A DNA stretch of 64,000 nucleotides from Escherichia phage FEC14. Positions 1 through 64,000 of the stretch are shown piece after piece. Made by a program: the position numbers and the translations under genes. The stretch is taken from sequence record MG383452. The stretch is one strand, 5' to 3'. Positions within the stretch are counted from its first letter, which is position 1; every line of letters begins with the position of its first letter. The notes below the pieces were generated by a model. That model was not told the DNA's origin. It was given only the letters and a program-made list of their open reading frames with translations, and made no database searches.

Positions 1-300
1 TATTCATCCGTGCGATCAGGCGCGGCGTTAGGATACAGCGACTCATAAAGATCTTGGTATTTGGCGCTGGTCTCGATGGTCTTGGTATAAGTTCCACCAG
101 CGCGATCGGTAACGACTTTGCGCAGATCAACGGCTTTGATGCCTGTTTCTTTTGCCAATTCAGCCAGGGCTTCGGTAACAAAGGTCTGTTCAGACTTGAT
201 ACGGATCTGGGCGGCGCGACAATTTTCTAAAGTCTGCATCATCTTTTGACGCAGTTTTGGATCAGAAGGGAGTTGATAAAAACCAATTTGTTCAACTGAC
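1..300 (-). CDS. hypothetical protein, N-terminal 100 codons only (gene runs off window start)
   Basis: ATG at 300-298 on minus strand opens a frame with no stop before position 1 (MSVEQIGFYQLPSDPKLRQKMMQ...); absent from ORF track because truncated. Confidence 0.35.
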
Positions 301-314
301 ATAATATATCCTCA

Positions 315-647
315 TTAATGACGAGAACCGAGTGGACCGATACTGGTTCCCAAACGGCGCAGGAAGAAATAAACGATACTGTGAAAACCAAACTTAGGAA
401 TAATATCAACGCCTTCAACATTGTAATATTCCTGAGTGTTGGTCTGTACTGGCAACGGAAAAGACGGAAGATCAAGCTGAACCAATTCACCTGGTTCGCA
501 ATGTATCTTGACATTCTTACCCCAATGCCGACGATTCTTATAAAATTCTAGAGTCTGCTCTGTAGTGAGTTTGAGACTGGTTTCTCCAGACTGGCACACC
601 TGTTGTGCCGCCCGAATCAGGTCAGCTATAAATGCAACATCCGACAT
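315..647 (-). CDS. hypothetical protein (110 aa) downstream of helicase gene
   Basis: ORF track; ATG preceded by GGAG 8 nt upstream; tightly packed after gene 41. Confidence 0.45.
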   Translation of the reverse strand: MSDVAFIADLIRAAQQVCQSGETSLKLTTEQTLEFYKNRRHWGKNVKIHCEPGELVQLDLPSFPLPVQTNTQEYYNVEGVDIIPKFGFHSIVYFFLRRLGTSIGPLGSRH

Positions 648-710
648 GATGTGCTCCTGGGTTAATATTCAGATCATAGAGATTATACCCTATGATCACC
701 ATTATTGAAG

Positions 711-2141
711 TTAACCGAAATTCCAATTATTCACGGTCTCGGCTTTCTTGACATCATTTACGTCGCCTGTTTTGTTTAAGTCATGTTTGATATGAACATT
801 CTCAACATAACGGGCTTCCTCTTCTGTCAGGTCTCGCTTGACTTCATTCCAATCCAAGTCAAACAATATCTGTTTATCTTGATCCATACCGAACAAGAAC
901 GATTTGAGTTTCTGTTTATTGGCATAACGGTTTTTCAAGATAGACGCTCGGGCTTTCTTAACAGCCGCCAGTTCATCAGGGGCATAGAACGCCATGATGA
1001 AGTCTGCAACCTTCGGAATACCGATAGCATCTGCCAGGTCGCTAATATTACCATCAGTCGCCGATTGTTTTTCACGGATAAATTGCATACCTGTCCATAC
1101 AGGGCAATCAAATTCAAATCCAAGCGCACGGAATTCACGCGCCACCGACGTATAATACACGTTGGTGTTCTGCATTAAATGGGCAGGAAGGCGAGAAGAC
1201 GCTGATTCACCCAAGTAGTCTATAATAATGACGTCCGGCGTAATTCCCGTGGATGTCGCATAATCAAGGATATCGCGGCGATATAGTCCTGTATGCCCAG
1301 CGCCTGAAGGATATTCCTTGATAACAATATCACCCTTCATGGAACCGTCTTGACGAGTTCGCAACTTTTGTATCGTGGCGACATATTCATGTCGTGAGAG
1401 CTTCTCTAAGGACTCGAAGTCCCTGCGCATCATACGGGCATCAAGGCGGTGACGCCAGACGTTCTCAGCCACTTCTAGGGTGAATACGAATACGTTCAAC
1501 CCTTGCTCGGAGTAACCAGCAGCCAAATCAATCAGAGTTGTTGTCTTACCCGCATTAATTGCACCCGTCACGATGTTCAGCGTTTTCTTACCAACACCAC
1601 CACGAGTCGCTTTGTTGAATATCTCTACAGCGAAAGGAATCTTCGCTTCATTAGAGTTCATGTGGTCGTATTGTTGTTCAGCCATTTCCCAATAGATATG
1701 GCCAAGATAAGAATCAAAACTTATCGCCAACGCCTCTTGTAGGAGAGTTGGAATCGTGTTCATCTCATCTTTACGTTTCTCATCACCATAGATGTTGACG
1801 GCGTGTTTGATCGCATTATGAACAGCTTTCTGCCGCGCCCAACTTTCTGTTTCTTTTACAAGCCATTCCTGATGGAATGTGTTGTCATTGATATTCTCAA
1901 GAGCAGAAATAGCTTGTTCAAATACGTGTTCGTTGAGCGAAGTCTTTTCCAGCATAATAGACAACGCTTCAACCGAAGGACGAGCATTATATTCGCAAGT
2001 GTAATGGTCAATGAGACCGAATATAATTTTCTCGCCTTCGTTATCGAAATAATCGGCTTTCAAATACGGCTGGATCTTTCTTTGATATTCTTCGTTATAG
2101 ATTAATTGGGAAAGCACGACAGATTCGAGTAACATTGGCAA
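711..2141 (-). CDS. 41: replicative DNA helicase, T4 gp41-like (DnaB family)
   Basis: 476 aa; Walker A GAINAGKTT; motifs WLVKETE, ALAISFDSYLGH, IIIDYLGE match T4 gp41; uvsX-40-41 synteny. Confidence 0.9.
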   Translation of the reverse strand: MPMLLESVVLSQLIYNEEYQRKIQPYLKADYFDNEGEKIIFGLIDHYTCEYNARPSVEALSIMLEKTSLNEHVFEQAISALENINDNTFHQEWLVKETESWARQKAVHNAIKHAVNIYGDEKRKDEMNTIPTLLQEALAISFDSYLGHIYWEMAEQQYDHMNSNEAKIPFAVEIFNKATRGGVGKKTLNIVTGAINAGKTTTLIDLAAGYSEQGLNVFVFTLEVAENVWRHRLDARMMRRDFESLEKLSRHEYVATIQKLRTRQDGSMKGDIVIKEYPSGAGHTGLYRRDILDYATSTGITPDVIIIDYLGESASSRLPAHLMQNTNVYYTSVAREFRALGFEFDCPVWTGMQFIREKQSATDGNISDLADAIGIPKVADFIMAFYAPDELAAVKKARASILKNRYANKQKLKSFLFGMDQDKQILFDLDWNEVKRDLTEEEARYVENVHIKHDLNKTGDVNDVKKAETVNNWNFG

Positions 2142-2471
2142 CTACCCCACCAAAATTTTGTTGTAATCCTGAGCATTTTGCTGTATCAGATCAACTAAGA
2201 TATCCCCAGACACCACAGTGAACAAGTCATTTTCTTTCAAATTAACAAATAACAAACGCCATGGTTTCTTCAATATATCTGTTGTAAAGGATAACCGAGG
2301 CTCTCCATTGTCTAAATGGACACCCACTTTCCCTATACGAAATTGAACGCCACGGAATTTGCCTTCCGTTATTTCGATTATTGCTAACTGATCAGAACCA
2401 GGGTCGATGATTTTGTAATTAACGGGGGAGTCTCCTCCCCCTGCAATATTACTCGGTTGTTTTGATGACAT
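2142..2471 (-). CDS. hypothetical protein in the position of T4 gene 40
   Basis: 109-aa ORF between uvsX and 41; assignment by synteny only, no sequence motif recognised. Confidence 0.4.
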   Translation of the reverse strand: MSSKQPSNIAGGGDSPVNYKIIDPGSDQLAIIEITEGKFRGVQFRIGKVGVHLDNGEPRLSFTTDILKKPWRLLFVNLKENDLFTVVSGDILVDLIQQNAQDYNKILVG

Positions 2472-3534
2472 TATCGAGGCGCTCCAGCATATCTGCAGGC
2501 ATAACCGAACTCTGAGAGATACCGAACATGTTGTTCACATCGTCAACAAAGTCTGGGTTTTCCAGCAGCGGATACCAGAAGTCATCCCCCAGCTCTGCCT
2601 TACGATATTTCTTTTCTTTTTCTGGATCAAACCCGCCTTTGGCAGTGCGTTGATACCAAGAACCACTCACCAAATCCACATACCCCAGCATGCGCGCAAT
2701 TTCTAACATACCGGACCAACGGTCAATACCGCCTTCATACAACACAGTGACAGGGAACTTGGCTTTTTCACGGACAAAGCGGCCTTTCATAATGTTGACT
2801 GTAAACTGCCATCCCAAAAGGTCTTTGTCTTCTTTAACTTGAGAACGCGTGATGAACCACAATTGGTTAGAAGACAGGAACCCCTGTTTACCGCCTTTGA
2901 TGTTCGGCTCGGCGTATTGGTTCCCGATTTCATCATAGTACGAGTTGATCCATACCAAAACGAATTTCTTTTCAGTGACCAACGGGGTGATAACACGCCA
3001 AAAACTATTGAGAGCGCGAGCGCGGGTCATATCTTGTGTGTCTTTGCCCGCGATGGCATCATCAACTTCTTTGGTAGACGGCAACTGGCTGATTGAGTCA
3101 ATGAATACGATGATCTTGTCACCTTTCTGTGCATCGTTCAGAAGCTGTGTCAGCTTGATCTTCGTCTTTTCAACGTTTTCAATTGGCAGATACAAGACAC
3201 GGTCCATGTCAATACCCATAGATGTCCAGTAGTTTTCATTCGCACCGCCTTCTGAATCCGCGAAGATACAAATTGCATCAGGAAACTTATCCATGTAAGC
3301 CTTAACATCCACCAGCCCAAACATGGTTTTGAATGTACGAGAATCCCCCACCAACTGTTTGATGCCTGATATCAGACCACCATCAATACGACCGGACCAG
3401 GCCAAATTCAGAATAGGAATACCCGTACTGCAAATAATGTCAGGCTTCAGCGCATCGGTCTTTGACAGCACTTCGGCATTCGGGTCCAGTTTCTTTGCTG
3501 TCTTGAGCATGCGAGCCATCAATGAATCGGCCAT
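2449..3534 (-). CDS. uvsX: UvsX RecA-like recombinase
   Basis: 361 aa; P-loop variant GDSRTFKT (T4 GPSKSFKS), DMTRA and GGxQGF motifs collinear with T4 UvsX. Confidence 0.85.
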   Translation of the reverse strand: MADSLMARMLKTAKKLDPNAEVLSKTDALKPDIICSTGIPILNLAWSGRIDGGLISGIKQLVGDSRTFKTMFGLVDVKAYMDKFPDAICIFADSEGGANENYWTSMGIDMDRVLYLPIENVEKTKIKLTQLLNDAQKGDKIIVFIDSISQLPSTKEVDDAIAGKDTQDMTRARALNSFWRVITPLVTEKKFVLVWINSYYDEIGNQYAEPNIKGGKQGFLSSNQLWFITRSQVKEDKDLLGWQFTVNIMKGRFVREKAKFPVTVLYEGGIDRWSGMLEIARMLGYVDLVSGSWYQRTAKGGFDPEKEKKYRKAELGDDFWYPLLENPDFVDDVNNMFGISQSSVMPADMLERLDNVIKTTE

Positions 3535-4049
3535 TTCGTTTCCTCTTGCTTGTTGATCGTAATTAATAAATCGGTGCCCAAGACTTTCTTGGACAATATA
3601 TTGATTGCTTCGTGAATCGCCATTATTGACGGGAGTTTTTCATCGTTAATTTCGGAACCCCCGCGTTCTGTTAAATACATATTACGCAGACGATTGTGCT
3701 GTGCCCTGTTGACACAAGAAACATTCAATGCGATATTCAGGATATACATCATTTGTTCAGTTGTAACATCCTTTGGAATAGCATGAACATAATATATCGC
3801 ATCTTCAAAATAGATATGCTGTAATGACTCTGGAATTTCTTCCCCGCCAAAAGCAAAATCTTCAATGCGTTTAAATAGTGTTTCCGGCTCTGGTGTTGTA
3901 ATATGTTGTGTTACAGTAGCCGCACCATCTGGCTCTTTCTTGAAATTGGTCGCAATAACGACATGACCGCCTGGTTTAATAAACTCAGCGAAGTTCTCTG
4001 CCATGTACGGGGCATGTTCCGCATAATATGATACGACAACTGTAAACAT
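3519..4049 (-). CDS. hypothetical protein (176 aa)
   Basis: ORF track; operon context between uvsX and nucleotide-metabolism genes. Confidence 0.4.
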   Translation of the reverse strand: MFTVVVSYYAEHAPYMAENFAEFIKPGGHVVIATNFKKEPDGAATVTQHITTPEPETLFKRIEDFAFGGEEIPESLQHIYFEDAIYYVHAIPKDVTTEQMMYILNIALNVSCVNRAQHNRLRNMYLTERGGSEINDEKLPSIMAIHEAINILSKKVLGTDLLITINKQEETKWPIH

Positions 4050-4600
4050 TAGAACTCCAGAGTCAGAGGGGTTTCGGCAGACTTGTCATAGTTCGCACCG
4101 CCAGCAGCACGTAGACGATTGCGATCGTTCTTGCGCTTGTGGGCCAGCATATAGGTTTCGGTGTCCAGATCCAAATAACCACAAGCCTTTGATAAAAACC
4201 GCACAAAACGGATAACATCTGGTTGAACCATAAATGACGTAAAACATTCTGTGACCGATTCCAGATTGGCCGATTTGTCTATCACTCGTCCGTCCTTGAA
4301 GAAAAGGTCAATCTGCATTTCAACTGGGAAAGCAGAACCAAATCCAGATAAAATGGAAGACAACATAAAATGTACCACGTCCACCAATTCGTAGACAGCT
4401 GCTTCTCGGTCATATTGTATCCCACCGCCATAGATTTTCCAGTCCTGGGTTGTTTCGTCAAGAAACTCTGCCCACTCACGATAGATGGAGTTCACCACCG
4501 CCACATGAGTCCAATGTTTACGCCACTCTTCCCCAAAATAGGCCACGTTGGTGGCCTTTTGAAGTTCGAGCAGACTTTTGATATGCTCTGCTGTGATCAT
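4049..4600 (-). CDS. putative MazG-like all-alpha NTP pyrophosphatase (T4 gp56 dCTPase/dUTPase-like)
   Basis: 183 aa; acidic helix pattern REWAEFLDE ... EAAVYELVDVVHF typical of MazG/HisE fold; context with dNMP kinase and hydroxymethylase. Confidence 0.4.
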   Translation of the reverse strand: MITAEHIKSLLELQKATNVAYFGEEWRKHWTHVAVVNSIYREWAEFLDETTQDWKIYGGGIQYDREAAVYELVDVVHFMLSSILSGFGSAFPVEMQIDLFFKDGRVIDKSANLESVTECFTSFMVQPDVIRFVRFLSKACGYLDLDTETYMLAHKRKNDRNRLRAAGGANYDKSAETPLTLEF

Positions 4601-5166
4601 TTCCGTTCCCTATAAAATTTGACGAATGGTTGCCAACCTTCAAATGGGTTAACAAATTCATAATCAACTTTCATCTCATCAATGAAAGCCTCTATGTCGT
4701 CCTCTATGATACCGCCGCGATCTGCCTTTGAAATGCGGGTGATGGGACATTTAGTGCTCAGCGCCCATTCATATTCTTGAGGCGTCCGTAGATCACTCAC
4801 AATATAATGAATGTTAGGATTCTGTTCAACTAATGGGAGTTGGTAACGCTTAAAGAAAGACAAAAACAGATCCGGTTGGACATAACGAAGCCCCGTATCG
4901 CTGCCGAGATGAAGCCAGATCTGCCTTGGGGTTAATCCCTTGGGGTTATCTGGGTGAACATATGGCAAGTCCTTGATATCGTCCTCTACTTCCTCTGGCA
5001 ACCAAGGATAGATGTAATGAGCCACCCGACGCAACTCGTCCGAGAAAGATAAGCGCTGGATGTCCATATCACCCTGTAAATGGTGATAGCTGATGAGGGA
5101 CTCCAAACAGAAGTCCTTGCCGGAGCGCTTGCGCCCCGTAAAGAATTCAAGGTTCGGATACATCAT
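4597..5166 (-). CDS. 1: deoxynucleoside monophosphate kinase (T4 gene 1-like)
   Basis: 189 aa; N-terminal P-loop FFTGRKRSGKDF matches T4 gp1 FLSGVKRSGKDT. Confidence 0.55.
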   Translation of the reverse strand: MMYPNLEFFTGRKRSGKDFCLESLISYHHLQGDMDIQRLSFSDELRRVAHYIYPWLPEEVEDDIKDLPYVHPDNPKGLTPRQIWLHLGSDTGLRYVQPDLFLSFFKRYQLPLVEQNPNIHYIVSDLRTPQEYEWALSTKCPITRISKADRGGIIEDDIEAFIDEMKVDYEFVNPFEGWQPFVKFYRERK

Positions 5167-6212
5167 ACTGCACCTTCCAAGAACTTGGGATCAACGATCT
5201 TGCGGTCAATCGGAGAATGGGCGAGCGCGATGTTCAAACCATGATCCTGAATCAGGTTCATGTTGATGAGCTTGTCGTTCAGTTTGCAGTACAGGCAGTA
5301 CGCCATCTGCACGATCAGGCCGCGATCCGCGCCGTACTCCTTCAGGTGAGCGACAACAGTTTCCCACGGGCTGCCGATATCACAGTGATGAAGCACACCA
5401 GTGAACAGATTGCGGATATGGTTCTGGTTGGTCACGTTCGTGAAGTAGATCATGGAGTTGATGAAACCACCAGTGACTTTTGTGTCTTTGGTGATCTTGC
5501 CAAGCTGCTTCTGGCTGACTTCATTGTTGTAGTAATGAAGATTGTTAGAGAATAGCTTGTACTGACCGACATCAACATCTAACACCTGAGCAATCACTTC
5601 CTGAAGAATAGAGAACTCAATGAAGTTGATTGAACTCATCCCCCACAGAACATCCTGTGAGCGGTTGATGACCGTCAGGTTCAGACGACCTTCAACGATG
5701 GCGAACAACAGAGCCAGGTTACACACCATGTCCTTAGTCTTTGCTTCGCCGCTCTCGCTGAACTTCGCCAGACCAGCATCCGAATCTAGAGCCGGATCAT
5801 AGATGGTGAGGTACGCTTGACGAGTATTTGGGTTCTTGCGTAGGCGGTTGATAACGCTATCCAGCTGGCCATGGGCGTACAGACGCGGACCATAAGCGGC
5901 TCGCCATGTATGGCCATTATCAGAGAAGTTGGCGGCGCGAGGGAGGACACGGGACAAGAAGCGCACATCATCGCGCCCAGACAGAACCCAGAAGGTCTCG
6001 CCGATGGCAGCAATAGCCGATGAGTTGCGTCCTTCAACAGACAGCCAACGGTCGCGGATGTCAGAGACGGTGATCGTCACGCCATCAATAAAACGAGTGC
6101 CGTCTGTGTTGATCTCCGCGTTACCAGGGTCAGATTCAATCCCGTGCTCACGGATAGCCAAGACAGCCTGTTTCAGCATGTCGTTGTTGTTAATTGCTTT
6201 GATTTCCATCAA
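5163..6212 (-). CDS. thymidylate synthase / dCMP hydroxymethylase superfamily enzyme; putative pyrimidine deoxynucleotide hydroxymethylase
   Basis: 349 aa; nucleophile Cys in KDMVCNLALLF followed 20 residues later by RSQDVLWGMSSINF, same spacing as T4 gp42 MCTN...RSND and TS PCH...RSxD...FN; NTRQAYLTIYDP loop; no TS-type His after Cys. Confidence 0.7.
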   Translation of the reverse strand: MMEIKAINNNDMLKQAVLAIREHGIESDPGNAEINTDGTRFIDGVTITVSDIRDRWLSVEGRNSSAIAAIGETFWVLSGRDDVRFLSRVLPRAANFSDNGHTWRAAYGPRLYAHGQLDSVINRLRKNPNTRQAYLTIYDPALDSDAGLAKFSESGEAKTKDMVCNLALLFAIVEGRLNLTVINRSQDVLWGMSSINFIEFSILQEVIAQVLDVDVGQYKLFSNNLHYYNNEVSQKQLGKITKDTKVTGGFINSMIYFTNVTNQNHIRNLFTGVLHHCDIGSPWETVVAHLKEYGADRGLIVQMAYCLYCKLNDKLINMNLIQDHGLNIALAHSPIDRKIVDPKFLEGAV

Positions 6213-6883
6213 TAAATACTCCCAAAATCACGATTGAGAAACGCAAAAACAGCCTGCTCTACAGTCAGGCCATCGGACTTCATCATACCTGCGGGAACGG
6301 TAGGGAACAAGCCTTTATGCCGTTGACGATGATCATGAACTCTCTCCCACTTCTCGACCACCAGACTTTCATTGAAGTCTGCGCCACCGTTACGCGATTT
6401 GACACGGGCAATACAGGTTTCAAGAGGGGTATCCATAAAGAGGACGACCAATTCACGTGGTGGGCGTGTCAGGCGGGGAATCCAAGAACTCAATAATGTA
6501 GACGGAATGATGCCTTCGAAAATCACATCATATTTCAGGTATTCTGGTTGGTCAGCAATAGACAACGCGAACAACATCTGCTCAGTATCCTTCAGAGAAT
6601 CAACCCCTTTGGACTTAGACTTGTCATATTTACCGACACAGACAATATTGTAAGATGGACAAACCGTGAGCATGATCTTACTGTTATGGGTTACGACATA
6701 CGCCTGAGGATCATTCTCCGCCAAATAAGAGGGCACAGTAGACTTACCACTACCATTGGAGCCTTTAATGTAATACAACTCTCCTCGTGCCGAATATTCC
6801 CCTTCTACAGTAGGTGGTTTGACAAACAAATGCACAGGGCGCTTCAACAGCCCTTTGAGCGAATAAGACATGACATGCTCCAA
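6209..6883 (-). CDS. PNK-type P-loop kinase; candidate 5-hydroxymethyl-deoxyuridine DNA kinase or nucleotide kinase
   Basis: 224 aa; Walker A GSNGSGKST (polynucleotide-kinase style, unlike the RSGKD dNMP kinase), Walker B-like VIFEGII; immediately upstream of hydroxymethylase. Confidence 0.45.
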   Translation of the reverse strand: MEHVMSYSLKGLLKRPVHLFVKPPTVEGEYSARGELYYIKGSNGSGKSTVPSYLAENDPQAYVVTHNSKIMLTVCPSYNIVCVGKYDKSKSKGVDSLKDTEQMLFALSIADQPEYLKYDVIFEGIIPSTLLSSWIPRLTRPPRELVVLFMDTPLETCIARVKSRNGGADFNESLVVEKWERVHDHRQRHKGLFPTVPAGMMKSDGLTVEQAVFAFLNRDFGSIY

Positions 6884-6943
6884 TAAACAAAAGGAGCTGC
6901 TATTATAGCAGCCCCTTTATCTATTGAACGCTTCTGAATTAAA

Positions 6944-7903
6944 TTACGCAGCAGCTTTCGCTTCGGCCAACGCCTGAGGCAACCATTCATTGATTGCTTT
7001 CACCAGAGATTCGGCATCAGTTTCTTTGATTTTCTGGCGTTTGGTGAATGATTTACCATTCACATACAGACTGAACCCCCAGCCGCCGGAAACGATCGGC
7101 GCCAGATCAACATAAGTATTGGTGCGGGCGTGTGGATTGGCTTCATCTGCCAGTTCGGTAACAGGGAACTGGAACCAGCGCATATCCGGATTCACATAGC
7201 TCAAATAAACCCCAGGCACAACCCCTGATTCAACCGCAGCCAGGATAGGACCATAATTGGATGCGCGAGCCGCTTCAACCATTTCTTCACGCTTGTTATG
7301 ACGACGCTTGCGTTCTTCGGTAGAAGATGCAGGGCGCATTTCAGAAGATTTCTTGGCCAGAACCGCCTTCGCGTTCGCTAAAGCCTGATCATCCTTCGGA
7401 TTTTCAACGTCGGCGATTGCTTCAGCAACGGTTGTGCCCAGCATACGACGGCGAACTTCTTCAGCACGGGCTTGCGCTTCTTCGTCAAGAACTTCTTCGC
7501 CTTCAACTACCAGGGAAATGGAACCGTCTTTGTTGACTTCAAGAGAACCGTCTTCGACGGTCTGGGAATTTTGATCACCGACAGGTTGCCCAACCGTTTC
7601 TTCGGCGTCAATCACCGGATTTGATTCACCGTCGCCCTGTTTAACCCCCGCATCTTCGGTCGGTTTAACTTTTTCGGCTTCAGCGCGGTCAAGAGCTTCG
7701 AGAGTCTCTTCTTTCTCTTCCTGGCTCAGACCTTCGATGAGTTCAAAGCCATTGGCTGACTGGAGGACGCCTTCCATCATACGGCGTAACGTGACGTTGC
7801 CGATGATAAGGTCTGCACCTTTGATTTCTGCTTGAAGATCAGCAGCGGTTTTACCATCAATTTCAAATTTCAGGCCGGACTCGATATGAAGAATATAGGA
7901 CAT
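6944..7903 (-). CDS. hypothetical acidic protein (319 aa)
   Basis: ORF track; long acidic/coiled central region; preceded by sigma70-like promoter. Confidence 0.5.
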   Translation of the reverse strand: MSYILHIESGLKFEIDGKTAADLQAEIKGADLIIGNVTLRRMMEGVLQSANGFELIEGLSQEEKEETLEALDRAEAEKVKPTEDAGVKQGDGESNPVIDAEETVGQPVGDQNSQTVEDGSLEVNKDGSISLVVEGEEVLDEEAQARAEEVRRRMLGTTVAEAIADVENPKDDQALANAKAVLAKKSSEMRPASSTEERKRRHNKREEMVEAARASNYGPILAAVESGVVPGVYLSYVNPDMRWFQFPVTELADEANPHARTNTYVDLAPIVSGGWGFSLYVNGKSFTKRQKIKETDAESLVKAINEWLPQALAEAKAAA

Positions 7904-7970
7904 AATAAAAACCCTTTTGTGTAGTAACCTTCTTTGGCAGTTTAATGTTCAACTGTGCGTCTGGAACATT

Positions 7971-8000
7971 AATATACTGCCTTTTTAGAAGATGTAAACC
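7971..8000 (-). promoter_or_regulatory. sigma70-like early promoter (-35 GTTTAC, 17-nt spacer, -10 TATATT) reading into gene ending at 7903
   Basis: minus-strand GTTTACA at 7999-7993 and TATATT at 7976-7971; matches T4 early promoter architecture. Confidence 0.35.
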
Positions 8001-8076
8001 ACTTTTTATTGAAAAGTTGGTTAACACTTCTGTGTTAGACAACGGAACGCTGTATCAGCGCGGACTGGCGTGAATA

Positions 8077-8364
8077 TTAACTTTGTATATCAATATTGAA
8101 AACTGTTTCAGGTGGCCACATGGCAGACAACTCGATTTGTGTGAATTTGGGTTGAACATACTGGTCCAAAACTTCGTCCCAGAGAGCATGTTCTATGTTG
8201 GCAATCAACAATTCGTCGTCCACTATTTCGACGGAATGAACCACTATCCGGTGGTCATAAGTCAAAGCATCGCTCACATGATCATTTTCTGCTCTCAGGT
8301 GCTGCATTATGAAATATTCGATTACAGATTCCAGTACCGTGTTCAGGCGAACATATTTCTTCAT
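8077..8364 (-). CDS. hypothetical protein (95 aa)
   Basis: ORF track. Confidence 0.4.
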   Translation of the reverse strand: MKKYVRLNTVLESVIEYFIMQHLRAENDHVSDALTYDHRIVVHSVEIVDDELLIANIEHALWDEVLDQYVQPKFTQIELSAMWPPETVFNIDIQS

Positions 8365-8381
8365 ACAGCCCCCTGCTTGTG

Positions 8382-9128
8382 CTACAGATAGAAATTAGGG
8401 ATTTCGCCGGATTCACAACCAAACCCGTTAAAATTCTGCTCAACGTGTAAGCGAATTTTATTCACCACTACCTGACGATGCTCTTCTTCCATACAACGTT
8501 CAATCAAAGAATACGCTGTATATGACAGACTGTTGAACAATCTGGAAATAACAAGGCAATTCTCTTCATTGTAAACGACTTCAGTATGGATTGCGAAAGC
8601 GTGGTCTTCGTCGGTAAGAATTTTACAGCCTTTGACCACAAATGGTTTTTCAAAGAAATCACGAGCTGAATCAGTGCCAGATTCTGGCATTAAACGGAAA
8701 TCGCCTTCTTCGCCGAAAACCGCTTTCAGATTTTCTTTACTGAATTCCGCTTCCATCTGTATACGTTTGTCGGCAAGATATTTCGCCGCAAAGTAGAATT
8801 TACCCACTGCATCATTAGCAGCGCGGCGGTTCGTAGCGGCTTGGGTATAACCAGAAACGAAGTCTTCAATGAATTCCAATGCTTCTGGTTTGCCAAAACG
8901 AATTTCGTCGCCCAGATCCAAGCTGGCTTCGGAATCAAGTTCAATACCCATAACCTTAAGAAGATCCGTTTCATTCAGCCTGTGCTGATTAAACAATTGT
9001 TCCTTGGAATATCCCAACTGGCTACCGAGTTCATATCCGGTTTTACCACCCGAATCTTTATGGGTGCGATCATATCGAACGCAATTAGAACTGAATTCAA
9101 TACCAAAAATACGATGTAGCTGTGACAT
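8382..9128 (-). CDS. hypothetical protein (248 aa)
   Basis: ORF track; no recognisable motif. Confidence 0.5.
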   Translation of the reverse strand: MSQLHRIFGIEFSSNCVRYDRTHKDSGGKTGYELGSQLGYSKEQLFNQHRLNETDLLKVMGIELDSEASLDLGDEIRFGKPEALEFIEDFVSGYTQAATNRRAANDAVGKFYFAAKYLADKRIQMEAEFSKENLKAVFGEEGDFRLMPESGTDSARDFFEKPFVVKGCKILTDEDHAFAIHTEVVYNEENCLVISRLFNSLSYTAYSLIERCMEEEHRQVVVNKIRLHVEQNFNGFGCESGEIPNFYL

Positions 9129-9189
9129 ATCATAACCTCATGTTTATAGAAAGCCGTTCGCGAATTATCACGTAGAACGGCTTTTAGAA

Positions 9190-9894
9190 CTAACCATTTT
9201 TGTGTTTACGACGTGCGTCCTTCCAAACAGACATCTGACTCTGTTTCTGGAATCGAGCAGTACGCATAAACAAAACGACCTCCCAATATTGCGGTTCAAT
9301 TTCATAAAGTTGTGAACGAAATTGATCTGCGCGGTATAATTTGACACAATGATTGTACAAAGGGTGATTCGCAAACCGCTTTAGCGCATCCCAGGTAAGT
9401 CTCAAACGTGTTTTAGAACGATATGCCCGTTCATTTCTCAATTTAATGAGATCTTCAAATACCAACAATCTGAGTTTAGGCGGTAAATAATGGAGGTTTA
9501 GGCCATAAAGATAGGTCACACCACGTTCACCGAATTTCACCCCATCCCCCTTCACAAAATTGAAGAAGAACACCAGAGGATACATATCCCAATACGGGAG
9601 TTCATCTTTAGTCAGCGCATCATATTTGAAATAATACATGCGACCAACAATATAACGCACACCCTGAACAGGACGTTTATTTTCAGCGAATGCTTTCATC
9701 ATGTGATTCGGAGATAAGTTAGCATCTTTCGACACGCGCTCCATAAACCACACATGAGAACGACGGATATTACGCTTCGCTTCCGGCCCAAAATGTTGAC
9801 GATATTTGCGGATGTAACGCTTGACCAGTTCTGGGGCGTCCATCTCGGCGGGAAGCAACAACGGGTCTTCTTCACCCATAGCGTTCTTAGCCAT
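9190..9894 (-). CDS. hypothetical protein (234 aa)
   Basis: ORF track; AAGGAG RBS upstream of ATG; divergent from late gene at 9949. Confidence 0.5.
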   Translation of the reverse strand: MAKNAMGEEDPLLLPAEMDAPELVKRYIRKYRQHFGPEAKRNIRRSHVWFMERVSKDANLSPNHMMKAFAENKRPVQGVRYIVGRMYYFKYDALTKDELPYWDMYPLVFFFNFVKGDGVKFGERGVTYLYGLNLHYLPPKLRLLVFEDLIKLRNERAYRSKTRLRLTWDALKRFANHPLYNHCVKLYRADQFRSQLYEIEPQYWEVVLFMRTARFQKQSQMSVWKDARRKHKNG

Positions 9895-9906
9895 TTGTCA
9901 ACTCCT

Positions 9907-9914
9907 TATAAATA
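9907..9914 (+). promoter_or_regulatory. T4-type late promoter TATAAATA
   Basis: exact TATAAATA about 35 nt upstream of the plus-strand gene start. Confidence 0.5.
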
Positions 9915-9948
9915 TCAACAGATATATTATTTAAATGGAGTCCTCATC

Positions 9949-10893
9949 GTGGAAGACTATCGCAATTTTCTAACGCAACTGCTTCAACGGGGTATTTCCC
10001 GCAAGAACAGATTTCGTGTTACAATTCCGTTGCCGCCTGGGATATTTGATTCCAATGCAACACTAGCAAATGATGGGAACGCGTATCCTTCATCTTCATC
10101 ATTTGGGGATCTGTTCAAACAAAGCGCCCGTATTGTAAACGCATTCTTTGGAGGGACAAACCAAACATCTCGTTCCCTGCAAATGATGTGTATGGTCGCA
10201 TCTTTACCTGGTACAGGGATTGACACTACTCCCATGACCAACAACGGCAACCACATTAAAATGCCGAACAACAAGACGAACATTGATCTGGAGTTGTCGT
10301 TCCTCCTCGCCAACGATTATTATGAAAAGTCGGTCATGGACAAATGGAAGAATCTGATATTCGACCCATACACAACCAAGATGGGTTATTATGAAGATTT
10401 CGTGACCGATATTTGTATAGAACAAATGGATACAGAAGATCAGGTTGTTCATCGCGTTTATGTGACTGAGGCTCACCCCATCAACTTCAGTTCTATAGAT
10501 CTGGATAAAAGCGCCGCCGATCAATTTAATCAGTACAACATTTCCTTTTCTTATAACAAAGTATTATCGGAGACTGAATATGAAACGCGCAGCCTCGCCA
10601 GCGATTTTCTTCCTTTGGGTATTACTGATGCTCTTGCTTCCGGAGACTGGGAAACCGCTGCGTCAAAAGCCGGACAGCTGTATAAAAAGATCAAAGAAGG
10701 AAACTTCACAGGTGAAGCCCTGCTGGCTTATAAGCAACTCGATCAGCTTGTAAACAATCTGGCTGGTATCAGCCTGGCTGATTTCGAAAGGATCTCTATC
10801 GGCATCCAGAGGGATATCTTAGGCAATGATAACCTGACGGCGTCTGAGAAGAGTAGTCTGTTGGGATTGTTACAGGATGTTGTCAAAAACTAA
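9949..10893 (+). CDS. late-expressed protein, probable virion (baseplate/tail) component; start uncertain
   Basis: long plus-strand frame ending 10893; first in-frame ATG is far downstream, so GTG 9949 preceded by GGAG (9937-9940) is proposed; the 9754-9948 part of the tracked ORF overlaps the minus-strand gene and is rejected. Confidence 0.45.
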   Translation: MEDYRNFLTQLLQRGISRKNRFRVTIPLPPGIFDSNATLANDGNAYPSSSSFGDLFKQSARIVNAFFGGTNQTSRSLQMMCMVASLPGTGIDTTPMTNNGNHIKMPNNKTNIDLELSFLLANDYYEKSVMDKWKNLIFDPYTTKMGYYEDFVTDICIEQMDTEDQVVHRVYVTEAHPINFSSIDLDKSAADQFNQYNISFSYNKVLSETEYETRSLASDFLPLGITDALASGDWETAASKAGQLYKKIKEGNFTGEALLAYKQLDQLVNNLAGISLADFERISIGIQRDILGNDNLTASEKSSLLGLLQDVVKN

Positions 10894-10913
10894 AAAGCCC
10901 CCGAAGGGGCTTT
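10894..10913. terminator. bidirectional rho-independent terminator between convergent genes
   Basis: hairpin AAAGCCCC-CGAA-GGGGCTTT flanked by A/T runs. Confidence 0.5.
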
Positions 10914-10920
10914 AGCGAAA

Positions 10921-11952
10921 TTAGTCTTGCTTCAGGAACTGCTCGAACTCATCAATGGAAGCCGTCTGTTTCGCATCGGCACCACCATTATTGGCTGGAA
11001 CAGATTGCTGTGCATTAGAAGGCTGAGATTGTTGTTGGTTCAGACTTTCCTGCGCTGTTGGGCGCTGTGGTTCCTGAGACTGGGTAGGCGCATGTGCCAT
11101 AGTAGAAGCACCACCTTCAACCAGAGGCTGATTATCAGGGATGGCCAGAACTTTGCGCAAACGTTTTTCCAGATCTTCGTACGATTTGAAGTTGGCCGGA
11201 TTAAAGAACTCAAACAAGCTGTGCTCTTTTTCCCAGATCTCTTCAATGTATTCGTCTGTCCCCAAAGGTGCCGGAGTATCCCACTTCACATTGGTGAAGT
11301 TGGCCACCAGGCCTTTCCAGTTTCCGAACTCTTTCTCTTCGCCGTACAGATTCAGAATCAGATTCGCGCCTTCCCACATATCGAACGGGTCGAATTTCGG
11401 GTCAGTTGAGAACTTAGGATTCTGAGCCGAATCCAGGATTTTCTTGACGGCATTACCGAACTCAAGCAAGAAGACCTTGCCGTTGTTTTCCGGATTGTTG
11501 CCATCTTTGATCACCAGGATGTTGGCGTAGTATTTGGTGTCCGGCAGACGTTTTTTGAGAACTGTTTTCAGCTTTTCATCATTCGTTTCTTTCTGTTGTG
11601 CCCACAGAGGACGGTCATGGTCACGAACAGGATCATCGTTACCGAAAGTCTGAGGAGAGTTTTCGATATACCAACCACCAGCACCCTGGAATGCGTGTTT
11701 CATGATCATGGCACACGGAGTTAACACAGCATCTTCAGGGATGGTGCCTTCTTCTTTAGCCTTCATGTCCACCAAAGGGATCGACAGGAAACGAATGATG
11801 TTTTCAGAAGTACCCTTATCATTCCAGGTCCACTTCCAGATGCGTGGGTCACGACCGCCACCAACACGCTGGCCTTGCTGAGCGAGTCGCTGTTGCATAG
11901 CTTCGGCTTGTTGGCCACGAGATTGTTTAAGACGATCAAATAAATTACCCAT
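10921..11952 (-). CDS. 32: single-stranded DNA-binding protein, T4 gp32-like
   Basis: 343 aa; YYANILVIKDGNNPENNGKVF matches T4 gp32 YWANILVVKD...ENEGKVF; acidic C-terminal tail. Confidence 0.85.
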   Translation of the reverse strand: MGNLFDRLKQSRGQQAEAMQQRLAQQGQRVGGGRDPRIWKWTWNDKGTSENIIRFLSIPLVDMKAKEEGTIPEDAVLTPCAMIMKHAFQGAGGWYIENSPQTFGNDDPVRDHDRPLWAQQKETNDEKLKTVLKKRLPDTKYYANILVIKDGNNPENNGKVFLLEFGNAVKKILDSAQNPKFSTDPKFDPFDMWEGANLILNLYGEEKEFGNWKGLVANFTNVKWDTPAPLGTDEYIEEIWEKEHSLFEFFNPANFKSYEDLEKRLRKVLAIPDNQPLVEGGASTMAHAPTQSQEPQRPTAQESLNQQQSQPSNAQQSVPANNGGADAKQTASIDEFEQFLKQD

Positions 11953-12048
11953 TTTAATATTCCTCTATAATCCGCCCCTTCGGGCTATTCTGTAAATGTA
12001 TTTGTCAATTATTCCGACGGTGTAATTATACTGCGTTTTGCTATTGAG

Positions 12049-12288
12049 TTAACCCGCAATCATTTGTTTTGCTGGGTCTATTTCAATAATGTCGTACACA
12101 TCCGAGAAGGTTTTGTGTCCTTCCAAGAATGTATGGTATTCGATGACATAGGATTTACCTTCCGGCGTCGTGTAACGTACACGATCCATATCATCAGCAT
12201 GTTCATTGAGGCTACCGTGACGCCAGCGGATAGAACCTGGCAGATACTCTTGCGCCTTCAACATTTTATAGATTTGCTCTTTGCTCAT
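12049..12288 (-). CDS. hypothetical protein (79 aa)
   Basis: ORF track. Confidence 0.4.
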   Translation of the reverse strand: MSKEQIYKMLKAQEYLPGSIRWRHGSLNEHADDMDRVRYTTPEGKSYVIEYHTFLEGHKTFSDVYDIIEIDPAKQMIAG

Positions 12289-12297
12289 GTTACAACC

Positions 12298-12540
12298 TTA
12301 AATGAGTTTTTTAGATTTCAATTCACCCTTCAACAACCGAGCATCAGAACATTCAGCTGTTAGCCTTGACAGAAGAGGAGGCGTGATCAATTTTTTGACC
12401 TTTGCTTCTTCGATGTCATACTCTTCACAAACACTGGCCATCGTTTCAAGGATTGATTCCTTGCGTTGGCTTGCTCTCATCAACACCAATTCGGAAAAAG
12501 AATCTGGTGTGAGCACTTGTGCTATTTGTTGATCAGACAT
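12298..12540 (-). CDS. hypothetical protein (80 aa)
   Basis: internal ATG (MSDQQIAQ...) with AAGGGG RBS; ATGTCTGA overlap with upstream stop; longer tracked ORF overlaps neighbour. Confidence 0.4.
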   Translation of the reverse strand: MSDQQIAQVLTPDSFSELVLMRASQRKESILETMASVCEEYDIEEAKVKKLITPPLLSRLTAECSDARLLKGELKSKKLI

Positions 12541-12778
12541 CGATTGTATTCCCCTTCCCTGATTGCTTCTTAATATGACGCAAAACGTCTTTGAAGCCAT
12601 CAGGCGCGGACTGAGGACCACGAACACCAGATACGATCTTTGGTGCTCCGATAATCATTTTTATTTCGCCGCCACATTCAGAACATGGCTCTAATTCAGG
12701 CGTGTGACGTTCAGCACAAGATTTTCGAGCACTAAACGAATTTCCACAACCTGTACAGGCATAATCATAAAACGGCAT
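12533..12778 (-). CDS. FmdB-family zinc-ribbon protein
   Basis: start MPFYDYACTGCG with GGAGG RBS; two CxxC pairs (CTGC ... CSEC). Confidence 0.5.
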   Translation of the reverse strand: MPFYDYACTGCGNSFSARKSCAERHTPELEPCSECGGEIKMIIGAPKIVSGVRGPQSAPDGFKDVLRHIKKQSGKGNTIDV

Positions 12779-13061
12779 GAATCGCCTCCAATACGTGTCG
12801 TAGAAATATAATAACTGCTCCCACCAGCGTAGAAAACAGGACAATCCTGCTTGCTTTATCACGCAGCAAAACATATTCGGCCAACATATCAGATTGATTT
12901 GCAGCTCTTACATTGACGTCACTATGTGGTGAAACCGCATAGAAAGATACCATGGCACTTAATGAATGAAGGAATGTCAAGAATCCCTTAATCCAAACAA
13001 ACGCCGTCATCAACAGCAAGGCGAAAAGCAGTATATCTGCCAGCAGCCAGTAGTTAATCAT
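12765..13061 (-). CDS. small membrane protein
   Basis: 98 aa with two strongly hydrophobic segments. Confidence 0.45.
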   Translation of the reverse strand: MINYWLLADILLFALLLMTAFVWIKGFLTFLHSLSAMVSFYAVSPHSDVNVRAANQSDMLAEYVLLRDKASRIVLFSTLVGAVIIFLRHVLEAIHAVL

Positions 13062-13665
13062 TTCTTACACCTCTATTGAAATCAGGATAATTTTCTATGA
13101 AGTAAGGACCAGAAACCATATTTGCAAACGAATCCACGAGGTCATCGATTGGCTTTGGATCCTTCACATCCAACATGTCCATTATACCGCGCATCTTAAC
13201 GTTGAACAGCTTCTCAAAGTGATCTATCATGACCAATTTGTCGGCATTTCCTTTACCACAAAAATGTTTCTTAACAAAAGACGGGGTAACAATCTGAAAT
13301 TCCATATTGTTACGGCGCATCGCTTGTTTCAATAGAGATGTGTTCTCGGCGGTTTGGCATATGTTGTTGGAGTTTTTTGAATTCCCCATAGCATAGCCTT
13401 CTAGGGTGATGAAATCCGGCTTCTCTGTAAGAAGTACGGCTTCAGCCCATTTGGAAATGTTATAAAACCGTTCTTCGGGGGATTCATATTTGGGTTGACG
13501 TAAAATAAGAATATTGTGTCGCACTTGACGACAGTGCTTCTCAACGGTATGATGTGCATAGAAATGAAGATGATCAAAATCCAGAGGATCTTTGTCGTCC
13601 CAGAAGCACATGGCTGGACAGCCGTAAGAATAGTCGATTCCGCAAAATTTCATAAAAATACCCAT
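13054..13665 (-). CDS. hypothetical protein (203 aa; start uncertain)
   Basis: ORF track; alternative ATG at 13653; weak resemblance of MKFCGIDYS to RuvC-like N-termini only. Confidence 0.4.
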   Translation of the reverse strand: MGIFMKFCGIDYSYGCPAMCFWDDKDPLDFDHLHFYAHHTVEKHCRQVRHNILILRQPKYESPEERFYNISKWAEAVLLTEKPDFITLEGYAMGNSKNSNNICQTAENTSLLKQAMRRNNMEFQIVTPSFVKKHFCGKGNADKLVMIDHFEKLFNVKMRGIMDMLDVKDPKPIDDLVDSFANMVSGPYFIENYPDFNRGVRND

Positions 13666-13702
13666 AACGAAGTTTCATTGTGTTATGGGTATTTAGACCG
13701 GA

Positions 13703-14188
13703 TTATCTGGTGACGATTTTGCTTTCCGGTAAAATCAGGCGAGGTTTGGAGTCCATTTCTTCTTGCATCTGACGTATCTGTTGCAGTAATGCAGAAGTGT
13801 CCACATGACGTTTGATCCCCCGCGCTTCATCACCATATGACACATGGCCGTTGGCGTCCACATAATGCGCGGTGCAAACCATCAAAACATAACCCAACTC
13901 ACCGACGGCAACTGTCAGATCGACCACTTCGGAAGCCAAAGACTCACCATCAACACTGAGATTGGGAGAATAATGGATTTTACCATCAGCCATAAATTCG
14001 CTATTCAGCATAATCATGCCAGCGATCGTTTGTACAACGGGGTTCCCCTGATCATCAGCAACGAAACCGTCGAATGCGCCTTCAAACCCTGGCGCAATTT
14101 CTCCCTTTTCATTTGTGATCACAGCGCGAAGGCGTTGAAGGATGACGTCTTGTACCTGCTGAATATCAGCGCGTTCTACGTTTGGCAT
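13703..14188 (-). CDS. hypothetical protein (about 161 aa)
   Basis: ATG 14188 preceded by GGAG; longer tracked ORF would overlap upstream gene by 92 nt. Confidence 0.4.
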   Translation of the reverse strand: MPNVERADIQQVQDVILQRLRAVITNEKGEIAPGFEGAFDGFVADDQGNPVVQTIAGMIMLNSEFMADGKIHYSPNLSVDGESLASEVVDLTVAVGELGYVLMVCTAHYVDANGHVSYGDEARGIKRHVDTSALLQQIRQMQEEMDSKPRLILPESKIVTR

Positions 14189-14690
14189 TATTGTTCTCCA
14201 GTTCATAATCCCGTTCTTTAACATATTCATAAAGACGAGAAGTAATTCGGTCGGCATTGCCTGTGGTATTCTTCACAACCCAACCGCTCGTAAGGACATC
14301 CATTTTATATCCGTCATCGCTATCTTGAAAATAACTTTTAATTGATTCAAGCCGACGACGTTTATGAAAATATGGTATTAATTCGCCAATGATGACACAC
14401 TCGGGATAATGCTTATCCAGAGTGTTTATGTCTCGTTGTACCCAAACCGGAATAACATCATCCTCTTCAATTGGGCTGTACGTTGGATCAACGATAATCA
14501 CATTGAATCCATAATTCAATAAATCTTTAACTCCCAGCCACCCGAATTTCATATCGGACACGGTCATGGCGACATTCTTTATCCCCAATTTATTTGCAAA
14601 ATCTGTGAGTAATACAAAAAAGTCCGTGTTTGCATCCGGATAATTAATTGCGAGTTGCTCCCCCACTTTACTGAAACAGAACGCGTGCAT
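14166..14690 (-). CDS. hypothetical protein (174 aa)
   Basis: ORF track; GAGGA RBS. Confidence 0.45.
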   Translation of the reverse strand: MHAFCFSKVGEQLAINYPDANTDFFVLLTDFANKLGIKNVAMTVSDMKFGWLGVKDLLNYGFNVIIVDPTYSPIEEDDVIPVWVQRDINTLDKHYPECVIIGELIPYFHKRRRLESIKSYFQDSDDGYKMDVLTSGWVVKNTTGNADRITSRLYEYVKERDYELENNNAKRRTR

Positions 14691-14703
14691 TTTCAGTCCT
14701 CGT

Positions 14704-14711
14704 TATAAATA
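14704..14711 (+). promoter_or_regulatory. T4-type late promoter TATAAATA
   Basis: exact TATAAATA 28 nt upstream of ATG 14740, GGAG RBS between. Confidence 0.5.
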
Positions 14712-14739
14712 CAATTACAATATACCGTGGAGATACATT

Positions 14740-15546
14740 ATGAATTTACCATCATTGCCCAAAACTGAGAGAACACATAAAAGTGATTTCTGGCCGACTG
14801 TGATCAAATACCGCGCCTTTACAGCAGGGCAACAGACCATGTTACTTCAGGTTGCTGATCCGAACACTCCTATGAGTGAGCGCGTGGCAACATTGGAGCA
14901 ACTATTTGACAGTTGTGTTGATGCTGGCGTTCCCTTTAGTAAACTGCCAATCGGTGTTACTGAAGAAGTATTTTTAAAGATGCGCTGTATATCTATCGGC
15001 GAGGTCATGAAGATACGTTACAAATGTAATAACAAAGTTCAAGCCGAAACCAATGAAGGTGGTGAAGAACCAGTTTCTGGCCTTAAAGATTGTGGTCAAG
15101 AGCTTGTGTTACCGATCCCGCTCAATCAAGTAAAATGCGTGTCCCCAGAAGGCTTCAGGGAGACGTTTGATCTACCAGGTGGTTATCATATAAAGATGCG
15201 CCAGCCGTCCTTCTCGGATGCCTCAGTGCTTAATGAAGCATCCTCTGTTGAACAAATGATTGCCACCTTTATCGATTGTCTGTATGACGACGATGGTCAG
15301 GTTTGGAAGGTGGAAAATCCGGCTGAACCTGGTATCGATCCAGAAGTTGCTAAAGAACGCCAACGCATTAAGGATGAATTTGTCAAATGGGTTGGGGACA
15401 ATATTGAATCCGAGATTGTTCAGGACATTTCGAATGATTTCTTTAAAAAGATTCCGCGTATTCGTTACGCGACAAAAATTAAATGCCCTTCGTGTGGGAA
15501 AGAACACGAAGTCAAATTTAACAGTGTCACTGAGATTTTCATTTAA
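14740..15546 (+). CDS. late protein, putative baseplate component (occupies the gene-53-like slot upstream of gene 5)
   Basis: 268 aa; late promoter; C-terminal CPSCG zinc-ribbon-like pair; function by position only. Confidence 0.45.
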   Translation: MNLPSLPKTERTHKSDFWPTVIKYRAFTAGQQTMLLQVADPNTPMSERVATLEQLFDSCVDAGVPFSKLPIGVTEEVFLKMRCISIGEVMKIRYKCNNKVQAETNEGGEEPVSGLKDCGQELVLPIPLNQVKCVSPEGFRETFDLPGGYHIKMRQPSFSDASVLNEASSVEQMIATFIDCLYDDDGQVWKVENPAEPGIDPEVAKERQRIKDEFVKWVGDNIESEIVQDISNDFFKKIPRIRYATKIKCPSCGKEHEVKFNSVTEIFI

Positions 15547-15695
15547 TTTTTGAAATTGATTTACTCTCCTATTTTGTGATGTGTGACGAATTAAAGGCAC
15601 ACGGCTATAGCATATTTGAAATCAGTGAATCGATGCCGTGGCATCTTGATTTGCTTACCGAGACACTGAAAATTAGATTGTCTAAGAAATCTTCC

Positions 15696-15722
15696 AACCC
15701 CACGTAATGTGGGGTTTTCTTT
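15696..15722 (+). terminator. rho-independent terminator
   Basis: AACCCCAC-GTAAT-GTGGGGTT hairpin followed by TTTTCTTT. Confidence 0.5.
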
Positions 15723-16052
15723 GCTTACCTGTATTACCGTTTAAGAAAGGATTGTTTAACCCGAAATTGCTATAACACCATTGTTCCTGATATGAATGTT
15801 GTGTAAATCTGTTTTGAATTTGTTTTGAAACAAAAATAATGCTTTTCTACGCATGTTCTGAGGTGTACAGTATTTTCCTCGCCTTTATGCCTCCATGGCA
15901 TTGGAATGGGACTGCCTGTCAAGGCGGTGTTACGAGCTTCAGCGAGTAGGAACGAAAAGAATAAAGGTTGAACGGAAGCAGAGCTTCCTATAATATATTA
16001 TTCGACAGATTTCAAATCCCCGCCATAAATATCACATGATTCTAATTGACTA

Positions 16053-17678
16053 ATGGGTTTCAATATGTTAGACAACTTGCGTTGGTTTTACGGGCGCGTT
16101 GAAGACGTGAATGATCCCGATCAAAACGGGCGCGTCGCAGTACGCATCTATGGGGTACACACGGAGGATACCACTCTCCTGCCTACCGAATTATTGCCTT
16201 GGGGTAAAATGCTTATGCCAGCATCTAACGCCTCCTCGGCAGGTTTAGGCTGGTCTCCGACGGGTATCACTGTCGGCTCTGACGTTATGGGGTTTGCTTT
16301 GGATGAAGCATATCAGAACATCCGTATTGCATGGGTATGGCCAGCAGCAACACCAACAGATGGGTCAGATACAAACCCATTGGCGCTGGGTCAGGTCGTT
16401 CAATCTATAGAAAGGCAGAAGTATAATGCCGTCGAGAATGTTCCTGTTAAGATTGAGGATGAACCACAACCGGATCCACAACCACCAGTAGACGGATATG
16501 ATCCTGAGAAGTGGATGACCGTGGCTCGTGGGGAATTGGGTGTCAAAGAATATTCTGGTAAGTTCAATAACAACCCAAGGATATTGGAATATCATAAGAC
16601 AACTTCCCTGGGGGCTTCAGAAGATGAAGTTAGTTGGTGCGCGTCGTTTGTCGGATGGGTTCTGATACAGGCCGGATATACATCAACACGTTCTGCTTTG
16701 GCTCGTTCATATTTACAATGGGGATCTCCTCTGTCAGAACCACGTTACGGCGCTGTTGTTGTATTCCGGCGTGGGAACAACCCAACATTTGGTCACGTCG
16801 CATTCGTTCAGAAATTTGACGCCAACTACGTCTGGTGTATCGGGGGAAACCAATCCGATTCTGTGAAGGTGAGTCGCTTCAGCCGCTCATCTGTGTTGGG
16901 TTATCGTTGGCCTGGTCCTGCTACGACAGCATCGGCGGCTCCTGCGCAACAAAATGGTAAATGGTCTGAGCCAATCCCTGATCGTACACCAAAAGTTCAG
17001 GAAACTCCGCCTCCTTCTGGCCGTGTTCAGGATATTGACAACACAGGAGAGGTATCGGTTCCTTCGGCTGGAGGGTCTCGTTATCCATACAACAATGTTA
17101 TGGCTTCTCGAGCTGGGCATATTATGGAGGTCGATGACACTCCAGGCGGGGAACGTTTGCATTGGATGCACTCTTCTGGGTCTTACAAGCAAATGCTTCC
17201 TGACGGTGATGTTGTTAATAAATCAGTCAAAGATCATTATGACCTGACGATGTTCGACAAACGTTATTATGTGGGGGGTGATCATAACCTGACAATTGGT
17301 GGGACTGAAGTACAGCGCAAGAAAGGAGAAGTTTACCACTTACACTCTTCTAACTATTCCAATGTGGTCGCTGGAACAGCGTTGATGAAATTTTCCCAAT
17401 TGGCTGAGATACAGGCACAGAACGTGTTGCGTCTCATCTGTGAAATGTTGGAAGTTTCCAATACTTTGAAAGTGCCTAAAATACTGGCTAGTGAAATAGT
17501 TTGTGATAAGTTGTCGGTGGCGCAGACTATTGAAGGCAACATCAAATATGCTGAAGGCGCTGGTCGCGCCGCCTCACGTGCGGGGGCAACTCCTGTAACA
17601 ACTACAGGCCCAGGTCCAATTGATATAAAACCGGAGTTAGAGGATAACGGTGGCAATTTTGGTGGTAAAGGCGCATGA
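16053..17678 (+). CDS. 5: baseplate hub / central spike protein, gp5-like, with CHAP-like (TIGR02594-type) peptidoglycan hydrolase domain
   Basis: N-terminus LRWFYGRVEDVNDPDQNGRVAVRIYGVH matches T4 gp5 OB-fold start; middle domain EYSGKFNNNPRILEYHKTTSL...WCASFVGWVL...GHVAFV resembles phage tail peptidase; start 16053 or 16065. Confidence 0.75.
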   Translation: MGFNMLDNLRWFYGRVEDVNDPDQNGRVAVRIYGVHTEDTTLLPTELLPWGKMLMPASNASSAGLGWSPTGITVGSDVMGFALDEAYQNIRIAWVWPAATPTDGSDTNPLALGQVVQSIERQKYNAVENVPVKIEDEPQPDPQPPVDGYDPEKWMTVARGELGVKEYSGKFNNNPRILEYHKTTSLGASEDEVSWCASFVGWVLIQAGYTSTRSALARSYLQWGSPLSEPRYGAVVVFRRGNNPTFGHVAFVQKFDANYVWCIGGNQSDSVKVSRFSRSSVLGYRWPGPATTASAAPAQQNGKWSEPIPDRTPKVQETPPPSGRVQDIDNTGEVSVPSAGGSRYPYNNVMASRAGHIMEVDDTPGGERLHWMHSSGSYKQMLPDGDVVNKSVKDHYDLTMFDKRYYVGGDHNLTIGGTEVQRKKGEVYHLHSSNYSNVVAGTALMKFSQLAEIQAQNVLRLICEMLEVSNTLKVPKILASEIVCDKLSVAQTIEGNIKYAEGAGRAASRAGATPVTTTGPGPIDIKPELEDNGGNFGGKGA

Positions 17679-17742
17679 TTACGCTGGTGAGGGCAGATAA
17701 TGCCCTCTCGTGCTGGAGAGGCAATATCCAAAGGGGTTTAAC

Positions 17743-18123
17743 ATGAAAGAGTACAAGGACATTGACCTGAAGTTTGGCATGCATCCGGTCACCAAAGATG
17801 TCACTAAGAAAACAGGCATTTATGCTGTACTACAATCTGTGCGTAATATAGTGATGTCGACGGTAGGTGATTGGCCGACGTATCCGAGTATTGGGGCGGG
17901 GTTGTATACCATGCTGGGAGAAAACACAAATCCCACGATACAGGTCGACGTGAAGAACAAAGTTGAAGATGCCATTGCTCTTTTTGAGCCAAGAGCTGAA
18001 TTGCAATCTGTTGATGTATCATTGTCGGACGATTATCATTCTCTGGGCGTAACCATCACGTTCTATGTGGTCAACAACCCAGAGCCGATAACAGACACCA
18101 TATGGTTGAAACGGACAAATTGA
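17743..18123 (+). CDS. 25: baseplate wedge protein, gp25-like
   Basis: 126 aa from ATG 17743 (AAGGGG RBS); collinear with T4 gp25 (…LFEPRAE…VDVSLSDDYHSLGVTITFYVVNNPEP). Confidence 0.7.
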   Translation: MKEYKDIDLKFGMHPVTKDVTKKTGIYAVLQSVRNIVMSTVGDWPTYPSIGAGLYTMLGENTNPTIQVDVKNKVEDAIALFEPRAELQSVDVSLSDDYHSLGVTITFYVVNNPEPITDTIWLKRTN

Positions 18124-18462
18124 TTAAAGAACGTCCGTGGCAGAGCATTTTGTCACCAACTCAAAATGAGTTAATAAACGATATAATATTTTCCCACCCG
18201 TTCTGTGGACTATGGTGGTTGGTTTCAGATTAACCACCATACCGTCCAGATTACCTGTCAACACAAATGTCAGACGGATGCGTAAGACGTTGGTGCCTTC
18301 AGAACGCATTATTTGGCAGTCATGGCTATATCCTATTTGCTTTCCCTTTAGAACCAGAGGGATACGGACATTTTCCTTTAACAGAATATCCAAATTTTCA
18401 AATAATGGACCTTCCTTTTTGTGAACAGAGTACACTGTTTCTAATATCGGGAATTTGTACAT
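18124..18462 (-). CDS. hypothetical protein (112 aa)
   Basis: ORF track. Confidence 0.4.
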   Translation of the reverse strand: MYKFPILETVYSVHKKEGPLFENLDILLKENVRIPLVLKGKQIGYSHDCQIMRSEGTNVLRIRLTFVLTGNLDGMVVNLKPTTIVHRTGGKILYRLLTHFELVTKCSATDVL

Positions 18463-18463
18463 A

Positions 18464-18925
18464 TCACGGCACCAAAGTAATGACGATCATATTGAGTACT
18501 GTATCAACCGCGACACCAGAATCTTCTTCATGGATAGTTGATGCACGTAAATGAATGTCAGAAATATAATTGTCTATATGCATCGACGTCAAATAAGGAC
18601 GGTGTTGATACACAGGACGGTTGACCTGAACATATTCACGCAGAATGCTGAATGAAAAGTCTTCACATTGAGTGGTGTCAATGCGCAAAAATCTTTGAGC
18701 ATGGCAGGTCTTTAACTCGGTCACTTTCCCCAAATAATGGAGGTCTCCGGATGAACCGATGCGGAACATCACGTCTACTTCAGATTTGAAAATTTCGCGT
18801 TCAATAAGGGTCGCTGGTGCCCAACAAACTTCTTCCTTGTCTTCAGCAAACAACGTGTCTATCACTTCTGGTAATTGGATATAACCAAAGTTGTGGCGGG
18901 GGTTGGTGAGTAATTTGTTGGACAT
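18464..18925 (-). CDS. hypothetical protein (153 aa)
   Basis: ORF track. Confidence 0.45.
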   Translation of the reverse strand: MSNKLLTNPRHNFGYIQLPEVIDTLFAEDKEEVCWAPATLIEREIFKSEVDVMFRIGSSGDLHYLGKVTELKTCHAQRFLRIDTTQCEDFSFSILREYVQVNRPVYQHRPYLTSMHIDNYISDIHLRASTIHEEDSGVAVDTVLNMIVITLVP

Positions 18926-18926
18926 G

Positions 18927-19160
18927 TTATGCTCCTATTACGTGCTGTTTGGCTTGTTCATAGGCTGTGCGGAGTTCAAGATAAGAATCTGCCAACAACG
19001 GTGATTTGTCGTTTTTCCGATTCATGATTATTTGGTGGTTAACGACAGCACGGCGTAATCTGAGTTCTGCCACCCAGAATGCTTTTTGTTTTGCGTGTCC
19101 TGGACGGGCGCGTAGGTCGTGATAATGCATAGAAGCATGATATATTTCAGAGTTGGTCAT
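18927..19160 (-). CDS. hypothetical protein (77 aa)
   Basis: ATG 19160 with AGCAGGAACTATATC upstream context; tracked ORF begins at an upstream TTG. Confidence 0.4.
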   Translation of the reverse strand: MTNSEIYHASMHYHDLRARPGHAKQKAFWVAELRLRRAVVNHQIIMNRKNDKSPLLADSYLELRTAYEQAKQHVIGA

Positions 19161-19237
19161 GATATAGTTCCTGCTATTCAATTTGTGGCGTTTGCCAATA
19201 AATTACTGGGAAGTATAGGCGGAAAGGTTTCAAAAGT

Positions 19238-19260
19238 AAAGCCCCTCATTGAGGGGCTTT
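19238..19260 (-). terminator. rho-independent terminator downstream of nrdH
   Basis: AAAGCCCCTC-ATT-GAGGGGCTTT hairpin, T-run on minus strand. Confidence 0.5.
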
Positions 19261-19266
19261 GAAAGA

Positions 19267-19491
19267 TCAGCGTTTCAAACTTGCGGCGAGTCCAGTAACG
19301 TCGGTCACGGTTTGATCAGCCAGGACAATCACGGGCATAGACATGCGCTGTTTACCAGTGATTTTCTGTAATTCTTCCAGCTTGTAATCTTTGTCTAGCT
19401 TCAGAATTTGGTGTTCAATACCGCGAATGCGACAGATGTTTTCAGCTTGTAAACATTGCGCACAACCTTGTTTGGAATAAATCGTAATCAT
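19267..19491 (-). CDS. nrdH: NrdH-like glutaredoxin
   Basis: 74 aa; MITIYSKQGCAQCLQAE with CxxC redox motif typical of NrdH redoxins; adjacent to nrdB/nrdA. Confidence 0.6.
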   Translation of the reverse strand: MITIYSKQGCAQCLQAENICRIRGIEHQILKLDKDYKLEELQKITGKQRMSMPVIVLADQTVTDVTGLAASLKR

Positions 19492-19500
19492 TTCTCACCT

Positions 19501-20604
19501 TTAGGCAAATTTCAGACCGTCGGAGACTGATCCAGTAAGGACACCAGTCAGATAATCAGGGGCTTCCGCTTCCTGTAATGCATATTGCATTGTTTTATTA
19601 TCTAGCCACTCATTTATCCATGGCACCGGATTGTCTTTACGGGCTTGTCCTGGATATGGGTGGCCAATGGCTCCCATACGGTGTGTTGCCAACCAGTCCA
19701 CCATTTGATGAAGGATATTTGCATTCAGTCCCAGCATTGAGCCGTCTTTGAACAGATAATTCGCCCATTCTTTTTCTTGGTTGACAACGTCGACATACAT
19801 CTGGGTCATTTCGCCGCGCAGTTCTTCTCTAATAATGGCAAAATCAGGGTCCATCAGTGGCAGACGGTTCAGGAAAGTCTGGGTCAGGATGAGGTGATCT
19901 TGCTCATCACGAGCAATCTGACGGATGATTTTAGCGTTGCCTTCCATTTTGTTGAGGAATTGCATGAAAGCCCAAGAACACGCGAATGAAACATAGAAAC
20001 GAACGCCTTCGAGGGAGTTAGCAGCAAACAGAGCACGCCAGAATGCACGCTTGGCGTTCATGATGTCTTCACGGGTGAACGCGCGTCCAGCCATACGCAT
20101 CCCGCTGTAACGCACCATGTCGTCGTAGTATACGCTGATCTGTCCGGCGCAATCGACGATCTCCTGAACGTCCAGAACATGGTCAAAAACGATACCAGGA
20201 TCATTCACTGTGTTACGAAGGATATGCGTGTAAGATAGTGAGTGGATGGCTTCTTGGCGCGTCCACTCCAGAATAGCAAATTGCGCTTCTGGTGTTGATG
20301 CCCATGGGCCAAACGCTTCGAACGGAGCAGCACCCTGGATAGAATCCAGCATGGTCTGTCGTTTCAGGTTGCTGAAGTAGATGTGTTGTTCCGCAGCGGA
20401 TAGAGTGGCAAAGTCTGCTTTGTCTTTGGTGACATCCACTTCTTCCGGACGCCAGAATTGGCTGAGGCCTTTTTCATACCATTTTTGAACAAAAGGCCAA
20501 GCCACTTTGTCATAACGCTGGATACTTACAGGGTCGCCAAAGAATGGCAGTCCTGTATTATTTGAAGATGGATCGAATACTGAGAATTGCTTTTGTTCGT
20601 TCAT
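19501..20604 (-). CDS. nrdB: ribonucleotide reductase class Ia small (beta) subunit
   Basis: 367 aa; di-iron ligand motifs EAIHS and ARDEQDH in the conserved order. Confidence 0.85.
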   Translation of the reverse strand: MNEQKQFSVFDPSSNNTGLPFFGDPVSIQRYDKVAWPFVQKWYEKGLSQFWRPEEVDVTKDKADFATLSAAEQHIYFSNLKRQTMLDSIQGAAPFEAFGPWASTPEAQFAILEWTRQEAIHSLSYTHILRNTVNDPGIVFDHVLDVQEIVDCAGQISVYYDDMVRYSGMRMAGRAFTREDIMNAKRAFWRALFAANSLEGVRFYVSFACSWAFMQFLNKMEGNAKIIRQIARDEQDHLILTQTFLNRLPLMDPDFAIIREELRGEMTQMYVDVVNQEKEWANYLFKDGSMLGLNANILHQMVDWLATHRMGAIGHPYPGQARKDNPVPWINEWLDNKTMQYALQEAEAPDYLTGVLTGSVSDGLKFA

Positions 20605-20674
20605 GTTTCTTTCCTGATGAATAAGGGGTGACGAATCACCCCTGATATTAAACGTTTGTGTTGTATAGACCTAA

Positions 20675-22951
20675 TCAAACAACACAGGTATCACAAATTT
20701 CTTCAACTTGTTTCAACTCTTCATCTTCCTTGGAGTCTTTGTTGGTGTTGTAATACAGAGTTTTACCACCCCACATGTAGAAAGACAGAATATCCTGCAT
20801 CATAAGAGAGCGCGGGATCTTGCCTTCTGGATATTTCTCTGGGTCATACCATGTGTTGGTGCTGATAGATTGATCTACCCAACGTTGTATGACCGCAGCC
20901 GTCTTCAGGTATTCAATACAATCCAGATTCCATTTCAGGTCATATAGAGGACCAAGGGTTTCTACATCCGGAACGATCTGTTTATAGACGCCGTCCTTGC
21001 TGCCTTTGATGCTGATGAGACCTTTTGGTGGCTCTATACCGTTCGTTGCGTTCAGCACCTGAGAGGAGCTTTCAGTTGGTGCTACGGCTAACAACGTGGC
21101 GTTACGGATCCCATACTCGGATAGGTTCTGCTTAAGACCTTCCCAGTCAAGACCATAGGCTTGCCCAACAGGCTTTTTGCCATTGGGTAGGATGTCCAGC
21201 GGGAGAGGCTGAAGGTCGGCTGTTACAAATCCGGAATCATGGATAGTTGATTTCTTACAAGATCCGAAACGCATGGCCAGACGGTTGGACGCTTTGACCA
21301 AGTAGAAATGAAGATGCGCCATCCACTTGTCTAGAAGTTCTAATCCGATAGGCGATCCATAACCCGTGAAATTCTTGGCCAGGAAATGTGCGACGTTGAC
21401 GATACCGATACCCAGAGGACGATATTCTTCTACGGCCAAACGGGCTTGGCGAGCTGGGTAGTCCTGATATTCCAACAACATATCCAAAGCTGAAACCAGA
21501 ACGAAAGCAACATCTTCCATTTCTGTTGGATCTTCAAATGCCGTCAGGTTAAATGATGCGAGTGTACACAGGGCAATGCGACCATCTTCATCATCATACT
21601 GTTGGAACTCACGAGTCGGGAGCGCGATTTCTAAACACAGATTAGAGCTATAAATCGTGTCCAAATTGAACGGACTATACTCGTTCATGTGATCAACGAA
21701 TGCGATGTAGATCCGTCCAGTGTCAGAACGCTGGTCTAGTAGCATTTGGAACACTTCTTCAGCTTGCAGCTTTTTGGAACGACATAACCCGGCGTCGGCG
21801 GCCTTGATCATATTGTCGTACATTTCGCGGAATTTATTGACGTCTGCGAAAAATGCTTCATACATTTCGCGGTTGTCTTTTGGATCAAACAGGTATAGAG
21901 GCTGTTTGTTCACCAGGCGCTCGAACATGACGCGGTTAATCTGAATCCCATAGTCGATACGGCGTTCACGGTTCTCTTCCAATCCACGGTTGTTTTTGAG
22001 AACAACGACATCATCAAATTGATAATGCCAGATGGGAACATAGCATGTTGCCGATCCACCACGGATACCGCCTTGAGAGCAAGACTTCAGGGCACCAGTC
22101 AAATACTTGATGAATGGAACCAGACCTGTATGGACCATTTCCCCTTTACGGATAGGGCTACCGATGCCACGAATTGCTCCAACATCGAATCCGATGCCAG
22201 CACGTTTGGAAACATAATCCACGATGCTTTTCGCAGTGGCATTAATTGAGTCCAATGTATCACCAGTTTTGATCAATACACAAGAGCTGAACTGTCGGGT
22301 CGGGGTGCGGACGCCGGACATAATAGGTGTTGGAAGACTGAATTTGCCTGTACTGGCGTATTCATAGAACTTCTTCACCATTGTCAGTCTGCTTTCTTTA
22401 TCCCACGCTGAGAATAATGCCATAGCGATTGCCATGTACATGACTTGAGGGGTTTCATAATACACTTTGCTGTCAGAAGAACGATCACGCAAAAGATATT
22501 TTTGAGTCAGCTGGCCCATTGCTGCCCAAGTGAAATTCTTGTCGCGTTTGTGGTTGATGACTGTGTTAAGTTCTTCGAATTCTTCTTTAGAGTAAAGTTC
22601 GAGGAATTCGCGGTCATAAACACCCAGCTTGGTGTTCTTTGCAAAGATATCCAGCAAATGAGGTGGCTTGTACTGACCATAGACAACCTTGCGCAGGTCA
22701 TACGACTTCAGGCGGGCAGCAACATATTGATAATTGGGTTTATCAACAGAAATTAAGGTGGCCGCAGCTTGGATAATGATATCCTGAATGCGTTCGGTTT
22801 TCATGTTATCGGTGAATTGAATCTTCGATGCAGCTTCCACCTCAGACACTGATACTCCTTCAAGGCCGTCACATGCTCGTTCAATAACGGTATGGAGTTT
22901 TTCAATGTCAAAGGGGACAGAAGATCCGTCCCGCTTTATGATGTTAATCAT
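20675..22951 (-). CDS. nrdA: ribonucleotide reductase class Ia large (alpha) subunit
   Basis: 758 aa from MINIIKRDGS (ATP-cone) with GAGGA RBS; C-terminal CDTCVV-type tail; tracked ORF extends 17 codons upstream. Confidence 0.9.
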   Translation of the reverse strand: MINIIKRDGSSVPFDIEKLHTVIERACDGLEGVSVSEVEAASKIQFTDNMKTERIQDIIIQAAATLISVDKPNYQYVAARLKSYDLRKVVYGQYKPPHLLDIFAKNTKLGVYDREFLELYSKEEFEELNTVINHKRDKNFTWAAMGQLTQKYLLRDRSSDSKVYYETPQVMYMAIAMALFSAWDKESRLTMVKKFYEYASTGKFSLPTPIMSGVRTPTRQFSSCVLIKTGDTLDSINATAKSIVDYVSKRAGIGFDVGAIRGIGSPIRKGEMVHTGLVPFIKYLTGALKSCSQGGIRGGSATCYVPIWHYQFDDVVVLKNNRGLEENRERRIDYGIQINRVMFERLVNKQPLYLFDPKDNREMYEAFFADVNKFREMYDNMIKAADAGLCRSKKLQAEEVFQMLLDQRSDTGRIYIAFVDHMNEYSPFNLDTIYSSNLCLEIALPTREFQQYDDEDGRIALCTLASFNLTAFEDPTEMEDVAFVLVSALDMLLEYQDYPARQARLAVEEYRPLGIGIVNVAHFLAKNFTGYGSPIGLELLDKWMAHLHFYLVKASNRLAMRFGSCKKSTIHDSGFVTADLQPLPLDILPNGKKPVGQAYGLDWEGLKQNLSEYGIRNATLLAVAPTESSSQVLNATNGIEPPKGLISIKGSKDGVYKQIVPDVETLGPLYDLKWNLDCIEYLKTAAVIQRWVDQSISTNTWYDPEKYPEGKIPRSLMMQDILSFYMWGGKTLYYNTNKDSKEDEELKQVEEICDTCVV

Positions 22952-23035
22952 AGCGATCCTCGGTTTGTGTTTATGCAGGCTGTTATTATACACCGCCTCC
23001 ATGGATTGAAGGCGGTGGGGAAGTTCGTGTGGTAT

Positions 23036-23875
23036 TTAAATGTTGTACAGGTCGTTAATTTCTAACATTAGGCGGGTGAAGTTGCCGCGACCATTACGAT
23101 CAGACTTATCGAATTCGATGATGCTGAATGGTTGAACCCACTCTGGATATTCATCTCCGATTTCTACGCCGTCAATTTGCAAGGAACCTGTTTCCAGCTT
23201 GTTGTTGAAGTCTTTAAAGGAATCCACATACGTCTGTAACGCACTATCACGCAGTCTCTTGTTAGACTGTTTGATATCTCCATTCACGAAGATGTACGAA
23301 GAATCTGAAGCACGGGTCAGTAAGTTCTTCAGCTGCTCCATATCGCATTCCTGCGCCTCTTCGATAATCAGGAAACAATCATCGAAAGTCATCCCTTTTA
23401 CAGTTTCAAGGTCTTGAATTTCTATGATGCGTTTCTCCCACAGATAGTTGAAGAAACCGTCGGAACCCGTATCTGTTTTGAGAACCTTTTTAAATGTCTG
23501 TATGAGCGGCATCAAATAAGGCATCAGCTTTTCATATGTGTCACCAGGCCGGAACCCTGCTGTGGTGCCAGTTGGAAGGGGAGAACGTGTGATGATGATC
23601 TTGTTGATTGTTTTGTCTATCAGATGTTTTGCTGCAGCAGATGCACCACAATAGGATTTGCCTGTACCTGCCGGACCGATAGCGATAGTGAGGTGTTCGT
23701 TTAATGCGGATTGATATGCGAGGTTCTGATTTTCTGAGAGGCCATTGAACGGAGCAATTTTGAAATCACCTTTAGAAAATTTCATCCAGTCTTCTTCCTT
23801 CTGGATGGTGTCTTTCTTACGAGCAGATTTTGTCTTCGCTGGCTTCATGGATACAACTTTAGACGCAGATTGCAT
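23036..23875 (-). CDS. phoH: PhoH-like ATPase
   Basis: Walker A GPAGTGKS, Walker B-like CFLIIEEAQ; ATG 23875 with AGGAAGG RBS (tracked ORF starts at upstream GTG). Confidence 0.75.
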   Translation of the reverse strand: MQSASKVVSMKPAKTKSARKKDTIQKEEDWMKFSKGDFKIAPFNGLSENQNLAYQSALNEHLTIAIGPAGTGKSYCGASAAAKHLIDKTINKIIITRSPLPTGTTAGFRPGDTYEKLMPYLMPLIQTFKKVLKTDTGSDGFFNYLWEKRIIEIQDLETVKGMTFDDCFLIIEEAQECDMEQLKNLLTRASDSSYIFVNGDIKQSNKRLRDSALQTYVDSFKDFNNKLETGSLQIDGVEIGDEYPEWVQPFSIIEFDKSDRNGRGNFTRLMLEINDLYNI

Positions 23876-23954
23876 GTTGAACCTTCCTATATCTACAGGG
23901 GTTGTCGACACCTTTAATTAAGCGACACGCCCAGCATACCTGTATATCAGATAA

Positions 23955-23977
23955 AGAAAAAGGCCGTTTCCGGCCTT
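23955..23977 (-). terminator. rho-independent terminator downstream of endolysin gene
   Basis: AGGCCG-TTTC-CGGCCT hairpin followed by T-run on minus strand. Confidence 0.45.
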
Positions 23978-23982
23978 GAGGA

Positions 23983-24777
23983 TTAGCAGAAACTCTTGTA
24001 TGCTGCCGCCAGTTTAGTATCATACTGGTTTTTCGCATATGCCGGACCATTGTACCGACGAGCAAACTCGGCCCAATTCTTGTTCTTCAGGGCTTTCCAC
24101 ATATTGGCATCAGCCTTGATGAACTTGACAAATGCCAGAAGATGAGCGCGTTCACCAGTCAGGAAATCAGTGAACATCTCTTTGGCATTTGAATAGCCAC
24201 AGATTTGGCAGTTGAACCCCATGATCTGGAATAGGCCGTAGGAAGCACTCTCGTAAGCGCAGTCCTCGTCAAGGGCGATTGCACCCTGAAGGCGTTCCAA
24301 CTCCGCGTCTCCGCCGATATACCCGCCAGAATTGGGGTTAACCAATGTTGGGTAGAGTTGGTACAGAGCATTGGCTCTTGCTTGCCCGAATTTGGCCGTC
24401 ACCTTTTTGTACATGATGTGGCGCTCAAACAGAGTTTTGATCTTGCCAGTTTTGGTAAAACCCGTGCCACGGGATTCTACCTGGTTCACCGCTTTCATAC
24501 TGGCCAGCTCAACACCAAGTTCACGTGCTGCGTCAACCAAGTCCGCTTCGGTCAGATGTTCCTGGTGAGCGTCTCCAGCGTTGCGGATAGCATAGAAGGT
24601 CTTTGGCCCAGCAATACCATCAATAACCAATCCAGCACCTGCCTGAACGGATTTGACGGCATTCTCTGTTGCCTTACCAAATATGCCATCGGCTGTAAGA
24701 GAGAAACCGATTTTGTTGAGGCTTTGTTGAAGTGCTTTGACTTCAGAACCTCGGTTGCCAAGTTTTAGAATGGCCAT
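23983..24777 (-). CDS. endolysin: N-terminal peptidoglycan-binding domain plus C-terminal N-acetylmuramidase-like domain
   Basis: GSEVKALQQSLNKIGFSLTADGIFGKATENAVKSVQ (PG_binding_1-like) and YGLFQIMGFN catalytic region; ATG 24777 with GGAGG RBS. Confidence 0.7.
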   Translation of the reverse strand: MAILKLGNRGSEVKALQQSLNKIGFSLTADGIFGKATENAVKSVQAGAGLVIDGIAGPKTFYAIRNAGDAHQEHLTEADLVDAARELGVELASMKAVNQVESRGTGFTKTGKIKTLFERHIMYKKVTAKFGQARANALYQLYPTLVNPNSGGYIGGDAELERLQGAIALDEDCAYESASYGLFQIMGFNCQICGYSNAKEMFTDFLTGERAHLLAFVKFIKADANMWKALKNKNWAEFARRYNGPAYAKNQYDTKLAAAYKSFC

Positions 24778-24846
24778 AAGAAAATACCTCCGCAATGTAT
24801 GCGAAGGTATTTAAAGTGAAAGTCGAACTTGAGGATTTAGTGTCGA

Positions 24847-25035
24847 TTATCTGACTACGACGATAGGCATGATTTCTTTGAAGGAAGTCCTAACTTCGGA
24901 ATCATACCCATATTTTTCAAATATTTTCAACATCGCTTGTTCCAGTTCCTCTTGGAACTGAGGAAAGTGCGCGTTGGGAATTCGGTCGGCAACCCATAGA
25001 GCGCCAGGAGAGGCTTGGATAATTGCTCTACTCAT
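24847..25035 (-). CDS. hypothetical protein (62 aa)
   Basis: strong AGGAGA RBS upstream of ATG. Confidence 0.45.
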   Translation of the reverse strand: MSRAIIQASPGALWVADRIPNAHFPQFQEELEQAMLKIFEKYGYDSEVRTSFKEIMPIVVVR

Positions 25036-25060
25036 GTCTCATTCTCCTACCAAAACTTTG

Positions 25061-25082
25061 AAAGGGGGAGGTTTCCCCCTTG
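25061..25082 (-). terminator. rho-independent terminator
   Basis: GGGGGA-GGTT-TCCCCC hairpin with flanking T-run on minus strand. Confidence 0.5.
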
Positions 25083-25085
25083 CGG

Positions 25086-25574
25086 TTAAGCCAGTTTGTT
25101 CACCAGAGTTTCTACTGCGTCGGCGCTCAGTTTACCCATTTTGACATACTGGGATTTCGCTTCACCGCCAGCGGCTTTCACGATATCGCTGTTGTCATAA
25201 CCCTTTTTCGGGAATACCATCACGGAGAAGGTTCCGTTGTTCAGCGGGTTCAGCTGAATGCGACCTTTACCGACTACGATGGTGCCGTAAGTTTCGGTGT
25301 TCGCTTCGACAACGTGGATGTCATGGCCCAGGTCTTTCAGCATGCCAACCTTGTCAGCAGTCTTGGCAACCACGGCTTTGTCTACGACAACCTGCTCTAC
25401 CAGGGTGAAGCCGTTGGTCGCTTTCACTTTGCCGTTCAGCAGATTCATGAAGGAAGTTTTGCCACCAGTGAAGCCAGCTGCCTGAGCGATGCGGAACATT
25501 TCAACTTTTGCAACTTCGGTGTTCAGTTCAAAAGAGATGGTGCCGTTGGTGATCAGAGTTTTGGTAGTAGCCAT
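25086..25574 (-). CDS. hypothetical protein (163 aa), probably abundantly expressed
   Basis: ATG 25574 with GAGGA RBS; high-expression-like codon usage; own terminator; tracked ORF begins at upstream GTG. Confidence 0.5.
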   Translation of the reverse strand: MATTKTLITNGTISFELNTEVAKVEMFRIAQAAGFTGGKTSFMNLLNGKVKATNGFTLVEQVVVDKAVVAKTADKVGMLKDLGHDIHVVEANTETYGTIVVGKGRIQLNPLNNGTFSVMVFPKKGYDNSDIVKAAGGEAKSQYVKMGKLSADAVETLVNKLA

Positions 25575-25711
25575 GATGTAATTCCTCATAATGTAGTTGG
25601 GTCGTTTCACTTTTCATTCGGCGGGGTGTTGTGTACCGCCCTATGTGAACTATAATAGTGCATGATTATTGAAGAGTAAAGTCTTTTTCAATAAATTTTT
25701 AAATTATTTTT

Positions 25712-25745
25712 GAAGTATTTTAAAAGGCCTCGTAGAATGAGGCCT
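25712..25745 (-). terminator. rho-independent terminator
   Basis: AGGCCTC-GTAGAAT-GAGGCCT hairpin followed by TTTTAAAAT on minus strand. Confidence 0.45.
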
Positions 25746-25773
25746 AGAGAGAAGGTTTTTGAGTTAAAAAGTT

Positions 25774-25983
25774 TTAGGTCGGCTTCTTTTTCAAATACTG
25801 GCGAGCCAAATTCATTTGTTCTTCAGTGATAGGACAACCGCCGAAGTCCACCATTCCGTTCCTCCAACCATGGATGAAACTCTTAGATTCTAAACCAGAT
25901 AGGACATATCCTTCACGGGCTTGCATATACCCGCGAAGAATCTCTTCATCGTCCATACTATTCAGTTCTTTCAAATCCATCAT
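25774..25983 (-). CDS. hypothetical protein (69 aa)
   Basis: ATGATG start overlapping primase stop (ATGA coupling); GAGGA RBS. Confidence 0.45.
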   Translation of the reverse strand: MMDLKELNSMDDEEILRGYMQAREGYVLSGLESKSFIHGWRNGMVDFGGCPITEEQMNLARQYLKKKPT

Positions 25984-27044
25984 ATCTTCCTCAAGTCAGA
26001 AAATCGTAAGGACGCCGACAGTCCCTGATATACGTTCTTGGCTATGATCTGAAGCAGATCCCGTATCGGGATATTTCCCTTGTCGGGGCGAACCATATCA
26101 TTGATATCCTTCCACGGTATTTCCGGTGGAAACAGAACGACTTTGACTCCGCTGTCTATCATCTTCTGTATACCGTCACAAACTTGTTTGTTCCTGTATT
26201 GGTTATCGGGGATATAGATGTCTCCCTTAGCACTTAATAAGTCGGCATCGGCAGTCGCAAGACAATTAGGTAGAAACAAGCTATCAATTGGACCTTCTAC
26301 TACCAACTTTGTTTTGTTCCAAATGATGCGCTCTTCCCCGTAGATTTTAGTGTCTTCGTTCTTAGGCTTGACAGTGGCATACCGTAATACCCCATCAGGA
26401 AGGTTATCGCCGAATGCGCGCCCCTGAACTATCTTCATGCGCCCGTCTTGGGTCCAGAATGGGATTACCAGCCGCTCATCTTCGGGTATCTTCTTTTGCT
26501 TCTCAACATCCGTTTCGAAACTCAGAAGATCTTGACGAAAATTCCTGCTGTAATACAACAAAGATAACGTGCTCTCCGGCATTCCCCTGCCTTCAACGTA
26601 ACGACGGGCGATATGATCACGGTCAAGAAGATCAAGGCGTATCATATTCCCAAGGTGCTCTTCATCTCGTTTGGCGACCTGAGAACCGATACGCGCTGTC
26701 TGGGTCAGGCGCTGTAGTGGTTTGAGTTTTTGTAACGGGCGGGAACTGGTATCCCCCATGATCCTGAATTTTTCAAGGTTGTATTCATTATACAGACGCT
26801 CGTCAAACTTCTTCAACCAGAATTCAAACGCCCAACCGCTCATTTCATTACAGTTGTGGCACTTGAAACGAAACACATCGTCATCACGATCATAAAAGAA
26901 GTGACCACGACGCTTGTTGGCACTCTTCTTAGAATCCCCGCATAATGGGCAACGAAATTTGGCGACAGCGCCAACACGTTCCCAGCTGAATTTATCAAGT
27001 CGGGGGGCGAGAAAATTGATGTATTGTTCGTCCAAGAATTTCAT
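25980..27044 (-). CDS. 61: DNA primase, T4 gp61-like
   Basis: 354 aa; zinc ribbon FRCPLCGDSKKS...FKCHNC; RLVIPF, VVEGPIDSLF, WKDINDM motifs collinear with T4 gp61. Confidence 0.8.
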   Translation of the reverse strand: MKFLDEQYINFLAPRLDKFSWERVGAVAKFRCPLCGDSKKSANKRRGHFFYDRDDDVFRFKCHNCNEMSGWAFEFWLKKFDERLYNEYNLEKFRIMGDTSSRPLQKLKPLQRLTQTARIGSQVAKRDEEHLGNMIRLDLLDRDHIARRYVEGRGMPESTLSLLYYSRNFRQDLLSFETDVEKQKKIPEDERLVIPFWTQDGRMKIVQGRAFGDNLPDGVLRYATVKPKNEDTKIYGEERIIWNKTKLVVEGPIDSLFLPNCLATADADLLSAKGDIYIPDNQYRNKQVCDGIQKMIDSGVKVVLFPPEIPWKDINDMVRPDKGNIPIRDLLQIIAKNVYQGLSASLRFSDLRKI

Positions 27045-27661
27045 TAGATATTTGGCCTCTGGAACACTTCTGTCACATTATAATCCACCCCGCGACTTTG
27101 AGCTATGCAAAGCTGTCGCCAAGCCCCATACAGAATATTTTGTTCCGCAACCTGATTGCGTTCAAAGTGGGCGAATTCTTCCAGCATCTGTTTGTACCCT
27201 AATAGATAATGAGGGATATCTGTAGGACTTCTTTTGCCCAAAGATTTAGACAAATATGATGCATAATGTTCCGGTGAAGACAAAGAGGAATATTGCATAT
27301 TTGGAACGTGAACGGGCTTCAAAGATTTTCTAGGGGTGAAGTACAACAAACCCCATTTGGGAGGGAGGTCTTCAATTTTAATAACATCTGCTGGGCAAAC
27401 ATAGAAACGATATGCTCCCATGCCTATGGAAGGATTCATGCGATGAGGTTTCTTTTTGTCTGTCAGGAAGTCGGCGCGGGAGACTTTAACTTCCATTAAT
27501 ATAGAACAACCCCCAGGTCTGAACCCGATGGCGTCAGGGGATTCACGATTATCGAATGAATTTGGTTCTACGAACACAGCACCACAATTCATTTGTTTGT
27601 GTAGAAATTTTGCAGCGATTTGACAACCTTCTGAGTGAGAAGGTATAAAGATTTTGCCCAT
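27044..27661 (-). CDS. putative PD-(D/E)XK-type nuclease-like protein
   Basis: 205 aa; PDAIGF ... ILMEVKV arrangement resembles the D...ExK core; weak. Confidence 0.35.
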   Translation of the reverse strand: MGKIFIPSHSEGCQIAAKFLHKQMNCGAVFVEPNSFDNRESPDAIGFRPGGCSILMEVKVSRADFLTDKKKPHRMNPSIGMGAYRFYVCPADVIKIEDLPPKWGLLYFTPRKSLKPVHVPNMQYSSLSSPEHYASYLSKSLGKRSPTDIPHYLLGYKQMLEEFAHFERNQVAEQNILYGAWRQLCIAQSRGVDYNVTEVFQRPNI

Positions 27662-27724
27662 TGTTATCTGTATCCTATTGATGACGAATGGGCAAAATTA
27701 TAACCTGACGATGATCCTATTGAG

Positions 27725-28078
27725 TTAGGACAATTGCTTCAGTTTGTAAATCGTTTGATAGCACAAAGTTTTGATTTCGTCAAGCGTGTTTTGTAAATGG
27801 CTATCACACTGATTGTAGATCCCATTAACGTCGATGACCACGCTGTTGATATACGATATCGGTTCAGGATTGTATAATTTGATGTTCTCGAATCCTGGAA
27901 TGTATATACCACCCGCACCAATATACGCTTCCGTAAAGGTGTCTAGCAAGTCCTCCAGTTCCCCGTAGAACTCCCCGAGTGCCTTGTGCTTGGCGTAGGA
28001 CGTTGTAACGAAGTGCAGGGCATGAGAGTGGGCTATAGCAAGCAGTCCACGGTTGATGAAAATACTCGCGTTAACCAT
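27725..28078 (-). CDS. hypothetical protein (117 aa)
   Basis: ORF track. Confidence 0.4.
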   Translation of the reverse strand: MVNASIFINRGLLAIAHSHALHFVTTSYAKHKALGEFYGELEDLLDTFTEAYIGAGGIYIPGFENIKLYNPEPISYINSVVIDVNGIYNQCDSHLQNTLDEIKTLCYQTIYKLKQLS

Positions 28079-28167
28079 GATTTGTTTCCTGTATTGTGAA
28101 CCATCTAGTATTTAGTGTTAATGGGTTCATGAGGTACTATATAGAATAATATAACTGGAGAAAGAAA

Positions 28168-28773
28168 ATGAAAACTTTTCAAGACTTTTTGACCGAAGCC
28201 GCGCCGCCGATGTCTGTTCATATCAAGGCAGACAAGATCGGCAAATCCACCGAAGACAATATCGGTACTTTCTTGCGAGTTAGTGTTAGTGGCGACAAAG
28301 CCACCTTTGAAACCCCTGATGGTCGTAAGATAATCCTGACGGGTGCCAGAGACATCATTTCCGCATCTGGTCTGAAAGATGGACAGTTTGCCAGTGCCCA
28401 GATGATTGACAAGGTTGATACTGACACCGCTGTCAAGTACAACAAATCAGGCAAATATATTGACTTGTTGGATGTCAAATCAGGTATGGGCAATTCCTTT
28501 ATCTCCATTGACGGCAACAAGCAATGGAAAGAAATGACTGAAGGTGGTTGGTATGCGTATAAAGGCGGTCGCCCCGGCTTGGCTCGTTATAAGATCGCCA
28601 TGGTTATGGGACCTCATGCGGGTATGCCATCTCCTGGGGAAGATATTGAATACGAGTTACCGAATGGCGGCAAAGAACGCGGAACCGTCATGAAACTGAA
28701 TGGTGCATCCAAGCTGATGGACGTCAAAAACGAAAAAGGTAAGAAAGTACAAGTCAGTATGTATGTGAAATAA
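28168..28773 (+). CDS. putative capsid internal protein with T4-type capsid-targeting sequence
   Basis: N-terminus MKTFQDFLTE-A closely matches T4 IP leader MKTYQEFIAE-A; own terminator. Confidence 0.45.
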   Translation: MKTFQDFLTEAAPPMSVHIKADKIGKSTEDNIGTFLRVSVSGDKATFETPDGRKIILTGARDIISASGLKDGQFASAQMIDKVDTDTAVKYNKSGKYIDLLDVKSGMGNSFISIDGNKQWKEMTEGGWYAYKGGRPGLARYKIAMVMGPHAGMPSPGEDIEYELPNGGKERGTVMKLNGASKLMDVKNEKGKKVQVSMYVK

Positions 28774-28775
28774 CA

Positions 28776-28802
28776 AAACCCCGCGAAAGCGGGGTTTCTT
28801 TT
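28776..28802. terminator. bidirectional rho-independent terminator
   Basis: CCCCGC-GAAA-GCGGGG hairpin followed by TTTCTTTT. Confidence 0.55.
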
Positions 28803-29040
28803 ATGGCTTGACCAGAGTCATCTTGACGGTTTCACCCGTGTCGGTGTCTGTCAGGGTCATGACGTCTTGTGCGTTCACAGACTTCACTTTCCCCTGCCGC
28901 TTGTCGCCGTTGCGGTTGTAGTAGTCGATCAGTTCGCCTTTGGTTGGGCGGCCAACATCGGTGATGTCATACTGACCGCGCTTCCCCAGCGCCCGATGGT
29001 CTGTTGCTTCCTTCAGCAGGAAGTCCTGGAACCCTTTCAT
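28801..29040 (-). CDS. small protein with capsid-targeting-like N-terminus (79 aa)
   Basis: MKGFQDFLLKE-A leader; GGGGGA RBS. Confidence 0.4.
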   Translation of the reverse strand: MKGFQDFLLKEATDHRALGKRGQYDITDVGRPTKGELIDYYNRNGDKRQGKVKSVNAQDVMTLTDTDTGETVKMTLVKP

Positions 29041-29048
29041 ACATCCCC

Positions 29049-29618
29049 CTAGACAGGCTTAACGCCGAGGAACTTGGCGATATCAGCAGCCAGGTTTTTA
29101 CCCTTGCTGATGTCCTGCTCTTTGCCGTTGCAGGTGACGATCACATATGGGTCGTCTTCGCCGCCGAAGTTCACGGTGATCGCCTTGCCGATGCCTGGGA
29201 TACCAGAGTATTCGAACTCAGTGCGACCACTTTTGCGGGACTTGCCAACACCCAGTGCTTTACCGATCATCTTGTCCATGTTCGCCAGTTCCTGAGCATA
29301 GGCTTCGGTCACCTGGCCTTTGTCAGCAGACTTGCCAAAGAAGAATTCGAAACCGTCATGGACAGCAACGACTTCCTGACCTTGGGAGATACCGTGAGTC
29401 TGGTCTGGGGTTAGTTTGACTTTTGCTGTGTTACCGTCAGTGAGTTCCAGGTTGTAGACATCCGCCTGATTGTCAGGGGTGATCTGGGTGATGACAGCTC
29501 CAGAGCACCACAATGTTCCATCAGCTTGGCTTTTGATGGATATACTCTTGCCCTGGATGCCAGCATGGGTCTGAGGCTGAGCGGCTTGTTCTTTGAAATA
29601 TTGAAGGAACGGTTTCAT
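29049..29618 (-). CDS. putative capsid internal protein (189 aa), late gene
   Basis: MKPFLQYFKE-Q leader; GAGGAG RBS; exact late promoter 24 nt upstream. Confidence 0.5.
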   Translation of the reverse strand: MKPFLQYFKEQAAQPQTHAGIQGKSISIKSQADGTLWCSGAVITQITPDNQADVYNLELTDGNTAKVKLTPDQTHGISQGQEVVAVHDGFEFFFGKSADKGQVTEAYAQELANMDKMIGKALGVGKSRKSGRTEFEYSGIPGIGKAITVNFGGEDDPYVIVTCNGKEQDISKGKNLAADIAKFLGVKPV

Positions 29619-29642
29619 CTTAATCTCCTCGGGGATTTCAGT

Positions 29643-29650
29643 TATTTATA
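29643..29650 (-). promoter_or_regulatory. T4-type late promoter TATAAATA (minus strand)
   Basis: plus-strand TATTTATA = minus TATAAATA, 24 nt upstream of ATG 29618. Confidence 0.5.
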
Positions 29651-29651
29651 A

Positions 29652-29665
29652 GCCCCCGAAGGGGC
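29652..29665 (-). terminator. stem-loop downstream of the 638-aa gene (possible terminator/RNA stability element)
   Basis: GCCCC-CGAA-GGGGC hairpin immediately after stop codon; weak T-run. Confidence 0.35.
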
Positions 29666-29674
29666 TTTCGATGA

Positions 29675-31591
29675 TCAGATCTTAATCTGCATATTGCCGC
29701 CCAGGGACTGCTCGTACTCGCTGTACGCGCTTTCCCCGTTGCTTGCAGCCCATTCGTCAGACTGCTGAGCGCGAGACAGAGTCATCAGGTTTGGTTCAGT
29801 CGGGTTGTATCCCTTGGACTTAGCATCCTGGTACAGAGTCTGCAGGTACTGGTTAGCGCGATCGATTTGAGCCTTGAACTCGCGATATGCACCTTCGGTT
29901 GTGTTACGACGGAAGGTGATATCCCAGTCCACGTTCAGAGTCTGACCATCACGGCTTGCATAGATCTGCCAATCCAGGTCGCGACCTTTTGGAGCGTTGT
30001 CGCGGATGGAGCCTGCATATGTTGCCAGGTCTACACCAGTCTTTTTAGCGGTCGCTAAAACCAAGGGTGCCAAGCGATCAATAGCGGTTTGCACTATTGC
30101 GGTCAGTTTGGACGGTTTGGTGATGTCGATGTCTCGGATGACGATAGGCTGGCCGATGGTCTTCCCATTCGGTCCATATTCGGTAATTGCTTTGACAGTC
30201 AGCACAATAGGATCACTTCCTTTGGTGATACCACGGTTGATCGTCGCTGTTACAGCCCCTTTCGCGCCAAAAGAGACACTACCGGAGGCCATCGTAGAAG
30301 AAGACACACCACGAAGTTCATTTACTTTGTAGAATGCGTTCACCAGAGCACGCCAGCGGTCTGTTGTGAGTTCGGCTGCCGTGGTTTGAGCAGGAGCCAC
30401 AGCCCCAACGCCAAATTCAACATAAGCCACAATCTTGCCACCCGACTTCAGTTCCCAACCCATACCCTGACGGTCAGAAGCCGCCATGAGTTTACGATCC
30501 ACTTCCCCACGACCAACATATTCTTTGTTGAATACGGTCACCTGAGCGATAGATTGGGAGCGGGCAATCTTCGCCATTGCGCCATCTTTGACCATGATGG
30601 CCAGATCATTGGAACTCAGAGTCACGTCGTTGGCACCGACTACCTTCACAACAGAACTGAAGATGCCGTTGGATTTCGCCATGACGGAAATGTTCCAGTC
30701 AGGGTTGGCATCACTGGTCGGGAAGTTAATTTCACGCCAGTCTTTGACGCGTTGGTTGAAATTATTGAGCAGATCCGAAGGAGGAACAGGAACACCAAAT
30801 TCACGACAAATATCTTCTACGGTCGGTTCTACCACCTGCTTTCTACCGTTCTGACCAACGAGGACATCGGCCTCACTCAGGCTTGGGGTAATGTCCAAGT
30901 CAAATGTGCCACGCTGATAATAGTTGATGCGAGGAGGCTGACCGATCTTACCACGCCATGACCAGGTTGCGGGATTGTTGGTAGTAGCGCCAACATTAGT
31001 GTCTTGAGTATCGTTCTGAACCGGAACGTCGCCGACCTTGTCTGGATCATCCCATGTGACACCTTTCATTTTCGGACCATCGAATACCTGAGCAGGATCC
31101 TTACCTTTACGCACAACCCATACGAATGCACGATCAGGGATAGGGGTATACGTCAGGTCCATGACATTGAGCTTCTGCTTCAGGCCGGACTGACGGATGA
31201 TCTTCGGCAGGAGGGTAACACCACGTTCCAATGCTTTCTTGGAGAAGTTAATTGCAAAGCCGTCAATGGTTTTCCCCAAAGGCGTCGCCATGAATTGCTT
31301 TGTTGCTTCGATCATGGATGCGATGACACGCATTGGGTTTTTGAAACGACCGATTGCGTCTGGATAGGTCGAACCACGTTTCTGGCCTATGAAGACCTGA
31401 CGAACGTTCTTGCCCAGCCCCTGCGGGGTATAAAATTGGATGCGGAATTCTTTTTCGTCTTCATCAACAAATGTGAAGAAAATGTCACCAGCGTTCTTCT
31501 TACCGAATGTCAATTCATACGGGGATGAGTTAAACGCTTCGTCTAATTGTTTAGACTCTTCAAGAAAGTTCAAGAAAGATGGGATGGCCAT
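29675..31591 (-). CDS. large protein (638 aa) with capsid-targeting-like N-terminus; candidate packaged/injected protein
   Basis: MAIPSFLNFLEE-S leader resembling L-x-E cleavage context; AGGAGA RBS. Confidence 0.5.
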   Translation of the reverse strand: MAIPSFLNFLEESKQLDEAFNSSPYELTFGKKNAGDIFFTFVDEDEKEFRIQFYTPQGLGKNVRQVFIGQKRGSTYPDAIGRFKNPMRVIASMIEATKQFMATPLGKTIDGFAINFSKKALERGVTLLPKIIRQSGLKQKLNVMDLTYTPIPDRAFVWVVRKGKDPAQVFDGPKMKGVTWDDPDKVGDVPVQNDTQDTNVGATTNNPATWSWRGKIGQPPRINYYQRGTFDLDITPSLSEADVLVGQNGRKQVVEPTVEDICREFGVPVPPSDLLNNFNQRVKDWREINFPTSDANPDWNISVMAKSNGIFSSVVKVVGANDVTLSSNDLAIMVKDGAMAKIARSQSIAQVTVFNKEYVGRGEVDRKLMAASDRQGMGWELKSGGKIVAYVEFGVGAVAPAQTTAAELTTDRWRALVNAFYKVNELRGVSSSTMASGSVSFGAKGAVTATINRGITKGSDPIVLTVKAITEYGPNGKTIGQPIVIRDIDITKPSKLTAIVQTAIDRLAPLVLATAKKTGVDLATYAGSIRDNAPKGRDLDWQIYASRDGQTLNVDWDITFRRNTTEGAYREFKAQIDRANQYLQTLYQDAKSKGYNPTEPNLMTLSRAQQSDEWAASNGESAYSEYEQSLGGNMQIKI

Positions 31592-31669
31592 TGTAATTCT
31601 CCTGATTATAAAATCGGTGCGGTTTCCCTTAATTAGCGAAAAGAAAGGGATGCTAACACCCCTTTATTC

Positions 31670-31945
31670 TTAACGACGGAACGGGCGAGACGCGTTTTGG
31701 CGATTGTTGTAATTCTTATCAAATTGTGCCAACGCCGCCGGACTCCATTCGCGTTCCCATTCTTTGTCAACTTCGGTTTGGTTGGCAGGTTCAATCATTT
31801 CAGCAGTAGGAAAATCGCGTTTCATAATTTCACGCAATTGTTCAGAAGGGGCGGTTTGGGCGTGGACTAATTCTTCACCGTCGTAAACTTTGGCCATCAA
31901 CCATTTGCTGCCGTAACGGATATATGCGTCGAGGATGATTTTCAT
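31670..31945 (-). CDS. hypothetical protein (91 aa)
   Basis: ATG 31945 with GCAGGAACTACATT context; tracked ORF begins 7 codons upstream. Confidence 0.4.
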   Translation of the reverse strand: MKIILDAYIRYGSKWLMAKVYDGEELVHAQTAPSEQLREIMKRDFPTAEMIEPANQTEVDKEWEREWSPAALAQFDKNYNNRQNASRPFRR

Positions 31946-32017
31946 AATGTAGTTCCTGCTTTTCAAGTTGGTGTCGTACTGCTTATGTTTAGAATTATAC
32001 GTGGGTTATTGAAGAAG

Positions 32018-32040
32018 TAAAGGGGCTTTTGCCCCTTTTA
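32018..32040. terminator. bidirectional rho-independent terminator
   Basis: AAAGGGGC-TTTT-GCCCCTTTT. Confidence 0.5.
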
Positions 32041-32049
32041 TTGAATATT

Positions 32050-32688
32050 TTAAGGTGTTGGATTGACAACGGGAATATGGAACCTGATTCCAGAGACAAT
32101 GTCCTTCAGCTGAGGCTTCCAGCCGTCCACCAGGCGGGACAACGCGTTAGAACCAGGATAGACAATAATGATGTCGCTTCCGGTTACATTATGTTGAGGG
32201 AATTGTGACATGTATTGCTCCATCGTCACCCCTGGGTCTATCAACACAGGACCGACATCCGAAGATGCATATGTTGCCCCCAAACCGTCGACGCCCCATG
32301 CTAGTATTCCATAATCAGGAATATTGGCTTCAGAAGTTATGGTGAATCCGAAGATACGATTCAGCGCAGAAAAATCATACACGCCGTGAGCACTGTCATA
32401 TGTCAGATAACCCTTTGACAGCATATCAGCGAATATCGCGTCTGTGTCACCAGTTGCCGGAGTCGGTATGGTAAACAATAACTCACCAGCAGGAGGGGAT
32501 GGATACGTGCCGAGCGCATAAAGGCACCAAGCGTCAATGCATTTCTTGATGAATGCTTCAGGCGCGACATAATCCGCAAGGCGCATTGTACCGGAATATT
32601 CTGAAGTAATGATCCCTTCCTTCGCGCCCTGAATGGCCAGAAATACCATTATGTGTTCATATCCGGTCTGAGATGGAGTGATATTCAT
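32050..32688 (-). CDS. hypothetical protein (212 aa)
   Basis: ORF track. Confidence 0.45.
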   Translation of the reverse strand: MNITPSQTGYEHIMVFLAIQGAKEGIITSEYSGTMRLADYVAPEAFIKKCIDAWCLYALGTYPSPPAGELLFTIPTPATGDTDAIFADMLSKGYLTYDSAHGVYDFSALNRIFGFTITSEANIPDYGILAWGVDGLGATYASSDVGPVLIDPGVTMEQYMSQFPQHNVTGSDIIIVYPGSNALSRLVDGWKPQLKDIVSGIRFHIPVVNPTP

Positions 32689-33305
32689 TATCTGGTCCTC
32701 TTGAGTTTCTCAATCGTGCGCTTATTCATGGCGATCACTCCTGGGTCGACCTTTGGGTTTATTGCCATGCCTTTGAAAGACACACATCGTTGAAGATATT
32801 TAGCCTTCTTCACGACGTCGGCTGCATAAGAATTGGATTTCTGGTTACGATTGAACCCAGCATTGTAAGAGGAAAGGGATTTGCGGATGTTTTGGTTATG
32901 ATATTCTAGCCAGAAATTCATTTCATCAAGGGCAGCATTGGCAGCATATTCTTGATTGACCAGTAATTTGATCGCCACGTTGGCGTAACACTTCTGTGTT
33001 TTGCATCCCTCCCGTTTCCCGACGGTTTGGACGCGATTTTGAAATGCCCCCATATTAGCCGATTTGAGGTTATTCCGCATGGATACAACATCTTCTCCAG
33101 CGCGGCTTTCCCTCCATGATATTGCGGCGAGAGTGAAACCAAGGTCTTGTTGTTTTCCCACGTGATAGGCTGTGGCCATGGTTGAAAGTTGTTGATCAGA
33201 AAACTCATAATCACATTGGGTGGTACTTTGGGAAGCGTGCACACTCCCGCTGGCAATGGTAAAGGTCACGGACAAGGCCATGGCCTTCAACGTTGTCATC
33301 GTCAT
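32688..33305 (-). CDS. secreted protein with lytic-transglycosylase (SLT)-like domain
   Basis: signal-peptide-like N-terminus (…ASGSVHA); ESRAG, GAFQN and SYNAG motifs in SLT order. Confidence 0.45.
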   Translation of the reverse strand: MTMTTLKAMALSVTFTIASGSVHASQSTTQCDYEFSDQQLSTMATAYHVGKQQDLGFTLAAISWRESRAGEDVVSMRNNLKSANMGAFQNRVQTVGKREGCKTQKCYANVAIKLLVNQEYAANAALDEMNFWLEYHNQNIRKSLSSYNAGFNRNQKSNSYAADVVKKAKYLQRCVSFKGMAINPKVDPGVIAMNKRTIEKLKRTR

Positions 33306-33401
33306 GATGGCGTTCCTTATGTGTTTGTCGACTTGCAGCTCGCTGGAGCCTCCTGACAGGGTTAAAAGATAAAGGGCACTTGATATTTAGTGCCCTTCAC
33401 C

Positions 33402-33686
33402 TTATTCGTAGATCAGATGGTATGATTCCTCGATGCATTCCAACCAACCGTAGACAAATTCCATAGGATCATCCCAAGCTGTATTGGAAGCAATAGTGAA
33501 ATCCCCGTCCAAGATTTGCATGTCAGTATATTTGTTGAAACCTAACACGGCATCAACGACTATTAAGCCACCTTGCTCTAGATAACGCTTTGGGGTCAAC
33601 GTCACCTGATAATGTTTGTTTCGCTGATTCCATAACTCGACAGCGATATCACAAGCAATCTGAATTTCATCTTTCTCTTCTGACAT
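33402..33686 (-). CDS. hypothetical protein (94 aa)
   Basis: ORF track. Confidence 0.4.
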   Translation of the reverse strand: MSEEKDEIQIACDIAVELWNQRNKHYQVTLTPKRYLEQGGLIVVDAVLGFNKYTDMQILDGDFTIASNTAWDDPMEFVYGWLECIEESYHLIYE

Positions 33687-33996
33687 ATGTTTGTCTCAAA
33701 TATTCAGTAAAAGATTTACCCAACTTACGGAATAGTTTAATACGACCGATCACTTTGACATAAACATCTCCATGACATGGGCGCGGCTTACACCAGCATC
33801 CCAAGGTCTTTCCATCTAATTCAAGGAGTTCATCTTCGGTGATATCCCCTTCAATCAGGCGCACATACAAGTCGTCTTCAAACAACTCAATACAGTTTCC
33901 CCGCCCGTGGTCTTTGACCTCGAACGGGTTTCCCCATTTGCCAGGACGGCCAATGTAGACGTCGTGTGGTTCCTTCTTGAAGTGGACGACTTTCAT
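33667..33996 (-). CDS. conserved hypothetical protein (DUF4326-like pattern)
   Basis: 109 aa; HDVYIGRPGKWGNPF ... LGCWCKPRPCHGDV pattern. Confidence 0.4.
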   Translation of the reverse strand: MKVVHFKKEPHDVYIGRPGKWGNPFEVKDHGRGNCIELFEDDLYVRLIEGDITEDELLELDGKTLGCWCKPRPCHGDVYVKVIGRIKLFRKLGKSFTEYLRQTYVRRER

Positions 33997-34148
33997 ATGA
34001 TTGTATCAGCTAACCAGTATGCTGCCCAAACGCTTACACCACCGTACATAAAACCATAGATAATTTCTCCAGAGTTTATGTGGCGTAAACACATATTCAC
34101 AGAACAAATTGTGATTAAAATCAAAAATACCAAACAAATAGTAGCCAT
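33993..34148 (-). CDS. small hydrophobic protein (about 51 aa), translationally coupled
   Basis: unlisted ORF MATICLVFLILITICSV...; ATGA overlaps at both ends with flanking genes. Confidence 0.3.
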   Translation of the reverse strand: MATICLVFLILITICSVNMCLRHINSGEIIYGFMYGGVSVWAAYWLADTII

Positions 34149-34462
34149 CATGACATATCCTCATAATTAGATAGATTGATCAAGAAGGGCAGGTTCCGGT
34201 CATATATGAGGTCAATGGCCTTGCGGCTACCCACAGCCTCACATGTCCAATAACTGTAATTCCCTGCGATCTTCAATGCTAGTCGGACGACATGACGCCT
34301 CATATTGTACTGAGCCAACTGATATCGGGCGCGTGTCTTCTTGCGCCAGCATTGATTCTCCGCTTTGTACTTGTAGAGGATCATCAGGCGAACGGCTTTG
34401 TACAGGCGCTTTTCAGCGCCCTTGGATTTCTTTGATACACGAATCAGGCTACCCATGATCAA
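34148..34462 (-). CDS. hypothetical basic protein (104 aa)
   Basis: ORF track; Lys/Arg-rich. Confidence 0.4.
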   Translation of the reverse strand: MIMGSLIRVSKKSKGAEKRLYKAVRLMILYKYKAENQCWRKKTRARYQLAQYNMRRHVVRLALKIAGNYSYWTCEAVGSRKAIDLIYDRNLPFLINLSNYEDMS

Positions 34463-36792
34463 TCCTTCTTAATCACTTCGGTCATGCCATTACGCAGACC
34501 ATAACGAATGTTATGTTGGAAATATTCTTGGAACTCCTGTTCACGCTGACTGATGACAAACAGATTGTTCCCACCAAATTTATGTTTCAGCATCTCAACC
34601 GATTCTTGTACGCCACGCTCGCTCATGTTCTCAAGGATTTCATCTAACACAAACAGGTTACATTGCACCGACGCCTTGAGGTTGGCCACGTCCCGTAGGG
34701 CTAATGTCACAGCCAGATTGAGTCGGCTGCGTTGTCCTGTAGACAGGGAGAATATGCTTTGCCCTTTACGACCTGCAGCGCTCATGGTGATTTCAAATGT
34801 ATCATCAACAGCAATATCCAAGAACATATTGAGTGCTTCAAGATACTCGTTTATTTTACTATTGAGGAAAGGCAAATACAGGCTGATAATTCGAGCCTTG
34901 GTCTGATCATCTTTTAGGAAGAACAGAAGATGGTTCAGGTCTTGCAATTTCTCATCCAACTCTACGCGCCGCGCATTCAGATCTTCCATTAATGCCGTGA
35001 TGCGAGCGATCTCTCCTTCCAGGGCTTCAGTTGGTGTCGGCTTAACCGCCAATTTACGCTCTAAATCGGCAATGGATGCCTCTAGAGGGGCACGGCGTGA
35101 TTTCAGGCTGGTGAGTTTATCAGCCGTGTCGTTGATACTCTTAGAGAGCTGCTCACGCGCTTGACGGATTGACGTCGTGATATCTTCGTAACGGGTGTCT
35201 ACGGCCTTGAGGACGTCGTTAATTTTGGACTGTTGTTCCCGCTGTAAAGATGTTTTCTCAACAGCAGCGACATCATAGAATCCTTGGATGTCGCGTTTTA
35301 ATGTAGCGATCGCCGATTCCGCTTCTCGGATTTCATTGCGCAAAGCATCCAGTTCTTTGTCAATAACCGAAATCTGAGAAGATAATTCTGAATCTCTGAC
35401 ATTGTAATTCTCAATCAGGGAATTCACTTCTTCTAGGGCTGTATCAACCTGAAGAATCTTGTCAGTCAGTTCACTGATTTGTGGATAATATTGACTTTCA
35501 ATGCGTGATTTGGTATCGTCCGACACTAATTGCGTACACGTAGGGCAAGTGCCCATATCGTGGAAACGTTTGATGGCAGATTCATGTCCTTCCATTTCTG
35601 TTACGAATTTGATACGGAAGTTCTCACCCTGCTGACGCCGCGCTAATGCTTTGTTCAGTTCATCCAGGTTAGCATTCCGTTGGCTGACCAGATCATTTTT
35701 ACGTTCCGCGACTACCGCCATTCTCTCCCGAATTTCTTGTAATGAACGTTCGCCATCAGACACCTCGATACGTTCATAGTCTTCAGCCTTGGTATCAGCA
35801 TCATCCTGAACTGCTTGGATTTTGGCCGCATACTCTTCATTGATGGAATCGATATCCACCTTCATTTCAGCGTTCAGGCGATTACGGACTTCTGATAATT
35901 CAGTTTCTAATTTAGAATCTTGGGCACGGAATTCCGTCAGTTCGTCTTGAGAAGCACCAATATCTGAATTCAAACTATTCAGACGTTCCTTCTCTTGGAC
36001 AAGGATATCAGCAGATTGTTGCTGGATCATCGCATTGGAATTATTGATCTGTTCCAACTGCGCTTGCTGGCCTTTTAAATTTACATCATGAAAGGCGTAA
36101 TCATTGGTGACCGTCGTGAGTTCATTCGTTACTGTCTTGATAGATGCTTTTACATCTTCATTCATCAGACTGAAGAACCCCAAATCCCAGATTGTCTCTA
36201 CCATAGCGCGACGGTCGGCAGTGTACATTTCCGTGAATGGGATGAACTTCTCTTTGCCCAGAACCAGGGAGTTCTCAAACATCTTCTGGTCCACGCCAAT
36301 CAGGTTCACAATATATTTGTTCATGTCGGCTTTGGCCGCATCATTCACGACCTTCTTCCACTCACCGTCTACCATCTGATAGACTTCTACGAAATCAGGT
36401 TTGATACCACGACGGACTTTCCATTCACTTCCTCGAGTGGAGAACTCAACTTCACCCACGCATTCCTTTTTGTTTTGGGAATTGACTAATCCGGCTTTCT
36501 TTTCTTTCTTGCTGTATGTGTCATTATACAGAACGAAGAACAGCAGCCAGACAAGCATGGTGGATTTACCAGCGCCATTGTCATCGGATGTAACCAAGGT
36601 TGCCGAATTGCGTTGGTAATCAATTTCCATGAATTCATTACCGATAGAACGGAAGTTTTTAGCGCGACCGCGATGGAAAGTCAGTTTGTGGGTAATTTCC
36701 CCACGAATTTCAAATGGTACTTCAACAGAAACAGGAGTGTCCGCTTCTTTCAACAGCGAACCAAATTTTGATAATAGGTCTACATTGTTCAT
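34459..36792 (-). CDS. 46: Rad50/SbcC-like recombination ATPase, T4 gp46-like
   Basis: 777 aa; N-terminal Walker A NGAGKSTM, long coiled coil with CPTC zinc hook, C-terminal signature/Walker B (LFVLDEILENM). Confidence 0.85.
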   Translation of the reverse strand: MNNVDLLSKFGSLLKEADTPVSVEVPFEIRGEITHKLTFHRGRAKNFRSIGNEFMEIDYQRNSATLVTSDDNGAGKSTMLVWLLFFVLYNDTYSKKEKKAGLVNSQNKKECVGEVEFSTRGSEWKVRRGIKPDFVEVYQMVDGEWKKVVNDAAKADMNKYIVNLIGVDQKMFENSLVLGKEKFIPFTEMYTADRRAMVETIWDLGFFSLMNEDVKASIKTVTNELTTVTNDYAFHDVNLKGQQAQLEQINNSNAMIQQQSADILVQEKERLNSLNSDIGASQDELTEFRAQDSKLETELSEVRNRLNAEMKVDIDSINEEYAAKIQAVQDDADTKAEDYERIEVSDGERSLQEIRERMAVVAERKNDLVSQRNANLDELNKALARRQQGENFRIKFVTEMEGHESAIKRFHDMGTCPTCTQLVSDDTKSRIESQYYPQISELTDKILQVDTALEEVNSLIENYNVRDSELSSQISVIDKELDALRNEIREAESAIATLKRDIQGFYDVAAVEKTSLQREQQSKINDVLKAVDTRYEDITTSIRQAREQLSKSINDTADKLTSLKSRRAPLEASIADLERKLAVKPTPTEALEGEIARITALMEDLNARRVELDEKLQDLNHLLFFLKDDQTKARIISLYLPFLNSKINEYLEALNMFLDIAVDDTFEITMSAAGRKGQSIFSLSTGQRSRLNLAVTLALRDVANLKASVQCNLFVLDEILENMSERGVQESVEMLKHKFGGNNLFVISQREQEFQEYFQHNIRYGLRNGMTEVIKKD

Positions 36793-36794
36793 TA

Positions 36795-37910
36795 TTATGC
36801 ATCCAATGTGTTCAAACGTTGTTGGGCAGCATTATAAAATTGTTCTGCAAGTTTGCAAACATTTTCAGGGCGCTGGATATTGTTGGCTGCGCGGATATCA
36901 TTTTTCAAGACTTCTACAGCATCAGTAGCCACCATCTCTTCAGTGACTTCTACCTTCTCGGAAGCAACAGTAATCGTCCGATCGATGAAGTTGTAATCGA
37001 TGCATTTACAGCGCTTCAATGCGTCACAGAACTTTTCATAATGCTTGGCATTGTCACGGTTCTGTACAATCACCTTAACGATTTGCCCTTCAATACCCAA
37101 AACATTGTTTAACCAATCGGGGTCGATCCAATTACCTTCAGTATCAGAAGACATTTGTGTGTAGTCGTATTCCACGAACCGGAACAACGTTTGTTGTTCG
37201 TTGTTGGGGATAAACAATTCCCCGCCATTCATGTCGTCTACATAGAATCCTCGGTTCGTCCCGTCTTTGTGGTCTTCCCAGGTAAGATGATAAGGAGTCC
37301 CAATATACTGAATGTTACCTTCCATCGAACGGGTATGGAAATGTCCGGTATCCACGCGCTCGAATTTCGAAAGGAGCGCCAAGTCGATCTGACCTTTATC
37401 ACATACAGAGGACTGGTACATTTTGAACCCTGCCAACTCCAGATGCGCAAAACAGTACTTGGCGTCTGTATCTTGTATCGCTTTAATGGACGCATCATAG
37501 TTCTCTTTGTTAATCCACGGCAGTAGGAGGGTCTTGACACCTTCAATCATTACTTCAGTTGGTTCGCTGTAATAATGATAAACATCCGGTGCCAATTCAT
37601 TAAGATAAGAAGGCCAGTTAATGCGATTGGACTCTTCTAACGTGATATCATGGTTTCCAACGATGCCATTCCATTTGATACCCGCCTTTCTCAGGGCTGG
37701 CGTTAATTCATCTTTCAACCAATCTTTATCGCGACCATACATGAATTTGCGAACATCAAACGTATCACCAAATTGCCACACTTCTTTAATATCGGCGTCA
37801 ACCAATTCTGGAATAAAATAATTGATGAGATAATTCTTTATGAATTCTCGAACGTAACGGGAACCATTACGGCTCCCGATATGTAAATCGCCAATTTTAG
37901 CAATCGCCAT
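36795..37910 (-). CDS. 47: Mre11/SbcD-like nuclease, T4 gp47-like
   Basis: 371 aa; calcineurin-like phosphoesterase motifs GDLHIG, GDTFD, GNHD; directly upstream of 46 as in T4. Confidence 0.85.
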   Translation of the reverse strand: MAIAKIGDLHIGSRNGSRYVREFIKNYLINYFIPELVDADIKEVWQFGDTFDVRKFMYGRDKDWLKDELTPALRKAGIKWNGIVGNHDITLEESNRINWPSYLNELAPDVYHYYSEPTEVMIEGVKTLLLPWINKENYDASIKAIQDTDAKYCFAHLELAGFKMYQSSVCDKGQIDLALLSKFERVDTGHFHTRSMEGNIQYIGTPYHLTWEDHKDGTNRGFYVDDMNGGELFIPNNEQQTLFRFVEYDYTQMSSDTEGNWIDPDWLNNVLGIEGQIVKVIVQNRDNAKHYEKFCDALKRCKCIDYNFIDRTITVASEKVEVTEEMVATDAVEVLKNDIRAANNIQRPENVCKLAEQFYNAAQQRLNTLDA

Positions 37911-38703
37911 TATTTTGTTGCTCCCGTTCTAATGCTCGTTTCTTTGCTTCTTCCCAATCTGGTTCCATAGAACATATTTCGTCTTCCAGATTGAATTGAG
38001 TAGAGCCGAAGTCATAGTCTGAATTATCTTCGGCGTCGGCGGTAATGGTATTTTCACTCTTTGTGAGACATTGAAGTATACCGCGAGGAATTTTCTTATT
38101 CTTTTCCTCTTCTTTGATGGCGATTTGCTTTTGGCGTTCCTTTTCGCGCTGTGCTTCTTTCTTAGTTTCAAAATTTCCGATACGCTCACGGAAGTCCATT
38201 GTTATACCAGTGCTGTCTACGAATGTCTGTTGCTGGAAGTCTGGGTCATCTGATAATGCAGCGAAACCACCTGCTTCTTCAAATGAACGCAACTTGATAT
38301 AATTGTGTTCTTCTTCACTGGTGAGTTTCTTGGCGAATGAACGATCGGCGCACATCGTTACCCAAGAGAAGAAATTGATTTTTCCTTTCTTGCCGATATG
38401 ACTGACGTCAAATGTATGGAGGTAACGAAGAATGTTAACAACGGCCTCACTGACCATGTCTTCGCGGTATGGATAATCACGATAGTTGTAGCGCATACTC
38501 ATGTTCTTAATAATCATCTGAACATTCATGGCCACATAATTGGGGATTCTTGGTAGGGGTGTTCCTTCGGCCAAAGCCTTTTTGCGAGCCGGAATCCAAT
38601 CTCTCAATATTCCAACAACACGGTCATTATCTTCGTCTGTGAAATATTTGGTGACGTTATCACCCCTGTCTACAAAATTCATACCCATCGTGATAATCCT
38701 CAA
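37897..38703 (-). CDS. 55: putative late-transcription sigma factor, gp55-like
   Basis: 268 aa; region ...NVQMIIKNMSMRYNYRDYPYREDMVSEAVVNILRYLHTFD... resembles T4 gp55 core; 55-47-46 synteny; long acidic C-terminal extension. Confidence 0.45.
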   Translation of the reverse strand: MRIITMGMNFVDRGDNVTKYFTDEDNDRVVGILRDWIPARKKALAEGTPLPRIPNYVAMNVQMIIKNMSMRYNYRDYPYREDMVSEAVVNILRYLHTFDVSHIGKKGKINFFSWVTMCADRSFAKKLTSEEEHNYIKLRSFEEAGGFAALSDDPDFQQQTFVDSTGITMDFRERIGNFETKKEAQREKERQKQIAIKEEEKNKKIPRGILQCLTKSENTITADAEDNSDYDFGSTQFNLEDEICSMEPDWEEAKKRALEREQQNNGDC

Positions 38704-39242
38704 ATACCAATGAATTCATTGAAAGAACCAACGACTTTCTTGACCGAGAAACGGTTATTTTCAAGAACCATTGAACTATCTTCTTTGGCTCTAACGCTCC
38801 ACTGATCCGCAATTTCGTTGCCCATCGTTCCTGCATGACCTTTCACCCATTTTAATTCAAGTTCACAAATTGAACAAACTTTGTCATAATAATCGAACAA
38901 CTCGAGCAGAAGTTCTGTGTTCTTAGGCGGCATTCCTTCATATTCCCATTTACGACGCCACTCCAAAACGCTATTGATAACATATTGGCTGTCGGATATG
39001 ATGCGGGCTGGGGGAATGCAGCGTTCACCGCAATTAGAGAATTTCCATAGGATCTTCATTGCGTTTATAACCCCGAGTAACTCAGCTATATTGTTCGTTG
39101 ACGGCGGGGGTAAATACCCATAAAACACTTTCCATTGCTCTCCAGTGATTGGACTGATGGCAAATGCCCAACCAGCGGCTCGTGTCTTCTGAGGGGATGA
39201 TGCCCCGTCAGTGTATATTTCAATCATGTATAAGTATCCCAA
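38700..39242 (-). CDS. rnhA: ribonuclease HI (cellular type)
   Basis: 180 aa; IYTDGAS, NNIAEL, DSQYV, KGHAG...GNEIAD catalytic motifs in order. Confidence 0.7.
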   Translation of the reverse strand: MGYLYMIEIYTDGASSPQKTRAAGWAFAISPITGEQWKVFYGYLPPPSTNNIAELLGVINAMKILWKFSNCGERCIPPARIISDSQYVINSVLEWRRKWEYEGMPPKNTELLLELFDYYDKVCSICELELKWVKGHAGTMGNEIADQWSVRAKEDSSMVLENNRFSVKKVVGSFNEFIGI

Positions 39243-39269
39243 ACTGGTTTTATCGATGAGGAACGAATC

Positions 39270-40037
39270 ATGTCAGAACGCGCATATCGTTTCAGTCTGA
39301 CCGCCCCAGAAATTGAGCGTTTGCTCTTGTCTATAAATGATTCCATACAAAAGCTGGACATCATTTATGACTACACGGCGGGTGGGACTGAAGGTCAAGT
39401 CGCAGCTGCGTCAGCTGTCAAAAACATGTGGCTAAAACTTAATGAGATGGTCACAGGTGAAGGTCTTAAAGACGCAATCAATGCAGCTAACGACAGCAAC
39501 GTATTCACCGATTATTATAAGTCTATTTTAGATCGCGAAACTTGGAAATTTATTGGTTCTCCGGCAGATTTATTAGCAAGGGACGATATAGACACTTCCA
39601 ATTTTGAAGGCGGTGAAGTAATCCTCCTACAAAAGAACGCTTCGGGCAACCCAGAATTCCAATACTGGAAAAGAACTCCTGTGGCAGGAGGTGATCCAAT
39701 ATTTGGTTGGGAATCTGTTTATGAAGGAAACTCCAACGACTCTTCTATTGATATTCCGGTTGTTGGGACCAGCATACTGAAGACAATCCCAAAAGCATTG
39801 TTTCATATGGTCGAATTCAGAGTACACGCTCGAGAGTCTACCCTCGGTCATTGGCAGGACACTGATGGCAAAATCGGTTATCGTGGTGAAGATCTGATTT
39901 ATAGCCTGTATAATCATGTTCAAACCAAACCGATCGCAAATATATCTTTCAGCCAAGATGTGGACAATATGATTATCACGATAACGACACTTGAACCAAA
40001 TATCAAGTGCCATTTATCGTTTATTGCGGGTTATTAA
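39270..40037 (+). CDS. hypothetical protein (255 aa), lone plus-strand gene
   Basis: ORF track; GAGGAA RBS; convergent 4-nt overlap with helicase gene. Confidence 0.45.
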   Translation: MSERAYRFSLTAPEIERLLLSINDSIQKLDIIYDYTAGGTEGQVAAASAVKNMWLKLNEMVTGEGLKDAINAANDSNVFTDYYKSILDRETWKFIGSPADLLARDDIDTSNFEGGEVILLQKNASGNPEFQYWKRTPVAGGDPIFGWESVYEGNSNDSSIDIPVVGTSILKTIPKALFHMVEFRVHARESTLGHWQDTDGKIGYRGEDLIYSLYNHVQTKPIANISFSQDVDNMIITITTLEPNIKCHLSFIAGY

Positions 40038-41755
40038 ACCTCAAACACTGCATCGGTGAACCAGGTTGGGAAGAATTCTGGGTTGCGCATCATAAGAGAT
40101 TCAAAGGATGAATCAATGATGTATGTCGCAGCCCAGTCATCAACACCCCTGACCGAACGCCCACACATTTGAACAATGCGCAGTACTGCATTGCGGAAAT
40201 ATGCCGACGGATCCACTGAATTGATATGTGCTATCAGTGGATCGCCCAGATAATCATAAGGGACTTTGATCAGTATTTGGAAACGGCTGTAATCCCCTTT
40301 GAAATCATAACCTTCTTCCATAGCCGGACTGGCAATGACGCATGGGGACTTTGTTCTAAAAGCATTTTCCATAATATCCATCAACGCCTTTCGGGTGCGC
40401 GGAACATGGATAAAATTCTGATATTTACTGAATTTTTGTATTGCCAAGGCGCGATCATAACTCACTGTATGGATAATGCCGGACTGACCTGGGTGGAACG
40501 CGATTATTTCATCAATATATTCCGTCAACCTTTTCATTTCATAGTCGCCCATATTGTTAGTCATCTTCACTATGGGCATATAGTTGACTTTTCTGTTTTC
40601 AATTGGGATAGGGTTGCCGATCTGAATGGAATGATAATCCCCCTGTCGAATACCCAATGAACGAGCATAAGAATCTATGCCGCAGATCGTTGCTGACATA
40701 TGAACGTGATAATCGGCTTTTCGGAATAACCCGAATTCGCTTACATCAGAAGGCATAACAGGTTTAAACCGGATAAAATCTTCCCCCTTTTCTTGCACAA
40801 TAAATGTACTTGCTTGGGTTTGTGACATAATACCGCAATAATCACTCAAGTTATGCAAGACATCTATAATGTCTGCGAGTTTCATCACTTGGCTTTCACT
40901 CAAGCGATCATCTTCGACCAATTCTTCAAGAACTTCCAACAAATTTTCTACTTTGAGATGGAGGTCTTCAAACATTGAATGTAGTTCACCAGACAAAGAA
41001 TATAACTTGCCCAGGACATAGTCCTTGGTGCGTTCTACGATATCACCAATGGTAGAGACGATCTCCTTGCCCTCAGGGATAGAACGCAGCCCCTCCACGG
41101 CCTTTGTATTGTATTCCATGATCGTGTGCTCTAGGAGCGTAGAGGGCATTTTATGGCACTCGTCAAGGATCAGCATATCGGAACGGTTTTCGGGCTTCAT
41201 GCAGATGGTTGTACACATTTCGATCATCATGGCAGCATTAGTACAACGCAATGATGAAATATCCGTCCACAAATTACGCGCCTGTACATAAGGACAGCGG
41301 CGTTTGCTACAATGCCCGTCACGGCATGCTATACGGCATTGGACAGCATTGTAATACACATCTGGATGTACGTGGCAACGATAGTTCTTCTTGCCTTTTA
41401 GGATGTCTATCGCCACCGCCTTTTCAGCAGCATACTGATCTTGCAGACCTTTGGTCGGGGTGCTGATAGAAGTGCGAAATTGCCCATAAGGATCAGCCTG
41501 TAAAACTAGATGGCGAATCACTTTATGAATGGTAGTGCCAATCAAAGATTTACCGACACCTGTCGGAGCTTCAATGATGACATGTTTAACCTTTTTGTTG
41601 ATAAGCGCATCTATGGCTTCGACGATGCATTCCATCTGGCCTGGGTTCGCTTTGTCATATGGGAATTCATCTTTGGTAAGGCGTTGTATTTCTTCCACAG
41701 GAACCTTACGGCCTATGGCGTCAATCGCCTTTCGGTGTTGATTAAATGCTGTCAC
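40034..41755 (-). CDS. DinG/XPD-family (Rad3-like) Fe-S DNA helicase
   Basis: 573 aa; Walker A EAPTGVGKS, DECH box, four-Cys cluster (C..C..C..C) between motifs I and II. Confidence 0.7.
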   Translation of the reverse strand: MTAFNQHRKAIDAIGRKVPVEEIQRLTKDEFPYDKANPGQMECIVEAIDALINKKVKHVIIEAPTGVGKSLIGTTIHKVIRHLVLQADPYGQFRTSISTPTKGLQDQYAAEKAVAIDILKGKKNYRCHVHPDVYYNAVQCRIACRDGHCSKRRCPYVQARNLWTDISSLRCTNAAMMIEMCTTICMKPENRSDMLILDECHKMPSTLLEHTIMEYNTKAVEGLRSIPEGKEIVSTIGDIVERTKDYVLGKLYSLSGELHSMFEDLHLKVENLLEVLEELVEDDRLSESQVMKLADIIDVLHNLSDYCGIMSQTQASTFIVQEKGEDFIRFKPVMPSDVSEFGLFRKADYHVHMSATICGIDSYARSLGIRQGDYHSIQIGNPIPIENRKVNYMPIVKMTNNMGDYEMKRLTEYIDEIIAFHPGQSGIIHTVSYDRALAIQKFSKYQNFIHVPRTRKALMDIMENAFRTKSPCVIASPAMEEGYDFKGDYSRFQILIKVPYDYLGDPLIAHINSVDPSAYFRNAVLRIVQMCGRSVRGVDDWAATYIIDSSFESLMMRNPEFFPTWFTDAVFEV

Positions 41756-41803
41756 GTTGTTCCTCCTTTGGATTCTGTTATAGTTTACCCGAATCCCAAC
41801 AAC

Positions 41804-41830
41804 GAAAAAGCCGAGGCATTAACCTCGGCT
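41804..41830 (-). terminator. rho-independent terminator downstream of HU-like gene
   Basis: AGCCGAGG-CATTAA-CCTCGGCT hairpin, T-run on minus strand. Confidence 0.5.
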
Positions 41831-41890
41831 TCTCCTTTTAGCCTTGCGCCGCTGCACTGCAGACATGCGCTGGGCCGACGCCTGGTGTGA

Positions 41891-42169
41891 TTACTGGCCG
41901 TTGGCAGCAGCTTTCAGACCTTCACCGACTTTGAATTTAACTACATTTTTCGCTTCGATCTGGATCTGTTGTCCGTTCAGCGGGTTGCGGCCAGTGCGCG
42001 CTTCCTGATGTTTAACTTCGAACGCGCCGAAGCCTACGAATTGGACAGATTGGCCAGCCGCGACTGCAGTTTTCACGCCATTGATAAAAGATGCAACGAT
42101 TTTCTCAGCTTCGCCTTTGGTCATACCCTGGGTTTGAGCGATGTGAGCGATAAAATCAGTACGGTTCAT
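41891..42169 (-). CDS. HU/IHF-family DNA-binding protein
   Basis: 92 aa from MNRTDFIAHIA; GFGAFEVKHQEARTGRNPLNGQQIQIEAKNVVKFKVG is a canonical HU arm. Confidence 0.7.
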   Translation of the reverse strand: MNRTDFIAHIAQTQGMTKGEAEKIVASFINGVKTAVAAGQSVQFVGFGAFEVKHQEARTGRNPLNGQQIQIEAKNVVKFKVGEGLKAAANGQ

Positions 42170-42252
42170 TCGGATTACTCCAGTTAGTTGTTTACGATGT
42201 TTCACTACAAGAGGACTACAGCTTACCTAACAAATACTATTGAATAAAGCGT

Positions 42253-43047
42253 TTATTTGCCGACGTTTAGCATTTTACTTGAGCCTGAACCATCAACAAT
42301 CAGAGTACATTTCCCGCTGTTGGCGCAAGATTGCAACACCATGTTATATTCGTGTTGTAAATATTCAGGTGTCAGAGATGTCGTCAGTTTCTGATTCGCC
42401 CTGGCTTCTTGGTCTCGAATTTCAACGTTCTTTCTTGCTGTATCCAAACGTTTGTCGGCCATGACATTATCACGGATAGATTGCTCAATCGAAGGATCTG
42501 TCAGCGCCTTTTTGACCAACACGCGTGTGATTGTGAACATGCCAGGTGCAGCTGTTTCTAATTGCTGCTGGGTGCGTTCCTTGATCATCTTTTCTAACTC
42601 AGCCCGTTGGGTGTGAATTGTCATAGAATCCAAAGAGGAAACGGCGTCCATCGTTGAGGATGCTGCGGCGGTTTTAACCAGGTTGAATCCCACCGCTATC
42701 GTGCCGTCACCGAGTTCAGCGCTCTGACCTGCAAATTTGGTATGGAACCAAGGAACCTTCGCGACGTTCGGTGTGTAATAAACGTCCACATCCAGATCTT
42801 CCAAGGTCAGGTTGTCTTTGGCCTTTGGCGTCATTTTCGTCAGACTCACAACGGCTTCTTTGGTCGTGTAAACATCCACGCTTGAAACAAAGCTGGTGTA
42901 GATCCCCGCTGTTACAGGGTTCATGTCTACTTCACCCCATTGGGTGCGAACGCCGACATTACCTTCATCGATAACGCCACCACAACCAGAAAGTAGACTT
43001 GCAGCCAGAACCATAATTGCACCAAACACCAATTTCTTGAACATCAA
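42253..43047 (-). CDS. lipoprotein with SPFH (band-7/HflC)-like domain
   Basis: signal peptide plus lipobox LLSGC; VIDEGNVGVRTQWGEV...AGIY resembles SPFH N-terminus. Confidence 0.45.
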   Translation of the reverse strand: MMFKKLVFGAIMVLAASLLSGCGGVIDEGNVGVRTQWGEVDMNPVTAGIYTSFVSSVDVYTTKEAVVSLTKMTPKAKDNLTLEDLDVDVYYTPNVAKVPWFHTKFAGQSAELGDGTIAVGFNLVKTAAASSTMDAVSSLDSMTIHTQRAELEKMIKERTQQQLETAAPGMFTITRVLVKKALTDPSIEQSIRDNVMADKRLDTARKNVEIRDQEARANQKLTTSLTPEYLQHEYNMVLQSCANSGKCTLIVDGSGSSKMLNVGK

Positions 43048-43262
43048 TGTACCCCTTCAAAAATGTAGATATATGCACCCAATGTGAGTGCAGTTATTGT
43101 AACCGAAGAAATCAGCAGTAGGAAAGTTACTCTCACCCGTTTGCGCCAACGTTTACTTCGGTAGATTTTAGTCTCTTTCAAGTATTTGAAAAAGAAAAAT
43201 AAAATGAATGTTGAAATTACGAATATGAACAGATAACGGATTAACCCGATCATATTTCCCAC
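43044..43262 (-). CDS. small membrane protein (72 aa, two predicted TM segments)
   Basis: hydrophobic segments separated by KYLKETKIYRSKRWRKR. Confidence 0.45.
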   Translation of the reverse strand: MGNMIGLIRYLFIFVISTFILFFFFKYLKETKIYRSKRWRKRVRVTFLLLISSVTITALTLGAYIYIFEGVH

Positions 43263-43570
43263 CCTGTGCTACGCAGATGATCAAAATAATCGTTGAGTTC
43301 GTCAATATCTTCGATATCAACCCAACGATCATCCAGACCCATATCATTTAGATCTTCTTCAGTCAGATCATGTTGGTATATTTGAACGCCGGAAGCATTA
43401 CAATAATCCGGCTTGATGTTATTGTTATACTGAAACAGGTCGTAATCAGCCAGAGTATTCTTCAGGCGCTGCGCTTCTTCAAATGTTGGAACCTCAACAT
43501 GAAAAGCGATCCCAGGAACCTGGGGAATATGCCAAACGCGAAATTTAAGTTCAAACGGTTTATTCGACAT
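43250..43570 (-). CDS. hypothetical acidic protein (106 aa)
   Basis: ORF track. Confidence 0.4.
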   Translation of the reverse strand: MSNKPFELKFRVWHIPQVPGIAFHVEVPTFEEAQRLKNTLADYDLFQYNNNIKPDYCNASGVQIYQHDLTEEDLNDMGLDDRWVDIEDIDELNDYFDHLRSTGWEI

Positions 43571-43889
43571 GGGGTTCTCCCTGAGACAGTATGGTTTTCA
43601 TCTGTTCACGCGTGATAATTGTTTCAACAAGATTCTCGTCAATCATCATTTCGTTTAACAGTTCACAACCCAGCACGTGTGGTCGCGCCATATACGGCAT
43701 CGTGTTGAGTTTTTCTTCTATGTCAAGAACGCGCTTGACAGTCAGACCCATAGAAGAAAAGGGAACAGGATAAAAGAATGAAATGATCTGATTATCCATC
43801 CCGTTTGAAAATCTTACCAACAATACATCACACCATACGCCGGACATATTACACCTCCAGACGGTTACAATGAGAAAGCGCGTTATCAA
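43560..43889 (-). CDS. hypothetical protein (109 aa)
   Basis: ORF track. Confidence 0.4.
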   Translation of the reverse strand: MITRFLIVTVWRCNMSGVWCDVLLVRFSNGMDNQIISFFYPVPFSSMGLTVKRVLDIEEKLNTMPYMARPHVLGCELLNEMMIDENLVETIITREQMKTILSQGEPHVE

Positions 43890-44538
43890 TCTGTTCCCGA
43901 GACAGATATTCCAACGGGTTGCGAGAATACGCGTCTAACAGCAGCAGTTGGAGCACAGCGCGATTACGAGTTTCACTCTCCATCATGATACCGTTCATAT
44001 GTGGTGAACGGGCTGTCCATACAACATACTGACCTAAATCGTCGTTGGCAGTCAGGCTAATGCGAAACTGATTACACAATTTGTCGATTAACGCATAATC
44101 ATATGTGAACGTCCCTTCAGTTTTCCAGCTTGATTTCTTCACCTGAAGAGCTTCACCACGAGTTCTGAATTCTAACGTCACTCCATGAGTTTCATTGTCG
44201 AAATGAACAACTCTCTGAGTTTCATTTTTCAGAGTCCGGTTCATATTATGTACGAAGAAACGGGCGTCGATCTCCCTATTGCTCATGGAATTAAAATCGA
44301 TCGGCCAAAAACGAGCGCGCATAATCGCGCCTTCTGGCAATACAATTAGTCCATTTTCACGGGAGACATAGCAAAGACGTTTAACTGCAGGGTCAGGATG
44401 TTCCACACAATAAACGGAAATTCCAGTGGGAAGGATAGCGTGGGCGACAACACCAGATCTTTCAAAATATAAATTACCCTGGTCAGCCCCGATGATAATA
44501 CGGCTCTTGTTGTTCATAATACGGCTCTTGTTGTTCAT
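43849..44538 (-). CDS. hypothetical protein (229 aa) with duplicated start region
   Basis: ORF track; N-terminus MNNKSRI-MNNKSRI encoded by a perfect tandem 21-bp duplication. Confidence 0.45.
   Translation of the reverse strand: MNNKSRIMNNKSRIIIGADQGNLYFERSGVVAHAILPTGISVYCVEHPDPAVKRLCYVSRENGLIVLPEGAIMRARFWPIDFNSMSNREIDARFFVHNMNRTLKNETQRVVHFDNETHGVTLEFRTRGEALQVKKSSWKTEGTFTYDYALIDKLCNQFRISLTANDDLGQYVVWTARSPHMNGIMMESETRNRAVLQLLLLDAYSRNPLEYLSREQIDNALSHCNRLEV
44497..44538 (-). repeat. perfect tandem duplication, 21 bp x 2 (AATACGGCTCTTGTTGTTCAT), spanning a start codon
   Basis: seen directly at 44497-44517 and 44518-44538. Confidence 0.8.
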
Positions 44539-44595
44539 AATATAGATCTCTCAAATAAAAGGCGGTTTAATAATAACCGCCCTAATGTTATTGAA

Positions 44596-45390
44596 TTATT
44601 TTATATCACCGACATACATGTTCAAACTTTCATCCCATTCTAAACGAACACGAATAGTGCCAGAATCGTTTGGGAAAGACAATTTGTCGCACATATGACG
44701 ATTTGCATATGTTCCGCTCTTATTAACAGGATAATCTTTACCTTCACCGATTGCGAATCGTTTGAAGTTCCGACTCACCATCATATTGATGTTAGGCCAC
44801 TGCAATTGTTCCCGTAGGGTTTTGCACAATATAATCTTCCCATTAGACCGGAAAGACACGAATAAATCATTTGGTGAAGAAAATCGCCTTTCTTGCGGGC
44901 ATAATTGCCTGATTGAAATAAATTCAGATTCTTCTTTATTCTCAACTGGAGACTTCACGGGTTCTTCTTTTCGTTTTTCTGCATATTGCTCAACAGCCTT
45001 TTGGCTGACAGGCGGCAGATCAATAGAAGGGGAGATGACTGCGGGCTTAACGACTGGTGAAGTACGAGCAGCAACAAGTTTTTCCTGAGCTTCCAGAATT
45101 CTCTCTTGGCGAGATTTTGGTCGAGTATCAACCTTGGAGCTGAAATCACAAACCGTAACCCAATCACCCTGATCATTGCGCTTGGCAACCAGAGTCAGTT
45201 TATAGATGATGCCCTGCAGCTTGCTTTCGCGCATAGTGTCTGCGAACCAGAAAGCACAACCCTGCTCGAACTTTTCAGCGAAGATGACGCGTCCGTCTTC
45301 GTGAATCAGAATGACCTTTGCTTTGTTGGGCGCGAACATCTTATTCTTTTCAATGATCGATTCGGCGATCTTTTTGGTAATAATCATCAC
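44596..45390 (-). CDS. hypothetical protein (264 aa)
   Basis: ORF track. Confidence 0.45.
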   Translation of the reverse strand: MMIITKKIAESIIEKNKMFAPNKAKVILIHEDGRVIFAEKFEQGCAFWFADTMRESKLQGIIYKLTLVAKRNDQGDWVTVCDFSSKVDTRPKSRQERILEAQEKLVAARTSPVVKPAVISPSIDLPPVSQKAVEQYAEKRKEEPVKSPVENKEESEFISIRQLCPQERRFSSPNDLFVSFRSNGKIILCKTLREQLQWPNINMMVSRNFKRFAIGEGKDYPVNKSGTYANRHMCDKLSFPNDSGTIRVRLEWDESLNMYVGDIK

Positions 45391-45437
45391 GAAGTATTTC
45401 CTTTCAGTTCAATGGAAGTTAAATTTTAACCTGAAAA

Positions 45438-45758
45438 TTATCTTTGATTTCCAACGAAATTAGTCGCTATTTCCCGACACATAGTCAGATCTTTGATCGT
45501 CTGTTTGCTATTGTCGGCAGCGGACTCCATCATTGGCAAATCCAAAGCATTCTCTATTTGATCCACGCTGTAGAGATCAAGGCGTTTCAACTCACCTTCA
45601 TAATCTGATAAAAGGATGGATGTATCTTTATCATCAGGGTGAAATTGTTGATAAGTAGACAACCAGGCCGCACACATATTCAATTTGCTAGCCGGAGTTG
45701 CCACAACTTGGAATGATGCCAACATAGAAAAGAATAACAAGAATATTATGTTTCTCAT
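45438..45758 (-). CDS. small secreted protein (signal peptide)
   Basis: N-terminus MRNIIFLLFFSMLASFQVVA typical cleavable signal. Confidence 0.45.
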   Translation of the reverse strand: MRNIIFLLFFSMLASFQVVATPASKLNMCAAWLSTYQQFHPDDKDTSILLSDYEGELKRLDLYSVDQIENALDLPMMESAADNSKQTIKDLTMCREIATNFVGNQR

Positions 45759-46444
45759 CTTTCGTTCTCCTTCATCATATTATCACAGTCAATTCTTGTT
45801 TGCTTGAGTTCACGGGCAAGCCTGGGATCATCAAGATTGACAGACAAATTAGTGGAAAGATCTTTCAAACCATTCTGAACACGGTCTTCATAATAATGAT
45901 CATTTTCCACCAGCCATGCTCTCAGGCCAAGGGCGCGAGTCCGCCATTCCTTTTTCAAACGTCGATCTGATTCTTGATCAGCACTGTATTCAAATACTCG
46001 GATACATTGGTTGCCATCATTGATGAGATCCAGCTGACGTCGGCCAACCTGCACACCTTTTTGTAATGCTGGAGAAGGAAGAGAACGGCACTGTCTTACG
46101 GTCATTCGTCCTTGTGTGCCCATACGACCAGTCATGATGAGATCGCCAGCCTCCATGCCTCCTCGATTAAATTCTTTGTCGTTCATATATCCTTTCAGGT
46201 TGAACGCGCCTTGCTTATATCGATTAAACTCAATACCAGCATTTACAACGGCATCTGTGACATTACCTGTGGCCCAGAGTTCAGCAAAGTTCTCTATGGA
46301 ACCAGTTTTGTCTATAGCGACGGCTTGGGAGAACCCAGCACAGTAGGAAAGATCAGACCACAGTTTTTCACCTGTGGAGTTCAGCTTGGCGGTGGCAGGA
46401 AGTGCCAGACCAGCCAGCACAACCCCGATGATTAAACGTTTCAT
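45755..46444 (-). CDS. secreted protein (229 aa) with signal peptide
   Basis: ATG 46444 with AAGGAG RBS; MKRLIIGVVLAGLALPATA signal; tracked ORF extends upstream. Confidence 0.45.
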   Translation of the reverse strand: MKRLIIGVVLAGLALPATAKLNSTGEKLWSDLSYCAGFSQAVAIDKTGSIENFAELWATGNVTDAVVNAGIEFNRYKQGAFNLKGYMNDKEFNRGGMEAGDLIMTGRMGTQGRMTVRQCRSLPSPALQKGVQVGRRQLDLINDGNQCIRVFEYSADQESDRRLKKEWRTRALGLRAWLVENDHYYEDRVQNGLKDLSTNLSVNLDDPRLARELKQTRIDCDNMMKENER

Positions 46445-46523
46445 GGTGATTCTCCTTATTTCATTGGATAAAATGATAGGGCTGTCACCATGTTGAGTAA
46501 AGGGTTTCAATAAACTATCGTAT

Positions 46524-46973
46524 TCAGAAACGGGTATCGCTGACCGTTCTGTATCGCACACCCTGAAACTGTTTAGCGAGTTTAACAAATTCCATCGCTG
46601 GCAAATCAACTTTGTAGACCTTCATGCGCTGTTTGCCGTCCATGTTCAACGCAGCGACAAATCGGTGAGACCCGTCAACAACGTAATTGTCAGAAGACAC
46701 CCAAACTCGACCCATGGGCTTCTTATTTCTGATCTGCTTCATAATCTTCCAGACCTTCATTTTATTGATTTCGTTCTGGGTAAGACGAAGCATTTTGATG
46801 GGCACTTGCGCAGCATCTATGGACACGCCGTTGTCTTCAAGATATTTGTGAAAATCTTCTTGTTTGTCGGCATCGATTTGCGGCATAGAAGAACGAGAAA
46901 GCCCGAGGTTCCCAACAGGAATCCTCAGGCCATTTATGATATTCATCCAGTCAATAAAGGATGTAAGGAACAT
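46524..46973 (-). CDS. ParB/Srx-fold nuclease-like domain protein
   Basis: 149 aa; YVVDGSHRFVAA resembles the DGxxR core of ParB-like/DUF262 nucleases. Confidence 0.4.
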   Translation of the reverse strand: MFLTSFIDWMNIINGLRIPVGNLGLSRSSMPQIDADKQEDFHKYLEDNGVSIDAAQVPIKMLRLTQNEINKMKVWKIMKQIRNKKPMGRVWVSSDNYVVDGSHRFVAALNMDGKQRMKVYKVDLPAMEFVKLAKQFQGVRYRTVSDTRF

Positions 46974-47010
46974 GACACACCTCGGGATATAGGGTTATCC
47001 CTTAGTTAGT

Positions 47011-47289
47011 TCATTCGGACTTAAACAGCAATTCGCGAACAGAAGTCCCAACGATATTTTGGGCGTTCAACAAACGAGTTAAATCATCCATGTCGTATGC
47101 TGAATTGGTGACATGGCCCAAGATAATCGCCAACATTCCCTCCAGCGCTCTCCGATTGTTATTCTCTTCAATGTCAAACTTAATTTCAACAAATCGAGAT
47201 AGCATTCTGGATTGAGCATGAGTTTCGTTGGTTTTGCTCTGTATAATATCTTTGATTTCCGAACGAGCAATACTTCTTTGATCTGTCAT
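47011..47289 (-). CDS. hypothetical protein (92 aa)
   Basis: ORF track; conserved upstream cassette. Confidence 0.45.
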   Translation of the reverse strand: MTDQRSIARSEIKDIIQSKTNETHAQSRMLSRFVEIKFDIEENNNRRALEGMLAIILGHVTNSAYDMDDLTRLLNAQNIVGTSVRELLFKSE

Positions 47290-47335
47290 GATATAGTTCC
47301 TTCATTTCAAATGGGCGGGGCAAAGATACCCCGCC
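47284..47335 (-). repeat. 5-prime cassette copy A: GGCGGGG stem-loop plus CATTTGAAATGAAGGAA RBS context
   Basis: near-identical to 47843-47894; hairpin GGCGGGG-CAAAGATA-CCCCGCC. Confidence 0.5.
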
Positions 47336-47341
47336 GTGGGT

Positions 47342-47848
47342 TTATAGGGTAACAAGTGATACGGTAAAAACCATCGTCCCATCTGTTGCCATTTTTCTTG
47401 AAACTGGGAAGACGCGAGGCTGACAGAATATCCATTCTTTCTCCATGGACGCCAAGTCCAGCATATCCATTTCTGATTCATCGCCTTTGTTCACAAATTT
47501 TTCTAGAGAACCAAAGACATTAAGCCCCTCTGGGAGTCCGTTTCGATGTTTATAACAAATGCGGGCAACAGCTTTGGTTCCATACGATTTAGAAAATTGT
47601 TTGGCCACATGCTTCAGTTCGCTGAAACTAAGACAAGAATCCCATGTCTGAAACATGTCTCCTCGTTCAAACATCATCTCCAAACGCGCAACGTCCTCTT
47701 TAGGCAACCCGCGATAAAGTGTGGTCATCTGCGGTTCGCGTAATTCTTGCACCAGACCACGGATGGCAGGGGAAACAGTGCCAGGGCGCATGATGTGGGA
47801 CTTATCATGGACGAGGTAAAATAAATCTTGAATTTGTTGATCGGTCAT
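47342..47848 (-). CDS. hypothetical protein (168 aa)
   Basis: ORF track; starts MTDQ like the downstream 92-aa gene. Confidence 0.45.
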   Translation of the reverse strand: MTDQQIQDLFYLVHDKSHIMRPGTVSPAIRGLVQELREPQMTTLYRGLPKEDVARLEMMFERGDMFQTWDSCLSFSELKHVAKQFSKSYGTKAVARICYKHRNGLPEGLNVFGSLEKFVNKGDESEMDMLDLASMEKEWIFCQPRVFPVSRKMATDGTMVFTVSLVTL

Positions 47849-47894
47849 GATGTATTTCCTTCATTTCAAATAGGCGGGGTAATCATACCCCACC
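47843..47894 (-). repeat. 5-prime cassette copy B: stem-loop plus TATTTGAAATGAAGGAA RBS context
   Basis: about 36-nt near-identity with copy A including first codons ATGAC(A/C)GATCAA. Confidence 0.5.
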
Positions 47895-47907
47895 CTAAGT
47901 TATAGAA

Positions 47908-48147
47908 TTAACTGATGTGCTTCAGAAGAGCGAAGAGGATCGCGGCCTTGGCTTTCACCTTTCCGACGACGCCTGTTTCGACGTCGACTTCTTCGGCAAC
48001 CCAATCTTTTCCCTTCTTGCTGATGATAACATCGCGGCGCTGGGCATATACTTCTTTGGTCGCATACACACGACGGAACCCTTTAGCGCGGAGCAAGCCC
48101 CAATTACGATCAATCTCCACTGAAGTTTCTACCATTTTGTTCTTCAT
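47908..48147 (-). CDS. hypothetical protein (79 aa)
   Basis: ORF track. Confidence 0.4.
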   Translation of the reverse strand: MKNKMVETSVEIDRNWGLLRAKGFRRVYATKEVYAQRRDVIISKKGKDWVAEEVDVETGVVGKVKAKAAILFALLKHIS

Positions 48148-48231
48148 GATATAATCTTACCTTTCAACCTGGTGAACCCATCGTTCGCCAGTTATTGAAT
48201 AATACGCATTTGCCTTATAGAAGTAAACCCC

Positions 48232-48264
48232 TAAAAGTAAAAATCCCCAACGTTTGTTGGGGAT
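48232..48264 (-). terminator. rho-independent terminator downstream of ACP-like gene
   Basis: ATCCCCAAC-GTTT-GTTGGGGAT hairpin followed by TTTTACTTTT on minus strand. Confidence 0.5.
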
Positions 48265-48270
48265 CTTCAG

Positions 48271-48603
48271 TTACTTGCGCAGGGCAACCACGTATTCGGC
48301 AAGTTCACCCATGGTCGGGTCGTCGCCTTTACCGCCCAGCCAGCCATCAGAGATCTCGACATTGAACTCTTCTTCTAGTTCCATGACGATTTCGATGGCA
48401 TCAAGATCGTCGCCGCCGAGGTCTTTCTTGGTGCGGAGGCCAGCCAGTTTATCCAGGGCGTCATTCATAATCACTTCCGCGTCGACGATGCCTTTGATGC
48501 TGCTCTTGTCTTCGTCACTGACTTCCAGGTTCAGATTGTCAGTGGCGTACTGAGCCAGGTGACGCATTACTTCAACATAAGTTGGTTTGTTTGACATAAG
48601 CAT
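48271..48603 (-). CDS. acyl carrier protein-like protein lacking the phosphopantetheine serine
   Basis: 110 aa; DLGGDDLDAIEIVMELEEEF aligns with E. coli ACP [20 protein letters not shown], Ser replaced by Asp; C-terminal extension. Confidence 0.55.
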   Translation of the reverse strand: MLMSNKPTYVEVMRHLAQYATDNLNLEVSDEDKSSIKGIVDAEVIMNDALDKLAGLRTKKDLGGDDLDAIEIVMELEEEFNVEISDGWLGGKGDDPTMGELAEYVVALRK

Positions 48604-48632
48604 ATCTCAAAATGAAGGCGGGTTTCCCCGCC
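48604..48632 (-). terminator. stem-loop/terminator (GGCGGG-TTTC-CCCGCC) of cassette family
   Basis: hairpin followed by TTCATTTTGAGAT and ATG of ACP-like gene. Confidence 0.45.
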
Positions 48633-48640
48633 AGTTGAAT

Positions 48641-50857
48641 TTAGATTTTGACTTCTTTTTCAGCCAGTTCGGCAGTGACAGTGTATTTCACCCCATCAAC
48701 TTCCACATCCATAGTGGATTCTTCCAAATCCAGGTCGGTAAACCAACCATGGCCTGCAACAATCCCATAAACTACCTTGGACAGCGTTTTGTTCAGAGAT
48801 CGAACTTCGTTGATAGCTGCTTTTGCTGCATCACCAATCCAACTTTCGATCAGCTTTTTCTGAGTCTCTTCCGGTACGCTGGTGATCATCGGCGATTTAA
48901 CAAACGCATTGTATTCGGCCAGGGCATTAGCGATCAGCTGATCAGCGACATTCAGTTTTTTACCGTCCGTCTGTTTTTTGATAACAGACGCGATGCTCGG
49001 CAGTGAAGATGCGCCTTTGATTTTCACATTCAATTCACGACTCATATAGACATCGGTTGATTCTACAGAAGAAGTCTTCGGTGAAAATCCATAGTCGCGA
49101 ATGCCGTTTGCTGACAGGAAATCAGCCGCTTCTTTGCCATATTTTGAAGCCAGACCAGTAGCGTTGCCTTTGCCAACCAGTTCATCACGGTAGAATTTCA
49201 GAACTTTTTGCTTTGCCTTCAATGCTTCACGGCGCACATTGTCTGCAAAGAATTCAGCAGCACTGATATTCTTTGTCATGGCGCGGTTAACCATTGGGAC
49301 ACTTTCCAGATTTACAATGAAGACTTCCGGCCCACCAAACACATGAACACCCATGGCAGTCAAATCCTGTGCCACCTTAGCCCGAATAATCGGAGAATCT
49401 GCAGTGATAGGCATTGTTTTCAGGTTGATGATACCATCCTTGACAATGGTGTAATTGCGATAACGCCAGGTTCCCAGCTCTTCAGGAAGTTCATATTTCT
49501 TCTGTACAAACTCAGGCACAACAACCGTTCCGTGTTGAACTGTCTGCACACTGATGTTAGGACGTTCTGAATTGTAGACCAAATTGCTGATCGGGACAAT
49601 CCCTTTATCATCTGCTGGATTGAATTCGGGGGTCCAATCTTCGTGCTCGGCCAGTTTGAGCGCCAGGGCTTTACGCTCTTCTTTAGAAGTCGCATTCGCA
49701 ATCTCTTCGGCCAACTTGTCTTCGGTGTCATCAACTTTCTGTACAGTACCGCGCCCAATGCTCTTGTAAGAGAATAGCGGATGCTTAGTGACAATAGAGA
49801 CATCTGCTTCAGCCAGATACGTCAGAACATCAACAATGGTGGTGGCGTCTTCAGCCGGAACCATATTATAATCGATGCCATCAACTCCTCGCAGAGATTC
49901 GTCTACGATAGCCTGGGTCAGATCGACTTTGATGTTGGAATAGTCCTGCTTGGTGAAACAGTTGCTGTATTGTTTGATGAAGCGGACGTCACCCGTTTTC
50001 TTCAGCGCAGCCCAAACCAAATCTGCGTCCATGGTATACACGCCGTAAAATGCCAGCACGTATGCCGCTTGGATGTCTGCCAGATTATCCAGCTGGTCGA
50101 TCATGTTGGGGTTTACAACCCACAGCTGAGAAACGCTTTCAGGGATGCTGACGTGGCCAATAGGGTGCTCTTCATCAGGATGCACAGCTAAAACAGTCGC
50201 CACGCCATTTTCAACATAAATGGCATGGGTGTAAACCAGGGGAACATCGACCACCACTTTCGGTGAAGAAGTTTTTAGCACGTTTTCCAATTCGGTCTGA
50301 TATTCATTCTGGCCTTCGGCGAATACGTGGGTCGCACCAGAACGTTCTGCCATTAGCGCCAGCAGTTCGCGATTACAATACCAACCGTATTCGATGAAGG
50401 TAATGTTATCAAACGCTTTGGGCAGTACTTCAGCGGCATCCAGGATTTCATTAGAACGCCAGCAGTTGTCATATCCGTCAGTCATGAATGCCAGGTTATT
50501 AACATAACCAGGTTTATTCAGGCTAATGGCAGTTTCCGCAGCCAATTTCAGCGGCTCAACAAAACCAGTACAACCAGAAGGCTTCAGGAAACGGTCAATT
50601 AGATTATTGATCTCAGTGAGATCAGTTGCACTGTTAATCTGACGTCCGGCAAATACCGTTCCGAAATCACCGCGAGATGAAAAGTAAAGGATGCTCACAG
50701 TATCTTCCGGTTTCACCAGGGAAGGCAGGTTCTCCTTCAGATGCTTACGGACTTCTGGAAGTGAACGATACATGGAACCGGAGATATCCACAACGATTAC
50801 ATGGTTAGACGGCGCGACGGTCGCAACCGCATTCTTAAATGTTAATGATTCAATCAT
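48641..50857 (-). CDS. von Willebrand factor A (VWA) domain protein (738 aa)
   Basis: N-terminal MIDAS-like VIVVDISGSMYRS; ATG 50857 with GAAGG RBS (tracked ORF starts at upstream GTG). Confidence 0.55.
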   Translation of the reverse strand: MIESLTFKNAVATVAPSNHVIVVDISGSMYRSLPEVRKHLKENLPSLVKPEDTVSILYFSSRGDFGTVFAGRQINSATDLTEINNLIDRFLKPSGCTGFVEPLKLAAETAISLNKPGYVNNLAFMTDGYDNCWRSNEILDAAEVLPKAFDNITFIEYGWYCNRELLALMAERSGATHVFAEGQNEYQTELENVLKTSSPKVVVDVPLVYTHAIYVENGVATVLAVHPDEEHPIGHVSIPESVSQLWVVNPNMIDQLDNLADIQAAYVLAFYGVYTMDADLVWAALKKTGDVRFIKQYSNCFTKQDYSNIKVDLTQAIVDESLRGVDGIDYNMVPAEDATTIVDVLTYLAEADVSIVTKHPLFSYKSIGRGTVQKVDDTEDKLAEEIANATSKEERKALALKLAEHEDWTPEFNPADDKGIVPISNLVYNSERPNISVQTVQHGTVVVPEFVQKKYELPEELGTWRYRNYTIVKDGIINLKTMPITADSPIIRAKVAQDLTAMGVHVFGGPEVFIVNLESVPMVNRAMTKNISAAEFFADNVRREALKAKQKVLKFYRDELVGKGNATGLASKYGKEAADFLSANGIRDYGFSPKTSSVESTDVYMSRELNVKIKGASSLPSIASVIKKQTDGKKLNVADQLIANALAEYNAFVKSPMITSVPEETQKKLIESWIGDAAKAAINEVRSLNKTLSKVVYGIVAGHGWFTDLDLEESTMDVEVDGVKYTVTAELAEKEVKI

Positions 50858-51020
50858 CGTTATTACCTTCTTTAGTGGTATGGACGGCTTCACCTTCCGG
50901 CTTCGCCAGCATGTGTTCTATGAATTCGCGATTAGTTTCAATCTGTTGGATTAAAACTTCGCTGGGTTTAAACTGTGAGTCAAGAGAGTCAACTCCTGAA
51001 CGCAAAAATGGTTTGGTCAT
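50850..51020 (-). CDS. small ORF (56 aa), translationally coupled
   Basis: unlisted frame MTKPFLRSGVDSLDSQFKPSEVLIQQ...; start 1 nt after upstream stop, stop overlaps VWA start (ATGA). Confidence 0.3.
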   Translation of the reverse strand: MTKPFLRSGVDSLDSQFKPSEVLIQQIETNREFIEHMLAKPEGEAVHTTKEGNNDD

Positions 51021-51021
51021 A

Positions 51022-51381
51022 TCAATTCCCTTTCACTTCCATGACACCAGAAATATTCTTCAGGGCTTCACGGACTTCCGACGCCTTATCTTTCTTTACA
51101 ATCACAACAATGAAAGAAAAGTTCTTTTTCTTACGCCAATTCTTGAAATGAGTGACCAACTGGATATCTTTCTCTTCAGCACCACTTTCTCCAGCTACAG
51201 GGATATAAACTGTGCCTGACTCAATTACGACATCAGCATCGTCTGGAATATTTTCATCGAGTTCTTCACGGTATTCTCCATTAACTTTGACGCAATGATC
51301 ATCGTGCCAAGCACCCTTTTCCCAATATTCGTCATCGTTATAGTAGGCGTTGAATTCAACACCTTTCATTTTTACGGACAT
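51022..51381 (-). CDS. hypothetical protein (119 aa)
   Basis: ORF track. Confidence 0.45.
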   Translation of the reverse strand: MSVKMKGVEFNAYYNDDEYWEKGAWHDDHCVKVNGEYREELDENIPDDADVVIESGTVYIPVAGESGAEEKDIQLVTHFKNWRKKKNFSFIVVIVKKDKASEVREALKNISGVMEVKGN

Positions 51382-51481
51382 GATTTCCTCGCTTTACAAT
51401 TGGACCATTATACCTTGGCTTGTTAATTGAAACGCCCAGCAATTTGCCGGACGTTATTGATTTTGAAAGACTTTTGAAGAA

Positions 51482-52207
51482 TTACAAGTAGGACACCACG
51501 ATGGCTCTATACAGCGCCCCCACGGAATCATCAGGTTCGGCTTTCGGATCTAACAAGAATTTCTTAACACGATCACAAGCTGCTTGGCGTTTGTCTTCTG
51601 ATAGGTCACACCACGGATAATCCCCTGAAGCAGCATTACACGTTTTCGCCAAACGCAAGACAAGTTCAGAATTTAGTTCTTCAGAAGTCATGAACGAGCG
51701 AAGATACGCTTCCACCAAAGATCTTGCTTCACCATTACGTCGTTCGTTATAACGTTCATTATCGGTGCGAACAAATTCAACTCGAAATCCCCGACTTGGA
51801 TCCTTGGGATGACGAAACACGACGGATTGTCCTTTACCCTTAAGGAATTCAGAACCACCCATCTCATGTATCGCTTCCCTTTCTGACACATATTCATCAA
51901 TGTTGATCTTAGCATCTTTGACGGACACATCGATGATCTGCTTTTCTACCATCGCGCGATATGCTTCTAGTTCCCACAGCTGGGAGAAGGTCTTTTCATA
52001 GGCCAGTTTCTTACCCAACTCTTCATCAAAGTTGGCTGGGTCGATAGAAGTTGAACTATTCTTACCCCACACAACGAACCCATTGTCCATCTTGAAATGG
52101 CATGTAATGACGCGGTGACCACCAACTTCACGGTCTTCATAAATCACTTCAGCAATATGTGACTTCAGAAGTTCTGGTGTGAGTTTAATCCCTTCACGAT
52201 TACCCAT
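51482..52207 (-). CDS. hypothetical protein (241 aa)
   Basis: ORF track. Confidence 0.45.
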   Translation of the reverse strand: MGNREGIKLTPELLKSHIAEVIYEDREVGGHRVITCHFKMDNGFVVWGKNSSTSIDPANFDEELGKKLAYEKTFSQLWELEAYRAMVEKQIIDVSVKDAKINIDEYVSEREAIHEMGGSEFLKGKGQSVVFRHPKDPSRGFRVEFVRTDNERYNERRNGEARSLVEAYLRSFMTSEELNSELVLRLAKTCNAASGDYPWCDLSEDKRQAACDRVKKFLLDPKAEPDDSVGALYRAIVVSYL

Positions 52208-52451
52208 TATTCACCCCCACTTTCACCAAACGATCCAGTAATTGGTAAATCTTGCGGGGACAACGCCTTAAATCTTCATCCGACAGATATAGCACTTCGG
52301 TCTGAATATCTTTAAAAGTTGAAAGGTTATTCAACTCAGATTCGACGACGGTTTTCAATTGCGTATACGCTTCATCGCAATAATTTCGGCGGTTGCAATC
52401 GGTCATTACCTGAGATAACTTTTCAAAAGATTCTTGTATTTCCTTTGACAT
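52200..52451 (-). CDS. hypothetical protein (83 aa)
   Basis: ORF track. Confidence 0.4.
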   Translation of the reverse strand: MSKEIQESFEKLSQVMTDCNRRNYCDEAYTQLKTVVESELNNLSTFKDIQTEVLYLSDEDLRRCPRKIYQLLDRLVKVGVNNG

Positions 52452-52833
52452 CGTTTGACACCTCTAGTTGGTCACACACAGATATTACTTTACGGCACGT
52501 GTCGATATCGAATAAACCGATATGGCAGTCGCGTTTCTTGATCCCCAGATTATGAGCCAGCCAGCTGTAAGCATCACTCCTGCTCCTCTGCCCACTTTTC
52601 CAGATAGGGTCAAACGACCTATGAGCTTCCTGCTTAGCAGCACGGAGAGCGGCATTCGCCATCCTTCCCAGAGGTTGTCTACCATCCCCATGGGTATGGC
52701 AACCCACACGAGCGTCGCATGGCGAGCATACCCAAAACTTCAGTTTGTGTAGATCTGGGCGATGAGGGTAGAGTACATCACCCCCGACGTATTTGGCAGG
52801 AAGGCCGCAGTAATCACAGATGACAGGTTTCAT
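52423..52833 (-). CDS. zinc-finger (CxxC...CxxC) protein
   Basis: start MKPVICDYCG; second pair CSPCD; upstream GTG start would lie inside terminator hairpin. Confidence 0.4.
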   Translation of the reverse strand: MKPVICDYCGLPAKYVGGDVLYPHRPDLHKLKFWVCSPCDARVGCHTHGDGRQPLGRMANAALRAAKQEAHRSFDPIWKSGQRSRSDAYSWLAHNLGIKKRDCHIGLFDIDTCRKVISVCDQLEVSNDVKGNTRIF

Positions 52834-52841
52834 ATTCTTTG

Positions 52842-52870
52842 TCCAAAAGAAACCCCGCACACGGCGGGGT
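52842..52870 (-). terminator. rho-independent terminator
   Basis: CCCCGC-ACACG-GCGGGG hairpin followed by TTTCTTTTGG on minus strand. Confidence 0.45.
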
Positions 52871-52892
52871 TGCTCAGGCCGGAGCCGACAGA

Positions 52893-53264
52893 TTATTTCA
52901 ACAGAGCTTCCAGTTCTTCAAGAGATTTACCTTCAAGCTCCTGCTGTTTCTTACGCTGGATCAGTTCCAGAATAACCTGGTTGTTCGCTTTACGTTCGGC
53001 GGCGGTTGCGCTTTCGTCACGTTCTTTCAGTTTAACACCGATGATCGCTTTCACGATATCGAAACGCAGTTGTAACTGAGAGTCGACTGCGCTTTTCACG
53101 CCGATGAAATCTTCTTCATCGCTGGCGGCTTCCTTCACCTGACGGCTGAGGTCTTTCGCCAGTTCGTTTAGGGCATTCAGGTTCAGATCCCAAACCTGCT
53201 CAACAGATAGCAGACCTTTGTTAGAGTTGAAACGCAGTTTTAAACGGGTTGCTTGATCAAACAT
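52893..53264 (-). CDS. hypothetical protein (123 aa)
   Basis: ORF track. Confidence 0.4.
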   Translation of the reverse strand: MFDQATRLKLRFNSNKGLLSVEQVWDLNLNALNELAKDLSRQVKEAASDEEDFIGVKSAVDSQLQLRFDIVKAIIGVKLKERDESATAAERKANNQVILELIQRKKQQELEGKSLEELEALLK

Positions 53265-53301
53265 TTCATTGTTCCTTATTACGAATTTGTGGTCAAATCA
53301 A

Positions 53302-55320
53302 TTAGAAGATGACTTTTACAGTACGGTTAAACGCGCCGGACACTTTGACGAACACGTGGTTGCGTTGCGTCGTTGAGAATCCCAGACCGGACAGTTGGTT
53401 TTCATTCGGCTGGACTTTCATTTTACTACCCAACATTTCAAAAACCTTACGATGTTTATCCAGTTCCGGCTTCAGATATTCGTTGTAGAAACCACGAGTA
53501 CCTTCAGGATTAGCACAGCCTTCAAGAATGAAGAACACATGCTTGTTACCAGTTTGCTCCCCATCCCAATGGTTTGGTGAATTCAGAACCAGCTGTACTT
53601 TCTGGAAGGTCGCAGTCTTGATACCCCAAACTTCTTTAGACTTATCAACATTAGCCAGTTCGGACTTAATGCTAACGACTTGTTTGTCTTTAACAGTCAG
53701 GATGACTGCAGTGATACGCCCCTGATCTTTCAGGCCAGGATGGCTGAAACGATGCGTTGCGCCTTTGTATTCTACTTCGACTTCAAACCCTTCGTCGATC
53801 TTTTCACGTTGATTGTAGTTGTGGATTTCGAAACGGTATTCACCATCGCGCAGCTTGCTTTCATCTGTAAAGATGATATTTTCCACCGGAGCGCGGTTTG
53901 GATCAATACCATCCATACCGTTCATATCGATATCCAGATGGGCACCTGTCATAGAGCGACGATCACGGAAGTACACGTGCTCCATATTGTTAAAGAACAT
54001 ATGAAGATCGAGGTCGTCGTTATTGTGCCACGCCAAGGAAACGCGCAGATACCCGTCAACTTTACCACCAGCAGCCTTTACACGTTCTTTAATGGAATCG
54101 GTCACTTCACCGTTGTAAGACCAGGAGAACCCGTTGTTCCACTTGAACAGGTTAGGCGCATCTGGGTTCGCCGGAGCAACCAGGGACATCAGGTTGCTAG
54201 TATGAGAATTCTCTACAAGCACTTCCATTGAATGCGCTTTTGGCAGAACATTGCTCAGGAAATCATCAACGCTGATCTCTTCAACTTTTTCCAGGGACTT
54301 GGTCGGAGTTTTCACTTCGGCGGCCAGCTGTGCAAACGGATCCATCGCTTTCTGAGCAGCCAGATCTGCGAACAGAACGTTGTTGATTGTCAGATCATCG
54401 TAAACCGCATAACGACGCGCCAGTGAGTCTTCCAAACCCAGAGCAATAACTTCTTTCTGAGCGTTTTCGATCATGGATTTTGAAACCAGCGCTGTCGGAC
54501 GTTTGTAGTTCGCCGGAGCAACTTTGGATTCAAACGATTTAACAGCCTTTTCCAGTTCCACGCCTTCGCTGATATCTGTCAGCAGAGTGCCGATAACTGT
54601 GTTACGGATGCCGTGTGGAACATGATTGTTTGAACGGTATCCAGTATGCCATGCCCACAGAGAACGGGCTGATTCGGGGATTTGTTCATACGCTTTTTTG
54701 GTTTCAACAAATCCCTTCACTGCTGCTTTGTGTTCTGCGCCGCGATACAGAGAATTCTGGTCAATCAGTTCCAGAACGATTTCAGCTGATTCCAGAGTAA
54801 TTTCACGCAGACCGCGTTCAAACAATTCAATAGCCTGGCGGATTTCACCTTTTTTCGAAGCGATTGCGTCCGGACGCAGAACATAGCTACCCAGCAGGTC
54901 GGTGTGGAAGTGGTTGTAGGTGCGGACATTGCCGTCTTTCATTTCGTGATTCGACTCAACACCGACTTTCTTGGTATCGTTGAAGTACACGTCGACGATT
55001 ACGTGTTGCTTGACATACGCAGACAGCGCCGCAGCCACCACGTCATATTCATTACCCAGATCAATGTTGTCCCAGATAGAAATTACGTTCAGGTCGGAGT
55101 CGATGGTGATCACACCGCCGATGTTACGGATGAATTGTTTACAGCAGGTGCAGTCGTGCTCAGTACGCTCACGGTAGAGCGGGTTGGTACCAGCAGGGAA
55201 AGATGCCAGATACAGATCCCAAAGAGCATCTTTATCGATATTGGTCATGAACAGACCAGTTGCGGACATCGCCAGCACGTTGTTATTAACTGCCGTTGCG
55301 AAGGGTTTGAATTCTGCCAT
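53302..55320 (-). CDS. large hypothetical protein (672 aa)
   Basis: ORF track; no motif recognised by eye; lies in the operon downstream of regA. Confidence 0.55.
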   Translation of the reverse strand: MAEFKPFATAVNNNVLAMSATGLFMTNIDKDALWDLYLASFPAGTNPLYRERTEHDCTCCKQFIRNIGGVITIDSDLNVISIWDNIDLGNEYDVVAAALSAYVKQHVIVDVYFNDTKKVGVESNHEMKDGNVRTYNHFHTDLLGSYVLRPDAIASKKGEIRQAIELFERGLREITLESAEIVLELIDQNSLYRGAEHKAAVKGFVETKKAYEQIPESARSLWAWHTGYRSNNHVPHGIRNTVIGTLLTDISEGVELEKAVKSFESKVAPANYKRPTALVSKSMIENAQKEVIALGLEDSLARRYAVYDDLTINNVLFADLAAQKAMDPFAQLAAEVKTPTKSLEKVEEISVDDFLSNVLPKAHSMEVLVENSHTSNLMSLVAPANPDAPNLFKWNNGFSWSYNGEVTDSIKERVKAAGGKVDGYLRVSLAWHNNDDLDLHMFFNNMEHVYFRDRRSMTGAHLDIDMNGMDGIDPNRAPVENIIFTDESKLRDGEYRFEIHNYNQREKIDEGFEVEVEYKGATHRFSHPGLKDQGRITAVILTVKDKQVVSIKSELANVDKSKEVWGIKTATFQKVQLVLNSPNHWDGEQTGNKHVFFILEGCANPEGTRGFYNEYLKPELDKHRKVFEMLGSKMKVQPNENQLSGLGFSTTQRNHVFVKVSGAFNRTVKVIF

Positions 55321-55433
55321 GGTATAGTCTTCCTGTTTCAGTTCAAAGTGAGCGCCCTTATCGGGGCGCGTCGTTAAAGTGAGGTCAATATATACGTTGA
55401 AAAAGTTATTGAAGAACGAAGTAACGCGATTCT

Positions 55434-56690
55434 TTATTCAGGTTTCTTCAAACGATCTAATAAATTGACCGATCCGCGATTGAGGACAATTTCATCGCAT
55501 CGATTTTTGTATCTCCCGCCTCCATCATAACCGACCTTGCCGCGTGGCTTTTCCCCTCTCTCGATAGCCTCAACACAGCGGGTGTACTTGCTCAATTCAC
55601 AGAACATGTTCTCCAGCTGCATGACGTTCATGCACTGATCTTCCGGCGCTTCGGCTGACCAGAACTGCTCTTGGACATAACCATACTGAGCAAACAATTG
55701 ATACTGATGATCACGAACCCAGAATATGCATTCTTCATGAGTCATGCCGTCCTTATCCAGGAACATCAGGTCAATACCCGCACGGCAACCTGGACCAGCA
55801 ATAGTGAAATGATTCTCACTGAATGGATATTCATCGATGTATGTAAAATCAACCCAAATCTGGTATGCCAAGAATGGTCCAAGCCCCTCAATGTCGTCAT
55901 ACATCGCCTGGTAAACAGAGTCGGGACGGCTAAATTCCCTGAGGCGATCAAAGTAATGAGGGTGTTTGTTGACGAATGCCTTCAAAGAGCGAATGACTCG
56001 CATCGGCATGTATGGTTCCCAGCCTTCTATTTTGTATTCACCAGGATTATCTTCGGCCAGCTTCTTGGCAACCTTGTAATCCATTTCATCTATAACACCA
56101 CCCACCCGATGGACTTTTACCTTCATGCCGCCAAAGCGTTGCTCCTTATGGTTGACAACCAGTTCAGGGAAAGCTAGGCATTGTTTCAGACCGCCTGTAT
56201 TAAACGCATTGGTGAAAACTTTGCCACCTTTAGATTCGAATTCCTGAAGAACATCTCGACACCATTCAAGATTTATGTTTCCGAATTCTTCGATCGTCCA
56301 TGGACCACCCAAAGCCTGTATAGGTTCCCACATGTTGTACATGCGGAACAATACACAGTTAAACATTTTGTCAGATAGCGTGAGATCCTGATCGAGGATG
56401 ATATTATTGATCAAATTTCGAGACTGCCTATCGTGCTCTCTCCGGACGTTACAGAACTTGACCTGCCGTAGTATGGGATTATCCGTCCAAGGAGCAGGAA
56501 GACGCTGGACGTCCTTTCTCACGTGGATCTTATAACGCTCGCTCATCCATTCGTATGCGAGTTGTTTATGGAATGGGCTTAACATGGGATGTGCAGATTT
56601 AATTTTAACTTCCCGAACACCGCAATAAGGAATGTCACACGGTTTATCTTTCATGGTATCCTCTCTAGAATACAAAAAAACAGAGGCCAT
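55434..56690 (-). CDS. hypothetical protein (406-418 aa); candidate DNA-modification enzyme by context
   Basis: ORF track; alternative ATG at 56654 with GAGG RBS; first ATG sits in terminator loop. Confidence 0.5.
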   Translation of the reverse strand: MASVFLYSREDTMKDKPCDIPYCGVREVKIKSAHPMLSPFHKQLAYEWMSERYKIHVRKDVQRLPAPWTDNPILRQVKFCNVRREHDRQSRNLINNIILDQDLTLSDKMFNCVLFRMYNMWEPIQALGGPWTIEEFGNINLEWCRDVLQEFESKGGKVFTNAFNTGGLKQCLAFPELVVNHKEQRFGGMKVKVHRVGGVIDEMDYKVAKKLAEDNPGEYKIEGWEPYMPMRVIRSLKAFVNKHPHYFDRLREFSRPDSVYQAMYDDIEGLGPFLAYQIWVDFTYIDEYPFSENHFTIAGPGCRAGIDLMFLDKDGMTHEECIFWVRDHQYQLFAQYGYVQEQFWSAEAPEDQCMNVMQLENMFCELSKYTRCVEAIERGEKPRGKVGYDGGGRYKNRCDEIVLNRGSVNLLDRLKKPE

Positions 56691-56703
56691 TATAGCCTCT
56701 GTT
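56673..56703 (-). terminator. rho-independent terminator
   Basis: CAGAGGC-CATTATA-GCCTCTG hairpin followed by TTTTTTTG on minus strand. Confidence 0.5.
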
Positions 56704-56725
56704 GTTTAGTGAATAACGGATTATA

Positions 56726-57595
56726 TTAATCGAAGCGAGAGAGGTGTGTCACAGTGTTTTGAACAGGTGCGCACGCGTATACACGAACATTAGCACCCCA
56801 CACCCCACACAGCTTAGGCATATTGGTATCGTTAATGATATACGCTGGCACATAACTTTCAATTTGGCCGTTAACATCTACGGGTCGAGAAGATTTTTCA
56901 ACTGCCATAGAAAGAATTATTTCCAACGTTTTTGGAGATACCAACGCCACGCCGTTCAAATCATCAACAAATACCTGACCTTCTTCAATTGCCATGCTGG
57001 CAACGATGTCATTGATCTGACGGGAAGGGGTATTCGTCAGCATATCAGAGAAATCAGGCTCTTTGAACACAGCCATGTTTTTCAGGAATTTTCCTTTCGG
57101 ATATTCTTTGCCATTCCACATCACAGTCTCATTCACTTTGATGCATGCCTGAGGGAATTCACCTTCAACACGTAACTGGCCATCTGGGAAACCGCGTGAA
57201 TAATAATATTCCAGTGCCGGACCGACTTCATCTTCTGAGCGAATAAATTTGCTCATGTTGGAGGCATAAACACGCTGCAAGCACTCATCGCCGTTGAAAC
57301 CAGCAATGTGTGCCACGCCGTCATTGACTGTTGTGATGTCGCCCTGAGCGTCCAAAATCTGGCGCATAATGTCTTTGATGTCGACAACAGCAGGTTCTTT
57401 CAGGACTCGCGGAGATGCAGTGAACTCAATTTTCACCTCGTGGTCGAAATAAGCCGCTTCCAGTAATTCGCGGGTCTCTTCCAGAACCAGTTTGGCCTGA
57501 TTGCGAATTTTACCGAAGTCAGGGGCTGTAATATCTCCAGCCGCATTACCAAAAGCCAAATTCAATCTCACGTTTTTATTAAATGTAGTTGTCAT
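56726..57595 (-). CDS. hypothetical protein (289 aa)
   Basis: ATG 57595 (MTTTFNKN...) with GGAG upstream; longer tracked ORF would overlap regA by 71 nt. Confidence 0.45.
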   Translation of the reverse strand: MTTTFNKNVRLNLAFGNAAGDITAPDFGKIRNQAKLVLEETRELLEAAYFDHEVKIEFTASPRVLKEPAVVDIKDIMRQILDAQGDITTVNDGVAHIAGFNGDECLQRVYASNMSKFIRSEDEVGPALEYYYSRGFPDGQLRVEGEFPQACIKVNETVMWNGKEYPKGKFLKNMAVFKEPDFSDMLTNTPSRQINDIVASMAIEEGQVFVDDLNGVALVSPKTLEIILSMAVEKSSRPVDVNGQIESYVPAYIINDTNMPKLCGVWGANVRVYACAPVQNTVTHLSRFD

Positions 57596-57611
57596 AATAT
57601 AGCGACTCCAG

Positions 57612-58007
57612 TTATTCGCTTTTTGCCCGACTTGGGCGAATAGTGTATTTTGGAACCAATTTCCACTCAGAAACTTGGTCATGTTTTACAACTTTGATCC
57701 GAGACATGTCAGCCACTTCGGTTATTTGTTCCGGATGCAAGATCTTAACCATATTCCATTGCTCCAGAAGCCGTATAATCCGATTCATACGCAGGACATC
57801 TTCACGCGTAAAGCCGTTGTAGTGCCCATCTAGCATGAACAAATGCTTGAAATGCACGATGTGATATCTGCCAAATTTATGCAGGATATGGCACGTTTGA
57901 TACAAGGTGTTAGGCTCTTGACGAGTGTTAACCCCTATCCGACTCAGCGTTTCCTTGATACCCAGGAAAATCCCTGGTTTGTCTTGGTTCAATTGAACTT
58001 CAACCAT
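57612..58007 (-). CDS. regA: RegA translational repressor
   Basis: LYQTCHILHKFGRYHIVHFKHLFMLDG and EWKLVPKYTI match T4 RegA; start at MVEVQLNQ aligns with T4 MIEITLKK (tracked ORF has 23 extra codons). Confidence 0.7.
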   Translation of the reverse strand: MVEVQLNQDKPGIFLGIKETLSRIGVNTRQEPNTLYQTCHILHKFGRYHIVHFKHLFMLDGHYNGFTREDVLRMNRIIRLLEQWNMVKILHPEQITEVADMSRIKVVKHDQVSEWKLVPKYTIRPSRAKSE

Positions 58008-58105
58008 ACAGTCAACAATGCTGGCCTCATCGTTGACAGCTGAAAGTTTTAAGATGTCCAGCGTATTACGCGCCATGACTCATACCCCTTTAACAATTAT
58101 TTGAA

Positions 58106-58528
58106 TTACTTAGCCTTGCGCGGTTTGGCTTTTTCGTTGCTGTTGGAACGTTCGACCTTCGCCTTGATTTCAGCCAGGACTTCTTTCGGCAGGAATCGAA
58201 CATATTCTGAAGCCTTTTCAGGACTGATGTAATAATACTCAGAAATCAATTTCACATCAGGATCCATAGCTCCCTTCTTAGACCACTTGTCATAGCGACG
58301 TTTTGCCGGAATGCTATGAAACGCCAGGTTCCATTGCATCCAAGGAGTAATGGCATGGAAGCGGTTCATTTGTTCGGCAACCACAAGCGTGTCTTTACTC
58401 TGAGCAAGGCCGCGCCGAGTCATGAAAGGATCAAATGCCTTTCTGATTTCGGGGTCTTCGGTCATCAACAGATTCTCTTTGGTGCTATTCAACGCACCGA
58501 GGTAATCGAACAGTGACGGAGCGGCCAT
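58106..58528 (-). CDS. 62: clamp-loader small subunit, gp62-like
   Basis: 140 aa; position between 44 and regA; PAKRRYDKWSKK resembles T4 gp62 PRGKRYGKWAK. Confidence 0.6.
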   Translation of the reverse strand: MAAPSLFDYLGALNSTKENLLMTEDPEIRKAFDPFMTRRGLAQSKDTLVVAEQMNRFHAITPWMQWNLAFHSIPAKRRYDKWSKKGAMDPDVKLISEYYYISPEKASEYVRFLPKEVLAEIKAKVERSNSNEKAKPRKAK

Positions 58529-58532
58529 AATA

Positions 58533-59522
58533 TTACTTCCATTTGATGTTGAGCATGACGTTAGTCAAGAAGTAAACGCCGTGTAACCAGACGTCGCCGA
58601 CGGAACGATGTTCAATCTGAGACTGACCACAGACGCATACCAGATCAGGGATTGACTCGTTTTGAATCAAAGGAGTCTTTTCCTTGTTCTGGGGAACGCA
58701 GAAATGGAAGAAACGGGAATAAAAATCTTCAGTGATGTAGTTTTGGTTGTCGGTCACCCACTGCTTCATCCCAGCCCAATCATTGGTTTTCAGGAAATCA
58801 ACCAACGCTTGGAATTCCCCTGCTTTAACCTGTGCCAGAGCGCGTTCATCGATTTTACCAAACGTGGTGGCATTATCCTGAAGAGTTCCCATAATTTTGC
58901 GATTATCTGGGAAATATGATTTCACAATGGAAGCAATTACACCAGCTTCATACGGAATGCCTTCCTCTGTCAGGATAGTTGCGCAACGACGCATGAATTG
59001 GAGTTTAACTTCATCTGCTTCCTTTTCAGACCAGATAAAATCAATTTCACGACAGCGGGAACGCAGAGGTTCATTAACGCGCTGTTTCGCATTAGTCGTC
59101 AGGATGAAGGAGCAGTTTTTGGAGACTTTCTCTACGATGCCTTTCAGGGATTCCTGTGCCGCCATGGAAAGTCGCTCAACTTCATCAAGGATAACGACTT
59201 TGCGGCCACCGAAAACACTGACGCCAGTTGCGTATTGAATAACGCGGTCACGAATGACATCAATGCTGTTATCCAGTGACGCATTGATCATCAACGGTTT
59301 GATACAACCGATTTCGTTACACACAGCCAGAGCAGAAGTAGTCTTGCCCGTACCAGGCTGAGGGGAATAGAACAGCATTGAGGGGATGTTTCCATTGCCT
59401 GATGTAACATAGCCATGGATTTTTGCACGGACGTCTGAAGGGAGGACGATCTCATCCAGATTGTCAGGGCGATATTTGTTTTCCCACGCATATTGATCTG
59501 TGACGATAGTGATGTTAGACAT
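58533..59522 (-). CDS. 44: clamp-loader AAA+ ATPase, gp44-like
   Basis: 329 aa; WENKYRPDNLDEIV, P-loop PQPGTGKTT, DEVERL, SRCREI match T4 gp44/RFC. Confidence 0.85.
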   Translation of the reverse strand: MSNITIVTDQYAWENKYRPDNLDEIVLPSDVRAKIHGYVTSGNGNIPSMLFYSPQPGTGKTTSALAVCNEIGCIKPLMINASLDNSIDVIRDRVIQYATGVSVFGGRKVVILDEVERLSMAAQESLKGIVEKVSKNCSFILTTNAKQRVNEPLRSRCREIDFIWSEKEADEVKLQFMRRCATILTEEGIPYEAGVIASIVKSYFPDNRKIMGTLQDNATTFGKIDERALAQVKAGEFQALVDFLKTNDWAGMKQWVTDNQNYITEDFYSRFFHFCVPQNKEKTPLIQNESIPDLVCVCGQSQIEHRSVGDVWLHGVYFLTNVMLNIKWK

Positions 59523-59540
59523 TGCAGCCTCTTTAGATAA

Positions 59541-59569
59541 AACGTTTCAAAGGGCGGGGAAACCCCGCC
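59541..59569 (-). terminator. stem-loop/terminator GGCGGGG-AAA-CCCCGCC downstream of gene 45
   Basis: perfect 7-bp GC-rich stem then CTTTGAAACGTTTT on minus strand. Confidence 0.5.
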
Positions 59570-59599
59570 ACCGATAATAAAGCACCGAATCGTTATTGA

Positions 59600-60268
59600 T
59601 TAATCCAGCTGCATGCCGACGTAATAGTTGATGGTGCCGTCTGCGGATTGGAAGTTAACCAGTTGCATTTCGGCACAGGCGCGGATCACATAGTTGCCTT
59701 CGATCATTTTCAGGTTGACCACATCAACAGGCATAGCAAAATCACCCAGAGTTGTTTCACCCAACTCAACAGTGTAATCGTTGGAATTGTCGATAGTAGT
59801 AGTCGTGCCCACCAGACGAGTTTTACCGCCGCTGGCAACCAGACGTACAGTTTTGTGGCCCAGAGTAGAACAGGCGCGGGTCAGCTCTTTCATTTTTTCA
59901 GGAGTGACTGTTGCTTCAAATTCTACAGACGGGAGATCGATGCTGTCTGCCGGAACGACAGTCAGTTCTTTAGCGGAACGCCAGAATTGCAGTTGGGAGT
60001 TTTCACCTTTCAGCAAAATGTGGTCTTCCGACATTTCAATTTTACCGCCTTTAAAACTCGGCAGACGCTGGATTGCCAGCAATTTGGTCAGATCCAGAAT
60101 CGGGAATTCGAACGGGAAGTCTTCGTCAATGTCGGCAATAGCGATAACTGTACTGGAATCGTTAACAGTGCGCAACTTTTTACCAGGTGCCAGAACGATA
60201 GAGGGGCAGATGGTTTCAAAGTTAGCCAGCAGTTGTAAAGTGCGTTCGGAGAGAGTGATCTCTTGCAT
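59600..60268 (-). CDS. 45: sliding clamp, gp45-like
   Basis: 222 aa from MQEITLSERTLQLLANF (T4 MKLSKDTTALLKNF) with GAGGA RBS; tracked ORF begins at upstream TTG. Confidence 0.85.
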   Translation of the reverse strand: MQEITLSERTLQLLANFETICPSIVLAPGKKLRTVNDSSTVIAIADIDEDFPFEFPILDLTKLLAIQRLPSFKGGKIEMSEDHILLKGENSQLQFWRSAKELTVVPADSIDLPSVEFEATVTPEKMKELTRACSTLGHKTVRLVASGGKTRLVGTTTTIDNSNDYTVELGETTLGDFAMPVDVVNLKMIEGNYVIRACAEMQLVNFQSADGTINYYVGMQLD

Positions 60269-60283
60269 TAGTTGTATCCTCAA

Positions 60284-60607
60284 AATATAGTGGGGTTCAA
60301 GTCATATTTGACGCAAATTAGTATCGCGTGTTTGTAGTTATAGAACAAGTGATAAATTGCCCTACGCGCGATAAATAAATGCCTGACGGCATTTATAATA
60401 TTCTGTTTTAATAAAACCTTTCTTTATCAGTCTACTCGCTTCGCTCGTGATAATACTCGTTGCTCGCAAAGCTCACAACTCGTATATTACGCACGGATTG
60501 TTCAACAAGAAAGCGATTTTTATTCAACAAGTAAAATATTTTATTTGGTCTAAACAGAGCATGACATTATTATGTAGCCAAGTTTGCTAACACGTGAGAA
60601 ATAATAT
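60284..60607. promoter_or_regulatory. AT-rich divergent control region upstream of gene 45 with palindrome over a TATAAT and CTCG-repeat array
   Basis: TAAATGCC-TGAC-GGCATTTA palindrome at 60376-60395 overlapping TATAAT 60394-60399; repeated (T/A)ACTCG(C/T)T motifs 60430-60490. Confidence 0.3.
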
Positions 60608-60973
60608 ATGAAGCAATTTGTTGGTTTATACGCAGTAGGGGAAGACCAAGAAGCAATTCTTTCCATATCAGAACAACGTTCGTCATTAAAAGGCGTTTAT
60701 TTACAAAGCCTTTTCTGTACATCGGGGTTTATTGTGTCACCGATGTTGGTGATACCATTACTCCCAAATAACAAAGGTCTGTATGTTGGCATTATTCAAC
60801 AAGGCCAGGCGCGGGAAGTGAAAGTTGTTCCACTGCTGGCATCTAATGAAGAATTGTTTTCTCAGATTCTTGAGCCGAAAGTGCTACAACAATGTATTGG
60901 CACGATCGACTGTTTATTTGGTTCCAACAAAGAAGGCGAGGCAACCCCCGCCTATGTGAATCAAGATATTTGA
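60608..60973 (+). CDS. hypothetical protein (121 aa)
   Basis: ORF track; weak RBS; only plus-strand ORF in this neighbourhood. Confidence 0.3.
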   Translation: MKQFVGLYAVGEDQEAILSISEQRSSLKGVYLQSLFCTSGFIVSPMLVIPLLPNNKGLYVGIIQQGQAREVKVVPLLASNEELFSQILEPKVLQQCIGTIDCLFGSNKEGEATPAYVNQDI

Positions 60974-60978
60974 AATGG

Positions 60979-62481
60979 TTAGAGCGCCACTTTTTTCATT
61001 TTAACAGGGTGGCGCTCCATAAGATAAAATTTATATCTCTCATGAGAATGCCTGAGAGCATGGTTGTAGGAACCGTTGTAACGCAGGTTGTCTACCAGGT
61101 CCCAGATTCGCGCAACATCCTTAGAGGAATGCTGACGCATCAAACGCCCCAATGTCTGTATAACACGGATATAAGATTTGCTGGGATGGGCCAATATCAG
61201 ATGATGGAGTTTTTTGATAGATACGCCCTGTTGCATAGTACCATATGATGCTAACAGTGTTATATCTTCCCCTTCTTCCATAGCAGCCTGAATCTGTTTA
61301 CGAACTTCTGTCTTGACTTCCCCGTTGATGACGAATACGTTTTTCTTGACTGCCGATAGCATTTCATAAACCAACATCATGTGTGCATCGATACGTTCGA
61401 ACATGACTGCGACGTTCCCTTTCAAAGATAGAGCCATTCGGGCTATCAATTCATTGCGGCGTTCGTTAGCAATGAGGAATTCTATTTCCTTTTGATACTC
61501 AGCACCGTGCATTTCAATACAGTCTGCCATAGGATGTATGACTTCAATCATATTAACATTGATGTCTGCCGCATATCCTAGATCGATTAAATCGCGCGCT
61601 GTAATAATTTTATGATATGCGCCAAAGTGAGCAACGACTTGTAACCCTGCGACCTTTGTATTCGCCAGGGTTCCGGTTACTCCCAAACGTTGATCAGCGT
61701 TAATACAGTTGTTCAAGATGTAAGACAATTTATCTGATTTTGATGTATGTACTTCGTCAACGACGATATCTCCAAATTGATGGAACCACTCTTTGGGTTG
61801 GTTCTGGATACCTTGCCAAGTTGAAATAACTATGGGTTTGAAAATCTCTTTCGTTGCCCCTTCGTATATTGTCTGGACGTTCATCAATGGCTTCCATTCT
61901 GTCCCGTGGCTATATTCTTCGAAGTTGTCATACAACTGAGTCACCAAATGAATGGATGGTACAACAATTAACGTCCTCAGATTACTTTCGAGGGCATCTC
62001 TGCGTTGCCTGTAGTAACGCGCCATGATGTACAAAATAAAGGATTTGCCAGCACTCGTGGCAGCTTCGAGGACACATCTGCTTTGGCGTATTGCTGTGGC
62101 AACAGAATCAAATTGATAATCGCGGACAATCGCTTTTTGATATTGTTTGTTTTCGTCTCGGTACACCGCATTCAATGTATCGATGAACGCATGAATTTCT
62201 TCATCCGGAATGTCTTGAATATATTTTAAGGCCGGATCTAATTTGATGGTGTAACCGTTCATCTTACAGAATTTGAACACCTCAAATAACAGGCCGATGT
62301 CGATAAGCCCAGAACTCTTTGTGAACAACCGCACTACGCCGTCCCATTTACTGAACGGATTCGGTTGGAAATTAGGATCTTCAAATTTGAAGTAATCGTT
62401 GAGTTCTTCACGGATATAATCCTCGGCAAGGATCCGCATTCTAACTTCGTTCACTTTGACTATTTGGATCTCAGACATCAC
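60979..62481 (-). CDS. uvsW: UvsW SF2 DNA/RNA-DNA helicase
   Basis: 500 aa; PTSAGKS-like motif I (EAATSAGKS), DEVH box, WQGIQNQPKEWFHQFG matches T4 UvsW WQTVVKQPKEWFSQFG. Confidence 0.8.
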   Translation of the reverse strand: MMSEIQIVKVNEVRMRILAEDYIREELNDYFKFEDPNFQPNPFSKWDGVVRLFTKSSGLIDIGLLFEVFKFCKMNGYTIKLDPALKYIQDIPDEEIHAFIDTLNAVYRDENKQYQKAIVRDYQFDSVATAIRQSRCVLEAATSAGKSFILYIMARYYRQRRDALESNLRTLIVVPSIHLVTQLYDNFEEYSHGTEWKPLMNVQTIYEGATKEIFKPIVISTWQGIQNQPKEWFHQFGDIVVDEVHTSKSDKLSYILNNCINADQRLGVTGTLANTKVAGLQVVAHFGAYHKIITARDLIDLGYAADINVNMIEVIHPMADCIEMHGAEYQKEIEFLIANERRNELIARMALSLKGNVAVMFERIDAHMMLVYEMLSAVKKNVFVINGEVKTEVRKQIQAAMEEGEDITLLASYGTMQQGVSIKKLHHLILAHPSKSYIRVIQTLGRLMRQHSSKDVARIWDLVDNLRYNGSYNHALRHSHERYKFYLMERHPVKMKKVAL

Positions 62482-62507
62482 TAATTTCCCCCAATATTAT
62501 GGAGTAT

Positions 62508-63254
62508 TTAGCGATCCGCCCAGATTCCTTTCTGTTCTTTACCCATTTTGTGATACAGACGGACACGATCAAACATTTTAGAAATAACGTCTTTGCGATC
62601 GAATTCGATTATGGTGGGAACAAGGGCATTTTCGTTGGATATAATATTGATTAAACGCTCTATCTTGACATTAAACATTTGTTGAAACATGACTGAGTAT
62701 AGACACAATTGAATACTATAATCTTCTATCATGCTTCGAGTTTTTAGGGTGTTGGATGTTTTGAAATCGATTATGCTTGGAATTCCTTCGTAAACCCCGA
62801 TGAGGTCAACACGACCAGCAAGACCCAGGACTTCGCTATATAATGGAATCTCTTGTGCATATATCTTGCTCATTTTGTTAAGGTAGGGGAAAACCTGTTT
62901 GAACATAAACACGTATTCCCCTGCAGCTTCCAGAACTTCCTTCATTGGTCTGTTTTTGAGATACAACTCACAAGCCAAATGAAGTTTTTCCCCACGGTCT
63001 GCGCAACGATGTGTTTCTATATCAGCAGCTTCATGTCCCAACTTGTCCCGCCAGGCTTCTAACCATGTGTGGTCACCAGTACGCCCTAACATGGTCGTCA
63101 CTGAAGTTAGTTTGACTCCAGTGGGGGAAACATAGTGACGACCATTTTCGGTAGTTACGCAAGTCAGTTCCTTAAACGGCAAGGAATATTGCTGAAATGT
63201 GTGATGACGATTTTCAAAGTCATTAAGTTTGCGCAAAGCCTGTAGAGAAACCAT
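62508..63254 (-). CDS. putative PD-(D/E)XK nuclease-like protein
   Basis: ATG 63254 overlapping upstream stop (TAATG); GRVDLIGV ... IIDFKTS D...D-x-K arrangement; tracked ORF begins at upstream TTG. Confidence 0.35.
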   Translation of the reverse strand: MVSLQALRKLNDFENRHHTFQQYSLPFKELTCVTTENGRHYVSPTGVKLTSVTTMLGRTGDHTWLEAWRDKLGHEAADIETHRCADRGEKLHLACELYLKNRPMKEVLEAAGEYVFMFKQVFPYLNKMSKIYAQEIPLYSEVLGLAGRVDLIGVYEGIPSIIDFKTSNTLKTRSMIEDYSIQLCLYSVMFQQMFNVKIERLINIISNENALVPTIIEFDRKDVISKMFDRVRLYHKMGKEQKGIWADR

Positions 63255-63709
63255 TACATCCCATCCAAATATTTTCGCCAATCAATAGCATTCTTCACTT
63301 CATATCCGAGTTTGTTCAAACGATCTAAGCAACTTTCGATGAACTTGACTTTGGCTTTCTGCTCTTGAAGCATGCTAGACAATTCGATATAATCATCATC
63401 TGCTTTTACCCATACGTCTATATCAGATTTCAGGGGGCGAACTTTTAATGGACGTTCAACATAAACGTTGGGTGGCAATTCCCCTGCATAAAATCGGCGT
63501 AAATAGAGATCTATTTGGCGGAATTTGCCAGTTAGATACTCCAGATATCTTCCTTCACGAATATAATGGCGTTGCACAGTCATCCACGAACGACCAATTT
63601 TCAATGACATTTGGTCTAAGTTCATGTCTTCAGGATTTACCGAAATAAGAGGCTCCAATTCTGCCATTATATCTTCGGTTTTCATCGTTTCAAGTTTTGT
63701 TTCGCTCAT
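63254..63709 (-). CDS. hypothetical protein (151 aa)
   Basis: ORF track; preceded by tandem TATAAT-containing repeat. Confidence 0.45.
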   Translation of the reverse strand: MSETKLETMKTEDIMAELEPLISVNPEDMNLDQMSLKIGRSWMTVQRHYIREGRYLEYLTGKFRQIDLYLRRFYAGELPPNVYVERPLKVRPLKSDIDVWVKADDDYIELSSMLQEQKAKVKFIESCLDRLNKLGYEVKNAIDWRKYLDGM

Positions 63710-63731
63710 GATTTATTCCCTGCTGTTTCAA

Positions 63732-63761
63732 CTCTCTGTATTATAACTCTCTGTATTATAA
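63732..63761 (-). repeat. perfect tandem repeat 15 bp x 2 (minus strand TATAATACAGAGAGT), each unit carrying TATAAT
   Basis: plus-strand ACTCTCTGTATTATA at 63732-63746 and 63747-63761, between two minus-strand genes. Confidence 0.7.
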
Positions 63762-63763
63762 CT

Positions 63764-64000
63764 TATTGTTTATCAATTTCGCGGGTGACGCGAGTCGGAG
63801 TCAGTTTCAAATATTTGAACGTGACAGTCGTGACCAGTTGGGGAACCGCAGCATCCACATCCACCAATACGTTGTCCAAAGCTGTGGGACGGGCTTCTTC
63901 CAACAACAATTGTAGACCAACAGGGCGATTCATGTTATTAAGAAGGTCGATGGTGATGTCACGGCTAACAGCTAAATCAGATCCAGCATTGGACGCAATC
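63764..64000 (-). CDS. hypothetical protein, C-terminal fragment (gene start lies beyond window end)
   Basis: open minus-strand frame from window end to TAA at 63766-63764 (...VTFKYLKLTPTRVTREIDKQ). Confidence 0.3.

Follow-up and report, generated by a model that had tools for sequence, protein, structure and literature searches.

Bacteriophage T4 encodes an RNase H that is recorded as a 5'-3' exonuclease processing Okazaki-fragment primers. The first-pass annotation of the DNA studied here had named it a FEN-type enzyme, which holds good, since T4 Rnh matches PF09293 and PF02739. The T4 gene, like the one described below, adjoins a late-transcription gene, lying 5' of dsbA-33. E. coli RNase HI (RnhA; PDB 2RN2/1RNH) is an enzyme of type 1, in which a basic protrusion helps to hold hybrids. 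Type-1 enzymes are also borne by phages, among them T5 and, under phrog_531 and phrog_3265, ICP1 and jumbo phages, all with the same catalytic residues as the protein considered here. T5 rnhA stands in another context (beside thyA/dhfR/nrdB), lacks a C-terminal extension and shares about 28% identity with our protein. In the nucleus-forming jumbo phages, a different phage group, PhiKZ155/Nlp2 combines a PF00075 domain that has RNase H activity in vitro with an extra C-terminal domain, and it is reported to have an essential function independent of nuclease activity (PMC12571901).

Escherichia phage FEC14 belongs to Kuttervirus (Ackermannviridae); it has T4-like genes for replication and late transcription without being a T4 relative in the strict sense. 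We analysed 64,000 nucleotides of its DNA (sequence record MG383452), referred to below as the window. Over its full length, the aligned parts of the window share 96-99.5% identity with Salmonella phage BSP101. The 5.5 kb from 36500 to 42000 are 99.5% identical to BSP101 and 99.2% to Escherichia phage CBA120; they match 273 phage records, 258 of the 273 over at least 80% of the length. The nearest described counterparts of the FEC14 RNase HI are its orthologues in other Ackermannviridae and in Delftia phage phiW-14 (gp225). These occupy the same place 5' of gp55-gp47-gp46 and show no substantive difference, with identities of 95-99% inside Kuttervirus and of 35-86% over the family plus phiW-14.

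The gene is already known in annotation. It appears as Vi01_104c ('rnhA-ribonuclease H'), CBA120 orf121 ('putative ribonuclease H') and BSP101 gp136, and many other related records carry the labels 'ribonuclease HI' or 'Rnase H'. Genes for RNase HI are frequent in phages, and a tblastn search with the 180-aa open reading frame product matched 929 phage records. The annotation is present in hundreds of related phage genomes, and a gene of this kind is ordinary for large lytic phages. Its naming in Kuttervirus genomes dates from Vi01 and CBA120 (about 2010-2011), and the 2011 CBA120 paper names RNase H orthologues in passing (PMC3184105). Our literature search for biochemical or genetic experiments on the Kuttervirus RNase HI or its close relatives found none.

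An intact type-1 RNase H gene

The longest open reading frame at the locus (38700..39242, minus strand) encodes 180 aa from a TTG. That in-frame TTG, at 39242, places five extra residues (MGYLY) before the annotated product, which begins MIEIYTDGAS at the ATG at 39227. Ribosome-binding sites are weak at both candidate starts, and the sole candidate is a GGGA about 10 nt 5' of the ATG. Residues are numbered from the annotated ATG.

38700..39227, minus strand: rnhA, RNase HI coding sequence, 175 aa plus TGA, with the ATG start of the Vi01 and BSP101 annotations
38805..39209, minus strand: span of the active-site codons, from invariant alignment columns, with codons read directly in the DNA
39209-39207, minus strand: GAC, D7 (E. 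coli D10; D12 in 180-aa numbering)
39083-39081, minus strand: GAG, E49 (E. coli E48; E54 in 180-aa numbering)
38993-38991, minus strand: GAC, D79 (E. coli D70; D84 in 180-aa numbering)
38837-38835, minus strand: CAT, H131 (E. coli H124; H136 in 180-aa numbering)
38807-38805, minus strand: GAT, D141 (E. coli D134; D146 in 180-aa numbering)
38703..38780, minus strand: C-terminal extension of about 25 aa (ending SSMVLENNRFSVKKVVGSFNEFIGI), from the alignment and the AlphaFold2 model

Judged by its sequence, this is a genuine and intact type-1 RNase H (RNase HI) gene, far beyond chance. The product matches Pfam RNase_H (PF00075) with E=5.9e-24 and a score of 85.3 bits (gathering cut-off 25.8) over profile positions 4-139 of 141. 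It matches phrog_531 'Rnase H' with E=2.3e-61 and, in sequence search, the E. coli and Shewanella RNase HI structures with E about 1e-10 to 1e-9. The motifs picked out by the first-pass annotation as those of a cellular-type enzyme (DGAS, NNIAEL, DSQYV and GNEIAD) correspond to D10, E48, D70 and D134 of E. coli, to which alignment adds the histidine, H124. All five residues are invariant in an alignment of 21 sequences, whose members included E. coli RnhA, T5 rnhA and homologues from outside the phage clade described below, two of them labelled bacterial, and again among the 46 database homologues on which the structural model is based. The active site proposed at the outset is therefore complete on proper alignment. 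Comparison with the Vi01 orthologue gave a dN/dS of 0.066, indicating strong purifying selection.

The AlphaFold2 model (mean pLDDT 96.1, pTM 0.92) has the order of elements of the RNase H fold, in which helices flank a mixed sheet of five strands: beta1-3, alphaA, beta4, alphaB/C, alphaD, beta5 and alphaE. Among PDB structures, Foldseek ranks those of E. coli RNase HI first, with target-normalised TM scores of 0.75-0.81 and E about 1e-11 to 1e-10, and the top 50 matches are without exception RNase HI/H1 or reverse transcriptase RNase H domains, at probability 1.00. Fold and D-E-D-D plus His site are thus shared with the E. coli enzyme, as is helix C of the handle region (helix 81-97 in the model).

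The differences from E. coli RNase HI lie elsewhere. The handle is shortened by 5-6 residues in its loop, and the handle segment is charge-neutral, with 4 K/R against 4 D/E, where E. coli has 7 positive and 2 negative residues. Overall the protein is acidic, with a pI of 5.55 where the E. coli enzyme has 8.43. About eight residues are inserted between helix A and strand 4. The C-terminal extension, absent from the E. coli enzyme and matched by similar extensions in most members of the phage clade described below, is folded in the model as a strand (residues 160-165) and a short helix (169-173). The short neutral handle and the acidity of the protein may mean that substrate affinity or partner dependence differs from that of the E. 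coli enzyme. More speculatively, acidity, neutral protrusion and folded extension together could reflect changed substrate handling or a phage partner.

The end of the C-terminal tail (GSFNEFIGI) loosely resembles the C-terminus of gp32 of the same phage (SIDEFEQFLKQD) and the N-terminus of gp62 (SLFDYL), and we considered whether it is a disordered peptide of the PIP-like, clamp-binding kind. We discarded the idea, as the extension is modelled as a well-packed strand and helix with pLDDT of about 95, and the C-termini of the polymerase, gp33 and gp55 do not share a motif of this kind.

Origin of the gene

That fold and active site are the same as in E. coli RNase HI speaks for a host source, and the first-pass annotation had proposed acquisition from a host. 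Taken as a recent event, this would mean that a copy of the enterobacterial housekeeping rnhA is carried as an accessory gene. The sequence comparisons contradict such an event. Identity to E. coli RnhA is only 27.5%, and the NCBIfam equivalog model for bacterial RnhA (NF001236) gives 67.2 bits, below its cut-off of 160. Beyond the phage clade, identity reaches about 31-38% at most even for the closest relatives, two of which are labelled bacterial RNase HI. In base composition the gene equals its surroundings, at 43.4% GC (GC3 43.2%) against 42-44% GC for the neighbouring genes.

Phylogeny against bacterial RnhA, which had been named as the check on this proposal, leads to the same result. 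We built a neighbour-joining tree from 148 columns with 200 bootstraps, of which 99.5% support a phage/metagenome clade that includes the FEC14 protein. The other members are those of other Ackermannviridae, Vibrio phage BX-1 (Vapseptimavirus) and Delftia phage phiW-14, together with four metagenomic proteins; E. coli RnhA, T5 rnhA and the non-clade homologues lie outside. Features of their own run through the clade, namely the motifs PPS(T/S)N and, following strand 1, AGW, together with the loss of 5-6 residues from the handle loop noted above; in most members the C-terminal extension is present as well. An exhaustive HMMER scan of 1.84 billion representative proteins returned 5425 relatives at E≤0.001 and just 3 at E≤1e-30, so that the Kuttervirus type forms a small branch of its own within a very large family.

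Identity, equivalog score, GC content, tree and the conserved gene order described in the next section led us to reject a recent host capture, an event to which we attach hardly any credence. Low identity, GC, clade and synteny instead indicate that rnhA is an old resident of the phage lineage. In the distant past, the phage gene may nonetheless have come from a cell.

Gene order, junctions and the replisome

The genes around rnhA are as follows.

34459..36792, minus strand: gp46-like (SbcC/Rad50-type) recombination nuclease subunit, from the open reading frame and annotated equivalents, last in the block
36795..37910, minus strand: gp47-like (SbcD/Mre11-type) recombination nuclease subunit (phrog_100, E=1.6e-109), its start overlapping the 3' end of gene 55
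37897..38688, minus strand: gp55-like late sigma factor, 263 aa from the ATG at 38688 (phrog_234, E=1.7e-53), adjoining rnhA on its 3' side
38689..38702, minus strand: rnhA/gene 55 junction, TGAGGATTATCACG, with the rnhA TGA falling within the gp55-like gene's GAGGA ribosome-binding site
39228..39269: gap of 42 bp between the divergent starts of rnhA (minus) and the next open reading frame (plus)
39270-40037, plus strand: open reading frame of 255 aa, divergent from rnhA, function unknown (phrog_3833)
beyond 39270-40037, minus strand: Rad3/DinG-type helicase gene, from sequence matches

The match to phrog_234 bears out the claim that the RNase HI gene stands next to the late sigma factor gene. 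The same order of rnhA, gp55-like gene, gp47 and gp46 recurs in phiW-14, in Vibrio phage BX-1 and on two metagenomic contigs (L011 and L013), whose RNase HI proteins are merely 35-43% identical to that of FEC14. In other words, rnhA lies directly 5' of a gp55-like gene in five divergent lineages. It does so even though the overall gene order of CBA120 and phiW-14 is very different, according to the CBA120 paper (PMC3184105). The contigs of the nearest metagenomic relatives (P0070 and P0071) proved too short to inform on gene context.

At the junction the DNA reads ...ATT TGA GGATTATCACG ATG; the ribosome-binding site, TGAGGA, takes in the rnhA stop codon and precedes the gene 55 ATG by 8 nt. 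The first-pass annotation had the rnhA stop overlapping the 55-like gene. This is true of the longest open reading frame for the 55-like protein, which starts from a TTG at 38703 that has two bases in common with the TGA, and does not apply to the annotated ATG at 38688, which is separated from rnhA by an 11-nt spacer. A stop codon within the next gene's ribosome-binding site makes translational coupling of rnhA and the gp55-like gene possible. We infer that rnhA is probably co-transcribed with the gp55-like, gp47 and gp46 genes.

The 42-bp gap on the other side is too short for two separate promoters, and the rnhA promoter would thus lie inside or beyond the opposite open reading frame. Between 36500 and 42500, a scan for sigma-70 promoters gave 18 candidates (13.2±3.8 in shuffled sequence), showing no enrichment, and a scan for terminators gave 3 against a shuffled expectation of 5.3, showing no excess; because neither exceeded the shuffled expectation, we assign rnhA no promoter. 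We also considered TATAAGTA at 39229-39236 (plus strand), 5' of the divergent open reading frame, as a T4 late promoter of the TATAAATA type, and dropped it. Within the window TATAAATA occurs 3 times against 1.6 expected, again without enrichment. The CBA120 paper describes the ViI-type late promoter as unknown (PMC3184105), and a search of the literature for Kuttervirus transcriptomics found nothing relevant.

The presumed job of T4 RNase H, RNA removal from replication intermediates in a T4-type replisome, is analogous to that considered here, and its fold and chemistry are unrelated (PF02739 and PF09293, against PF00075 alone in FEC14, which matches neither of these FEN families). We looked for a FEN-type enzyme alongside the RNase HI, using the complete genome of BSP101. 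The annotated T4-like set of this phage comprises polymerase, clamp, clamp loader, gp41, gp59, primase (gp61), gp32 and ligase, with UvsW, UvsX, UvsY and gp46/47 for recombination. T4 Rnh found no homologue in tblastn against the genome (best E 0.79). A Pfam scan of 39 BSP101 proteins of at least 150 aa (36 annotated as hypothetical, plus a phosphoesterase, DexA and the DNA end protector) detected no 5_3_exonuc, XPG or T4 RNaseH_C domain, while T4 Rnh, the positive control, was recognised by PF09293 and PF02739. The BSP101 DNA polymerase has only family B exonuclease (3'-5') and polymerase domains. A 249-aa 'exonuclease' beside uvsY, considered as a hidden FEN, was rejected as a PD-(D/E)XK nuclease. 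The screen covered one near-identical genome, by tblastn and by annotated proteins of at least 150 aa, and a very divergent or small nuclease could slip through. With a T4-like replisome set and no detectable FEN, the lineage appears to have an RNase H of type 1 where T4 has one of the flap-endonuclease type.

Predicted function

We consider it probable that the protein is a catalytically competent RNase HI of the Kuttervirus replication and recombination set, degrading RNA on phage DNA. As a metal-dependent endonuclease, it would nick the RNA strand of RNA:DNA hybrids through its D-E-D-D carboxylates and a general-base histidine. It would act in a T4-like replisome that has no detectable T4-type flap-endonuclease 'RNase H'. 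In the infected cell its likeliest substrates would be R-loops and the bulk of the primers that the T4-like primase-helicase synthesises on the lagging strand. The first-pass suggestion of a role in primer or R-loop removal is, on sequence grounds, plausible.

RNase HI needs several consecutive ribonucleotides and leaves the RNA-DNA junction itself uncut, so complete primer removal requires a 5'-3' nuclease. The last ribonucleotide would be taken off by another such enzyme, most simply host DNA polymerase I. Hobbs and Nossal reportedly found in 1996 that T4 depends on one of two enzymes, its own RNase H or host Pol I, either being sufficient; a finishing step by host Pol I is consistent with this precedent.

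RNase HI prefers long hybrids, and T4-type primases make primers of only about 5 nt, which are poor substrates for it; primer removal may therefore not be the main job, and R-loops may be the more important substrate. Carried to its end, this argument gives a reading that overlaps with the one we prefer and in which R-loop control, not Okazaki primer removal, is the main role. The enzyme might process origin R-loops into primers or shut them off, or it might clear the hybrids left by heavy late transcription on replicating DNA. The latter would explain why rnhA is always found beside the late sigma factor gene, and R-loop control agrees with the finding that rnhA directly precedes the gp55-like gene in each of five divergent lineages. 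The phage also encodes a UvsW-type R-loop/branch helicase (PF21241), which implies that R-loop metabolism matters to it. Counter to this, the 55-47-46 block is called T4-like in the phiW-14 and BSP101 annotations, and the adjacency may be historical and not functional. The block is present in T4 too, without rnhA. As an account of the main role, we hold R-loop control to be unlikely.

A further departure from the preferred reading would take the protein out of replication altogether. It could be a counter-defence or host-takeover nuclease that destroys RNA:DNA hybrids of host systems, with candidate targets in retron msDNA, reverse-transcriptase defences and guide-target hybrids, or it could have a structural or sensor role free of catalysis. 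PhiKZ155, reported to be essential without its nuclease activity (PMC12571901), sets the example for the second variant and makes clear that an RNase HI fold is no guarantee of a catalytic role; the acidic surface and the extra C-terminal element of the FEC14 protein would also suit altered partners. Catalytic residues that are invariant throughout the clade, under strong purifying selection, weigh against this and argue for catalysis by the FEC14 enzyme. The gene moreover stands in a replication/recombination block and not among accessory early genes, and a literature search for an anti-defence example of an RNase HI found none. We regard a non-replicative role as very improbable.

Between these poles lies the idea that the enzyme is no generic hybrid nuclease and has become a specialised accessory of the replisome or of late transcription in the Ackermannviridae and phiW-14, phages without the T4 FEN-type enzyme and with hypermodified thymidine. 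If so, the acidic surface, the neutralised handle and the conserved, folded C-terminal element might bind the enzyme to a phage partner, for example gp32, the clamp or gp55, and the fixed site 5' of the late sigma factor gene might mirror a functional link. RNA:DNA structures that are made or cleared could then govern clamp loading and, through it, replication-coupled late transcription. We think this specialisation very improbable.

In the Kuttervirus lineage, a T4-like replisome is accompanied by an RNase H of type 1, and no flap-endonuclease 'RNase H' was detected. There rnhA, itself ancient, is tied to the gp55-gp47-gp46 block, and the form of RNase HI that it encodes, acidic, short-handled and C-terminally extended, has seemingly been characterised by no one. 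Kutterviruses are biocontrol and therapy phages for Salmonella and E. coli O157. Thus, a dependence on host Pol I or on RNase HI could matter in practice.

Genes on either side of rnhA

The type-1 RNase H gene of FEC14, rnhA, is flanked by two genes in the window:
37897-38688, minus strand: gp55-like late sigma factor gene, 263 aa
39270-40037, plus strand: 255-aa ORF (phrog_3833) between the helicase gene and rnhA, in reversed orientation

The PHROG late-sigma profile (181 positions) spans just residues 17-212 of the 268-aa gp55-like ORF. Beyond the match, the protein continues for roughly 55 residues as a strongly charged C-terminal tail (KEAQREKERQKQIAIKEEEKNKK...EDEICSMEPDWEE...).

Some records give the product of the phrog_3833 ORF as a 'structural protein' or a 'baseplate wedge protein'. 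The stop codon of this ORF overlaps that of the convergent helicase gene (window 40034-40037). By place, orientation and size, it resembles an opposite-strand gene (about 250 aa) found at the equivalent site in the Kuttervirus Vi01, the Vibrio phage BX-1 and a metagenomic contig (L015); the Vi01 counterpart by position is annotated 'conserved phage associated protein'.

The neighbourhood of rnhA can be set beside the corresponding region of T4:
NC_000866 3194-4705: T4 rnh-dsbA-33 region

In T4, the FEN-type rnh is followed immediately downstream by dsbA and gene 33, the latter encoding a late-transcription co-activator. In Kuttervirus, gene 55, for the late sigma factor, follows immediately after the type-1 rnhA. 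Thus, each of these two non-homologous 'RNase H' genes adjoins a gene for a late-transcription factor. This placement may be a coincidence, or it may reflect a common replication/late-transcription module.

Deposited records and apparent mosaic segments

One Kuttervirus record, that of CBA120, carries a doubtful rnhA start:
NC_016570 8201-8743: region of CBA120 orf121, the rnhA equivalent, corresponding to window 38700-39242

As deposited, orf121 has only 429 nt (142 aa), and this form would lack the first catalytic Asp. Because the full 180-aa RNase HI ORF is intact in CBA120 and has the same sequence as the window ORF, the annotated start was probably placed too far downstream.

Two other entries contain sequence with 99% identity to this Kuttervirus region: MN871475.1, 'Pseudomonas phage Pa-sanjiao' (158 kb), and OR844944.1, 'Enterococcus phage Efm 3-10' (38.5 kb). 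Kuttervirus sequence is implausible for the hosts named, which suggests that both are mislabelled or contaminated.

Most of the window matches Salmonella phage BSP101 at 96-99.5% identity. Three stretches (approximately 28081-30401, 33996-34382 and 47304-48523) have no BSP101 alignment or align at only 77% identity. In this comparison, the three look like local mosaic or replacement segments among otherwise near-identical Kutterviruses.

Predicted thymidine hypermodification genes

Three profile matches concern DNA modification, one in the window and two in the BSP101 genome, outside the window:
55434-56690, minus strand: 5-hmdU DNA kinase (PF18723, E=1.6e-83)
BSP101 30242-31483 and 40605-41798: genes for an amino acid:DNA transferase and a putative PLP-dependent enzyme

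The transferase matches PF18724 (E=1.6e-59); the PLP-dependent enzyme has a weak PF00291 match (E=1.6e-07) that, at 31.4 bits, falls under the 35-bit cut-off. Taken together, the matches to kinase, transferase and PLP-dependent enzyme point to a predicted thymidine-hypermodification pathway in the phage. The Delftia phage phiW-14, a member of the same RNase HI clade, is likewise a hypermodified-thymidine phage.

Follow-up and report, generated by a model that had tools for sequence, protein, structure and literature searches.

The window analysed here, a stretch of 64,000 nucleotides from Escherichia phage FEC14 (MG383452), belongs to a Kuttervirus genome (Ackermannviridae) with 99% identity to Salmonella phages SFP10 and BSP101 and 98.8% identity to E. 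coli phage CBA120. It carries a complete helicase gene together with the T4-type helicase genes gp41 and UvsW, both of which the initial annotation had also recognized (Table 1). The helicase frame opens with a GTG codon at 41755 in the window's list of open reading frames, and the closely spaced Shine-Dalgarno sequence ahead of it favours the longer version of the protein, Q-motif included. In the homologue alignment the invariant F31 and Q40 precede the first internal Met, and one 533-aa homologue (P0012; query coverage 93%) may be without the Q-motif. A probable terminator 3' of the HU gene suggests that there is no simple read-through from HU into the helicase gene, and promoter scans upstream of the helicase gene gave no assignable sigma-70-like or T4-late (TATAAATA) promoter. 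At the other end, the stop codons of the helicase gene and the orf123 counterpart overlap (TTAA, 40034-40037). A PADLOC scan of this convergent neighbour gave no match, and an Rfam scan of the whole window gave zero matches.

Table 1. Features of the helicase locus and the T4-type helicase genes, in window positions (aa, helicase residues)
Feature	Position	Strand	Remarks
gp41 gene	711..2141		DnaB_C domain
RNase HI-type gene (PF00075)	38700..39242	-	two genes downstream of helicase
CBA120 orf123 counterpart, PHROG 3833	39270..40037	+	conserved, unknown function; convergent with helicase
XPD/DinG-superfamily SF2 helicase CDS, complete, 573 aa	40034..41755	-	CBA120 orf124/gp097; PHROG 2488
Motor domain 2, Helicase_C_2 match, aa 465-566	40058..40363	-	includes motif VI
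Motif VI QMCGRSVR, aa 529-536	40148..40171	-	
Motif III SAT, aa 354-356	40688..40696	-	
Arch-like insertion in motor domain 1, aa ~215-335	40751..41113	-	AlphaFold secondary structure and DinG Arch alignment
Motif II/Walker B DECH, aa 198-201	41153..41164	-	D, E, H invariant; C200 variable (A or S elsewhere)
Compact four-Cys module CHVHPDVYYNAVQCRIACRDGHCSKRRC, aa 127-154	41294..41377	-	presumed [4Fe-4S] site
Motif I/Walker A EAPTGVGKS, aa 62-70	41546..41572	-	T65, G66, G68, K69 invariant
Q-motif region FPYDKANPGQM	41633..41665	-	F31, P32, G39, Q40 invariant or nearly so
Shine-Dalgarno GGAGG	41762..41766	-	6 nt 5' of helicase GTG
G+C-rich hairpin then T-run, probable terminator	41808..41831	.	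between HU gene and helicase gene
UvsW gene	60979..62481		UvsW_N, ResIII and Helicase_C domains

The SF2 motor core of the protein is intact, with motifs Q, I, Ia, II (DEAH-type), III, V and VI all present, including the Walker A and DECH boxes read in the initial annotation. Across 77-133 homologues, F31/Q40, GxGKS (66-70), TKxLQxQ (101-107), DExH (198-201), SAT (354-356) and QxxGRxxR (529-536) are invariant, as are all of the catalytic residues K69, D198, E199, H201, S354, T356, Q529, R533 and R536. Helicase_C_2 (PF13307) scored 46.1 bits against a gathering cut-off of 25.3, and Pfam ResIII and DEAD matched too. Family profile searches recovered DinG of F. magna (9e-20) and E. coli (7.5e-18), followed by XPD/Rad3/FANCJ/CHL1 at about 1e-12, and hhalign against E. 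coli DinG gave a probability of 99.3% (E 1.1e-20, 503 columns). The AlphaFold model is of high confidence (pLDDT 91.8, pTM 0.90), and its top 40 Foldseek matches are DinG, XPD or CasDinG without exception. The protein also has an Arch between motifs II and III and the overall four-domain fold of the superfamily; the Arch-like insertion combines beta strands with two long helices, 256-280 and 287-312.

The similarity to the family, judged by the PHROG 2488, Pfam and hhalign scores, is far beyond chance. Thus the Rad3/XPD/DinG-type assignment of the initial annotation is borne out, and the predicted product of the gene is a real, intact XPD/DinG-family helicase. By curated cut-offs it is no orthologue of DinG, YoaA, XPD or Csf4: scores stayed below the equivalog cut-offs for DinG (NF008729, 57.7 versus 598 bits) and YoaA (NF053712, 53.7 versus 680), the subfamily cut-off for rad3 (TIGR00604, 27.4 versus 246.95 bits) and the cut-off for cas_csf4 (TIGR03117, 12.7 versus 400 bits). 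Because these scores are so far below the cut-offs, traits of those enzymes can be transferred to the phage protein at the superfamily level only.

The gene is already known as an XPD/DinG-type helicase in public records. In CBA120 (2011) and many related phages it is labelled ATP-dependent, DinG-family or Rad3-related; the CBA120 orf124 record reads "DNA helicase", and relatives carry "dinG" or "DinG family helicase". With fold and motifs as expected for the superfamily, it has little value as a discovery. In the genome paper of CBA120, the review of Ackermannviridae and the comparative paper on Vi01-like phages, the gene is just a helicase or goes unmentioned, and viral members fall outside a review of bacterial DinG-like proteins (PMC11981726). 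Our literature searches, in which the surname 'Ding' swamps full-text results, found no experimental work on phage-encoded XPD/DinG helicases or on members of the viral subfamily. The PHROG 2488 profile (579 positions) matched over its full length, positions 2-579 against aa 19-573, with E 4.7e-265. Some 4,500 clusters, formed at 50% identity, reach E <= 1e-30, and this very large family appears to be mainly or wholly viral.

Throughout Ackermannviridae the helicase gene is part of the core, fixed and present as a single copy. Of 496 phage records, 461 have it over 80% or more of its length, and the shorter matches among the listed records come from distant relatives or from records truncated at an end. 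Truncation to a pseudogene in relatives, raised in the initial annotation as grounds for doubt, was thus not what we found. The wider reading of a decaying or inactive gene, be it a pseudogene or an ATPase-dead scaffold, could draw on nothing beyond the GTG start and the match in phage EspM4VN, which is single and in two pieces. Set against these are an intact frame with a strong ribosome-binding site, the invariance of every catalytic residue and full length in nearly all of the records; judged from sequence, conservation effectively refutes it.

Between Walker A and DECH the helicase has eight cysteines (127, 140, 144, 149, 154, 171, 181 and 185), plus C200 inside DECH, and five of them cluster within aa 127-154. 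Every one of 119 full-length homologues, at 31-99% identity, has C127, C140, C149 and C154, which upholds the four-cysteine cluster between motifs I and II claimed initially; C144 is lineage-specific. The four recur in phiW-14 gp70, Vibrio phage GR28A, haloarchaeal virus HRTV-8, Rhizobium phage TM40 and Bacillus phage G gp73, and a whole-database search gave at least four Cys in the aligned segment of 129/133 sequences. The module is part of an insertion that interrupts motor domain 1 after motif Ia and before motif II. Given the family membership and the conservation of the cysteines, we consider that it most likely holds a [4Fe-4S] cluster.

Binding of zinc, or a purely structural role of the four cysteines in an XPD/DinG-fold helicase that carries no iron-sulfur cofactor, is an unlikely alternative that still deserves weight. 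The module spans 28 residues here (23-37 in the wider family), as against 86 in E. coli DinG (C120-C205), and although C127, C149 and C154 align with the DinG cluster ligands C120, C199 and C205, C140 and DinG C194 fall at different positions. CCCC motifs in the superfamily may bind Zn, as the review of DinG-like proteins warns (PMC11981726), and CasDinG shows that the fold is functional without a cluster (PMC10450177). Against zinc, however, stand the alignment of Cys 1, 3 and 4 with DinG ligands, the last Cys in a family-typical C-P-Y/F...A-R context, the absence of zinc-ribbon-typical CxxC knuckles from the helicase sequence, and an invariance across a very large family that mirrors bona fide FeS members. 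The viral module is the most compact seen in the superfamily and much shorter than any solved FeS domain. Thus, it could be a convenient minimal model for the role of the cluster in XPD/DinG helicases.

Comparison with known systems places these features in context. E. coli DinG (PDB 6FWR/6FWS) is the best Foldseek match (E 3.7e-26) and shares the four-part architecture of two motors, Arch and a Cys module between Ia and II, with only 15-16% identity; it is longer (716 versus 573 aa), places the second Cys ligand differently, and is an SOS-regulated host gene whereas the helicase here is phage-encoded. Finegoldia magna DinG (PDB 9KQH; 16-17% identity) has 748 residues, about 170 of them extra and N-terminal of the aligned region. 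Relative to XPD/Rad3 (PDB 9P55, 5H8W, 3CRV, 2VL7), Cys spacing in the phage protein is much tighter, and TFIIH-type partners are not annotated in CBA120. CasDinG/Csf4 (PDB 8E2W, 7XF0, 8S35) has a vestigial FeS domain without Cys (PMC10450177), whereas the phage helicase keeps all four. Of the same subfamily are viral Rad3-related helicases in PHROG 2488, such as HF2/HRTV-8 gp102, phiW-14 gp70 (Delftia phage), that of a Rhizobium phage and Bacillus phage G gp73, which share length class and the four Cys and are 27-38% identical along about 95% of their length. Their hosts and neighbourhoods differ.

In the window the helicase gene neighbours HU, orf123, RNase HI, gp55 and gp47/gp46. The block helicase-orf123-RNase HI-gp55-gp47-gp46 is conserved down to 33-39% identity, and the helicase-RNase HI linkage is kept across Ackermannviridae. 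We rejected RNase HI coupling, an R-loop module, as a family-wide rule, since the linkage is confined to Ackermannviridae-like loci, to whose genomes the RNase HI/gp55/gp47/gp46 arrangement is specific. In unrelated viral lineages the helicase adjoins gp46/gp47 or UvsW, or has a gp41-type helicase gene 72-132 bp upstream, and in Rhizobium phage TM40 it sits between primase, ligase and DNA polymerase. Such locations in replication and recombination modules favour work in fork clearing, R-loop removal or recombination, with the proviso that clustering with replication genes in large phages may in part reflect general module organization. Ackermannviridae and phiW-14 also share thymidine hypermodification; the hypermodification paper names no helicase (0 occurrences), and the members in haloarchaeal, Rhizobium and Bacillus phages give no support for a link between the two.

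T4 has three helicases, gp41, UvsW and Dda, the last a monomer-type SF1B 5'-3' accessory helicase. Our data show that CBA120 has just gp41, UvsW and orf124 annotated as helicases, and that the distant Ackermannviridae phage GR28A likewise has three (gp41, UvsW and the XPD/DinG type). A tblastn search of both whole genomes with T4 Dda found no Dda homologue (best E 0.46 in CBA120 and 0.36 in GR28A), and against the helicase gene itself Dda gave a P-loop-level match alone (E 4.2). Dda is present where the XPD/DinG-type gene is absent, and absent from both XPD/DinG-carrying genomes checked. The initial description of an 'extra' helicase is therefore misleading, and with three helicases in each genome and no Dda homologue, the protein is better read as a substitute for Dda. 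The two are unrelated in sequence and fold (SF1 versus SF2), and Dda is without a metal site; it is the proposed functional counterpart in a T4-like replication/recombination system. Its absence marks an open niche and does not by itself name the protein that fills it; a Dda-like role of the XPD/DinG-type protein is probable.

We propose, with a probability of roughly 60%, that the gene encodes an active XPD/DinG-type helicase with a [4Fe-4S] cluster in a Dda-like replication/recombination niche. The enzyme would be an ATP-driven SF2 helicase of two RecA-like motors, an Arch insertion and a compact four-Cys module. To our knowledge, every characterised member of the XPD/Rad3/DinG superfamily moves 5' to 3' on single-stranded DNA. 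By analogy, the phage helicase would travel 5' to 3' on single-stranded DNA that passes between its Arch and its Cys module, and RNA:DNA hybrids may be further substrates. As a core part of the T4-like replication/recombination gene set in this phage family, it would probably remove R-loops and bound proteins in front of the fork, and prepare or remodel recombination intermediates for gp46/gp47 (Mre11/Rad50-like) and UvsX, the machinery behind recombination-dependent replication. Our observations are the family membership, the intact catalytic motifs, the conserved Cys, the lack of Dda and the gene neighbourhood, from which metal, polarity, substrates and the Dda-like role are what we infer. 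Of the roles first suggested for the gene, R-loop or recombination processing fits the neighbourhood (RNase HI, gp55, gp47/gp46, HU), and nothing that we found speaks for that of countering host defence.

A dedicated DNA-repair helicase, performing XPD-like damage verification or lesion/crosslink bypass on phage DNA, seems to us quite improbable. XPD, FANCJ and DinG are repair helicases, one of the Foldseek matches is XPD stalled at a crosslink, and the recombination-repair genes gp46/gp47 are neighbours of the gene. However, UvrA/B/C-like or TFIIH-like partners are absent from the CBA120 annotation, and universal retention in short-cycle lytic phages better suits a replication-linked role. 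Because repair and recombination-dependent replication are inseparable in T4-type phages, this reading overlaps with the Dda-like replication/recombination role that we prefer.

We regard as very unlikely an anti-defence helicase that strips nucleic-acid-guided effectors (CRISPR R-loops, RNA:DNA hybrids) or counters DNA-sensing defence. DinG and CasDinG unwind RNA:DNA hybrids (PMC10450177), and on one jumbo-phage contig a homologue lies <8 kb from Tad3, Acb3 and SAM-lyase genes. The strongest named match in the PADLOC defence library is 'typeIV_DinG, CAS-IV-A associated' (E 6e-50), but this is a model of a helicase and not of an anti-defence protein, we read the match as similarity at the superfamily level, and csf genes are absent alongside. 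Membership in a CRISPR type IV system was likewise rejected: the Csf4 score is low, the four Cys are present and no csf genes are annotated nearby in CBA120. The gene belongs to the core, with conserved synteny in a replication/recombination block rather than in a variable accessory island, and distant relatives adjoin gp41, gp46/47, UvsW, primase or polymerase. The narrower form of this idea, in which the enzyme goes beyond replacing Dda and is dedicated to stripping RNA:DNA hybrids and proteins, so that host guide-RNA R-loops (CRISPR type I/IV Cascade or similar) on phage DNA are dismantled, is highly doubtful, and the evidence points more to replication and recombination. If true, it would place a helicase-based anti-defence mechanism among the core genes of thousands of large viruses. 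For the Dda-like role, the coincidence of the gene with Dda loss in Ackermannviridae offers a testable case of non-homologous accessory-helicase replacement in a T4-type replisome.

We assign the product of the minus-strand frame, found exactly where the initial annotation had placed it, to the XPD/Rad3/DinG superfamily as securely as computation can make it. Pfam recovered Helicase_C_2 (46.1 bits, cut-off 25.3) together with ResIII and DEAD, and PHROGs returned phrog_2488, 'DNA helicase' (E 4.7e-265). When a profile of A1, a 77-sequence alignment of the helicase and its homologues, was searched against all PDB sequences, F. magna DinG (8.6e-20) and E. coli DinG (7.5e-18) ranked first, followed by Rad3, XPD, FANCJ, CHL1 and archaeal XPDs at about 1e-12. 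Additionally, hhalign aligned A1 with E. coli DinG over 503 columns (probability 99.3%, E 1.1e-20). A confident AlphaFold2 model built on A1 (mean pLDDT 91.8, pTM 0.90) carries a helical/beta insertion at residues 215-335, the place of the Arch domain in DinG and XPD, and the top 40 Foldseek matches in PDB were all DinG, XPD/Rad3 or CasDinG (best 3.7e-26). The DinG/XPD-type call is thus borne out, as are the Walker A and DECH motifs read from the sequence.

By NCBI curated cut-offs, the helicase is not an orthologue of DinG (57.7 bits against 598), YoaA (53.7 against 680), Rad3/XPD (27.4 against 247) or Csf4 (12.7 against 400). The PADLOC model PDLC01439, 'typeIV_DinG, CAS-IV-A associated', matched nearly the full length of the helicase (E 6e-50), far better than the curated DinG, YoaA and Csf4 models. 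However, CasDinG lacks the cysteines, of which the phage helicase has four conserved, and no CRISPR-related gene lies near the helicase; we therefore read this match as superfamily-level similarity. The helicase belongs to a separate subfamily, the named members of which come from bacterial and archaeal viruses; two metagenomic members checked by context both lie on phage-like contigs. A review of bacterial DinG-like proteins includes no viral class, and describes a 'short DinG' class from which the FeS domain is wholly absent (PMC11981726).

The helicase has cysteines at positions 43, 127, 140, 144, 149, 154, 171, 181, 185, 200, 307, 358, 472 and 531. Where a four-cysteine cluster had been reported, residues 127-154 in fact hold five, four of which are conserved. 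A search of a 5.8-billion-protein collection yielded 544 relatives, and C127, C140, C149 and C154 were each present in 119/119 full-length homologues (31-99% identity), among which C144, C171, C181 and C185 vary. The same four residues are invariant in A1, along with all helicase motif residues, and are kept in hand-picked remote homologues (phiW-14 gp70, Vibrio phage GR28A, haloarchaeal virus HRTV-8 gp102, Rhizobium phage TM40 and Bacillus phage G gp73). The exception is Salmonella phage Arash gp197, in which the cysteine insert is rearranged and much longer. The Arash locus (L013, 1877..8618) has three genes labelled ATP-dependent DNA helicases within 7 kb, gp197 being the XPD/DinG-type one.

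Searched exhaustively with the family profile, 1.84 billion cluster representatives gave 16,219 matches at E <= 1e-3 and 4,486 at E <= 1e-30. Across 133 sequences (132 of the best 150 representatives plus the query), the first and last cysteines occupy 100% of aligned columns, the third 95% and the second 83%; the segment holds at least four cysteines in 129/133, and the span from first to last is 23-37 residues (mode 28). Thus, neither the cysteine loss nor the truncation in relatives that the initial annotation had flagged as grounds for doubt was found, at least 80% of the protein being present in 461 of 496 phage records; the shorter matches among those listed come either from very remote homologues or from records cut off at one end. 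In the hhalign alignment, C127, C149 and C154 pair with C120, C199 and C205 of E. coli DinG. DinG C194 falls opposite variable position 144, and the second ligand of the viral family, C140, would therefore lie one helical turn earlier.

Many Salmonella kutterviruses (FrontPhageNews, BSP101, S8, SFP10) match region 39000-43000 at 99.4-99.6% identity, and E. coli phage CBA120 matches it at 98.8%; the first 25 kb of the window gave the same pattern. This places the window within a Kuttervirus genome (Ackermannviridae). The CBA120 counterpart, orf124/gp097, is labelled 'DNA helicase' and is flanked on one side by RNase H, the late sigma factor and two subunits of the recombination nuclease, gp47 and gp46, and on the other by an HU-like DNA-binding protein and a lipoprotein. 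GGAGG stands 6 nt 5' of the helicase start codon. A 533-aa homologue (P0012) covers 93% of the protein, and F31, P32 and Q40 near the N-terminus may be missing from it; as these are invariant, we take the long form as the right one.

Features of the helicase and its surroundings in the window
Feature	Position	Strand	Remarks
gp41 gene	711..2141		DnaB_C
RNase H gene	38700..39242	-	RNase HI type, PF00075
orf123 counterpart	39270..40037	+	255 aa, conserved, PHROG 3833; function unassigned
Helicase ORF	40034..41755	-	573 aa, GTG start; ORF finding
EAPTGVGKS (Walker A)	helicase aa 62-70
DECH box	helicase aa 198-201
G+C-rich hairpin + T-run	41808-41831		between helicase and HU genes
HU-family DNA-binding protein gene	41891..42205	-	immediately upstream of helicase gene
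Annotated 'lipoprotein' gene	42253..43047	-	SPFH/Band 7 domain, PF01145, E 1e-12
von Willebrand factor A protein	48641..50893	-	750 aa, vWA domain N-terminal, no other Pfam match
UvsW gene	60979..62481		UvsW_N/ResIII/Helicase_C

The block of helicase, convergent orf123, RNase HI, gp55, gp47 and gp46 persists even in Ackermannviridae-like genomes whose helicases are only 33-39% identical, and this synteny supports a replication or recombination function. Grouped at >=50% identity, 73 IMG/VR loci form 21 clusters. About ten of these, some from lineages outside Ackermannviridae, have gp46/gp47 homologues no more than 10 kb from the helicase, and at L076 they directly adjoin it. UvsW lies within 1 kb at L075 and L077. 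At three further IMG/VR loci from environmental viral lineages (L051, L052, L058), a gp41/DnaB-type helicase gene lies 72-132 bp upstream on the same strand, which suggests that the two are co-transcribed. In Rhizobium phage TM40, the gene is flanked by ligase, primase and exonuclease and, on its opposite side, by DNA polymerase. The 'RNase H' near the helicase in the window is of the cellular RNase HI type, which degrades the RNA strand of RNA:DNA hybrids, whereas T4 RNase H is FEN-type. The presence of RNase HI agrees with an R-loop connection for this phage family, outside which the linkage was not seen among the loci compared.

The helicase had been described as additional to the T4-type set, with gp41 and UvsW, correctly, also placed in the window. 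Its class does differ from that of Dda, an SF1B enzyme and T4's third helicase beside gp41 and UvsW, but the number does not: the whole CBA120 annotation also has three (gp41, orf124 and the UvsW-like orf165). By tblastn, no T4 Dda homologue was found in CBA120 or the window (the best match, E 0.46, was to the P-loop of PhoH), nor in the complete Vibrio phage GR28A genome (best E 0.36). GR28A is a distant Ackermannviridae member with gp41, UvsW and its own helicase copy (34% identical). Only 30 Escherichia-named phage records matched the helicase, and those listed were kutterviruses; T4-type coliphages therefore appear to lack it. Thus, T4 and Ackermannviridae each have a DnaB-type replicative helicase, UvsW and one more, SF1B Dda or an SF2 XPD/DinG type. 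As Dda and all characterised XPD/DinG members are known to be 5'-3' enzymes, non-homologous replacement of Dda is the simplest reading. The gp41 homologue of GR28A (locus L091, 27460..29880) appears as two tblastn segments about 1 kb apart, in an annotated gene of 2.4 kb rather than 1.4 kb, pointing to an insertion, intein or similar, in the replicative helicase.

By homology, the helicase would translocate 5'-3' on single-stranded DNA, driven by ATP, with the strand threaded between the cysteine module and the Arch domain. It may remove R-loops and proteins from the path of forks and, in recombination-dependent replication, act alongside gp46/gp47, UvsX and UvsY in the processing of ends and joint molecules; we put the probability of this biological role at about 0.6. 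The very compact CCCC module could bind zinc instead of [4Fe-4S], an alternative raised for this superfamily (PMC11981726), but we consider this unlikely because three ligands align with those of DinG, the last cysteine sits in a conserved C-P-Y...A-R context and CxxC knuckles are absent. A purely repair role, which overlaps the replication and recombination role favoured here, is quite improbable. An anti-defence role seems very improbable: the helicase is a syntenic core gene rather than an accessory-island gene, and specific support is lacking, the single suggestive locus, a 262-kb jumbo-phage contig (L014) that carries Tad3, Acb3 and SAM lyase genes no more than 8 kb from the helicase homologue, being anecdotal.

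The helicase identification is correct and already known. Near-identical genes are labelled 'putative ATP-dependent helicase' (CBA120), 'dinG: ATP-dependent DNA helicase' (LPEK22) and 'ATP-dependent DNA helicase DinG' (Klebsiella phage KFM-TASP06), and others 'DinG family ATP-dependent helicase' (GR28A) or 'Rad3-related DNA helicase' (haloarchaeal viruses); we found no paper characterising the protein. To this, the compactness of the cysteine module, the large viral family and the Dda substitution add only a little.

The orf123 counterpart, which has no Pfam or PADLOC match, is antisense in an otherwise minus-strand block and convergent with the helicase, their stop codons overlapping (TTAA, 40034-40037). 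A 29% identical homologue holds the same position in GR28A, and one phage record (pertopsoe) labels it a putative structural protein. The RNase HI start is uncertain (TTG, 180 aa by ORF finder; 142 aa in the CBA120 annotation). The strong hairpin with T-runs after the HU gene could be a terminator in either direction. The SPFH/Band 7 gene adjoins HU in Kuttervirus loci and also at L030, where the helicase is 65% identical; tblastn found none at this position in the other Ackermannviridae-like loci. On the jumbo-phage contig L014 (GCA_902725575.1, 6557..17152), the helicase homologue and the end of a DUF2828/DUF7788 gene overlap, and besides Tad3, Acb3 and the SAM lyase, Thg1 and two IS605 OrfB/TnpB-like genes lie within 8 kb.

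Follow-up and report, generated by a model that had tools for sequence, protein, structure and literature searches.

Among the SPFH proteins, prohibitin is a partner of the m-AAA protease, and for erlin a link to RNF170-mediated degradation is reported. HflK/HflC and the prohibitin-like SPFH3/SPFH4 proteins combine SPFH1/2, a coiled coil and a C-terminal strand in one architecture, and an N-terminal transmembrane (TM) helix places their SPFH domain directly on the periplasmic face of the membrane. NfeD partners are absent from the bacterial SPFH3/4 groups, which face the periplasm (PMC2636767). A second arrangement is that of the SPFH-NfeD operons (QmcA-YbbJ and YqiK-YqiJ of E. coli, archaeal stomatin-STOPP), in which a small membrane-protein gene lies directly upstream of the SPFH gene and is coupled to it.

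An SPFH protein encoded by Escherichia phage FEC14 (MG383452) combines features of both. With HflK/HflC and SPFH3/SPFH4 it shares the complete architecture, the probable position of the SPFH domain directly on the periplasmic face and the lack of an NfeD partner. However, it is anchored by a lipid and not by an N-terminal TM helix, and its first coiled-coil helix (CC1) is short (~39 residues). Furthermore, it is encoded by a single gene instead of a K/C pair and has a dedicated two-TM partner. At sequence level it is not similar to HflK/C; what the two share there is the fold class only. The SPFH-NfeD operons resemble the phage locus in the coupled membrane-protein gene directly upstream, and QmcA (8z5g) is among the fold matches of the phage protein, but the phage partner lacks an NfeD/OB-fold domain and the phage SPFH domain is predicted to be periplasmic, not cytoplasmic. 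This likeness is one of operon logic and layout, not of homology.

The gene block and its setting

The window, meaning the whole stretch of 64,000 nucleotides that was analysed, comes from a Kuttervirus genome of the Vi01/CBA120 type, to which Salmonella phage FrontPhageNews is 99.3% identical. The earlier note had argued from T4-like phages; a Kuttervirus (Ackermannviridae) is not T4-like in the strict sense. Eight close-packed genes, all on the minus strand, occupy positions 42253-46444, and every ORF described in that note was found there. In 159 phage records the coverage of the 4.7 kb is 80% or more. As these records and the lipobox conserved among the SPFH homologues (see below) indicate, the genes are genuine and no chance ORFs; most of them are annotated already. 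The segment would be a composite part of the early/replication-side gene block of Kuttervirus, and its distinctive element a mobile cassette of two genes, one for an inner-membrane hairpin of 69 aa and the other for the SPFH protein with its lipid anchor.

Two putative signals were located by scanning and inspection of the sequence, both on the minus strand. A terminator-like hairpin (44559..44583), a consensus match only, with a 9-bp stem followed by a T-run, separates two gene groups. A sigma-70-like promoter match (TTTACT-17-TATCAT, 46473..46501) directly precedes the ribosome-binding site (AGGAGA) from which the 229-aa protein would be translated, but it is only a lead since promoter-like sites were not enriched over shuffles (18 vs 12.8±3.6).

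The SPFH lipoprotein and its hairpin partner

The SPFH/Band-7 lipoprotein (42253..43044) has 263 aa from the ATG at 43044, and the longest-ORF call reaches a TTG at 43047. Its N-terminus, MFKKLVFGAIMVLAASLLSGC followed by GG, contains the lipobox LLSG-C22 with Gly at +2, in agreement with the lipobox protein (LLSGC) noticed before. Of 120 SPFH homologues, with identities down to about 40%, 113 have retained this lipobox, and 6-7 residues separate the lipobox Cys from the first strand. Six of the seven homologues without a lipobox (~300 aa) possess an N-terminal TM helix after basic residues, as in HflK/C. Membrane attachment just before the SPFH domain is therefore present in the lipobox proteins in variant form, by a lipid in place of a TM helix. 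Asp at +2 was found in none of the homologues. According to the enterobacterial Asp+2 rule, a lipoprotein with Gly at +2/+3 should be transferred to the outer membrane (PMC5727369). A C-terminal Cys pair (Cys241/Cys247 in FEC14) occurs in 83 of the 113 lipobox proteins vs one of the seven others, which fits an oxidising compartment, i.e. the periplasm, and supports a protein that faces it.

Pfam Band_7/SPFH (PF01145) matches residues 25-209 (E=1.3e-12, 48.6 bits vs a cut-off of 23.6), and the protein also matches phrog_200, 'lipoprotein' (E=7.5e-58). An AF2 model (pLDDT 85.5) comprises SPFH1/2, a 39-residue CC1 helix, CC2 and two terminal strands. With this model, Foldseek retrieved prohibitin, erlin, stomatin, HflK/C and QmcA (E 1e-13 to 1e-8), all solved as rings or cages, at probability 1.00, as also for flotillin; the alignments extend over ~230-285 columns per match, and prohibitin gave the best ones. 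The identity to any solved SPFH protein is 12-18%, and a search of the PDB at sequence level gave no match, HflK/C included. The SPFH/band-7-like region had been placed at the N-terminus; the domain is real according to Pfam, but the SPFH architecture, judged by AF2 and Foldseek, extends over the whole mature protein.

The partner gene (43044..43253) encodes a hairpin protein of 69 aa from its ATG, or 72 aa from a GTG further upstream, which is the two-TM protein of 72 aa already seen to overlap the SPFH start. Hydropathy and charge counts reveal two hydrophobic helices flanking the loop KETKIYRSKRWRKRVR; this loop is strongly basic and the C-terminal tail acidic (..FEGVH); the predicted orientation is N-out/C-out. 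The gene overlaps both of its neighbours (ATGA and TGATG). Its TGA stop shares the TGATG with the ATG of the SPFH gene, which is preceded by a GAAGGGG Shine-Dalgarno sequence 6 nt upstream, and the two genes are translationally coupled. The only PHROG match of the protein is phrog_11680. In a set of 16 hairpin partners (55-69 aa), neither NfeD nor any other Pfam family was detected up to E=0.1, apart from weak noise due to the TM segments. Hairpins from different loci are just 8-26% identical and have no invariant column; their putative homology is deduced from position and architecture only.

A hairpin ORF is located upstream of the SPFH gene in 21 of 22 distant non-Kuttervirus lipobox loci (SPFH identity 37-52%; the set takes in two bacterial-genome contigs and Erwinia phage Bue1); it directly precedes the SPFH gene in 20 of these loci, and a single gene intervenes in the other. 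These ORFs have 54-70 aa, two TM segments and a loop of net positive charge. At L030, the one non-lipobox homologue examined, the hairpin ORF is absent. The pair is common to phages of Enterobacteriaceae, Erwinia and Burkholderiales as well as to uncultured jumbo phages. In Kuttervirus it follows gp17, whereas in Bue1 its place is behind the gene of the 106-aa periplasmic protein. Agtrevirus Ag3 and Taipeivirus Zahir lack it, and in Kuttervirus GG32 a natural in-frame deletion has joined residues 1-17 of the hairpin to the C-terminal 66 of the SPFH protein; the pair is therefore accessory and dispensable. Hairpin and SPFH lipoprotein thus represent a conserved two-gene cassette which moves as a unit and is newly described here. 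The term 'variable island' applies to the slot of this cassette, but not to the genes of the 229-aa, 106-aa, phrog_3828, phrog_5426 and DUF7425 proteins, which are conserved across Ackermannviridae genera.

Soluble and exported neighbours

Envelope targeting, as proposed earlier for the whole island, holds for four of the eight genes; the four middle ones encode soluble, cytoplasmic proteins with neither a TM segment nor a signal peptide. The product of 43250..43570 (106 aa, phrog_1510) is a clear homologue of P22 gp17 and not one of the envelope proteins; PF17420 matches this gene only (E=1e-49, profile positions 1-98 of 98). It is followed by a DUF7425 protein of 95 aa (43560..43847; PF24200, E=2.3e-51; phrog_5397), conserved in Ag3 and Zahir, and by the phrog_5426 protein (43849..44538; E=6e-121). 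The latter has 222 aa from the ATG at 44517, and the profile match begins at residue 8; in FEC14 the first seven codons are duplicated in tandem (21 bp), so that a 229-aa form is possible. The phrog_3828 protein (44596..45387; E=1.4e-134) has 263 aa. For the phrog_5426 and phrog_3828 proteins no relatives were found in the PDB.

The remaining two genes encode a small protein of 106 aa (~85 mature; 45438..45758; phrog_3843) and one of 229 aa (45755..46444; phrog_4260), both probably periplasmic and annotated in records as 'Rz-like spanin' and, in some, as 'i-spanin'. They correspond to the two proteins with cleavable signal peptides reported before: both have a short hydrophobic core and an A-x-A-type site, from which cleavage is predicted by sequence rules. 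The signal region of the 106-aa protein ends in FQVVA followed by TPASK, and two Cys are invariant. Among 1.84 billion proteins it has only 10 cluster representatives. In an alignment of 37 sequences the signal peptides are variable, mostly of the A-x-A type; a lipobox is absent in FEC14, and a Cys in the signal peptide is present in a minority of the 37 (Ser in P0155). The label 'Rz-like spanin' looks wrong for a protein with no conserved lipobox. The 229-aa protein, whose gene overlaps the 106-aa gene by ATGA, has the signal region MKRLIIGVVLAGLALPATA followed by KLNS, with a hydrophobic core of 12-14 residues before ATA and then K. It possesses four conserved Cys and 29 full-length homologues that are at least 74% identical, all on contigs of the size of Ackermannviridae genomes. 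Its AF2 model (pLDDT 49) is confident only in the helical residues 140-228, the C-terminal third.

Possible roles of the cassette

We tentatively favour, at slightly less than even confidence, an SPFH ring or cage in the periplasm which, with a hairpin partner of its own, serves as an accessory in remodelling or protecting the envelope of the infected cell. The hairpin would sit in the inner membrane with both ends periplasmic and the basic loop cytoplasmic, and the N-terminal lipid would hold the SPFH protein on the periplasmic face, the 6-7 residues after the lipidated Cys leading into the first strand. Assembly into a ring or dome enclosing a patch of membrane is most likely, since the architecture of the cage-forming SPFH proteins (SPFH1/2, coiled coils and C-terminal strands) is complete. 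The co-translated hairpin may be partner or client, as NfeD partners cytoplasm-facing stomatins. Several points speak against this reading, among them the near absence of shared sequence between the hairpins. An SPFH protein sorted to the outer membrane, as predicted, could not touch the inner-membrane hairpin, because the periplasmic tails of the latter are only a few residues long. In addition, three peptides of the orthologue of the SPFH protein were detected in a virion proteome (PMC10892097), which conflicts with the cage unless they are a contamination.

An alternative is that the phage ring engages or replaces the host HflK/C cage at FtsH or another envelope protease and thereby alters the turnover of membrane proteins. 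HflK/C-FtsH is among the solved cages matched by fold, next to the better matching prohibitin, and the phage protein probably faces the periplasm like HflK/C. However, given the low identity and the lack of sequence-level matches in the PDB, the protein cannot be credited with any particular FtsH-binding feature; moreover, the predicted outer-membrane sorting signal would put the protein away from FtsH, and the conserved membrane partner of its own suggests a self-contained system. We consider this quite doubtful, and modulation of FtsH or other proteases is an analogy at the level of the family. The earlier note had also proposed superinfection exclusion. In such a module the hairpin would block DNA entry at the inner membrane like Imm, and the lipoprotein and/or the periplasmic proteins would protect the infected cell from secondary phages like Sp or Llp. 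T4 Imm/Sp and T5 Llp are indeed small inner-membrane, periplasmic or lipoprotein products of early genes in virulent phages, a pattern that the small two-TM, lipoprotein and periplasmic proteins among early-type genes fit (PMC9409062). The genes belong to a replication/host-takeover block, exclusion genes are usually accessory and dispensable like the cassette, and phage CBA120, which shows lysis inhibition at high MOI, detects superinfection through unknown proteins (PMC3184105). Nevertheless, nothing ties the membrane proteins to exclusion: the island gave no matches in PADLOC and NCBIfam, and its envelope proteins (phrog_11680 for the hairpin, phrog_200, phrog_3843, phrog_4260) show no sequence or family similarity to Imm, Sp, Llp or Cor. 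We know of no exclusion protein with an SPFH fold. The very diverse hosts of the cassette speak against receptor-specific blocking. The T4 Imm family is phrog_1039 (PMC9409062). The database label 'superinfection exclusion' is carried by the cytoplasmic gp17 homologue alone and is misleading, since P22 gp17 counteracts exclusion by a resident prophage (PMC9409062). On balance an exclusion module seems unlikely.

A lysis module appears very improbable. Here, the 229-aa and 106-aa proteins would be i-spanin and o-spanin, or the hairpin would be a holin-like protein restrained by the SPFH cage, or else antiholins, causing the lysis inhibition of CBA120, would be found in the periplasmic proteins; the holin and antiholin of CBA120 were not yet identified in 2011. 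The records name the genes as spanins, and like Rz/Rz1 they are adjacent, overlapping and encode exported proteins; the ATGA overlap is frequent in spanin pairs, an ..AGC.. motif occurs in the signal peptide of some orthologues, and the hairpin is of holin-like size. Unlike Rz1, however, the downstream 106-aa protein has in FEC14 and most orthologues an A-x-A site and no conserved lipobox, and one relative, P0191, carries a Zn-ribbon and a TM anchor instead. The N-terminus of the upstream 229-aa protein looks like a signal peptide that would be cleaved, not like the TM anchor of a spanin, and only its helical C-terminal third is confidently modelled. The charge of the hairpin is located in the loop instead of a cytoplasmic C-tail, and the late-promoter motif TATAAATA is absent from the island. 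The endolysin is 17 kb away, which also argues against lysis; the cassette is best read neither as lysis machinery nor as a demonstrated exclusion system.

Returning to the periplasmic cage, a bolder version, which we regard as speculative and on present evidence improbable, would make hairpin and SPFH protein a widespread, unrecognised phage device, in which the cage fences an inner-membrane patch around a two-helix client and gives the infected cell a specific advantage. This advantage might lie in protection from DNA injected by a second phage, or in setting the time of lysis, as in the unexplained lysis inhibition of the CBA120 type. If true, a viral SPFH protein would be assigned a function for the first time, and the pair would be the first periplasmic system of an SPFH protein with a partner.

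The gene block and its setting

In the 4.7 kb around the finding, Escherichia phage FEC14 shares 99.3% identity with Salmonella phage FrontPhageNews and 98-99% with the Escherichia phages PhaxI and CBA120, all of them Kuttervirus members of the family Ackermannviridae; 159 phage records span 80% or more of this stretch. Around 42253-46444 the minus strand carries a long block of genes for replication, recombination and host takeover, among them helicase, HU, RNase H, gp55, gp46/47, ADP-ribosylase and clamp loader. Eight genes are located on the minus strand in 42253-46444. In transcription order, a 229-aa protein (45755-46444; signal peptide MKRLIIGVVLAGLALPATA/K) and a 106-aa protein (45438-45758; signal peptide ..FQVVA/TPASK), whose genes overlap by ATGA, are followed by a 263-aa soluble protein of phrog_3828, a terminator-like hairpin (44559-44583, minus), a 222/229-aa soluble protein of phrog_5426, a DUF7425 protein (43560-43847), a homologue of P22 gp17 (43250-43570; PF17420, E=1e-49), a 69-aa protein with two transmembrane (TM) helices (43044-43253) and finally an SPFH lipoprotein (42253-43044). 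The last five genes follow one another with no gap in between. ATGA is common to the gp17 stop and the start of the 69-aa hairpin gene. The stop codon of the hairpin gene and the start codon of the SPFH gene overlap in TGATG, 6 nt downstream of a GAAGGGG ribosome-binding site.

The earlier note had described these genes as an envelope-targeted island. Its gene description is right overall, but four of the eight products lack both TM segments and signal peptides; the term island fits the slot next to HU but not the rest of the block, which is conserved across genera. Ten proteins were scanned with PADLOC and NCBIfam without a relevant match, and PDB sequence searches with the phrog_5426 and phrog_3828 proteins gave none even at E<=1. 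Promoter-like sites show no enrichment relative to shuffled sequence, and the T4-type late motif TATAAATA is absent from the island. A strong terminator-like hairpin (9-bp stem, six G-C pairs) was detected on the plus strand at 41808-41831 between HU and helicase. Upstream of the island, a 149-aa ORF (46524-46973, minus), also conserved in Shigella phage Ag3 and Klebsiella phage Zahir, matches only positions 316-467 of the 740-position phrog_2859 profile and looks like a stand-alone copy of a domain embedded elsewhere in a much larger protein. Furthermore, the phrog_5426 gene starts with a perfect 21-bp tandem duplication (two copies of ATGAACAACAAGAGCCGTATT; 44497-44538, minus), which doubles the first seven codons (MNNKSRI MNNKSRI). 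Since the aligned stretch comprises 4701 nt here, 4680 nt in FrontPhageNews (+21) and 4681 nt in PhaxI (+20), the duplication seems to be unique to FEC14, unless it arose during assembly.

The SPFH lipoprotein and its putative two-helix partner

The 69-aa protein consists of two hydrophobic helices and a loop with ten Lys/Arg residues (KYLKETKIYRSKRWRKRVR). SPFH loci from metagenomes, IMG/VR, two bacterial-genome contigs and Erwinia phage Bue1 were compared, including 22 non-Kuttervirus lipobox loci with an SPFH identity of 37-52%. An ORF of the same design (54-70 aa) is located immediately upstream of the SPFH gene in 20 of these 22, and in locus L028 one gene separates it from the SPFH gene. 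All 22 partners, namely the FEC14 hairpin and 21 others, have a loop with a net positive charge (2-10 K/R vs 0-3 D/E) and tails with no more than one positive charge; the positive-inside rule thus predicts a periplasmic location for both hairpin ends. In addition, the short C-terminal tail contains an acidic residue in 20/22 hairpins (..VDHIF, ..VERH, ..LERL, ..FEGVH). The sole lipobox-less SPFH locus examined (L030) has no hairpin neighbour. Pairwise identity among the hairpins is only 8-26%, a comparison with Pfam revealed neither NfeD nor any other family, and PHROG membership (phrog_11680) is limited to the Kuttervirus hairpin. The pair is thus a conserved cassette of two genes, which can be recognised by its design and by the upstream position of the hairpin gene. 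No description of such a pair was found in a literature search.

Residues 25-209 of the SPFH lipoprotein match Pfam Band_7 above threshold. Because a PDB sequence-profile search with a profile of 34 homologues yielded no match, a search by fold was needed. The AlphaFold model (pLDDT 85.5) starts with a signal helix, a beta-rich SPFH1 and an alpha-beta SPFH2 domain. Next come a helix of 39 residues (185-223), another helix (227-243) and a pair of terminal strands. With this model Foldseek found prohibitin, erlin, stomatin, HflK/C, QmcA and flotillin (E 1e-13 to 1e-7, identity 10-18%, roughly 230-285 columns per match), whose structures are all membrane-abutting rings or cages.

A lipobox, mostly L-[ST]-G-C, is present in 113 of 120 SPFH homologues, and the lipidated Cys is located 6-7 residues ahead of the first conserved strand. 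A C-terminal Cys pair (C241/C247 in the FEC14 protein) occurs in 83/113 lipobox members vs 1/7 non-lipobox members. Six of the latter seven (about 300 aa) possess an N-terminal TM helix preceded by basic residues, an arrangement as in HflK/C. Taken together, the lipobox, the short tether, the distribution of the Cys pair and the TM-anchored relatives place the SPFH domain in the periplasm, pressed against a membrane. According to the enterobacterial Asp+2 rule this would be the outer membrane (PMC5727369). This sequence-based prediction would conflict with a hairpin partner in the inner membrane. The +2 residue of the 113 lipobox homologues is Gly in 82, Phe in 10, Tyr in two and Trp in two, and never Asp. 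Gly, Phe, Trp, Tyr or Pro at +2 can reportedly also retain lipoproteins in the inner membrane (Seydel et al. 1999); if so, the +2 residues of the family would fit inner-membrane retention. Three peptides of the orthologue Sajous1 gp200 were recovered by virion mass spectrometry (PMC10892097), which is likely membrane contamination.

The best-supported reading is that the SPFH lipoprotein would build a ring or dome against a membrane from the periplasmic side, and that the co-translated hairpin may be its dedicated partner or client. The analysis established the fold, the lipobox, the gene coupling, the joint conservation and the dispensability of the pair; cage, topology, choice of membrane and purpose are inferred. 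The operon logic is parallel to that of SPFH-NfeD pairs, but the orientation is opposite and the hairpin is unrelated to their partner. As a rival reading, the likeness to HflK/C could also be taken as mimicry of FtsH/HflKC, in line with the protease-modulating role considered in the earlier note; specific support for this analogy was not found.

Distribution and dispensability of the cassette

The cassette is absent from phages Ag3 (Agtrevirus) and Zahir (Taipeivirus), in which the order 149-aa / 229-aa / 106-aa / phrog_3828 / phrog_5426 / DUF7425 upstream of the helicase is kept; in Ag3, HU is also present with the helicase downstream of this block. The slot is occupied by an unrelated 82-aa gene in Ag3 and by gp17 and a small LysM protein annotated as 'endolysin' in Zahir (L034 6171-6479). 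In Bue1 the cassette lies at another place of the same block than in Kuttervirus: two small ORFs separate it from the 106-aa periplasmic gene on its upstream side, and phrog_3828 follows downstream. Its 64-aa two-TM ORF, unannotated in the GenBank record, is directly upstream of and overlaps the SPFH gene (L040 4804-4998). The gp17 homologue of Bue1 is longer (157 aa). The Salmonella phage GG32, a Kuttervirus, carries an in-frame deletion which fuses hairpin residues 1-17 to the last 66 SPFH residues, and a 102-aa LysM-domain gene, similar to that of Zahir, is inserted after gp17 (L039 2145-2701). GG32 is a natural knockout of the cassette. In three or four other records, two of them of phage selz, only the C-terminal 20-25% of the SPFH protein is left. 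The absence in Ag3 and Zahir, the relocation in Bue1 and the deletion in GG32 show that the cassette is accessory, travels as one piece and can be lost by a phage that stays viable.

Since the genome-collection scan used a narrower alignment and found two loci only, the rarity of the cassette in bacterial genomes is a lower-bound statement. Many cassette loci (L003, L005, L016-L022, L025, L031, L038) lie on 107-113 kb contigs of diverse origins (an E. coli-labelled contig, Cupriavidus, Massilia, soil metagenomes), with an RNase_T gene shortly downstream in at least L003 and L005; these contigs look like a single lineage of phages of about 110 kb that is little known.

Lysis and exclusion labels, and significance

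The protein labelled 'superinfection exclusion' is the gp17 homologue (43250-43570), which is acidic and cytoplasmic. P22 gp17 lets P22 overcome the exclusion system of a resident prophage (PMC9409062); its homologue is thus a candidate for counter-defence rather than for exclusion. Superinfection exclusion, which the earlier note proposed for the island, may still be a rival reading, but specific support for it was not found. The same applies to a control of lysis; lysis inhibition in CBA120 is on record as unexplained (PMC3184105). The sole endolysin in the window (23983-24795), with a peptidoglycan-binding and a muramidase-like domain, is encoded 17 kb away from the SPFH gene block. No TM-containing ORF adjoins it (24800-26000 examined), so that gene order does not readily reveal the holin of these phages.

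The labels 'Rz-like spanin' and 'i-spanin' on the 106-aa and 229-aa families are unsupported, and PDB sequence searches with both proteins gave no match even at E<=1. In the 106-aa family the mature domain, including TYQQFHPDDKDTSILLSD and two invariant Cys, is almost invariant and the export signals are very variable. Most signals have A-x-A sites and a minority ..AGC.., with Ser instead of that Cys in the homologue P0155. An o-spanin, which depends on its lipid anchor, is a misfit for such variable signals with a non-conserved Cys. Among 1.84 billion proteins, an exhaustive HMMER search turned up no more than 10 cluster representatives of this family; in the distant 154-aa member P0191, found by the family profile, an N-terminal CxxC...CxxC zinc-ribbon, predicted to be cytoplasmic, and a TM anchor replace the signal peptide. 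The 229-aa protein has 29 full-length homologues, all with at least 74% identity and on contigs of Ackermannviridae size, and its AF2 model (pLDDT 49) is confident for the helical C-terminal third only and was too poor to be searched by fold. A tandem duplication of the 106-aa domain, considered because of the Cys spacing, is not supported: BLASTP found nothing, and hhalign gave a probability of 14% over 21 columns surrounding the first Cys.

Many phages and giant viruses encode SPFH proteins (BFVD), and such genes were noted earlier in the T4-like phages 44RR, Aeh1 and RB43, in Burkholderia phage CSP3 and in an N4-like phage. No functional work on a phage SPFH protein emerged from a literature search, and the reason for their presence was still called unclear in 2026 (PMC13239085). 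The genes of cassette and block are not new; the SPFH gene is already in RefSeq as 'lipoprotein' or 'SPFH domain protein'. What appears to be new, judged from sequence, is a lipid-anchored periplasmic SPFH subfamily almost always paired with a two-helix partner; also new is the evidence for the cassette as a mobile, dispensable unit. The labels corrected here ('Rz-like spanin', 'i-spanin', 'superinfection exclusion') have spread through Kuttervirus genomes that serve phage therapy and biocontrol. A large phage SPFH subfamily with a tiny membrane partner is a defined two-gene unit open to testing, for which the natural deletion phage GG32 is a ready control.

Follow-up and report, generated by a model that had tools for sequence, protein, structure and literature searches.

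A perfect 21-bp tandem duplication of the start codon and first codons of the CBA120 orf130 homologue in Escherichia phage FEC14, a probable recent slippage mutation

Streisinger-type slipped-strand mispairing between short direct repeats was classically mapped in rII mutants of phage T4. At simple-sequence contingency loci, changes in repeat number underlie phase variation, and some phage genes have dual-start motifs, an example being the lambda S105/S107 holin-antiholin. The tandem duplication in Escherichia phage FEC14 described here can be set beside each of these. As in Streisinger-type duplications, the copies are perfect and head-to-tail, the ancestral unit is bounded by the hexamer TATTAT and relatives carry a single copy. 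What it shares with contingency loci is a repeat-mediated, apparently slippage-driven change in length near the start of a gene, and with lambda S a pair of in-frame start codons separated by a few codons in the same region, with products that could differ only N-terminally.

The DNA analysed was a 64-kb stretch of FEC14 (hereafter the window), which belongs to a Kuttervirus genome (Ackermannviridae, CBA120/Vi1-like). Over 24 kb, its nearest relatives are KE28, pSC20, PhaxI and CBA120, which are approximately 97% identical to it. Read on the plus strand, positions 44497-44517 and 44518-44538 of the window are both AATACGGCTCTTGTTGTTCAT, head-to-tail and without a mismatch. Tandem Repeats Finder reported 44495-44542 as a repeat with a period of 21, 2.3 copies and 100% matches. 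In a lag-21 scan, 27 consecutive positions from 44495 matched the base 21 nt further on (s[i] = s[i+21]), and no other run in the window is as long when all lags of 6 to 60 are considered, the next longest being 19 and 12. The 21-nt repeat is far beyond chance. A first-pass annotation of the window had reported a perfect 21-bp tandem duplication of a start codon and the first seven codons, and the sequence, Tandem Repeats Finder and the lag scan all confirm it. The features of the locus are as follows.

43849-44538, minus strand: gene with the duplication, 229 aa, homologue of CBA120 orf130 (from the ORF list, the phrog_5426 match and the CBA120 alignment)
44495-44542, minus strand: full periodic tract, 48 nt, made up of 2 x 21 nt plus 6 nt
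44518-44538, minus strand: upstream (5') copy, ATGAACAACAAGAGCCGTATT, which contains ATG1 (44538-44536), encodes MNNKSRI and keeps the native 5' leader
44497-44517, minus strand: downstream copy, which contains ATG2 (44517-44515)
44537-44542, 44516-44521 and 44495-44500, minus strand: TATTAT hexamers (microhomology), of which the single-copy ancestor has two, 21 nt apart
44548-44552, minus strand: weak Shine-Dalgarno-like GAGAG, native, 9 nt upstream of ATG1, anti-SD duplex -2.9 kcal/mol
44525-44529, minus strand: weak Shine-Dalgarno-like AAGAG in copy 1, 7 nt upstream of ATG2, anti-SD duplex -2.1 kcal/mol
44559-44583, minus strand: terminator-like hairpin found by a consensus scan, between the orf131 and orf130 homologues and approximately 20 nt upstream of ATG1

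On the coding strand, the periodic tract reads TATTATGAACAACAAGAGCCG, then TATTATGAACAACAAGAGCCG again and then TATTAT. The repeat thus runs 6 nt past the two copies, and these six nucleotides are the informative microhomology. The translation of the minus-strand ORF (43849-44538) starts MNNKSRIMNNKSRIIIGADQG, with ATG1 and ATG2 in the same frame. The same sequence had been said to precede both start codons, which is true of the adjacent 4 nt (TATT) and of nothing further upstream. ATG1 is preceded by the native leader, ending ...GAGAGATCTA, and ATG2 by the coding sequence of copy 1, ending ...AAGAGCCG.

When an 852-bp segment around the gene was used as a query, 164 phage records were returned, almost all of them Salmonella or Escherichia Kutterviruses. 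The same query had no megablast match in PLSDB, and a plasmid origin was rejected. The CBA120 counterpart, orf130 (AEM91838.1), encodes 222 aa and is annotated as a 'conserved hypothetical phage protein'. Residues 8-227 of the 229-aa FEC14 protein match positions 1-224 of the 225 positions in the phrog_5426 profile (function unknown; E = 6.3e-121), and this full-length match places the gene in the phrog_5426 / CBA120 orf130 family at the level of sequence. The profile therefore starts at residue 8, the second Met, and the Met encoded by ATG2 is, in the alignments, the counterpart of Met1 in the 222-aa Kuttervirus homologues and of position 1 in the profile. From Met8 onward the protein is 100% identical to Kuttervirus homologues. 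A Pfam search with the orf130 homologue gave only sub-threshold noise (Pallilysin, E = 0.048), PADLOC gave nothing and no defence or anti-defence signal was found for the gene. A literature search found nothing on CBA120 orf130, the only match being ORF130 of an unrelated phage. In a protein search with 43849-44517, the gene occurred in two very divergent forms, with 126 records at 80% protein identity or above, 106 below 60% and none between. Examples of the divergent form are Vi01 'impD', phage 38 and S115 at approximately 36%, and Klebsiella phages at approximately 34-35%.

The orf130 homologue sits in a long run of minus-strand genes. The orf131 homologue is upstream, and downstream are a DUF7425 gene, a gp17-like superinfection-exclusion gene, an HU-like DNA-binding gene and a helicase gene. 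The hairpin between the orf131 and orf130 homologues consists of AGGGCGGTT-ATTATTA-AACCGCCTT followed by TTATTT. It was predicted in every fold, is unaltered by the duplication and is conserved in CBA120 and Salmonella phage Se_EM4. A sigma-70-like match, TTGAAC-16 nt-TAAAAT (44625-44598, minus strand; a consensus match only), lies within the end of the orf131 homologue. As this match is just upstream of the hairpin, the hairpin could be more than a terminator and form part of the orf130 homologue's 5' leader.

The comparison with closely related genomes that the first-pass annotation had suggested was made, and it showed that CBA120 has the 21-nt unit only once. In a direct alignment, a clean 21-bp gap was the only difference from CBA120, both across the entire gene and in the 200 bp surrounding its start. 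The top matches to the 852-bp query span 831 record bases, and 831/852 accounts for the reported 97.5% identity. With a 111-bp query centred on the repeat, the second copy was found in 0 of the 164 records matched, and the best places in them covered only 90 of the 111 bases, equivalent to a 21-bp gap. A 25-mer specific to the duplication junction occurs once in the window and was absent from IMG/VR, JGI metagenome contigs and GTDB genome contigs. At the protein level, the exact 229-aa sequence had no entry among 153 billion gene positions, all of the members listed of the two close 90% clusters (19/19) were 222 aa long, and the repeated start was absent from the distant homologues aligned. 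As judged from these sequence collections, the duplication is private to one phage isolate. The allele itself is undescribed, and it belongs to a thoroughly known kind of mutation.

The single-copy sequence, as seen in the CBA120 alignment, is ...TCTA TATTAT GAACAACAAGAGCCG TATTAT CATC..., in which 6-nt direct repeats are separated by 15 nt and spaced 21 nt apart, a textbook arrangement for slipped-strand mispairing. In a simulation, a 21-bp tandem duplication was placed at every position of the de-duplicated window and the flanking homology counted. Only 0.29% of positions gave 6 nt or more, making the observed breakpoints approximately 300-fold likelier under a homology-guided process than under one with arbitrary breakpoints, such as an untrimmed contig overlap. 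Thus, perfect head-to-tail copies, relatives that are single-copy and otherwise identical, and a flanking direct repeat are all present. Mechanistically, nothing distinguishes this case from a Streisinger-type duplication; here, the unit includes a start codon, and the outcome is a second in-frame ATG rather than an internal repeat. The earlier suggestion of a very recent slipped-strand duplication is supported by the private allele, the match to CBA120 outside the 21-bp insertion and the 6-nt direct repeats 21 nt apart. We consider it likely that the duplication is a recent, private slippage mutation that is probably neutral or nearly so, and that no evolved dual-start device is involved.

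Such a mutation would have arisen during replication, when the nascent strand slipped between the TATTAT hexamers that lie on either side of the initial codons, start codon included, of the orf130 homologue. The nascent 3' end, with the second TATTAT already copied, would re-pair with the first TATTAT, and the intervening 21 nt would be copied again to leave two head-to-tail units. Since 21 is divisible by three and neither the native leader nor the native start is lost, the gene stays intact. Initiation at ATG1 would then yield the normal protein with seven additional N-terminal residues (MNNKSRI), and initiation at ATG2 the normal 222-aa protein. A reciprocal deletion, with the hexamers as its endpoints, would cost the gene its start codon, which may be the reason that only the duplication is seen. 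The window encodes a T4-like replication and recombination set (gp41, a gp43-type polymerase region and homologues of UvsX, UvsY and UvsW, according to the CBA120 annotation). A search of the literature on the mechanism found nothing phage-specific. A phase-variable contingency repeat was rejected: the 21-nt unit never switches frame, there are only two copies, and all other isolates have one copy and form no copy-number series.

The duplication placed the weak Shine-Dalgarno-like AAGAG before ATG2. Of six neighbouring ORF starts, five have anti-SD duplexes of -4.3 to -8.8 kcal/mol, stronger than those of ATG1 and ATG2. In folds with matched ends, the predicted accessibility was 0.47-0.51 for ATG2 and 0.32-0.35 for ATG1, and the duplication had no effect on the predicted accessibility of ATG1 in the two contexts examined with matched ends (0.35 versus 0.37 and 0.32 versus 0.31). 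Both duplexes are weak, and the folding predictions do not discriminate between the two starts. On these predictions either start could be used, the products differing only by MNNKSRI, and the duplication may have created two usable starts as a by-product.

An AlphaFold2 model of the protein, built from a 12-sequence alignment (pLDDT 81, pTM 0.80), is that of a soluble alpha/beta protein in which pLDDT stays below 50 for residues 1-10 and residues 13-17 form the first beta-strand. The seven extra residues are thus disordered in the model. Across the family, the leader that precedes the conserved IIIGADxG is variable in sequence and 6-17 residues long, and in FEC14 it is 14. As the added residues are predicted to be disordered and a 14-residue leader lies within the natural range, the change is probably tolerated. 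No transmembrane or hydrophobic segment was found in the 229-aa protein (KD19 maximum 1.21). The first-pass annotation had also proposed a device providing two initiation sites. As an evolved arrangement this found no support, as the second copy is present in 0 of 164 relatives, the close homologues listed are 222 aa and the profile starts at the second Met. An evolved dual-start gene of the lambda S type was rejected. Unlike in lambda S, the second start in FEC14 is not conserved and the product, a soluble alpha/beta protein in the model, lacks a transmembrane segment; and the two starts, 7 codons apart, are exact copies, the mark of a duplication that is fresh rather than of an evolved motif.

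A second private perfect tandem duplication was found at 63730-63763 of the window, with a 15-nt unit, AACTCTCTGTATTAT, present in 2.27 copies. It has 4 nt of microhomology (P = 2.5% by chance) and sits in the short spacer between the stop codon of gp3 (tail completion) and the start of uvsY. On the coding strand it duplicates GTTATAATACAGAGA, within which a TATAAT-like element lies approximately 25 nt upstream of the uvsY ATG. The duplication was present in 0 of 223 matching phage records, whose best places span 106 of the 121 bases of the query. The 7-mer ATAATAC is common to both duplicated units (44497-44517 and 63730-63744) on opposite strands. It was rejected as a signal, since the chance of such sharing is approximately 4% (an estimate from 630 position pairs x 4^-7) and its position relative to the breakpoints differs.

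Comparison of the window with CBA120 gave 59,813 aligned columns with 1,055 mismatches and seven indels, namely those of 13, 21 and 15 bp, an in-frame AAA, a 2-bp and a 1-bp indel three bases apart, and AA in an A-run. None of the seven resembles frameshift noise. The 13-bp indel is an insertion of TAACACCCCTTTA at 31654-31666 relative to CBA120, which involves no tandem duplication and lies in a less conserved block (96.4% identity). A perfect repeat of two 10-nt units, TTCAAGAAAG, at 31559-31578 is common to CBA120 and Se_EM4, and is thus conserved or old rather than a private event. Collinearity with CBA120 is broken at 28081-31023, 4186-4454, 33798-34145, 51016-51387 and 55392-55567, where segments have been replaced or have diverged too far to align under the blastn settings applied. 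The largest of these breaks is near CBA120 orf108-orf111, and orf111 is annotated as a 'possible fusion protein'.

A different expansion of the same gene was found in Salmonella phage Se_EM4 (LR811968.1, 124500-125228; CAB5508953.1). The Se_EM4 protein is a 242-aa version that has NETQRVVHFD in triplicate rather than as a single copy, and in the DNA this corresponds to a 60-bp in-frame insertion of two extra copies of a 30-nt unit, for 3.37 copies altogether. The 21-nt unit is present in Se_EM4 in a single copy. The corresponding site in FEC14 has one copy of the 30-nt unit.

44186-44226, minus strand: second slippage-prone site, single-copy in the FEC14 window, 30-nt unit AATGAAACTCAGAGAGTTGTTCATTTCGAC, with a lag-30 run of 11 at 44186

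This unit is bounded by an 11-nt direct repeat, AATGAAACTCA, at 44226-44216 and 44196-44186 of the window. Apart from this 30-bp expansion, the 157.8-kb Se_EM4 genome has no perfect tandem repeat whose period exceeds 16. The expansion is like the FEC14 allele in being an in-frame, perfect tandem expansion of the same gene, bounded by microhomology (here 11 nt) and found in one isolate. It differs in affecting codons 99-108 of the 222-aa form, in its 30-bp unit and 3.37 copies, and in leaving initiation untouched.

Two other explanations of the FEC14 duplication have to be weighed against a recent slippage mutation. The extra copy may have been introduced during library preparation (by in-vitro polymerase slippage), assembly or consensus polishing and be absent from the phage DNA, a possibility that we regard as unlikely. 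In the assembly variant, which the first-pass annotation had offered as an alternative, it could be, for example, an untrimmed k-mer overlap from a circularising contig that was later rotated. A technical origin would suit an allele that is unique to one sequence across every collection searched. Small k-mers of 21 are in common use, 21 bp is therefore a plausible assembly k, and phages of this type assemble as circular or permuted molecules, with Se_EM4 deposited as circular. Two private perfect duplications in one window could also share one technical cause. The 64-kb window has two, as against none in the homologous 68 kb of CBA120 and one in the whole 157.8 kb of Se_EM4, which could hint at a genome-specific cause, whether biological or technical. 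However, the junction of a k-mer overlap falls arbitrarily, and few positions offer the 6 nt of flanking homology seen here (0.29%). The second duplication has its own microhomology (P = 2.5%) and, as its period is 15 and not 21, a single fixed-k overlap cannot explain both. A fixed-k assembly overlap as the sole explanation was dropped as a leading candidate on these two grounds, the microhomology and the differing period. The rest of the assembly is also without indel noise. In-vitro polymerase slippage would likewise use microhomology and is not touched by the argument from breakpoints. Indirectly, the evidence favours a real event, or at least polymerase slippage.

The other explanation is that the duplication was selected, being favoured because it alters output (two starts in tandem, or an A-rich, unstructured 5' coding region of greater length, would raise or tune translation) or the N-terminus, for instance to escape recognition by a host factor. 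A broader form would make the orf130-family gene a recurrent target of advantageous in-frame expansions in Kutterviruses, for instance for evasion of a host factor or defence or for the tuning of dose. We consider selection of the FEC14 duplication very unlikely, and the broader form equally so. Points in favour of selection are the independent tandem expansion, also in frame, that Se_EM4 carries in this 669-bp gene, the weak SD-like AAGAG that ATG2 gains at a spacing of 7 nt and in a predicted accessible position, and the occurrence of the gene in two very divergent forms (at least 80% or below 60% identity), as is often the case for host-interaction genes. Against it, each expansion allele is found in one isolate only, the duplication does not alter the predicted accessibility of ATG1, the added residues are disordered and fall in a naturally variable leader, and no defence or anti-defence signal was found for this gene of unknown function. 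As to the coincidence with Se_EM4, a rough estimate that assumes approximately 0.5-1 private long tandem duplication per genome, approximately 100 non-redundant genomes and a gene making up 0.42% of the genome gives 0.2-0.4 events expected in the orf130 gene by chance. One further event is therefore unremarkable, and we do not claim a hot spot.

For annotation, ATG1 should be taken as the start of the orf130 homologue of FEC14, and Met8 noted as the equivalent of the family start. The sites at 44.5 kb and 63.7 kb are a useful flag for genome curators. The duplication is a tidy natural case of what is probably microhomology-mediated slippage that copied a start codon, and as such it matters little. 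For the Kutterviruses, the coincidence with Se_EM4 is the only wider angle, and it would matter only if the gene were enriched for such events genome-wide.
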